NCBI GenBank assembly: GCA_964523205.1
Contig: CAZFZG010000003.1
Span: 10,719-37,482 of the forward strand
Direction of reading: 5' to 3'
From: an uncultured Chthoniobacteraceae bacterium
GTDB taxonomy: Bacteria; Verrucomicrobiota; Verrucomicrobiia; Chthoniobacterales; UBA10450
DNA length: 26,764 bases
How positions within the stretch are numbered: the first letter of the stretch is position 1; each line of letters begins with the position of its first letter. A program made the translations under genes and the position numbers. This document shows, in pieces, positions 1 to 26,764 of this stretch. The notes under the pieces are model-generated. The model saw nothing but the letters and a program-made list of their open reading frames with translations. It was not told the DNA's origin and did not search any database.

Positions 1-1
1 T

Positions 2-280
2 GTAGTGATCGCGAAGGAGCAGCGCCGCGCGGACGCGCTCGAACAGATTCAGGAATTGCGCGACCGCGGTTACCGAGTCGATTACCCACTCACCGGCGAC
101 AAGGTCGCAAAACAATTTCAAGCCGCCGAGAATGCCCGGGCGCGAATCGCATTGCTTTACGGCGACGAATGGCCGCAGGTGAAATTGAAAGACCTGGCGA
201 CTCGGGAAGAATCGTTAGTTCCAAGCGCAGCATTGCTGGACAGCGTCGCAAAATTCTTCAAGGTCTCCGATTCCGCCTGA
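2..280 (+). CDS. hisS: Histidine--tRNA ligase, C-terminal anticodon-binding domain (5' truncated by window edge)
   Basis: Frame is open from base 2 (VVIAKEQ...LRDRGYRVDY...KQFQAAENARARIALLYG...VKLKDLATREE), which resembles a class IIa anticodon-binding domain. It lies 3 bp upstream of aspS, the common hisS-aspS order. Confidence 0.85.
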   Translation, partial: VVIAKEQRRADALEQIQELRDRGYRVDYPLTGDKVAKQFQAAENARARIALLYGDEWPQVKLKDLATREESLVPSAALLDSVAKFFKVSDSA

Positions 281-283
281 ACC

Positions 284-2077
284 ATGTATCGCACCACCGG
301 TTGCAACTCCCTTCGCAAGAGCGACATCGGCAAGGAAGCCACCCTTGCCGGATGGGTCCACGTGTCGCGCGATCACGGCGGCGTCATTTTCATAGATCTG
401 CGCGATCGCGAAGGAATTACCCAGGTCGTATTTCGGCCGGAGGAAAATGCCGCCCTCGCGAAGGAGGCGCACGGTTTGCGTAGCGAGGATGTGATTCAGG
501 TTTCGGGCAAAATCGCCGCGCGCGTGCCGGGAACGGAAAATTCAAAGCTAACAACCGGCGACATCGAATTGATTCCGTCTCAGTTGAAAATTCTGAATCG
601 AACGGCCGATTTGCCTTTTCCGATCGACGCCGAGATTCACAACGAAGATTTGCGGCTGACTTATCGCTATTACGATCTACGCCGGCCGGAACTGTACCGG
701 AATCTGAAAATTCGTCATCGCGCGGCCAAGGCGACCCGCGATTATCTCGACTCGCAAGGTTACCTCGAAATCGAGACGCCGATTTTGTCTAAGAGCACGC
801 CGGAAGGCGCGCGGGACTTTTTGGTTCCCAGCCGCTTGATGCCGGGAAAATTCTTTGCGCTGCCGCAGGCACCGCAGCAATACAAGCAACTTTTACAGGT
901 TGCGGGCGTGGAAAAATATTTCCAGATCGCGAAATGTTTTCGAGACGAGGATTTGCGAGCCGACCGCCAACCGGAGTTCACTCAAATCGACATCGAGGCG
1001 TCGTTCGTTCGGCCGGAGGACATTTTCTCACTGACCGAAGGAATGCTGGCGGCGGTTTTCAAGGCGACAAGAGGGATCGACATCAAGACGCCGTTTGATC
1101 GGCTGACTTATCGCGAAGCGGTTAGCCGTTTCGGCAGCGACAAGCCTGACCGTCGGTTCGGAATGGAACTTGTCGACCTTAGCGACGATTTCCGTCGGAG
1201 CAGTTTCAAAGTCTTCCGGGGCGCGCTGGATGCCGGCGGCGTGGTGAAAGCAATCAACGCCAAGAATTTCGCTTCGCTCACGATCGGCCAAAGCGACGAG
1301 CTGACCGAGATTGCCAAGACATTCGGCGCGAAGGGCCTCGCGTTTATCAAGGTTGAGCAGGGGGAATGGAAATCGCCAATTGTTAAATTCTTCAGCGATA
1401 CGGAGAAAGCCGCCTTGAAATCGAAACTAAAAATCGAAGAAGGCGATCTGATCCTGTTTGCAGCCGACAAATGGGACATTGCCTGTGAAGTGCTTGGCCG
1501 AATTCGGCTGAGAGTAGCGGCGTATCAAGACCTGATTGCTAAAGGCCAGTCCGGCTCGGACATTTGGGACTTTTTGTGGGTCTACGATTTCCCATTGCTG
1601 CTTTGGAGCGCAGAAGAAAACAAATGGAACGCAATGCATCATCCGTTCACGCGCCCGAAAGCCGAAGACGTGGCGCTGCTCGACGATAAAACGAAGTTTC
1701 CCGAGATCCGGGCCGAAGCCTATGACGTTGTGCTTAACGGCGTCGAGATTGGCGGCGGCAGCATTCGAATTCACGAGCCGCCGTTACAGGACAAGATGTT
1801 CGGAGTTCTCGGCATCAGCCCCGAAGATCGACAAAAAATGTTCGGGCATCTGCTGCGTGCGCTGCGACTCGGCGCGCCGCCGCATGGCGGGATCGCGTTT
1901 GGGCTCGATCGCTTGGTGATGTTGATCTGCGGCGCCGAAACGATCCGTGAGGTGATGGCGTTCCCCAAGAATAATCGCATGTTGGACTTGATGTCGCACT
2001 CACCGTCCGATGTCGATCCTCGCCAGTTGCGCGAGCTTGGAATCAAGCTGGCCAGCGAAAAGAAGGCGAAATCCTAA
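284..2077 (+). CDS. aspS: Aspartate--tRNA ligase, bacterial type with GAD insert, probably non-discriminating (Asp/Asn)
   Basis: OB-fold RDHGGVIFIDLRD, motifs ETPIL..STPEGARDF, LPQAPQQYKQLL, FRDEDLRADRQPEFTQID and motif 3 PPHGGIAFGLDRL; 597 aa. Confidence 0.98.
   Translation: MYRTTGCNSLRKSDIGKEATLAGWVHVSRDHGGVIFIDLRDREGITQVVFRPEENAALAKEAHGLRSEDVIQVSGKIAARVPGTENSKLTTGDIELIPSQLKILNRTADLPFPIDAEIHNEDLRLTYRYYDLRRPELYRNLKIRHRAAKATRDYLDSQGYLEIETPILSKSTPEGARDFLVPSRLMPGKFFALPQAPQQYKQLLQVAGVEKYFQIAKCFRDEDLRADRQPEFTQIDIEASFVRPEDIFSLTEGMLAAVFKATRGIDIKTPFDRLTYREAVSRFGSDKPDRRFGMELVDLSDDFRRSSFKVFRGALDAGGVVKAINAKNFASLTIGQSDELTEIAKTFGAKGLAFIKVEQGEWKSPIVKFFSDTEKAALKSKLKIEEGDLILFAADKWDIACEVLGRIRLRVAAYQDLIAKGQSGSDIWDFLWVYDFPLLLWSAEENKWNAMHHPFTRPKAEDVALLDDKTKFPEIRAEAYDVVLNGVEIGGGSIRIHEPPLQDKMFGVLGISPEDRQKMFGHLLRALRLGAPPHGGIAFGLDRLVMLICGAETIREVMAFPKNNRMLDLMSHSPSDVDPRQLRELGIKLASEKKAKS
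1543..1559. repeat. 17-bp dispersed motif AGGCCAGTCCGGCTCGG, copy 1 (inside aspS)
   Basis: Identical to 12055-12071 by direct reading. Confidence 0.7.
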
Positions 2078-2394
2078 TAGCCGAGCGCTTTCTTGCGTTC
2101 TGCCGCCGTTGGCAACGCTTCCTTCTTGACCGTGATTGGATCGGTGCCCGCGTCTTTGATTCGGTGAGCTTCGGTCGCGTTGAATTCGGTGTCTTTTCCG
2201 AACTCGGCCGGCAAGTCGGCCTCAGCGTAAATCGCGTGAACGGGACAGACGTCGACGCACGCAGTGCAATCGATGCATTCCTCGGGATGAATGACGAGCT
2301 GTTTCTCCATTTCGTAGAAGCACGTGACCGGACAGACTTCGACACAGTCAGTGAACTTACATCCGTTGCATTTATCAGTGACGACGTGAGCCAT
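2074..2394 (-). CDS. fdxA: 7Fe ferredoxin ([3Fe-4S]+[4Fe-4S], Azotobacter FdI/FdxA type)
   Basis: CxxCKFTDCVEVCPVTCF...IHPEECIDCTACVDVCPVHAI matches the FdI cysteine pattern, followed by a C-terminal extension. Confidence 0.92.
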   Translation of the reverse strand: MAHVVTDKCNGCKFTDCVEVCPVTCFYEMEKQLVIHPEECIDCTACVDVCPVHAIYAEADLPAEFGKDTEFNATEAHRIKDAGTDPITVKKEALPTAAERKKALGY

Positions 2395-2444
2395 AGGACT
2401 TGGTAATTGGTATGAAGGGAATCTCGCCGGTCAATTCCCGGCTT

Positions 2445-4055
2445 TCATTTAATTGAGTCGGGCGGCGGATGATGTTCGCGGCCGGTCCGGAAAAGGATCG
2501 CCACGCAGAAGGTGACGATCGTTCCAAAGCAGATCCACCACGGAAATTCGACAGCAGGCAACCAATCTGGCCTTGTGTAGGCGACCCGGCCGAAGATTCC
2601 AGCAATCGCGTTGAAGAGATTGCTGATGATTGCGACGAAGATGAATCCGATAACCATCGCGATGATGTTGCCGACGTTGCTACCACGACGTCGGGTAAAC
2701 ATTCCACAAAGAAAAACACCGAGGACTGGCCCATAAGTGTAGGCGAAGACGCTGAGGACGATCGGAATGATGCGAAGGTTCGGGTAGACAATAACCAGAT
2801 AAGAAGTGATCGACGCAACGACAATCATCAACATCGAGAACCAGATCGTGGCCCAGCGCACCGCGCGCAAGCTTTGTTCACTTGTCGATCCCGGGTTGAT
2901 ATAAGGCTCGTACCAATCGCGGGTGAAACTGGTAGCCAGCGCGTTGATTGCCGTGCTGAGCGAGCCCATTGCCGTCGCGAAAATCCCCGCGATTAACAAG
3001 CCGCGCAGACCGACGGGCATTTGGTAGAGAATGAAATGACAGAACACTTCGGGCGATTTCGGAAGATTCGGTTCGGGATGAGTTTGATAATAGGCCCAGA
3101 GCAAAATGCCGATGCTGAGAAAAGTCAGAACGATGGGAATATCAGCCAGTCCGGAAAGAACGAGCGAGCGGCGACTGCGTCGAACGTCGGGCGCGGTCAG
3201 CATGCGTTGGACCATGTCCTGATCGGTCCCGTGGGTGGCCATAGTAATGAATGTTGATCCAATGAGGCCGGCGAAAATGGTGTATTCGAGTTCGAACATG
3301 CCTTTCCATTTGTCCCAGCCGCTTTTGGCGGGATCGAGTCCCGTTGTGATGATGTCGGAGAAATGAAAACCTCCGTGGAGCTCGGCGATTTTGTGCCAAC
3401 CGCCGGGGATCGCAAAATAAAGCAGACCGAGCGCGGTTAGCGCGCTGCCGATCATGATTGAAGCTTGAATGAAATCGGTCCAGACGACGGCTTTGATTCC
3501 ACCCAGCGTGGTGTAGATCGCGGTCAGGAGAACGATGGCGATTGTCGATCCAATATAGATCCAAAGCGTCTCCGATTGGCCGGGCCGTGTGCCGGTGATC
3601 ATTTCATAGGCGAGCACGAGCGCGATAGCCGCCACGTAAAGCCGCGCGCCGGATGCGAGCACACGCGTGAACATGAAAACCGCGGAGGCGGCGTTCTTGG
3701 TGGGCACACCGAAGCGCGCGGTCAGGTATTCGTAGATCGAATAAACTTTGTAGTCGTAGTACGGCTTGATGAAGATGTAGCTCACGAGGATCCGCGCGAG
3801 AATGGTGCCGAACGCGAGCTGAACGTAAGTGTAATTGCGGAGCGCGAAACCTTCGCCGGGTGTGCCGAAAAATGTTCCAGCGCTGGTTTCGGCGGCGATG
3901 ATCGATGCCAGCACGGCCCACCATGGGATGCAGCGTCCACCGAGCGCGAAGTCGGCCAGGTTCTCTTCCTTACGCCCCATGTAGAGGCCGATTCCGATGA
4001 TGATGACGAAATAAAGAAGGAGAACTCCGCAATCGATCGCCAGCCGTGCGTCCAT
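2445..4055 (-). CDS. Sodium:solute symporter (SSS/SLC5) family transporter, substrate unknown
   Basis: 536-aa polytopic membrane protein with SSS motifs (FALGGR..PWW, AAETSAGTF.G.PG, YTTLGGIKAVVWTDFIQ, QDMVQR.L, AMGSLSTAINALATS). Confidence 0.92.
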   Translation of the reverse strand: MDARLAIDCGVLLLYFVIIIGIGLYMGRKEENLADFALGGRCIPWWAVLASIIAAETSAGTFFGTPGEGFALRNYTYVQLAFGTILARILVSYIFIKPYYDYKVYSIYEYLTARFGVPTKNAASAVFMFTRVLASGARLYVAAIALVLAYEMITGTRPGQSETLWIYIGSTIAIVLLTAIYTTLGGIKAVVWTDFIQASIMIGSALTALGLLYFAIPGGWHKIAELHGGFHFSDIITTGLDPAKSGWDKWKGMFELEYTIFAGLIGSTFITMATHGTDQDMVQRMLTAPDVRRSRRSLVLSGLADIPIVLTFLSIGILLWAYYQTHPEPNLPKSPEVFCHFILYQMPVGLRGLLIAGIFATAMGSLSTAINALATSFTRDWYEPYINPGSTSEQSLRAVRWATIWFSMLMIVVASITSYLVIVYPNLRIIPIVLSVFAYTYGPVLGVFLCGMFTRRRGSNVGNIIAMVIGFIFVAIISNLFNAIAGIFGRVAYTRPDWLPAVEFPWWICFGTIVTFCVAILFRTGREHHPPPDSIK

Positions 4056-4068
4056 GAGCGCCTACTCT

Positions 4069-4099
4069 GAATGACGAATGACGAATGTCGAATGACGAA
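4069..4099. repeat. Heptamer tandem array (GAATGAC)x4, single arm
   Basis: GAATGAC GAATGAC GAATGTC GAATGAC GAA, in the divergent SSS/OGG intergenic space. Same unit as 6829-6941. Confidence 0.85.
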
Positions 4100-4151
4100 A
4101 GAAGATGGAATACATTCTGCCCCGAATTCTCTTGAAGCAGTTCCAACGCCA

Positions 4152-5111
4152 ATGATCGCAGAAGCTCTCGTGGAAATCCCGGCCTTGGATTTCGATCTGG
4201 CGATGACGCTCGATTCCGGACAGGTCTTTCATTGGGACAAATCTGGTGACGGTTTTGTCGGAACGATTGGCGACCTGCCAATTTACCTCCAACAGTACGG
4301 AGACGTTCTGAGAACGCAGGCTGGCCCTTCAGAACTTGAGCGGTTAAACCGGTCCAGTTCTCGAAGTGCAGTCGCTCGTTACTTCGCGCTTGATCATCCG
4401 CTCGCCAAAATCTGCGCGGCGTTTCCAAACGATGCAGCTATGAATGCGGCGAGAGAGTTTTGTCGCGGCTTGCGAATCATTCGTCAGCCGAAGTGGGAAT
4501 GTCTGGCCACGTTTATTTGTTCCTCGATGAAGCAGGTCGCGCACATCCGGCAGATTTCGAAGAAGCTGCGCGAGCGCTTCGGCGAACCGCGCGACATTGG
4601 TGAATCGGTGGTGTATACATTTCCGACAACCGAAGGAATCGCCGCTTCGTCGGAAAAAGAACTTCGCAAATGCGCCCTTGGTTATAGGGCGAAGAACCTG
4701 CTGGCAACGGCGCGGCTGATCGCGAATGGCGATGTCGATCTTGAAGAGCTAGGTGCGCTTTCGGACGTCGATCTCCGTGCGCGGTTGTGCGAGCTGCCGG
4801 GCGTGGGCGCAAAGGTTGCTAATTGTGTGATGCTCTTTGCCTACGAGCGGTTACGCGCGTTTCCGATCGACGTCTGGATCGAGCGGACTCTGCGGGAAAA
4901 GTATTTTCCCCGGGCAGGAAGATTGAACGCCGCACGGCTGCGAACGTTCACAGAGACATACTTCGGAGACCATGGGGGGTACGCCCAGCAATATCTGTTT
5001 CATCACGCGCGGAAAACAAAAACATTGGAGGGACGGGCTCCGTCCCGTCCGAAGAAGTTTGGGACGACACGGAGGTCGTCCCTCCATGACAAAGGTTCTG
5101 GCGTGCGATAA
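4152..5111 (+). CDS. 8-oxoguanine DNA glycosylase/AP lyase (OGG1-like, HhH-GPD superfamily)
   Basis: N-domain FDLAMTLDSGQVFHW, GLRIIRQPKWECLATFICS, HhH LPGVGAKVANC with catalytic Lys, FPIDVWI with catalytic Asp, GYAQQYLF. Start set at ATG 4152 because the longer start (4071) reads through the heptamer array. Confidence 0.9.
   Translation: MIAEALVEIPALDFDLAMTLDSGQVFHWDKSGDGFVGTIGDLPIYLQQYGDVLRTQAGPSELERLNRSSSRSAVARYFALDHPLAKICAAFPNDAAMNAAREFCRGLRIIRQPKWECLATFICSSMKQVAHIRQISKKLRERFGEPRDIGESVVYTFPTTEGIAASSEKELRKCALGYRAKNLLATARLIANGDVDLEELGALSDVDLRARLCELPGVGAKVANCVMLFAYERLRAFPIDVWIERTLREKYFPRAGRLNAARLRTFTETYFGDHGGYAQQYLFHHARKTKTLEGRAPSRPKKFGTTRRSSLHDKGSGVR
5026..5086. repeat. GGAG-tagged REP-like doublet (two inverted hairpin units) inside the 3' end of the OGG gene
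   Basis: TGGAG-GGACGGG-CTCCGT-CCCGTCC, a 10-nt spacer, then the inverted unit TGGAG-GGACGAC-CTCCGT-GTCGTCC on the minus strand. Terminal 10-bp inverted repeat is perfect. Confidence 0.85.
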
Positions 5112-5129
5112 TGTTTTGATTTCGAATTT

Positions 5130-6092
5130 ATGACGACGGCGGAATTCATCATCGGCAGTTCGGCAGACGACGCCGAGGAGCGAAAGCAGGAGGCACGCAA
5201 AGTTCTGGTCGCGCTTGTCGTCGCGATCATCATCCATCTCCTGATTGGATACTCTCTCGCCGTCTACGGCGGTTTGCTGTATAGGCCGTTCGCCGTCGCC
5301 GAAGAAGAGAAACCGGTTGAGCTCAGCTTTGTCGATCTGGCAACGCCGGCGCCGAAGAACACGATGTTTGTTCCGAACGACGAATCGAAGCAGACCGAAG
5401 CGCCGAAGGATAAGACCTTCGAATCAAATGCGAACTCGATCGCTGCAAGCTCACAACCTGCGACAGGTACCTTGCCCTTGCCGTCACAGGAAGGTAGCGA
5501 GCGGACCACGCTCAATTTTGATTCGCACGCCGCGACAGTGGCGAGCCAAGGCGCGCAAGCAAAACCAAGCATTGCACCGCAGCAATCGGCTTCGCCGCAA
5601 CCGAGCACACAGCCAACACCGGTTTCGAAGTCGGAAGAGTTTGCCATGCTGACGTCAAGTCCAACTCCGCCGCCGGTTGCCAGCACTCCACAGCAGCCCA
5701 GATCGGTTTACCAACCTTACCAAGAAAAAACTCGCCTGGCCGGGGCGATCACAAACCGCGGTATGTCGTCGGTGAATGCTGTCGGCACTCCGTTAGGTCG
5801 TTACCAAAAGGCCATCTACGACGCAATCGGGTCCCACTGGTACGCCTACATGGAACAAAAAGGCGATCTGGCGAGCCTCGGAACAGTTCGGGTCACGTTT
5901 GTAATTGACCGTAGTGGCCGGGTCCGGAATCTGAAGGTCGTTTCGAACGATTCGAACGAAGCGTTTGCCAACGTCTCCCTCCAAGCCATTCTTGATGCCA
6001 AGTTCCCACCCATTCCGGAGGAACTCGCAGATTCGCTGCCTCCCGAAGGGCTCGATCAAGAGATTAGCTTTATAAATTTCCCAAACAGGTAA
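5130..6092 (+). CDS. TonB-family energy transducer
   Basis: N-terminal TM helix ending in His (AIIIH), Pro/Ser/Gln-rich linker, TonB_C-like domain (GTVRVTFVIDRSGRVRNLKVV...AILDAKFPPIP). Followed by exbB- and exbD-like genes. Confidence 0.82.
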   Translation: MTTAEFIIGSSADDAEERKQEARKVLVALVVAIIIHLLIGYSLAVYGGLLYRPFAVAEEEKPVELSFVDLATPAPKNTMFVPNDESKQTEAPKDKTFESNANSIAASSQPATGTLPLPSQEGSERTTLNFDSHAATVASQGAQAKPSIAPQQSASPQPSTQPTPVSKSEEFAMLTSSPTPPPVASTPQQPRSVYQPYQEKTRLAGAITNRGMSSVNAVGTPLGRYQKAIYDAIGSHWYAYMEQKGDLASLGTVRVTFVIDRSGRVRNLKVVSNDSNEAFANVSLQAILDAKFPPIPEELADSLPPEGLDQEISFINFPNR

Positions 6093-6104
6093 TCTTGCGC
6101 TGAA

Positions 6105-6824
6105 ATGCTCAACGTTCTCGAAACCATCGCCGGATTTTTTGCCAAGGGCGGCGTTTTCATGTGGCCGTTGTTGGTCTGCTCGATCGTTTCACTAACGGTG
6201 ATTATTTTGCGCACCCTGGCGCTGCGGGAAAAAAATGTGTTACCGCTCACCATCGAGAGCGAAATGGAACGCCTCGCGCCGGGCGGAAACCCGGAACGAC
6301 TTTTTCGCCTCGCGCAGCAGGATGGCTCGTCTCTCGCGCGTATTGTACGGGTGGCCCTGGCTCATTTGCGCTGGCCGCGCTCGGAGAACGTGGAGACGGT
6401 CCAAACCCGCGCCCGTCACGAAATGGTGCGCCTTGAGCGCGGACTGGTGGTGCTGGAGGTGATCATCGGTATCGCACCGTTGCTCGGATTGATCGGAACC
6501 GTGTCTGGCCTCGTGCACGTTTTCGCCAGTCTCGGTGTCAGCGCCGGCTCGGCGGATCCTAAAATGATTGCCCGCGGAATTTCCGAAGCGCTCAATTGCA
6601 CCGTCTTCGGTCTGGGCATCGCGGTGCCGAGCTTGATTGCATTCGTTTACTTTTCCAAAAAGGTCGAGGTGATGTCGGTGGAAATGGAGTCGCTGGTGAC
6701 GGATTTACTTTCGAAATGTTATTACGGCCGTGTCCTCAGCGCTCGCAAGGCGCAAATCCAAGCCCCTTCCCAACCGATTACTCCGGCTCAGCCAGCGACG
6801 CCAGAGATCGCGCCGATGGCGTGA
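6105..6824 (+). CDS. exbB: MotA/TolQ/ExbB proton channel protein
   Basis: GGVFMWPL, LEVIIGIAPLLGLIGTVSG and GISEALNCTVFGL.IA family motifs. exbB versus tolQ cannot be resolved from sequence alone. Confidence 0.88.
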   Translation: MLNVLETIAGFFAKGGVFMWPLLVCSIVSLTVIILRTLALREKNVLPLTIESEMERLAPGGNPERLFRLAQQDGSSLARIVRVALAHLRWPRSENVETVQTRARHEMVRLERGLVVLEVIIGIAPLLGLIGTVSGLVHVFASLGVSAGSADPKMIARGISEALNCTVFGLGIAVPSLIAFVYFSKKVEVMSVEMESLVTDLLSKCYYGRVLSARKAQIQAPSQPITPAQPATPEIAPMA

Positions 6825-6828
6825 TCGA

Positions 6829-6941
6829 AATGACGAAGCACGAATCTCGAATGTCGAAACAAGTTCGAATGTTCAAATGACGAAGCGCTCCCTGTTAGAA
6901 CCGTTCTGCAATTCGTCATTCGTCATTCGTGATTCGTCATT
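6829..6941. repeat. Inverted pair of heptamer arrays: (AATGACG)-like left arm, (ATTCGTC)-like right arm
   Basis: Left arm AATGACG AAGCACG AATCTCG AATGTCG...AATGACG. Right arm ATTCGTC ATTCGTC ATTCGTG ATTCGTC ATT. Fills the exbB-exbD gap. Confidence 0.88.
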
Positions 6942-6947
6942 GGTTTC

Positions 6948-7355
6948 ATGAAGTTCGCGGTCCGGAAGCGACGAGCACCGTCGATCATTATCGTTTCATT
7001 GGTGGATATCCTGACGATCCTCCTGATTTTCTTTGTCGTTTCGACCACGTTCAGAAAGGATCAGCCGCAAGTGCAGATCAATTTGCCGGAATCGAAAACC
7101 GCGACGACCGCGCCGGCCGAACTCGAGCACGCCCTCCTGACCGTGAGCGAGAACGACGAGATCAAACTCGATGGGCAAACGGTCGCGGTGGAGGATTTGG
7201 AAAGCGCGGTGCGAAATTTGTCAGAAACGCGCCGCAGCTCGCTCGCATTGCAAGCCGACAAGAAGGCGTCGTTCGGAATCATCGTTAAAGTGATGGATGC
7301 GTTAAAGTTGGCAGGGGTGAAGAATTTGCCGGCGTTCACTCGTGGCGAAAAATGA
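6948..7355 (+). CDS. exbD: Biopolymer transporter ExbD/TolR
   Basis: SLVDILTILLIFFVVST (TM helix with conserved Asp), INLPES, L.ADKKASFG.IVKVMDALK.AG. Confidence 0.9.
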   Translation: MKFAVRKRRAPSIIIVSLVDILTILLIFFVVSTTFRKDQPQVQINLPESKTATTAPAELEHALLTVSENDEIKLDGQTVAVEDLESAVRNLSETRRSSLALQADKKASFGIIVKVMDALKLAGVKNLPAFTRGEK

Positions 7356-7951
7356 AGTTGTCCATCTTGCAATACGGCGACCCCATTTTGCGGGCGAAGG
7401 GAAAAGCGATCCGGCCGCTACCGGACGACCGGATTCGCCAGCTGGCGCAGAATATGATCGAGACAATGCACGCGGCCAGCGGCGTGGGTTTGGCGGCGCA
7501 ACAAATCGGCGAACCGATTCAGCTTACCGTTCTTGATGTTTCGCAGGTCGAGGATCGACCGACGGAGATGAAGTTGAATGGGAAGGATGTTGATCCAAAG
7601 ATGGTGATGCCGCTGGTGTTGGTTAACCCCCAAGTCGACCCGGGCAGCGAGACGGAAATGGGAACGGAAGGTTGTCTCAGTTTTCCGGAGATCTCGGGGG
7701 AGATCGAGCGGGCGAAATCAATCACGGTTCGCGCGCAAAACCTGGATGGCGACCCAATCCAAATCGAAACGGTTGGGTTCCTGGCCAGGGCGATCCAGCA
7801 TGAGGTCGATCATCTCAATGGAATCCTGTTTATCGACCGAATGAGCTCGGCGGTGAAGACAAGTTTGTCGAGCAAGTTGAAACGGCTGCAGAAGGAAACG
7901 CAGCGCGGCGCGAAACATCGACAACGTGCCGTAGCGGAGACGACGTTGTAG
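7352..7951 (+). CDS. def: Peptide deformylase
   Basis: All three motifs present: GVGLAAQQIG, EGCLS, QHEVDHL. ATGA overlap with the exbD stop. Confidence 0.97.
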   Translation: MKLSILQYGDPILRAKGKAIRPLPDDRIRQLAQNMIETMHAASGVGLAAQQIGEPIQLTVLDVSQVEDRPTEMKLNGKDVDPKMVMPLVLVNPQVDPGSETEMGTEGCLSFPEISGEIERAKSITVRAQNLDGDPIQIETVGFLARAIQHEVDHLNGILFIDRMSSAVKTSLSSKLKRLQKETQRGAKHRQRAVAETTL

Positions 7952-8001
7952 CCGCGGCCCTGCGGGCCGTTTCGGATGACCCGCCACGGGCGGGGGCTAC
8001 A
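7947..8001. repeat. GTAG-tagged REP-like doublet between convergent genes
   Basis: TGTAGCC-G-CGGCCC TGC GGGCCG ... CCCGCC ACG GGCGGG-GGCTACA: two 6-bp hairpins inside a TGTAGCC/GGCTACA inverted pair. Confidence 0.85.
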
Positions 8002-8002
8002 C

Positions 8003-8521
8003 TTACAGCGCTTTGTAATCGACGGAGATCGTGCGGAAGACGAGCTGATCGTGTTGGGCCGAAAAATAAAAGAGCTCGAGCATCGTCGCGCCGATGGTCC
8101 ATTGATAGCCAACCAGGGTTTGAATGACGTCGGAGTCGGTGTCGCGCGTGCGCGAGACTAATTTGCCTGTTCCGTACTTGCCATCGAAGTAACGGCGAAT
8201 TTCTCCCATTCGTTCGTTGTAGCGTTCGATTGACCAGTCGGGATATTCGTATTGGAGTTCGACGCCGAAGAGTGCGCTGCCTTTAAAAGTAAACAGGGTC
8301 CGCTTCAAACCAGGATGGACCAGGCCTTCCACCGTCCAGATTTCACGGTTTTCTTTTTTTTCGCGGGATAAGATTGTCGCCTTCGCGCCCCTTAGGACTG
8401 CTTCCACGCGCGACATTGGATCGTTCCAACGAAATCCAAACGGCGGATTCAATTCTTCAGCGCCGGAGATCGTTGAAGCGGCAATCAACAGCAAGAAAAG
8501 TGAAATCAGGATGCGCGACAT
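8003..8521 (-). CDS. Hypothetical secreted protein
   Basis: Signal-peptide-like MSRILISLFLLLIAASTISG followed by a globular-looking domain (PPFGFRWND...GVELQY). Start set at ATG 8521; the longer 8599 start adds a non-signal segment. Confidence 0.75.
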   Translation of the reverse strand: MSRILISLFLLLIAASTISGAEELNPPFGFRWNDPMSRVEAVLRGAKATILSREKKENREIWTVEGLVHPGLKRTLFTFKGSALFGVELQYEYPDWSIERYNERMGEIRRYFDGKYGTGKLVSRTRDTDSDVIQTLVGYQWTIGATMLELFYFSAQHDQLVFRTISVDYKAL

Positions 8522-8703
8522 ACTCGATGGAGGGCGCAGTGCCACATTACCAGTTGGCTTGAGCAAAGAAAATACTGATGGTGGCAGGCCGTAGTGCATT
8601 GCGCGCGCGGAGAGAAAAATTTGATTGCTTGGGACACGCTCGTTTTGCGTTTTCAGTCAAGAATTTTTTGACCGAAAAAGAAAAATAAAGTTCAGATTTT
8701 TTC

Positions 8704-8732
8704 TTGTCGATCTTGCGCGCGATTTCTAGTCT
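8704..8732 (+). promoter_or_regulatory. Putative sigma70-type dnaA promoter
   Basis: TTGTCG (8704-8709), 17-bp spacer, TAGTCT (8727-8732), preceded by A/T tracts resembling an UP element. Confidence 0.5.
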
Positions 8733-8765
8733 CAAGCCCGCGGCAGGGGACGAAAGGCAGGCGCG

Positions 8766-8797
8766 TGTGAATAAGATGTGAACATGTCTGAGAAAAA
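8766..8797 (-). promoter_or_regulatory. Array of three co-oriented DnaA-box-like sites
   Basis: Minus-strand reads are TTATTCACA (8766-8774, exact TTWTNCACA), ATGTTCACA (8777-8785, 2 mismatches) and TTTTTCTCA (8789-8797, 1 mismatch). Confidence 0.55.
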
Positions 8798-9055
8798 TTG
8801 ATTCCCTAGAATGAGCAAGGCCTTAACCTCATCAAACAGAAAATTTAACGGAGATTTAAATCCTGAGCCGCAACGGATATCTGATTGGCAGCGAAGAGCG
8901 CAAATTCCCTCGTATTTTGGCAATTTTGGCTTTTTTAACCGGCTTTTGATGCTTCGGATGCAGGCGCGCGTCACCAGGCGTCGCCTCCGTCAGATGCATT
9001 CGTTCCCTGTCATAACCGCCTTTATGGCGATTGTGTAACACTGTTAACAACTCCC

Positions 9056-10402
9056 ATGGACGAGAAATGTACTCAGCTTTGGCAAAAACTCTCGGCCGCG
9101 CTCAAGCCGCACGTCAGCGCCGATACATTTAAGCGTTGGTTCTCCGCAGTTGAATTGGCTGGAGTCACTCCGAAAACGCTCAGTTTTCGCGTACCCAACA
9201 ACATCTACCAATACTGGATCGAGAGTAACCACATGGCTGCGCTGGAGGGTGCGGTGCTGACTGCGCTGGGCGAGCCGCGCGAAATCAAATTCATCTCGTC
9301 CGAAACGCCCGTTGAAACCAGCGAAGCCATTTCAGCCGTGAAAGAAAGTGAATCGAGCCGCGAAGCCAGGCCCAGCAGTTCCTTCGGGCTCAATCCGCGC
9401 AACACCTTTGAATCGTTCGTGGTCGGGCCGAATAACGAGATCGCGCACGCGGCCAGCCTGGCTGTCGCGCAAGCACCGGCCCGCACCTACAATCCGCTTT
9501 TCATTTACGGCGGCGTCGGCCTGGGTAAGACCCACCTGATGCAGGCAATTGGCCAGTACGCGCTCGCGAAAAAGAAAAACACCAAGGTGATTTATCTTTC
9601 GAGCGAGCTCTTCATCAACGAGTTCATCGACGCGATCCAGCACAACAACTTGGTCAAGTTTCGCAAGCGCTATCGCCAGGCCGATTTGCTCTGTATCGAC
9701 GACATCCAATTCCTGGCCGGCAAGGAACGCTCGCAGGAGGAGTTTTTCCACACCTTCAACACGCTCTTTGATGGCCACAAACAGATTGTCCTCTCATGCG
9801 ATCGGCCCGCGTCGGAAATTGCCAACCTCGAGCATCGGCTGGTGTCGCGGTTTGAATGGGGACTGACCGCTGAGCTTCAGCCGCCCGCCATCGAAACCCG
9901 GCTCGCCATTTTGCGCAAAAAAGCGCGGGGCATGCAGATCAAACTGCCGGACGAGACCTTTGAATTTCTGGCCAACCGCATCCGCAGCAACGTTCGTCGG
10001 CTGGAAGGTGCCCTCATGCGGGTGGCGTCGTTCGCATCATTAAGCGGGAAGGAACTTACCCGGGAAGTGATCGAGCATTTGCTCAAGGACATTCTCCAGG
10101 AAGAAGCGCGAGCCTCGATTACGATCGAACAAATTCAGCGCAAGGTGGCCGAGCATTTCGACGTGCGCCTGGCCGACATGACGAGCAAGCGCCGCCCCGC
10201 CTCGATTGCTTTTCCGCGACAGGTAGCAATGTATCTGGCGCGCGAGCTAACCAAATCTTCGCTCAACGAAATCGGCGACGCCTTCGGCGGGCGCGATCAC
10301 GGCACGGTCCTGCACGCGTGCAAACTCGTGAAAAGGCGGATGAAAGAGCAGGACAACATCCGGCAAACGATTTCGTTCATCGACAGCTCGCTGCAACGCT
10401 GA
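9056..10402 (+). CDS. dnaA: Chromosomal replication initiator DnaA
   Basis: [17 protein letters not shown] (Walker A), LLCIDDIQF (Walker B), [19 protein letters not shown], domain IV RQVAMYL...[12 protein letters not shown]. Confidence 0.99.
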   Translation: [448 protein letters not shown]

Positions 10403-10438
10403 GTGTACTGGTCGACCCGAGCGCACAAGAGTTTGCGG

Positions 10439-10466
10439 TTGCCGAATAAGAGCCCCCGCCTAACAT
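10439..10466 (+). promoter_or_regulatory. Possible internal dnaN promoter
   Basis: TTGCCG, 16-bp spacer, TAACAT, located 19 bp before the dnaN ATG. Confidence 0.3.
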
Positions 10467-10485
10467 CTTAGCCAGATTCGTTCTC

Positions 10486-11583
10486 ATGAAGTTTAGCGCC
10501 ACCAAAGAAAAGCTGCTGGAAGGTTTGCAACAGGTCCAAAACGTCGTTAGCACTCGCACGACACTGCCGATTCTTTCAAACGTGTTGCTCCAGGCGAGCG
10601 ACGGTACCGTGCATTTGACTACTACCGATCTCGACGTGGGCGTGCGGGGTAGTTTCGAGGCTGACGTGGAAAAGGAAGGTGCGACCACTCTTCCTGCGCG
10701 CCGGCTGTTCAACATCGTTCGTGAATTGCCCGCGAGCGAAATCCAGATCGATGTCGATGGCAAAAATACGGCCTCAATCCGCAGCGGCCAGAGCTTTTTC
10801 AAAATCCTTGGATTGCCGGAGGAAGAATTTCCGCCGCTACCGAAATTCGAAGACGCCAAGGTGGTGACAATTCGCCAGAAAGAGTTGCGCGACGGTTTGC
10901 GCAAAACTTCCTACGCGATCTCTACCGACGAAACTCGTTACGTGCTCAACGGCCTGCTCTTCAGCTTCAAAGACAACAAGCTCACTCTCGTAGCCACGGA
11001 CGGACGCCGCCTGGCCATGGTCGATATTGAATTGGAAATTCCGCGCAGCCAGGAGACCGATATCATCGTTCCGACCAAAGCGGTCACGGAGCTGCAGCGA
11101 CTTTTGACTGACGATGGCGGCGTCAAAGTAAGCGTGGCCAGCGGCCAGATAGCCTTCGATCTAAACAAGACGCTGCTGGTCTCGAAGTTAATCGAAGGGA
11201 ATTATCCGAACTACAAGCAGGTAATTCCGGGCGAAGCGAAAGAGCGAGTCACCCTTGAGCGGGAGACATTCCTCAACTCCCTGCGGCGCGTTTCCCTTTT
11301 GGCGAGCGAGAAATCCAACTCGATCAAACTTAATTTCAGCAAGAACAACATCGACATCACTGCTAACACGCCGGAGGTCGGCGAAGCCAAGGAATCGCTG
11401 CCGGTGCAATACAAGGGCCGCGATTTTTCGATTGCCTTCAATCCGGAGTTCCTGATGGCGCCATTGCGCAACCTGACCGAAGACGAAGTCTTTCTCGACC
11501 TGATCGACGAGATGAGTCCTGGCGTTTTGAAAATCCAGACACCGTTTCTCTACGTGCTGATGCCGATGCGCATCAGTTCCTAG
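10486..11583 (+). CDS. dnaN: DNA polymerase III beta sliding clamp
   Basis: RTTLPILSNVLL, DETRYVLNG, VATDGRRLA, SKLIEGNYPNY and YVLMPMR; directly downstream of dnaA. Confidence 0.99.
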   Translation: MKFSATKEKLLEGLQQVQNVVSTRTTLPILSNVLLQASDGTVHLTTTDLDVGVRGSFEADVEKEGATTLPARRLFNIVRELPASEIQIDVDGKNTASIRSGQSFFKILGLPEEEFPPLPKFEDAKVVTIRQKELRDGLRKTSYAISTDETRYVLNGLLFSFKDNKLTLVATDGRRLAMVDIELEIPRSQETDIIVPTKAVTELQRLLTDDGGVKVSVASGQIAFDLNKTLLVSKLIEGNYPNYKQVIPGEAKERVTLERETFLNSLRRVSLLASEKSNSIKLNFSKNNIDITANTPEVGEAKESLPVQYKGRDFSIAFNPEFLMAPLRNLTEDEVFLDLIDEMSPGVLKIQTPFLYVLMPMRISS

Positions 11584-12569
11584 ATTGCTATCTTTTGTCC
11601 CAACGCATCTGTGCGAGGGATATTGTGGGTCAACGCCTGATCGAGCGCCTCGCGAACAAGATCGACACGGAGTTGTGGGAGGTCTTTGTCAGGAGCCCGA
11701 ATCACCCGCACGTTTTCGTTTATCGGCGCCCAAACCGCCGGATCCGTCGGCCCGAACAACAGAATCGACTTTGCGCCTGCCGCCGCCGCCAGGTGTGAAA
11801 TGCCGCTGTCGTGGCCGATGAAAATCGTTTTCTGAAGGACTGCAGCCAAAATCGGTAGTGGCAGCGATTTCCCGAACCGAACGCGGGGAGTTTGCCAGGT
11901 AGACTCGAGCTTCTTGGTCTGGGCTTGGTCAGCTTCACCTGAAACAATTAGGAGCGAGCCAGTGTGAGTTCGGAGGAAATGATTTCCCAGATTGATCCAG
12001 TTTTGAAGCGGCCAGTTCTTCTTATCGCTTCCGCTTCCTGGATGAAACGCGACTAGGCCAGTCCGGCTCGGGCTCGGCGTGTCCAACCCGGCGAGAAATT
12101 CCCTGGCCTGATGGCGATCTGCTTCCGATGGAAAAAGTTGCGCCGCAAAATCTGAAATCGGGCGGCCAAGTTCTTCGATTGGTCGCGCCAGCTGTCGGGT
12201 CGCGTGCGTGTGATTGTCGATCTTGGCTGGACCTCGGAATATTTTCTTCGCGCCACTTCTTCTCAAATTGTGTTCGAAAAGCAAATCTGGATCGTAGAGA
12301 TAGCTGATTATGACGTCGAACGCGGCAAAGTAATTTGCAAGCTCAGGCGGCAGATCAGGGTCTTTGGCAAAGAATCTCGAAAGTTGCGCCGATTCGATAG
12401 AGCGGACCCTGTTGGCGTAAAATCGTTTTTCGGCCAGAATCGCGACGTGTTTGTATCCGAGAATTTCAATGTGCGCGTTAGGATGCGCGTCGCGCAGTGC
12501 CTTCATTGCCGGCAAAGTCAGGATGAAATCGCCGATCGCGCCGCCGCGAATCACCAAGAGTCGATTCAA
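11580..12569 (-). CDS. Glycosyltransferase family 9 (ADP-heptose:LPS heptosyltransferase-like)
   Basis: LVIRGGAIGDFILTLP, HPGSG..KKNWP, IGHDSGISHLAAA, LFGPTDP. Confidence 0.92.
   Translation of the reverse strand: MNRLLVIRGGAIGDFILTLPAMKALRDAHPNAHIEILGYKHVAILAEKRFYANRVRSIESAQLSRFFAKDPDLPPELANYFAAFDVIISYLYDPDLLFEHNLRRSGAKKIFRGPAKIDNHTHATRQLARPIEELGRPISDFAAQLFPSEADRHQAREFLAGLDTPSPSRTGLVAFHPGSGSDKKNWPLQNWINLGNHFLRTHTGSLLIVSGEADQAQTKKLESTWQTPRVRFGKSLPLPILAAVLQKTIFIGHDSGISHLAAAAGAKSILLFGPTDPAVWAPINENVRVIRAPDKDLPQLRVDLVREALDQALTHNIPRTDALGQKIAI
12055..12071. repeat. 17-bp dispersed motif AGGCCAGTCCGGCTCGG, copy 2 (inside GT9 gene)
   Basis: Identical to 1543-1559. Followed by a tandem second GGCTCG. 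Confidence 0.7.
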
Positions 12570-12578
12570 TCCACGAAA

Positions 12579-13130
12579 TCAGTATTGGGTGAACGCGCAG
12601 GCAAGAATGGTGACGCCGTAAACTGCGGCGATGCCGTGAATGGTGTGCCAGCGCGCGTTGCTGTGCGTGCTCCAATTGATCTGGTCGCGTAACAGATACG
12701 GCATCGTCACCCAGAAGAGGCCGGCCAGAACGAGCAAATACGCGAACACGGTCAGGAATAGTCGGCTGGTTTCGTAACGAAAAAATGCCGCTTCCAGAAG
12801 CGGCTCGGCCACGAGCAGGCAAAGAATTCCCAGGGCGCGAACGGCTAGGAATTCATCGACGAATCGAATTACTAGCACGTAACCAATCGGTAGGACAATC
12901 AGTAGGGGGCGGCGAAAGCCGGAGAACTCACCCATTTCCATGGTGGCGAGCAACCAAAACGACCAAACCAGAACCAAAGTCAAAAGGAGAACACCTGCCA
13001 GACGCGACCGCGGCAGACGTTTCAACCAGGTTTGGGCTGCAGCCGGCTTTATCAAGCCTGGCAAAGTAATCAGAACGAGCAGGGCGCCCGCCCCAATGCC
13101 CGCGATTTGCAGATTCAGGTCGTAGATCAT
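12579..13130 (-). CDS. Hypothetical integral membrane protein (about 6 TM helices)
   Basis: Hydrophobic 183-aa ORF from MIYDL. Its ATG overlaps the miaB TGA (ATGA). The longer 13367 start overlaps miaB and was rejected. Confidence 0.82.
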   Translation of the reverse strand: MIYDLNLQIAGIGAGALLVLITLPGLIKPAAAQTWLKRLPRSRLAGVLLLTLVLVWSFWLLATMEMGEFSGFRRPLLIVLPIGYVLVIRFVDEFLAVRALGILCLLVAEPLLEAAFFRYETSRLFLTVFAYLLVLAGLFWVTMPYLLRDQINWSTHSNARWHTIHGIAAVYGVTILACAFTQY

Positions 13131-14509
13131 GCTGCGATGGTCGCCGTCTGCGCCGCCGTGACCGGCTTCCCGTAGAGACTGAACCCAGTCGCGCGCTCGA
13201 TGTGAACATCGACAAATGTCCCGACGGAGTCTTCCGCGCTCTCGAACAAAACAGTCTTGTTGGTGCGCGTCCGTCCCATCAAACGGGACGGATTGGTCTT
13301 GCTTGGACCTTCGCAAAGAACTTCGAGGGTACGATCGATCAGGCGCTGGTTGATTCGCAATGCGCACTCATTCACGATTTCGAGCAAATCGTGATTGCGA
13401 GCTTCCTTTACGTGCTCGTCAATCTGTTCCGGCATCTGCGCCGCGGGCGTGTGGCGCCTGGGCGAATAACGAAACACGAACGCGTTATCGAATTGGACCC
13501 TCTCCACGAGGCTTTTTGTTTGCTGGTAATCGTCATCCGTTTCACCGGGAAATCCGACTATAATGTCGGTGGTGATAGCGATTCCAGGTCGGGCCTGGCG
13601 CACGCGCTGGACAAGGTCGACATATTTCTCGGCCGTATAGGTCCGGTGCATTGCTTTGAGGACTCGGTCGGAACCGGACTGAACCGGCAGATGAAGATGA
13701 TCGACCACCTTCGGCAGGCGGCGGTAGGCTTCGATTAAATCTTCGCGAATTCCAATCGGATGGGGCGAGGTAAAGCGAAGGCGCTGCAAGCCGTCGACTT
13801 CGTGGACAGCTTCGAGCAATTGCACGAATGGGCTCTTGTTGTCGATCTTTGGAAATTCGTGCCGGCCGTAGAGATTCACGATCTGCCCAAGGAGCGTCAC
13901 TTCCATCACTCCGCGAGAAACGAGTTCGCGAACTTCGGCGACAATATCGTCGATCGAACGACTCCGTTCCGCTCCGCGGGTCTGTGGGACAATGCAAAAT
14001 GCGCAATGCATGTTGCAGCCTTGCATGATCGACACGAACGCGGTCGCCTGTCTTAGCGCCACTTGCTGATCGCGAATCGCAGACTGGGATCCGGTTTCCT
14101 GCTCTACATCGACGATCGAAAACCGCGGATCGTCCATCGCACGGTGCCGTTTCCTTTCGACGGCTGCCTCGACGTAATCGGCGACGCGGTGGAACTTCTG
14201 GGTGCCGACCACAAGATCGAGGTGAGGCAGGTTTTTCAGAAGCGAAGCTCCCCGTGTTTGGGCCATGCATCCAAGAAAGCCAAACACAACGTGGGGTCGC
14301 TCGTTTGCCATCCGACCGAGCATTCCCATCTTGCCGAGCGCCTTCTGATCAGCCATGTCGCGGACGCTGCAAGTATTTAATAACACCACGTCCGCGTCCG
14401 ATTCGCTCTCAGCGCGTTCGTAGCCACGCGCAATGAGCGAGTGCGCGACCTGTTCCGAGTCGCGCTCGTTCATCTGGCAGCCGTAGGTCTTGATGTAAAA
14501 CTTCGGCAT
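13127..14509 (-). CDS. miaB: tRNA (N6-isopentenyl-A37) C2-methylthiotransferase
   Basis: From MPKFYIKTYGCQMNERDSE; LNTCSVR, GCMAQ, radical-SAM CNMHCAFC, LHLPVQSGS, TDIIVGFPGET and a C-terminal TRAM domain. Confidence 0.96.
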   Translation of the reverse strand: MPKFYIKTYGCQMNERDSEQVAHSLIARGYERAESESDADVVLLNTCSVRDMADQKALGKMGMLGRMANERPHVVFGFLGCMAQTRGASLLKNLPHLDLVVGTQKFHRVADYVEAAVERKRHRAMDDPRFSIVDVEQETGSQSAIRDQQVALRQATAFVSIMQGCNMHCAFCIVPQTRGAERSRSIDDIVAEVRELVSRGVMEVTLLGQIVNLYGRHEFPKIDNKSPFVQLLEAVHEVDGLQRLRFTSPHPIGIREDLIEAYRRLPKVVDHLHLPVQSGSDRVLKAMHRTYTAEKYVDLVQRVRQARPGIAITTDIIVGFPGETDDDYQQTKSLVERVQFDNAFVFRYSPRRHTPAAQMPEQIDEHVKEARNHDLLEIVNECALRINQRLIDRTLEVLCEGPSKTNPSRLMGRTRTNKTVLFESAEDSVGTFVDVHIERATGFSLYGKPVTAAQTATIAA

Positions 14510-14603
14510 CAGCGGGCGAAATAATACACCGGCAGGCCGCGTTCGCCATCGCCAGATTATCCGCTTTTCAACCTGTCGATCTTTTCGATTTAATGACGCA
14601 CGA

Positions 14604-15473
14604 ATGAAGGAGAATGCGCCGGCAATCGGCATTATTGGGGGAAGCGGATTGTATCAAATGGAGCAGTTGCGCGATGCGACCGAGCACAGGATGGACACGC
14701 CATTCGGTTCGCCCTCCGACGTGTTGATCGGAGGAACAATCAGCGGGCGGCAGGTCTACTTTTTGCCGCGGCACGGCAGGGGCCACCGAATTCTGCCGCA
14801 TGAACTGAATCATCGCGCGAATATTTACGCGCTGCGTTTGCTCAACGTTCGGTGGATTATCGCCGTCACCGCGGTCGGCAGTTTGCAGGAAAAATACAAA
14901 CCGCGTGACATCCTGTTGCCCTCGCAGTTTTACGACCGGACAAGTTTACGTGCGACTCACACGTTCTTCGGGGAGGGGATCGCGGCGCACATATCGTTCG
15001 CCGAACCGATTAGCATTCGTTTGCGGAACTTGCTCGCCGAATCCGGCAAAAAGATCGGTGTCGCCATTCACAATGGCGGCACCTATGTGAATATGGACGG
15101 CCCGGCATTTTCAACACGGGCCGAATCTGAGTTGAACCGGCGCAACGGTTTTGACGTGATTGGAATGACGAATCTGCCGGAAGCGAAATTGGCCCGCGAG
15201 GCGGAGATCGCCTTGGCCACACTGGCGATGATCACTGATTACGATTGCTGGAAGGTGGACGAAGAGCCCGTTTCAGCGCGAACCGTCTTCGGCCATTTAA
15301 CCGCCAATGCCGAGGCCGCGAAAAACGTGTTAATCGAGGCGATCCCCCGAATTCCGACCGAGCCCGACTGGCCTGAGCATTCAGCGCTGGACACAGCTAT
15401 GACAACAGACCGAAAGCTTTGGCCAAAGGCGACCGTAGAAAAGCTGGGTCCGATTTTGAGCCGGTTTTTGTAA
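14604..15473 (+). CDS. mtnP: S-methyl-5'-thioadenosine phosphorylase (MTAP)
   Basis: IGIIGGSGLY, TPFGSPS, FLPRHG..H, N.RANIYAL, GPAFSTRAES, VIGMTNLPEAKLAREAE, TDYDCW. Confidence 0.93.
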   Translation: MKENAPAIGIIGGSGLYQMEQLRDATEHRMDTPFGSPSDVLIGGTISGRQVYFLPRHGRGHRILPHELNHRANIYALRLLNVRWIIAVTAVGSLQEKYKPRDILLPSQFYDRTSLRATHTFFGEGIAAHISFAEPISIRLRNLLAESGKKIGVAIHNGGTYVNMDGPAFSTRAESELNRRNGFDVIGMTNLPEAKLAREAEIALATLAMITDYDCWKVDEEPVSARTVFGHLTANAEAAKNVLIEAIPRIPTEPDWPEHSALDTAMTTDRKLWPKATVEKLGPILSRFL

Positions 15474-15504
15474 GGAGAAAAAAGTACTTGCCTGGCGAGC
15501 GCGA

Positions 15505-15533
15505 ATTATAGTAATTATAAGCGCGTCACTCAA
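15505..15533 (-). promoter_or_regulatory. Near-consensus sigma70 promoter on the minus strand, pointing antisense into mtnP
   Basis: Minus strand: TTGAGT (15533-15528), 17-bp spacer, TATAAT (15510-15505). A second TATAAT lies at 15519-15514. Confidence 0.5.
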
Positions 15534-15550
15534 TTAGGTTTCTACGCATC

Positions 15551-15829
15551 ATGAAAATCGAAATCGGCTTCTGTTTGCTCGGCCTCGCGTTCCTGCCAGC
15601 TTGTTCGACTACTTCTCAGACCACCTCCGCCAATCAGACGCTCGAGCAGCGCCTCCAAGCGAAATATGCCAGCAACACTACCGCGCCCGGCGCGATCGGT
15701 GAGGAGCCGGCGCCACCAGCGGAAGGTCCGGAAGATGTTCCCGCCGATGCCCCAGACAATGTCGATCACAATCCGGCGTTGATGCCGAGCCCATTGCTTC
15801 GCTACTGGGCGGCATCGCGCACCCCTTGA
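15551..15829 (+). CDS. Small hypothetical lipoprotein
   Basis: MKIEIGFCLLGLAFLPA-C lipobox, then a Thr/Pro/Glu-rich low-complexity body; 92 aa. Confidence 0.72.
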   Translation: MKIEIGFCLLGLAFLPACSTTSQTTSANQTLEQRLQAKYASNTTAPGAIGEEPAPPAEGPEDVPADAPDNVDHNPALMPSPLLRYWAASRTP

Positions 15830-15832
15830 AGA

Positions 15833-15952
15833 GTTGACCAGTCGGTTTCCCGCCAAGACTGACAGTCGCTCCCTGCGGACTGCAATTTTCCCGAAGATGT
15901 CTGTCCAGCGATAGCGCGCGCAACGCCTCAAGTTGGCGCGCGTAGAAATCGC
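15833..15952. ncRNA. Structured intergenic segment, candidate small RNA or 3' UTR element (family unassigned)
   Basis: Twin CAGTC...GACTG hairpins closed by an outer stem, plus a long GC hairpin at 15908-15952. No Rfam-type consensus recognised. Confidence 0.3.
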
Positions 15953-16978
15953 TCATCCAGCGGATGGGCTCCAGAGCGCCCAAGCCAGCAAGTTGCCGGC
16001 ATCTCGCCAAACGCCGGAGTGACTGTCGCCGAGCACTACCACGATAATGTCCTTCCCTGGCCTAGATCCGCTCGCGATCAGACATTTGCCGGCGGCCTCG
16101 GTATAGCCGGTTTTCATACCGTTGCAGTAAGGCAATCGTTTCAGGAGCTTGTTTGTGTTTTCTAGTTCGCGAGTCCGGCCATTCGCGTAGCGGAACATGA
16201 GTTGTGGCAGACAAACGATCGAGCGAATCGTCGGGTTCGCGTAGGCCACGCGCGCAATCGCGGCGAGGTCCCGCGCGGTCGAATATTGCCGCGCATCCGG
16301 TAATCCATTCGGATTCACGAAATGCGAATGCGTCGCCCCGATGGCGGCCGAACGCTGATTCATTCTTATCGCAAATGCTTCGACGCTCCCGGCATTATCG
16401 CGGGCAAGACATCGGGCCACGTCGTTCGGGCTCTTGACCAGCAACGCCCGCAGCAGCTCGATTCGCTGATAAATTTCGCCCGGCTTGATATTCAATTTCA
16501 CCGGTTCCGCCAGGGTGTCGACCTGGGCCACGGTTACGGACCGGTCCAAATAACCGCTCTCTGCCACGATTAGCCCGGTCAAAAGTTTGGTCGTGCTTGC
16601 GGGTGCCCTGATTTGGTCCGGATTCTTTTCGTAAAGAACTTGGCCGCTCTGAACATCGATGACGATGACTGAGCTCGCCCCAATTCTTGGGACCGAACCC
16701 GGCACAGTCTGGGTCGGAATGGCCTCGTCATCGGCTTCGCGCGATTTCGCGATTCTGCGATGGGTTCGACGCGGCCGCGGCGTAGCGCTCGAATCCGCAT
16801 CTGAATCCGATTTTGTGGTCGCCACCGATTTCGAATGCTGCCGATGGGGCACGCCGGTCGGCCGAACTTCATTTGGATTTTCTTCGTCTGCTGGCGGCTC
16901 GAGAGCCAGACAAAGGCTGAAGAGACCCAGGGCGCACAAAGTCACCCCAGCGCGAAACCAGCGATTCATGGGCGGCAA
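15953..16978 (-). CDS. D-alanyl-D-alanine carboxypeptidase (peptidase S11, DacA-like)
   Basis: ASTTKL (SxxK), KSPND (SxN), HFVNPNGL, GMKTGYT. Signal peptide followed by a long charged linker. Start may be ATG 16969. Confidence 0.92.
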   Translation of the reverse strand: MPPMNRWFRAGVTLCALGLFSLCLALEPPADEENPNEVRPTGVPHRQHSKSVATTKSDSDADSSATPRPRRTHRRIAKSREADDEAIPTQTVPGSVPRIGASSVIVIDVQSGQVLYEKNPDQIRAPASTTKLLTGLIVAESGYLDRSVTVAQVDTLAEPVKLNIKPGEIYQRIELLRALLVKSPNDVARCLARDNAGSVEAFAIRMNQRSAAIGATHSHFVNPNGLPDARQYSTARDLAAIARVAYANPTIRSIVCLPQLMFRYANGRTRELENTNKLLKRLPYCNGMKTGYTEAAGKCLIASGSRPGKDIIVVVLGDSHSGVWRDAGNLLAWALWSPSAG

Positions 16979-17013
16979 ATTAGCGACAAAGATTCGATGC
17001 GCGCAAGCAGCGG

Positions 17014-17400
17014 CTATAAATCCGTTCCGCGCTGGATCAATTCGATTTCGTAACCTTCCGGCGCATCGATAAAGGCGATGACACTACCGCCGGAAGTTTT
17101 GTGGGGTCCATCCGAGAGTGGGTAACCTTTCCTCGCCGACTCGCTCGCGAATTTTTCCAGATCGTCCACTTCAAAGGCGAGGTGGGTCAGGTCTGGCCCA
17201 ACCATCACCGGCCCGCTTTCATCGAACTTACAAAGCTCGATTTCTTCTTCGCTTTGGGCCGCTTTCAGGAAAACCAGTTGCGAGCCACGCCCGGAGGTGT
17301 GCCTCCGCGTTTCCTGAAGCCCGAGTACGTCCTTATAAAAATTTACCGTCTTCTCCAGGTCCTTCACCCGGTAGCGCGTATGTAAGAGTTTCTTAACCAT
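17014..17400 (-). CDS. VOC-family protein, lactoylglutathione lyase (glyoxalase I)-like
   Basis: LLHTRYRVKDLEK...FY...LG, EIEL, HLAFEVDD, AFIDAPEGYEIELIQ (metal ligands H/E/H/E). Confidence 0.88.
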   Translation of the reverse strand: MVKKLLHTRYRVKDLEKTVNFYKDVLGLQETRRHTSGRGSQLVFLKAAQSEEEIELCKFDESGPVMVGPDLTHLAFEVDDLEKFASESARKGYPLSDGPHKTSGGSVIAFIDAPEGYEIELIQRGTDL

Positions 17401-17448
17401 CGTGTATCTTATTGCCCCGTTAACCGATTAAATTCAAACTCTTCGCCA

Positions 17449-18030
17449 ATGAAACTCGTTATCGCGGCCACCGGCGCCAGTGGCTCGATCTATTTGCAAC
17501 GATTGCTTGAGCAAATTGATCCGAGCGGGCACGAGATTCATCTGGTGATGAGCAGCCACGCCAAACAAGTCGCGAAACACGAACTCGGCAGTCTAAAGAT
17601 TCCGAAATCGATCATCCGACACACGGAGGACGATTTGAACGTTCCGTATGTTAGCGGCTCGGCACGGTTTGACGCGATGGTGATCGTTCCGTGCTCGATG
17701 GCTACAATTGGCCGCGTCGCAGCCGGCTCGAGCGACACTGCGCTTCTTCGCGCGGCCGATGTTTTCCTCAAAGAACGCCGCAAACTCGTCCTGGTTCCGC
17801 GCGAGACGCCATGGAATTTGATTCACGCGCGTAATGTCGTCACGCTCTTGGAAGCAGGCGCAGTTGTCCTCCCGGCGATTCCGTCCTTTTACAGTCGGCC
17901 GACTTCCCTTAACGATGTTGTCGACACCGTGATTTGGCGCGTTCTGGATCAAATCGGACTGCCAAGCTCGCGCACTTATCGTTGGGCCGACCAAACCGTG
18001 CGCCGCGGCGGCGCCCGCAAGAAGTCTTGA
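17449..18030 (+). CDS. ubiX: Flavin prenyltransferase UbiX
   Basis: ATGASG..Y, SGS...DAMVIVPCSM.T, RAADV.LKERRKLVLVPRETP, PAIPSFY.RP. Confidence 0.95.
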   Translation: MKLVIAATGASGSIYLQRLLEQIDPSGHEIHLVMSSHAKQVAKHELGSLKIPKSIIRHTEDDLNVPYVSGSARFDAMVIVPCSMATIGRVAAGSSDTALLRAADVFLKERRKLVLVPRETPWNLIHARNVVTLLEAGAVVLPAIPSFYSRPTSLNDVVDTVIWRVLDQIGLPSSRTYRWADQTVRRGGARKKS

Positions 18031-18671
18031 AGATCGAAGGCTGGAAAGCGCGATGGTTGATCGCGTTTGGATTTTATCTCTTGAAAGGGTTGGGGCGGAC
18101 CCTGCGTTACGAAATCGACGATCGCGCTGGCATTGTTGGAAAACCGGTCTCCGAAAATTATATCGGCGCGCTTTGGCATAATCGCTTGCTCATTTTCCCT
18201 GTCGTTCTCCGTCGCTTCTTTGCCGATCGCGGCGGTGCCGCCCTGATCAGCGCGAGTCGCGATGGCGATCTTCTCAGCGACGCAATCCATCGCTTCGACT
18301 ACAACGTGGTCCGTGGCTCGAGCTCAAAACTGGGCGCGAGCGCGTTGCTCCAACTCAGCGATATGCTCGGCGGTGGCTGCGATGTTGTCATCACCCCGGA
18401 TGGTCCACGCGGGCCCGCCTATGAAATTGGTCCCGGCATTATTTTTCTCGCGCAAAAAACCGGCGTGCGGGTGTTGCCGATCAACATGGAGTATTCGAGC
18501 TGCTGGCGGGTTAAAAGCTGGGACCGGTTCATCATTCCCCGGCCGTTCTCCAAAGTGCGGGTGATTGTTGGCGAACCTCAGAAGGTAAGCTCGACGTCTA
18601 CCCCTGAAGAATTCGAAGCCGAGCGGCTCCGTTTGCAGACCGCGATGATGTCGCTGGTTGAACGGCGCTAG
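18027..18671 (+). CDS. DUF374 lysophospholipid acyltransferase-family protein (LpxJ-like)
   Basis: ALWHNRL, LISASRDG, VRGSSS..G, TPDGPRGP, SWDRF.IP.PFS. TTG start overlaps the ubiX TGA. Confidence 0.85.
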   Translation: MKIEGWKARWLIAFGFYLLKGLGRTLRYEIDDRAGIVGKPVSENYIGALWHNRLLIFPVVLRRFFADRGGAALISASRDGDLLSDAIHRFDYNVVRGSSSKLGASALLQLSDMLGGGCDVVITPDGPRGPAYEIGPGIIFLAQKTGVRVLPINMEYSSCWRVKSWDRFIIPRPFSKVRVIVGEPQKVSSTSTPEEFEAERLRLQTAMMSLVERR

Positions 18672-18689
18672 CTCATCTAATTTCGTCGC

Positions 18690-19568
18690 ATGTCCAATCT
18701 GATCGACGGTCGCGCAATTTCCGAAAGGGTTTACGTCGATCTTCGGAAGCAGATCGCGGAGCTGAAATCCAAACGGATCACTCCTGGATTAGCGGTTGTT
18801 CTTGTCGGAGATGACCCAGCTTCGCGCGCTTATGTCCGCTCAAAGGACAAAATGAGCCGCGAACTTGGGCTGCACTCGGTCAAGCTCGAGCTCCCGGAAT
18901 CAACCAGCCAGGCCGAACTCCTCGGGCAGGTTGAACAATTGAATCGCGATCCGGCAATTCACGGCATTCTCGTTCAATCGCCACCCCCGAAACAGATCGA
19001 TGAGGCCGCCATCGTTCGAGCGCTCGATCCAAGCAAAGATGTGGATGGCTTTCATCCGCTCAACGTCGCGAAACTCGCGATGGGCGATCGCACTGGGTTT
19101 GTTCCCTGCACGCCGCTAGGCGTCCAGCGTTTGCTCATCGAAAGTAAGATCGATATCGCTGGCTCCCACGTCGTCGTGCTCGGTCGCAGCATGATTGTCG
19201 GAAAACCAGTCGCGCTTTTGTTGATGCAAAAGGCGGAAGGCGGCGATGCGACTGTGACGGTTGTCCATTCGCGCAGCAAAAATCTCGAAGCAATCACGCG
19301 CTCGGCCGACATTCTGATTGCCGCCATCGGTCGCGCGCACTTTGTGAAGGCCGATCACGTGCGTGAAGGCGCAGTCGTGATCGACGTTGGAATCAATCGC
19401 GTGGACGACGCGAGCAATCCACGCGGCTATCGGTTAGTCGGCGACGTCGCGTTCGATGAAGTGGTGCCGAAAACAAAGGCGATTACGCCCGTGCCTGGCG
19501 GGGTCGGTCCGATGACAATCGCCATGCTAATGTCGAATACGATCAAAGCGGCGCGGCAGTCGACCTGA
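18690..19568 (+). CDS. folD: Methylenetetrahydrofolate dehydrogenase/cyclohydrolase
   Basis: [49 protein letters not shown]. Confidence 0.98.
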
Positions 19569-20637
19569 CGATTTTTCGGGTAGATGCACGCAGGATCGGC
19601 GCACTGATTAGTCTGGTGCCGAGGAGGGACGACGCCAAACGCGGATGCAAGACAGCTGCTCGCGCGAGTCGGTTGATCCATAACCGGCCGCGATACATTG
19701 CACGATGAGCGCGAGCAAACGCCTTTACTATCGATTTTTGATCTTCGCCGCGAACAATTCTAATGATCCCTTCCGCGGCCAACTCGCCTGAGCGCAGGGC
19801 ATAGTAAATTCCTTCGCCGGTGAACGGCTCGACCACTCGCGCGGCGTCTCCGATGAAAAACAAATTTTCGCGGTAAGGAGCGATGGGGGCACGGGTCAAA
19901 GGAGTGATAGTGCGCCAGAGTTGGTCGGCGGGGAGATTGAATTGCCGCTCGGCCCAGGCTCGAAGCGACGAAATCGTCGGCGCCGTTCCGACGAGGCAGA
20001 GGTTCAGCTCGCGATCGTTCACCGGCGCCTGACCGGAATAGCCTTCCGGCAAGAATTGCAATACGATTCGATTTCCGAAATCGTGCGGCAACGGAATGTG
20101 CCCCTGGAGCGCGATTCGCTCGCGCGCAAGTGGCGGGAGCAAATTGCAAAGGCGCGCGACGGTGGAATTGCGTCCATCAGCACCGACCAGAAGGCGAGCG
20201 AGCAAAGGTTCCCGAACGATGTCGATCTTCCAATCACGATCACGAGTTTGGTGGAGGGAAACCGCCGTAGCTTCCTCGTGAACGCGCGCGCCCAGTTCTC
20301 GCGCGCGGTTTAGCAAGATGTTGTCGAGATGACTACGCTTGATCGCAACCATGCCGCGTTCGTTTGGCGCAAAGTCGATCCGTAATTTTTGACCGCCGAT
20401 AGCCCTGAATTCTACGCCGTTGAGCGGGGCGGATGGCGAAGCCTGGATTTGTTGGGCAACTCCGATCCGTTCCAGGATCGGCCAGCACGACGGGTTGATG
20501 CAGTCACCGCAAACCTTTTCCCGCGGAAATTTTCCGCGCTCGATTAAAGCCACTCGCAATCGGGCAGCGGCGCACAACGCTGCGCAGGCCGATCCGGCCG
20601 GGCCGCCTCCGATGATCGCAACATCGACAATCTCCAT
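19543..20637 (-). CDS. NAD(P)/FAD-dependent oxidoreductase (geranylgeranyl-reductase-like)
   Basis: [34 protein letters not shown]...EPFTGEGI. Confidence 0.88.
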
Positions 20638-20715
20638 GCACGACCAGTTTCAGTTGCGAAGGAAGCGTCTTCAACATTTCTGGCGCGCGATCACGAGAGG
20701 AACGAGATTGTTTCC

Positions 20716-21795
20716 ATGAGCTGGTCAATTCCCATCGCCCGGATCGCCGGCATTCAGCTACGCATTCACATCACCTTCCTATTGTTGATCGTTTGGGTCG
20801 CAACTGGTTCCGTAGGCGCCGCGATTTTTATTCTGCTCTTGTTCTTGTGTGTCGTGCTGCACGAATTCGGTCACGCGCTCGCAGCGAAAGCCTACGGCAT
20901 CAATACCCCGGATATCACATTGTTGCCGATCGGAGGAGTCGCGCGGCTCGAACGCATACCGGAAGAGCCAAAACAGGAGCTTGTAATTGCCGCGGCTGGA
21001 CCAGCGGTTACCGCGATCATTGCACTGTCGCTATTGGTAGTCATCGCTTCACGTGGCCAAAGCCAGCTCGGCCCTGCGATCCAAGGCGGCGATTTGCTAA
21101 TGAGTCTCTTTAAGATCAACGAGTATCTCCTTTTGTTTAATCTGATTCCCGCCTTTCCGATGGACGGAGGTCGGGTCTTGCGCGCGCTGCTTGCGACCCG
21201 TTTGAGTTACGCGCGCGCAACTCAGATCGCAGCAAATGTTGGCCAAGCCTTCGCGTTCATTTTTGGAATCGTTGGTCTATTCGGAATTCCAGGCTTCTAT
21301 TCGCCTAATCCATTTCTAATTTTCATCGCGTTTTTTGTTTACCTTGGCGCATCACAGGAAGCGGCTCTGGCGCAAATGCGCGATGTATCGCGCCGATTTC
21401 CAGTTTCGAGCGCGATGGTCCGCGAATTTCGTTCACTTTCGGAAAGCGCGACACTACAGGAAGCTATCGATGCCTTGCTGGCGACGTCGCAGCATGATTT
21501 TCCAGTGCTGGATGGATCCGGAAACGTCGTGGGCATTTTGACGCGACACGATTTGATCGCGGCGTTGCGCAAAGGCGATCCGGACATCCGGGTGGGCGAC
21601 GTGATGCGCCGCGGTTGCCCGACAGTCACGATCGGTACGCCCTTCGAAGACGCGTTTCGCATTATGCAGGAGTCCAATTGCCCGGCTTTGCCAGTGCTCG
21701 ACAGCATGAAGCGGCTGGTTGGTTTGCTTACGCCCGAAAACGTGAGCGAGCTGATGATGGTGCAGTCGGCGCTGCCGCGAAGGCACCCGGCTTGA
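20716..21795 (+). CDS. Site-2 protease (M50 zinc metalloprotease) with tandem CBS domains
   Basis: HEFGH, FNLIPAFPMDGGR (NxxPxxxxDG), and two C-terminal CBS repeats. Confidence 0.93.
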   Translation: MSWSIPIARIAGIQLRIHITFLLLIVWVATGSVGAAIFILLLFLCVVLHEFGHALAAKAYGINTPDITLLPIGGVARLERIPEEPKQELVIAAAGPAVTAIIALSLLVVIASRGQSQLGPAIQGGDLLMSLFKINEYLLLFNLIPAFPMDGGRVLRALLATRLSYARATQIAANVGQAFAFIFGIVGLFGIPGFYSPNPFLIFIAFFVYLGASQEAALAQMRDVSRRFPVSSAMVREFRSLSESATLQEAIDALLATSQHDFPVLDGSGNVVGILTRHDLIAALRKGDPDIRVGDVMRRGCPTVTIGTPFEDAFRIMQESNCPALPVLDSMKRLVGLLTPENVSELMMVQSALPRRHPA

Positions 21796-21798
21796 TGT

Positions 21799-21849
21799 TG
21801 TAGCCGCTTTGCCGTGCGAAGCGACGCCGCCCGCGACGCGGCTGCTACA
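21799..21849. repeat. Second, more degenerate GTAG-tagged REP-like doublet
   Basis: TGTAGC-CGCTTTGC CGT GCGAAGCG ... GCTACA. Shares TGTAGCCGC with 7947 and has terminal TGTAGC/GCTACA. Confidence 0.75.
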
Positions 21850-21851
21850 GA

Positions 21852-21880
21852 TTGTCGATCTTGCATGCAGTAGGTACATT
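21852..21880 (+). promoter_or_regulatory. Putative uvrC promoter
   Basis: TTGTCG, 17-bp spacer, TACATT, located 12 bp before ATG 21893. Confidence 0.45.
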
Positions 21881-21892
21881 CCGGTCGATTCA

Positions 21893-23494
21893 ATGGCCGT
21901 TTCACGCAAAGACAAACCGGATCTGCAGAAAAAGGTGCACGAAGTGCCGCACAAACCGGGTGTGTACTTGATGCGCGACCGATTCAATCGTGTCATCTAT
22001 GTCGGTAAAGCCCGCGATCTCCGAAAGCGGGTCAGTTCATATTTCTTGCCGTCGAAATTGGCCCAGGCTGATTTGAAAACCCGCGCCATGCTCGAGGCGA
22101 CCTGGGACTTCGAAACCCACGTCGTCCGGAGCGAGGCAGAATCGGTTTTGCTGGAGGGCAAGCTGATTAAAGAATACCGGCCGCGTTACAACATTTCCTT
22201 CCGCGACGACAAGCGATTCTTGCTGGTGAAAGTGGATTTATCAGAAGAATGGCCGCGCTTTCGACTGACGCGTCTTAAGAAGAACGACACCGCGCGGTAC
22301 TTTGGACCGTTTGCAGCGGCGGGCGCGCTGCGGCAAACGCTCAATCTGATGCGAAAGAAATTTGGCGTGCTCACCTTTGGTCGCGGGGCGCCGACTGAAC
22401 GCGAGCTCAAATCTTCAACCTACCAGGTGCCAGTGCGATTGAGTGAAATTACCGCCGAGCAATATCACGACCGTGTGATGCAGGCCTGCGAATTTTTGGA
22501 GGGGCAATCGCGCGAGATGATCGAGATGTTGGAAGCAGAGATGCGCAAGGCCGCGGGGAAAATGGATTTCGAGAAAGCCGCCGAACTGCGCAACATGGTT
22601 GACGACGTCCGGCAGACCACGAGATCAACCCGCCGTTTCACCCGCGGAAGTTTGCCGAGCGTGATTGACCCCTTGGCGGATGTGCAGGCGCTGGGTGACG
22701 CGTTGCAACTGCCGCGCCTGCCGCGAGTCATGGAGTGCTTCGATATCTCGAACATTTCCACAACCCACGTGGTTGCTTCTATGGTCTGTTTTCGCGACGG
22801 CGTGCCGGACAAGAATTGCTACCGGCGTTATCGAGTGCGGACCGTTGAAGGCCAGGACGACTTCGCGAGCATGGCCGAAGTGGTCAGGCGACGCTACTCG
22901 CGTGTTCTTCTGACAATTTCGGAAACCGGAATCCGGAATGCGGAACGCGAAGATGTCGATCTTTCACCGGCTCACTCGCAAGAGAACGCGTTCGACACCG
23001 CGCGACGACTGGAAAACTATCCGCAATCCGAGATCCGGAATCCGCATTTCGTGCCGGTTCGTCTGCCGGACTTAGTCATTGTCGATGGCGGCAAGGGACA
23101 ACTCTCGTCGGCTTGTCGTGAGTTACAGCGACTGGGGTTGCACGATTTGCCAATTATCGGTTTGGCGAAAGAGCATGAGGAGATTTATCGGCCGGGACAG
23201 GCGATGCCTTTCCAGTTGCCGCCGGATTCGGGCGCTCTCCATTTGCTTCAACGAATTCGCGATGAGGCGCACCGGTTCGCGAACGCCTATCATCAGTTGC
23301 TCCTCAAGAAACGGATCGACGAAAGTATCCTCGATGATTGTTTGGGCGTGAGCCAGAACCGGAAGAATTTGCTCCTGCGCAAATTTGGTTCGGTCAATCG
23401 ATTGCGGAAAGCGAGCGTCGAGCAAATCGCAGCGACTGAAGGAATCGGTCCGAAGCTCGCCGAGGAAGTGCATCGCTTTCTCCAGAGCCATTGA
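21893..23494 (+). CDS. uvrC: Excinuclease ABC subunit C
   Basis: GIY-YIG (PGVYLM...IYVGKA..LRKRVSSYF), UVR domain, ECFDIS, DGGKGQL, RIRDEAHRFA and C-terminal HhH. The GTG 21809 extension reads through the REP and was rejected. Confidence 0.97.
   Translation: MAVSRKDKPDLQKKVHEVPHKPGVYLMRDRFNRVIYVGKARDLRKRVSSYFLPSKLAQADLKTRAMLEATWDFETHVVRSEAESVLLEGKLIKEYRPRYNISFRDDKRFLLVKVDLSEEWPRFRLTRLKKNDTARYFGPFAAAGALRQTLNLMRKKFGVLTFGRGAPTERELKSSTYQVPVRLSEITAEQYHDRVMQACEFLEGQSREMIEMLEAEMRKAAGKMDFEKAAELRNMVDDVRQTTRSTRRFTRGSLPSVIDPLADVQALGDALQLPRLPRVMECFDISNISTTHVVASMVCFRDGVPDKNCYRRYRVRTVEGQDDFASMAEVVRRRYSRVLLTISETGIRNAEREDVDLSPAHSQENAFDTARRLENYPQSEIRNPHFVPVRLPDLVIVDGGKGQLSSACRELQRLGLHDLPIIGLAKEHEEIYRPGQAMPFQLPPDSGALHLLQRIRDEAHRFANAYHQLLLKKRIDESILDDCLGVSQNRKNLLLRKFGSVNRLRKASVEQIAATEGIGPKLAEEVHRFLQSH
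22916..23050. repeat. Inverted pair of heptamer arrays in frame inside uvrC
   Basis: Left arm ATTTCGG AAACCGG AATCCGG AATGCGG AACGCGA. Right arm ATCCGCA ATCCGAG ATCCGGA ATCCGCA TTTC. 68-bp centre. Confidence 0.8.
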
Positions 23495-25428
23495 TGTATC
23501 CGCAGATTTCGCAGATGAGCCTGAAATTTTTCCAATGCCTGAGCCGAATCCGCGGACGTTTGTGCAAACTGGGGGCGCTGTTCGTCTTGCTCCCGCTCAC
23601 TACGTTCGCTCAATCGCCCACGCCCGGACCGAGCGCTTCACCAGAAGAGGAGACAATTATCCCGACCTTCGAGACGCAAAAACTGGCGCGGACGTACGTT
23701 CTCGACGTTCCGGCGCCGCGCGGACAAATTACCGACCGCACCGGCCTACCGCTGGCTCAAAACAAAGTCAGCTACAATCTGGCGGTCAGTTTTCCGACGC
23801 CGCTCGATTTTACTGACACTAAAGCGATCGCCTTCACACGTGAAAAAATTGCTCTGGCGACCAAGTTGACTGGTCGGGCGGTCAAGATTTCGGATGACGC
23901 GATCCTGCGTCATTATCACAACCGCGGAATTCTGCCGTTAGAGATCGCGCAGAACCTGAGCCAGTCGGAATACGAAGCTGCCAAAGATCGGGCGAAGGAT
24001 TTTCTGGTGGTGCGACCGGTTTACGTTCGGGTCTATCCGAGTGGGAAAACCGCCGGGGCAATCGTCGGCTACACTGGCAAGACCGGGCGCAATCTCGACG
24101 GCATCATCGACAATCACGAAACTCTTTGGCCGGAGACGGAAGGTCGTGATGGGCTGGAACAAACCTTTAACGAACTGCTCACCGGCAAGCGCGGCGAATA
24201 CAAACTGACCTTCGACAAGGATGGTCGCAAAACCTCGGAGAAAATGATGAAGCCGGCAGTGCCCGGCAACAATATCGTTACGACGTTGGATCTGCGGCTC
24301 CAGGAGCTCGCCGAAAAAGCGCTGGCGGCCAAGGCTAAACGCGGCGCGATCGTCGTTGTCGACCCGAACGATGGCGACGTTCTGGCGATGGCGTCCTGGC
24401 CGACTTACGATCCGAATCTTTTTGTTCCATCGATTTCGGCGGAGAAATTCAAACAGTTGCAGAACGATCCCGATCTTCCACTTTTGCCACGCGCCTTTCG
24501 TTCCGCTTATCCACCGGGCTCCACCTTTAAGGTGGCGGTGGGCATTGCCGCGCTCGAGACGGGCGCAGTCCATTCGGACGATCTTTACCAATGCGTGCCG
24601 GGAATCCAGATCGGGAACCTGACATTTCACAATTGGAAGAAGGGCGACCAGGGCGCCTTGAACTTCGTCCAGGCACTCACCCAATCGTGCGATACCTGGT
24701 TTTATCAGGTCGGCATCAAAGCTGGCGCGGATCCGATTATCGAATGGGCGCTAAAGCTCGGCTTCGGCGCAAAATGCGGGATTCCGTTGCGAGGCGAGTC
24801 CGAAGGCCGCGTGCCGAATGACGAATACATGAAAGCGACCCACGGTCGCAAATTGCTCAACGGCGACGTCGCCAATTTATCGATCGGTCAGGGCGACATG
24901 CTGGTCACGCCGCTGCAAATGGCACAAGCGATGGCAATCGTTGCCAACGGCGGAAAATTTTATCAAACGCGCCTGGTGAGTCAGGTGCAGTCGTTAAATC
25001 AGGAAATCGTAACGGCTTACGAGCTGCGGGAAAAACGCACGCTCGACGTTTCCCCGGCGACGATGGGCGAGGTGCGCAGGGGGATGATCGAAGTGGTTAA
25101 CGGCCCGAACGGCACCGGGCACGAAGCGCAGTTAGAAAGCGTCGAGGTTGCGGGAAAAACCGGGACTGCCCAGTGGGGCCCGAAGAACAAGGAACGAACT
25201 GCGGCCTGGTTCGCTGGATTTTTGCCAGCGGACGAACCGAAATACGCGTTCGCGGCAGTTTACGAAGGCGACGTTGGGAGCAAAGTCCATGGCGGAACAA
25301 CGGCGGCTCCGATGATCGCTGACGTCTTCAAAGAGATTTACAAATCTTCGGAGACTGCAAGCCGCCGGCGTGAATCGACTCAAGAAATTCGCCGCGCCCA
25401 GCCTGTTGAGGAAGACGCGTCGGATTAA
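23494..25428 (+). CDS. mrdA: Class B penicillin-binding protein, PBP2/MrdA-like transpeptidase
   Basis: APRGQITDR.G, R.YP, GSTFK (SxxK), SCD (SxD as in PBP2), SIGQG...TPLQMA, AGKTGTAQ. Start uncertain: 23494 (TGATG coupling to uvrC), 23515 or 23560. Confidence 0.88.
   Translation: MYPQISQMSLKFFQCLSRIRGRLCKLGALFVLLPLTTFAQSPTPGPSASPEEETIIPTFETQKLARTYVLDVPAPRGQITDRTGLPLAQNKVSYNLAVSFPTPLDFTDTKAIAFTREKIALATKLTGRAVKISDDAILRHYHNRGILPLEIAQNLSQSEYEAAKDRAKDFLVVRPVYVRVYPSGKTAGAIVGYTGKTGRNLDGIIDNHETLWPETEGRDGLEQTFNELLTGKRGEYKLTFDKDGRKTSEKMMKPAVPGNNIVTTLDLRLQELAEKALAAKAKRGAIVVVDPNDGDVLAMASWPTYDPNLFVPSISAEKFKQLQNDPDLPLLPRAFRSAYPPGSTFKVAVGIAALETGAVHSDDLYQCVPGIQIGNLTFHNWKKGDQGALNFVQALTQSCDTWFYQVGIKAGADPIIEWALKLGFGAKCGIPLRGESEGRVPNDEYMKATHGRKLLNGDVANLSIGQGDMLVTPLQMAQAMAIVANGGKFYQTRLVSQVQSLNQEIVTAYELREKRTLDVSPATMGEVRRGMIEVVNGPNGTGHEAQLESVEVAGKTGTAQWGPKNKERTAAWFAGFLPADEPKYAFAAVYEGDVGSKVHGGTTAAPMIADVFKEIYKSSETASRRRESTQEIRRAQPVEEDASD
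23498..23557. repeat. Degenerate nonamer (CGCAGATTT)-type inverted element at the PBP2 5' end
   Basis: CGCAGATTT CGCAGATGA tandem. ATCCGCAGATT (23498-23508) pairs 9/11 with AATCCGCGGAC (23547-23557). Confidence 0.55.
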
Positions 25429-26465
25429 GCCGCTGCTGTTTCTTTCGGCAGCTCCATTGTGCCCTTAAACTTTGGTTCTTCCGGTTCGAGGCCGAAGTTT
25501 TGGGAATAGAGATTGTCGATCTTGGCGAGCTCATCCGAAGTCAACGGCTGGCAATCGGGGGCTTTAGCGAACTCGATCAGTTGCTCTTCGTTGTAAATGT
25601 TTGGCAGGGTCGAAGCGACGCGATCGTCTGTCAGCAACCATTTCAATGCCGCCTGGCCAAGCGTCCGCTCCGAGTTTTCAAGAAACCGCAACTTGTCAAT
25701 TTTCTTGATCCCGTTGAACAGCCAACTGCGCGGCCGGTGGCTACGATGATCGGTTGGCGGAAAAACCGTGTCGGCGGTGTATTTGCCTTCGAGCATACCA
25801 GACGAATGGGGGACGCGGATCAGAAACATGGTGTCCCTGCCGAACTCGGTCGCGGTGTCGTGAATGGCGCGACCGGGATGCTGTTCCAGCATGTTGTAAA
25901 TGTGCTGGAGGCTGGTGATGTCGCGATCGCGAATACAATTGGCGCCTTCGTAGAGCCAGCCGATTGCCGGTCCGAGAGCAATGCCATAGTAACGAACTTT
26001 TCCGACGGCTCTTAATTTCTCGAGCGTTGTCCAAAGCGCGTCTTCGTAAACTTGCTCCATCCGGATGTTATGAAGCTGGAGCAAATCGATTCGATCGGTG
26101 TTCAATCGTTTCAAGGCCGCATCGGTGGCCCGCGCTATCGCGTCCGGCGAAAAATCTTGCGGAATCTCTCGCTGACCGCGACCGCGCGCTTCACCGTGAT
26201 GTACGAAATCGTAGCCGACCTTAGTCGCGATCACGATTTCGTCGCGCTGTTTCGGGAAAGCTTTGGCGATCAGCTCCTCGCTTAGGCCGTTGCCGTAGGT
26301 ATCGGCGGCATCGAAAAGGGTGACCCCAAGGTCGAACGCCCTATGCATGAGCGCGCTCGCTTCGCTCTCGGTAAAATTCCCCCACCAACCGGTCGAAACG
26401 GTCCAGAGTCCGAAGCCGACTTCACTAACCGTCAGGTCGGTGTTCTTGTAAGTGCGAAAACGCAT
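25425..26465 (-). CDS. Aldo/keto reductase
   Basis: VSEVGFG.W, FDAADTYG.G.SE, IATKVG, LKRL.TDRIDLLQLH (D/Y/K/H tetrad), LGQAALKWLL. Confidence 0.94.
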   Translation of the reverse strand: MRFRTYKNTDLTVSEVGFGLWTVSTGWWGNFTESEASALMHRAFDLGVTLFDAADTYGNGLSEELIAKAFPKQRDEIVIATKVGYDFVHHGEARGRGQREIPQDFSPDAIARATDAALKRLNTDRIDLLQLHNIRMEQVYEDALWTTLEKLRAVGKVRYYGIALGPAIGWLYEGANCIRDRDITSLQHIYNMLEQHPGRAIHDTATEFGRDTMFLIRVPHSSGMLEGKYTADTVFPPTDHRSHRPRSWLFNGIKKIDKLRFLENSERTLGQAALKWLLTDDRVASTLPNIYNEEQLIEFAKAPDCQPLTSDELAKIDNLYSQNFGLEPEEPKFKGTMELPKETAAA

Positions 26466-26474
26466 TCCAGAATT

Positions 26475-26550
26475 TTAACACGAAGGACGCGAAGATCACG
26501 AAGGATGTTCGAGCAAAAGCCTGCGTGCCCTTCCTACTCTTCGTGGTTAA
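26475..26550. repeat. Inverted pair of nonamer (CACGAAGG-type) arrays bounded by TTAA
   Basis: TTA-ACACGAAGG ACGCGAAGA TCACGAAGG ... CCTGCGTGC CCTTCCTAC TCTTCGTGG-TTAA, in the divergent AKR/CbiX gap. Confidence 0.75.
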
Positions 26551-26559
26551 TTAGGGATC

Positions 26560-26764
26560 GTGGAAGCCAAATCCGACGCGGGTTTGTTGATCGTCGGTCA
26601 CGGTTCGACCGTGAACCCGGATTCGAGCGTGCCGACTCTGGCGCACGCGGCAGAGATCCGGAAACGACGGATTTTTGCCGAGGTCCAGTGCGCGTTTTGG
26701 AAGGAAGAGCCGAGCTTGGGTGACGCGCATTTTCTATTCGATCCGGAAACGGTTCGTGAAGTTC
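26560..26764 (+). CDS. CbiX/SirB-family sirohydrochlorin chelatase domain protein (3' truncated; absent from the supplied ORF track)
   Basis: Manual translation from GTG 26560: MEAKSDAGLLIVGHGSTVNPDSSVPTLAHAAEIRKRRIFAEVQCAFWKEEPSL..., with the GHGS and AF..E.PSL chelatase motifs. Frame stays open to the window end. Confidence 0.85.
   Translation, partial: MEAKSDAGLLIVGHGSTVNPDSSVPTLAHAAEIRKRRIFAEVQCAFWKEEPSLGDAHFLFDPETVREV

Follow-up and report, generated by a model that had tools for sequence, protein, structure and literature searches.

Repeat copies in the aspS and GT9 genes

The window, a 26,764-nt stretch of DNA, belongs to a 2.66-Mb Chthoniobacterales (Udaeobacter-like) MAG. Based on Pfam signatures, it harbours aspS, coding for aspartyl-tRNA synthetase (AspRS; 284-2077, + strand), a glycosyltransferase family 9 (GT9) gene (11580-12569, - strand) and a gene for an mtnP-like phosphorylase (PNP_UDP_1; 14604-15473, + strand). 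The 17-mer AGGCCAGTCCGGCTCGG is found within the first two genes, with exact copies at 1543-1559 and 12055-12071, both on the + strand, and a 16/17 match is present in the third at 15358-15374 on the - strand. None of 100 shuffles generated a match to AGGCCAGTCCGGCTCGG. Translation gave KGQSGSD for AspRS, SPSRTG for GT9 and EPDWP for mtnP. Thus, the positions and the use of three different reading frames are as described in the original prediction. A peptide-level explanation, Walker-A or other, was discarded because the motif copies use every reading frame and lie on either strand.

The 17-mer is the core of a unit of ~21 nt, A-R-T-GCCA-GTCCG-GCT-CGGAC-Y, composed of a short 5' tail (A-R-T-GCCA) followed by a hairpin with a 5-bp stem and a 3-nt loop (GTCCG-GCT-CGGAC). 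The sequence logo of the copies is informative from -2 to +18 only and flat beyond. The period of a tandem pair is 18 nt, the same as the net insert, and about 21 nt are conserved, which defines a hairpin element of 18 to 21 bases overall. Compensated stems were found among the copies, namely CTCCG/CGGAG, ATCCG/CGGAT and GTGCG/CGCAC. The aspS copy extends from 1542 to 1562 (+ strand), with a core 15-mer at 1545-1559 and the stem-loop at 1549-1561. The GT9 copy, on the + strand and hence opposite to the gene, corresponds to an 18-bp insertion at 12056-12073 that directly precedes LVAFHPGSG in the protein. The mtnP match, considered here only because it had been named in the original prediction, does not coincide with an insertion.

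Copy number and distribution

The 15-mer core occurs 34 times without mismatch in the MAG and 65 times if one mismatch is allowed, far more than two or three copies. The expected count for a 15-mer is far below 1, and a reversed control pattern had 0 matches in the same genome. All 24 genomes of the genus contain the motif, as do 115 of the 151 genomes of the family, with 0 to 130 copies each and a very uneven distribution within a genus. Outside of the family, no multi-copy occurrence was found among 401 sampled Verrucomicrobiota genomes. The density of the motif is approximately one per 40-80 kb. The genomes compared are all MAGs, from many independent studies and including near-complete assemblies of 5-10 contigs, and the reading frames are always intact at the motif copies. 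A search with the Rfam 15 covariance models revealed no family, only one chance miRNA match (E=0.42), and our literature search for the exact motif found no paper carrying that sequence.

Thirty-eight of the 65 copies are located in the intergenic 16.7% of the genome (3.5-fold enrichment, p=3e-14), and ~19-27 are within real genes. Compared with intergenic DNA drawn at random, the flanks of the copies form more stable folds (p=1.6e-4). The copies are found preferentially in the loop or at the centre of a hairpin that was already there, such as REP-like palindromes, heptamer-repeat hairpins, terminator-like stems or the loop of an element of their own kind. Classical, GGTAG-headed REP-like palindromes are also present in the genome and are invaded by the motif, and the empty-site paralogs of such composites are shorter by 15-19 nt. 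The orientation of the copies shows no bias relative to the local GC skew (29 vs 36 copies), which is weak in this genome, and we found none relative to gene direction. Copies are similarly on mixed strands in the large contigs of two other genomes, G003 and G010. A replication- or transcription-oriented signal was thus rejected, which agrees with the initial view that the motif is not Chi/KOPS-like.

Presence and absence at orthologous sites

Nine of the ten coding copies tested are at indel-polymorphic sites. In the genes for GT9, the 2-oxoglutarate dehydrogenase E1 component, SucC and a DUF2851 protein, orthologs differ at the same codons by the presence or absence of a clean 18-nt insert, and we found ragged length differences of +9 to +15 nt in those for AspRS, Fmt and ADH. 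Such differences support the first of two options initially envisaged, a micro-element of 15-18 bp inserting in frame into protein loops. The GT9 insertion is specific to this species, with an alignment gap of exactly 18 nt in every one of the 14 orthologs from sister species that cover this position. The additional 18 nt of E1 are present in six of 23 species, and the SucC element is likewise carried by six of 23. Orthologous presence/absence of the element was further detected at sites in a permease gene and in the DUF2851 gene.

The AspRS site is a hot spot. Among the 24 species of the genus, it has a 39-nt short form in 11 and is filled with the element or its derivatives, over 48-93 nt, in the other 13. 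The protein encoded in the window is three to four residues longer than the short form of the 11 sister species, and relative to a solved AspRS structure (PDB 4wj3) it has six extra residues precisely opposite GQSGSD. The proposal that this segment and the GT9 loop before HPG are longer than usual was thus borne out in alignments with relatives, the motif coinciding with a clean 18-bp indel in GT9 and a ragged one in AspRS. The CCGAGC duplication reported next to the GT9 copy corresponds to the 3' end of the element abutting a similar target sequence. As for mtnP, its 24 orthologs in the genus show no indel at this position. The peptide under the match, (A)EPDWPEH, is conserved, and the ortholog of genome G018 carries the exact 15-mer. 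Judging from the alignment, this copy is a coding look-alike rather than an insertion.

The insertion junctions are somewhat ragged, with two to six target bases replaced and a net gain of +9 to +19. Comparison of filled and empty sites revealed neither target-site duplications nor, apart from the internal 5-bp stem, any terminal inverted repeats. The ~9 gene insertion sites yielded no common target motif; many of them seem to have a weak short palindrome or hairpin, such as the palindrome that was replaced in Fmt.

The presence/absence pattern conflicts with the species tree. On a four-protein tree, the minimum numbers of changes per site are 7, 5, 3 and 1, each change being a gain or a loss, since precise loss is not distinguishable from gain on the available tree. 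Across species, the unit is near-identical, while its flanks are ~82-85% identical. The filled alleles show no excess flank similarity, their ratio of near to far flank identity being equal to that of the empty alleles, so that recombination tracts were rejected as the source of the patchy distribution.

The element also inserts into itself. A compensated variant is nested in a parent copy in 11 of its 27 copies (~16 if degenerate parents are included), with a net gain of +18, and at independent loci it occupies one fixed position within the parent hairpin. A second element, called M2, was found inside or beside copies of the motif.

Comparison with known short repeats

Elhai and colleagues reportedly described in 2008 (Genome Res 18:1484, as cited in PMC3116915 and PMC5861425) the small dispersed repeats SDR1-8 of Nostocales cyanobacteria, which are said to be 21-27 nt long and dispersed, with mobility inferred from presence/absence at conserved sites. 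We know of no mobilizing enzyme for the SDRs. Like the element described here, they are very short, dispersed and lineage-restricted, and they insert into other repeats and palindromes; in a passage of one article, HIP1 is given as a possible insertion site of SDR5 (PMC5861425). The unit of our element is below ~30 nt with unconserved flanks, it forms a lineage-restricted multi-copy family, its presence varies at orthologous or paralogous sites, and it nests in REP loops and in itself. Nevertheless, it is found in a different phylum, has a presumably unrelated sequence and is shorter (18 nt net). It also differs in being documented as in-frame, six-codon insertions in housekeeping genes, with homoplastic gain or loss at the same codons, self-nesting at a fixed position and occurrence in viral contigs. 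Homology to the published SDR1-8 is unlikely because of the different phylum. The best reading is that of a very small non-autonomous mobile element that would be analogous to the cyanobacterial SDRs.

REP sequences and REPINs are extragenic repeats of 20-40 nt, usually inverted doublets flanking a RAYT gene, and they are mobilized by RAYT (TnpA-REP), an HUH Y1 transposase. The new element is similarly a short, dispersed, hairpin-forming repeat with a conserved 5' tail beside the stem and compensatory stem changes. Unlike REPs, it is also intragenic and mostly single, it has no linkage with a Y1 gene, and its head is A-R-T-GCCA next to a 5-bp stem, rather than GTAG with a palindrome of 10-15 bp. 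Homologs of Y1/HUH transposases (PF01797) are common both within and outside the motif-bearing lineage, including in motif-free families; for three of the genomes that carry the motif, no such homolog was found, and only one motif copy is within 1.5 kb of a Y1 gene. With neither correlation nor adjacency, a link to these transposases was rejected. The subterminal hairpins of IS200/IS605 elements are comparable in that a small hairpin and adjacent bases are recognized, and no target duplication is generated. A lagging-strand single-stranded DNA mechanism would predict a strand bias relative to the GC skew, but the element has no replication-strand bias. We found no full-length, transposase-carrying element bearing this hairpin.

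MITEs such as Correia/NEMIS, RUP and BOX are at least 100 nt long, with terminal inverted repeats and target-site duplications. The element is likewise non-autonomous, multi-copy and mostly intergenic, and like MITEs it may be co-transcribed or translated, but it has neither their length nor their terminal inverted repeats or target-site duplications.

Interpretation and alternative explanations

Based on these sequence comparisons, we consider it likely that a very small mobile DNA element, non-autonomous in nature, has the motif as its core. Its repeated gain or loss at identical positions, in many cases as a clean, in-frame insertion of 18 bases in an essential gene, makes it look like a mobile element that is among the smallest seen in bacteria. 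The element is probably selfish and of no use to its host. A trans-acting enzyme might recognize the hairpin and copy or move the unit, with single-stranded or cruciform hairpin loops as presumed targets. Since the net insert of 18 nt corresponds to six codons, copies that land in tolerant protein loops would keep the frame and could thereby persist in housekeeping genes. Our search for a mobilizing gene yielded none.

We also considered other explanations. The motif might be a selected functional site that is bound by a DNA- or RNA-binding protein of the host, or that acts in hairpin loops as a signal for processing or termination, spread by selection rather than by selfish mobility. Its strong conservation across species relative to the flanks, the compensatory changes that maintain the stem, and its frequent location in loops of long hairpins, some of them followed by T-runs, are consistent with this idea. 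We nevertheless find it unlikely, as species of a single genus have between 0 and 130 copies, which point either way with respect to genes and transcription, some of them within housekeeping ORFs whose sister-species sites are empty. Self-nesting has no obvious functional logic, Rfam has no matching family, and a mechanism for inserting 18 nt would still be required. Alternatively, repair or replication might write in the unit with no dedicated enzyme, by capture of an abundant short nucleic acid or by template switching at broken or stalled hairpins, i.e. micro-homology-mediated, templated insertion. This would fit the ragged junctions with few replaced target bases, the lack of target-site duplications or terminal inverted repeats, the insertion at fragile sites such as the loops of hairpins and the centres of palindromes, and the similarity between the GT9 target and the abutting element end. 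However, independent loci show, with high reproducibility, the same inserted sequence at the same position of the parent hairpin, the net size is constant at 18 nt at many sites, and the element is confined to a single family of bacteria and the phages presumed to infect it, which makes this scenario rather improbable.

The second option initially envisaged was a DNA-uptake or other genome-wide signal, built up by mutation and biased recombination and tolerated in codons. Like the DUS of Neisseria and the USS of Pasteurellaceae, the motif is an over-represented oligomer that is specific to a lineage and is present in coding DNA and hairpins as well; its copies lie on either strand and are read in more than one frame. 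DUS and USS have cores of 9-12 nt, are present at ~1 per kb in proportion to coding DNA and arise by substitution, whereas the element is rare (~1 per 40 kb in this genome), enriched outside genes and acquired by insertion. Furthermore, a much stronger candidate is present in these genomes, the separate 10-mer AAGATCGACA, with 715 copies in this genome and 155-1470 per related genome, spread in proportion to coding DNA. Unlike the 17-mer, AAGATCGACA fits the role of an uptake-type signal, and we regard such a role for the 17-mer as very improbable. Finally, chance, a codon-usage coincidence or an assembly artefact can practically be dismissed. The mtnP copy does appear to be a coding coincidence on a conserved peptide, but for every other copy this reading is already refuted by the negligible expected count, the empty control and the recurrence of the motif, with intact frames, in MAGs of independent origins.

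AAGATCGACA is not supported as an insertion target of the element, with 6 of 65 copies for 3.2 expected, a non-significant difference. The SucC and DUF2851 insertion sites abut AAGATCGACA.

The mobile-element reading can be extended, if only tentatively. The 18-nt hairpin might be a complete transposable unit that homes into DNA hairpin loops, including those of its own copies, via a putative structure-specific enzyme of host or phage origin. Being six codons long, the unit might colonize essential genes and generate loop-length variation in conserved proteins throughout the Udaeobacter relatives, a major lineage of soil bacteria within the Verrucomicrobia. If so, no smaller transposable unit would have been described, and a new mechanism of insertion would be indicated.

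To our knowledge, the case for very small mobile repeats has so far essentially rested on one cyanobacterial study. The element would represent a second, independent system of this kind, in an abundant, uncultured soil lineage. The comparative evidence is unusually clean: in essential genes, filled and empty alleles differ by exactly 18 nt, the same codons were hit repeatedly, and self-nesting takes place at a fixed position. It suggests a route by which selfish DNA can make loop insertions in conserved proteins such as AspRS, SucC, 2-oxoglutarate dehydrogenase and Fmt. As the copy number ranges from 0 to 130 over ~150 sequenced relatives, a search for the enzyme by phylogenetic profiling is directly feasible. 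The element also accounts for contig breaks at its sites in MAGs.

Occurrence in viral contigs

The motif, with the same 18-nt unit, is also carried by unrelated viral contigs, in hairpin loops, and it might serve as a marker to link phage contigs to their hosts. These contigs have no nucleotide relatedness to the genome analysed here and share one protein match with it.

A dispersed hairpin unit of about 18 nucleotides

Searching the window confirmed the 17-mer of the original prediction as exact copies on the + strand at 1543-1559 and 12055-12071, and its 16/17 copy on the − strand at 15358-15374; shuffled versions of the window gave zero matches. The three host genes code for AspRS, a family-9 glycosyltransferase (GT9) and a PNP_UDP_1 phosphorylase (originally called mtnP). 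The window corresponds to C3:10719-37482 of a MAG of 2.66 Mb (G000; 325 contigs, 84% complete, 55% GC), whose relatives, as named by AspRS homologs, are Verrucomicrobiota of the Chthoniobacterales, near Candidatus Udaeobacter. All genomes compared, denoted by G-numbers, are MAGs.

The genome-wide count that the original prediction had proposed gave 34 exact copies of the 15-mer core, GCCAGTCCGGCTCGG, and 65 copies within one mismatch, with a chance expectation far below 1 and 0 matches to a reversed control pattern. Counted position by position, information is confined to −2..+18, with none in the flanks beyond. The consensus, A-R-T-GCCA-GTCCG-GCT-CGGAC-Y, folds as a 5-bp stem with a 3-nt loop and a short tail in front, and pairing is kept in the two-sided stem variants CTCCG/CGGAG (found twice), ATCCG/CGGAT and GTGCG/CGCAC. 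Contig C24 carries two neighbouring copies with 18-nt spacing.

Coding copies at indel sites

The motif-hosting coding loci are genuine genes according to Pfam. As predicted, the GT9 loop is longer than usual: every one of the 14 sister-species orthologs that cover the site has an exact, clean 18-nt gap opposite its insert, SPSRTG ahead of LVAFHPGSG. The AspRS segment, also predicted to be long, has a 6-residue gap opposite GQSGSD in the solved AspRS 4wj3; 11 species have a short segment of 39 nt there, and the motif or its derivatives (48-93 nt) are found in 13. In-frame insertion therefore holds for these two genes, but not for mtnP. None of 24 mtnP orthologs shows an indel and the match falls on a conserved EPDWPEH peptide, so that this copy is a coding look-alike.

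Other genes have similar sites. The 2-oxoglutarate dehydrogenase E1 gene shows a clean 18-nt indel: 17 species have the empty site and 6 the filled one (with the element). The SucC site is empty in 13 species; 5 species have the motif, 1 has the motif with a second hairpin element, M2, 3 have M2 alone and 1 has a larger insert. G000 and G019 have filled DUF2851 and amino-acid permease sites and G001 doubly filled ones; the rest of the compared species have no motif there. Fmt and Zn-ADH each show a difference of +15, and only this species has the motif there; the Fmt copy takes the place of a 7-bp-stem palindrome seen in the orthologs. A site in an MFS transporter gene is polymorphic as well.

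At or near the aspS motif site, the assemblies of G004, G024, G002 and G014 end in contig breaks (residues ~390-490) and the gene at G010:C2:511231-513016 is frameshifted. Micro-repeats probably account for broken contigs and for apparent pseudogenes in this lineage's MAGs.

Hairpin contexts and nesting

By a crude gene call with a codon model, 16.7% of the genome is either non-coding or lies no more than 60 nt from the 5' end of an ORF, and this share contains 38 of the 65 copies (binomial p=3e-14). Long hairpins of unrelated sequence, including GGTAG-headed REP-like palindromes and hairpins with heptamer-repeat arms, contain or adjoin the intergenic copies. Folded with the motif taken out, the flanks of these copies are more stable than random 90-mers from intergenic DNA (-28.8 vs -23.6 kcal/mol, p=1.6e-4), whereas those of coding copies fold no differently from random coding DNA. 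REP-like composites also occur without the motif, 15-19 nt shorter and with a few junction bases replaced. These composites (G000 C16:4561-4665, C19, C58, C50, C177, C182 and C108; loci L186, L187, L190, L192, L196 and L197) are bounded by GGTAG...CTACC and comprise two palindromes, GGCGGTTC-N-GAACCGCC and GGCGATTGA-N-TCAATCGCC, each type present in ~35 copies, with and without inserted motif. In the first bases of G000 C104, at the contig boundary, a motif copy lies flush against the 3' end of a tRNA gene.

Copies of the unit are also nested in one another. A nested 20-nt copy with the compensated stem GTGCG/CGCAC was found at one fixed position of the parent hairpin, between GCCAGTCC and CTCGGAC (net gain 18 nt), in AspRS of G003, G006 and G011 and, in G001, in the genes for DUF2851 and the permease; at these loci other species have the simple parent only. 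Across five genomes, 11 of 27 distinct copies of this variant are nested by a strict test, and ~5 further ones lie in degenerate parents. Since parent copies cover only ~0.03% of a genome, this nesting is targeted.

M2, of ~35 nt and ending in GAGTCCGTCC-NNNN-GGCGGAC, has its stem and part of its tail in common with the inverted motif. It reaches 0-13 copies per genome (control count 0), at G000 C5:30267, C19:1729, C46:2302 and C88:1630 among others. It uses the same SucC hot spot (G016, G005, G020 and G019), and in aspS of G021 (L018) it lies inverted within the parent loop.

Taxonomic range and viral copies

Exact copies number 6-62 per genome in 24/24 other genomes searched from the genus. 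In the family, the motif occurs in 115 of 151 genomes and 31 of 36 genera at 0-130 copies, very unevenly inside genera: genus g23 alone covers 0 to 130. Fifteen other families of the order have zero copies apart from one single hit, and in a phylum sample of 401 genomes the motif is multi-copy in this family only. These tallies take in the unpublished genomes G005, G043 and G055, on which the conclusions do not depend.

The exact 17-mer is also present in 35 stretches (29 contigs) of a viral collection, several with 2-4 copies. Here too the copies occupy hairpin loops; the hairpins are unrelated and in some cases a T-run follows. The contigs show no nucleotide similarity to this genome. Motif density on viral contigs (L264/L271, a single contig with 4 copies; L275-L277; L268; L278) reaches ~1 copy/10 kb, often within terminator-like hairpin loops. 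The motif might serve as a host-linking marker for viral contigs.

Gain and loss of the unit

On a maximum-likelihood tree of 22 species (four concatenated proteins, 1540 columns, insert columns removed), whose four genes themselves host motif sites, the minimum numbers of state changes are 7 for AspRS, 5 for SucC, 3 for E1 and 1 for GT9. All three polymorphic sites fail a pairwise, tree-independent four-gamete test. Over 90 nt on either side, filled alleles are no more similar than empty ones (near/far identity ratio 1.035 vs 1.050 for E1 and 1.004 vs 1.004 for SucC), and therefore transferred alleles fail to explain the patchy pattern. The unit is identical or nearly so between species, with flanking codons merely ~82-85% identical. 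The simplest readings are repeated insertion at one and the same position, precise excision, or a combination of these; gain and loss cannot be separated in the present data, in which site changes are deduced by comparison.

Nature of the element

The element is a lineage-restricted, structured unit of ~18 nt whose gains or losses recur at defined positions; it favours hairpin loops, its own included, and is tolerated in frame within proteins. A putative trans-acting enzyme is probably responsible: it would recognise the hairpin, then move or copy the unit. Y1/HUH transposases, the obvious candidates, were rejected as the mobiliser; their presence does not correlate with the motif and their genes do not flank it. 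Insertion templated by repair or replication, to which ragged junctions and the absence of target duplications would be suited, seems improbable, and we give hardly more credit to a selected binding or processing site. Sequence conservation and stem covariation fit such a site, but the range of 0-130 copies, the neutral orientation, the polymorphic copies within housekeeping genes and the self-nesting do not. In line with the prediction that the motif is not Chi/KOPS-like, its orientation follows neither local GC skew (29 vs 36) nor gene direction (26 vs 39), and is mixed on large contigs of near-complete relatives.

The original prediction had offered either an in-frame micro-element or a DUS-like signal. 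The 18-nt indels in GT9 and E1 favour the former; the latter is very unlikely, as the same genomes hold another motif, AAGATCGACA, that better fits this role. With 715 copies in this genome, 88% of them inside ORFs, which equals the coding fraction, AAGATCGACA has the behaviour of a genome-wide signal, of the DNA-uptake type or similar. It favours certain reading frames, has unconserved flanks and lacks GC-skew bias, and it reaches 155-1470 copies per genome across the genus vs 0-19 in the order's other families. The window has 11 copies vs 0.11 expected (1824, 4733, 8705, 11658, 12215, 13840, 14574, 20220, 21853, 22954 and 25514; 9/11 on the − strand). The motif-bearing viral contigs are devoid of it.

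The element does not show the features that define REP/RAYT systems, MITEs, uptake sequences or oriented signals. Its sequence was found in no paper by our literature search, and Rfam has no model for it. The nearest precedent, cited in PMC3116915 and PMC5861425, is a class of small dispersed repeats in Nostocales (Elhai et al. 2008). The element shares the operational features of this class, being small, dispersed, nested and set in hairpins, with both filled and empty sites. It differs in its phylum, its sequence, its smaller size, the documented six-codon inserts in essential genes, the repeated, homoplastic use of one codon position and the viral-contig copies.

Gene invasion by repeats seems common in this lineage, a general picture that the heptamer arrays of UvrC fit. 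The UvrC gene contains arrays of CCGGAAT-type 7-bp repeats (window 22916-23050), and its insert holds the palindrome AAGATGTCGATCTT, the one that Fmt orthologs have where G000 has the motif. GAATGAC and ATTCGTC heptamer arrays are found elsewhere, at window 4069-4099 and 6911-6941.
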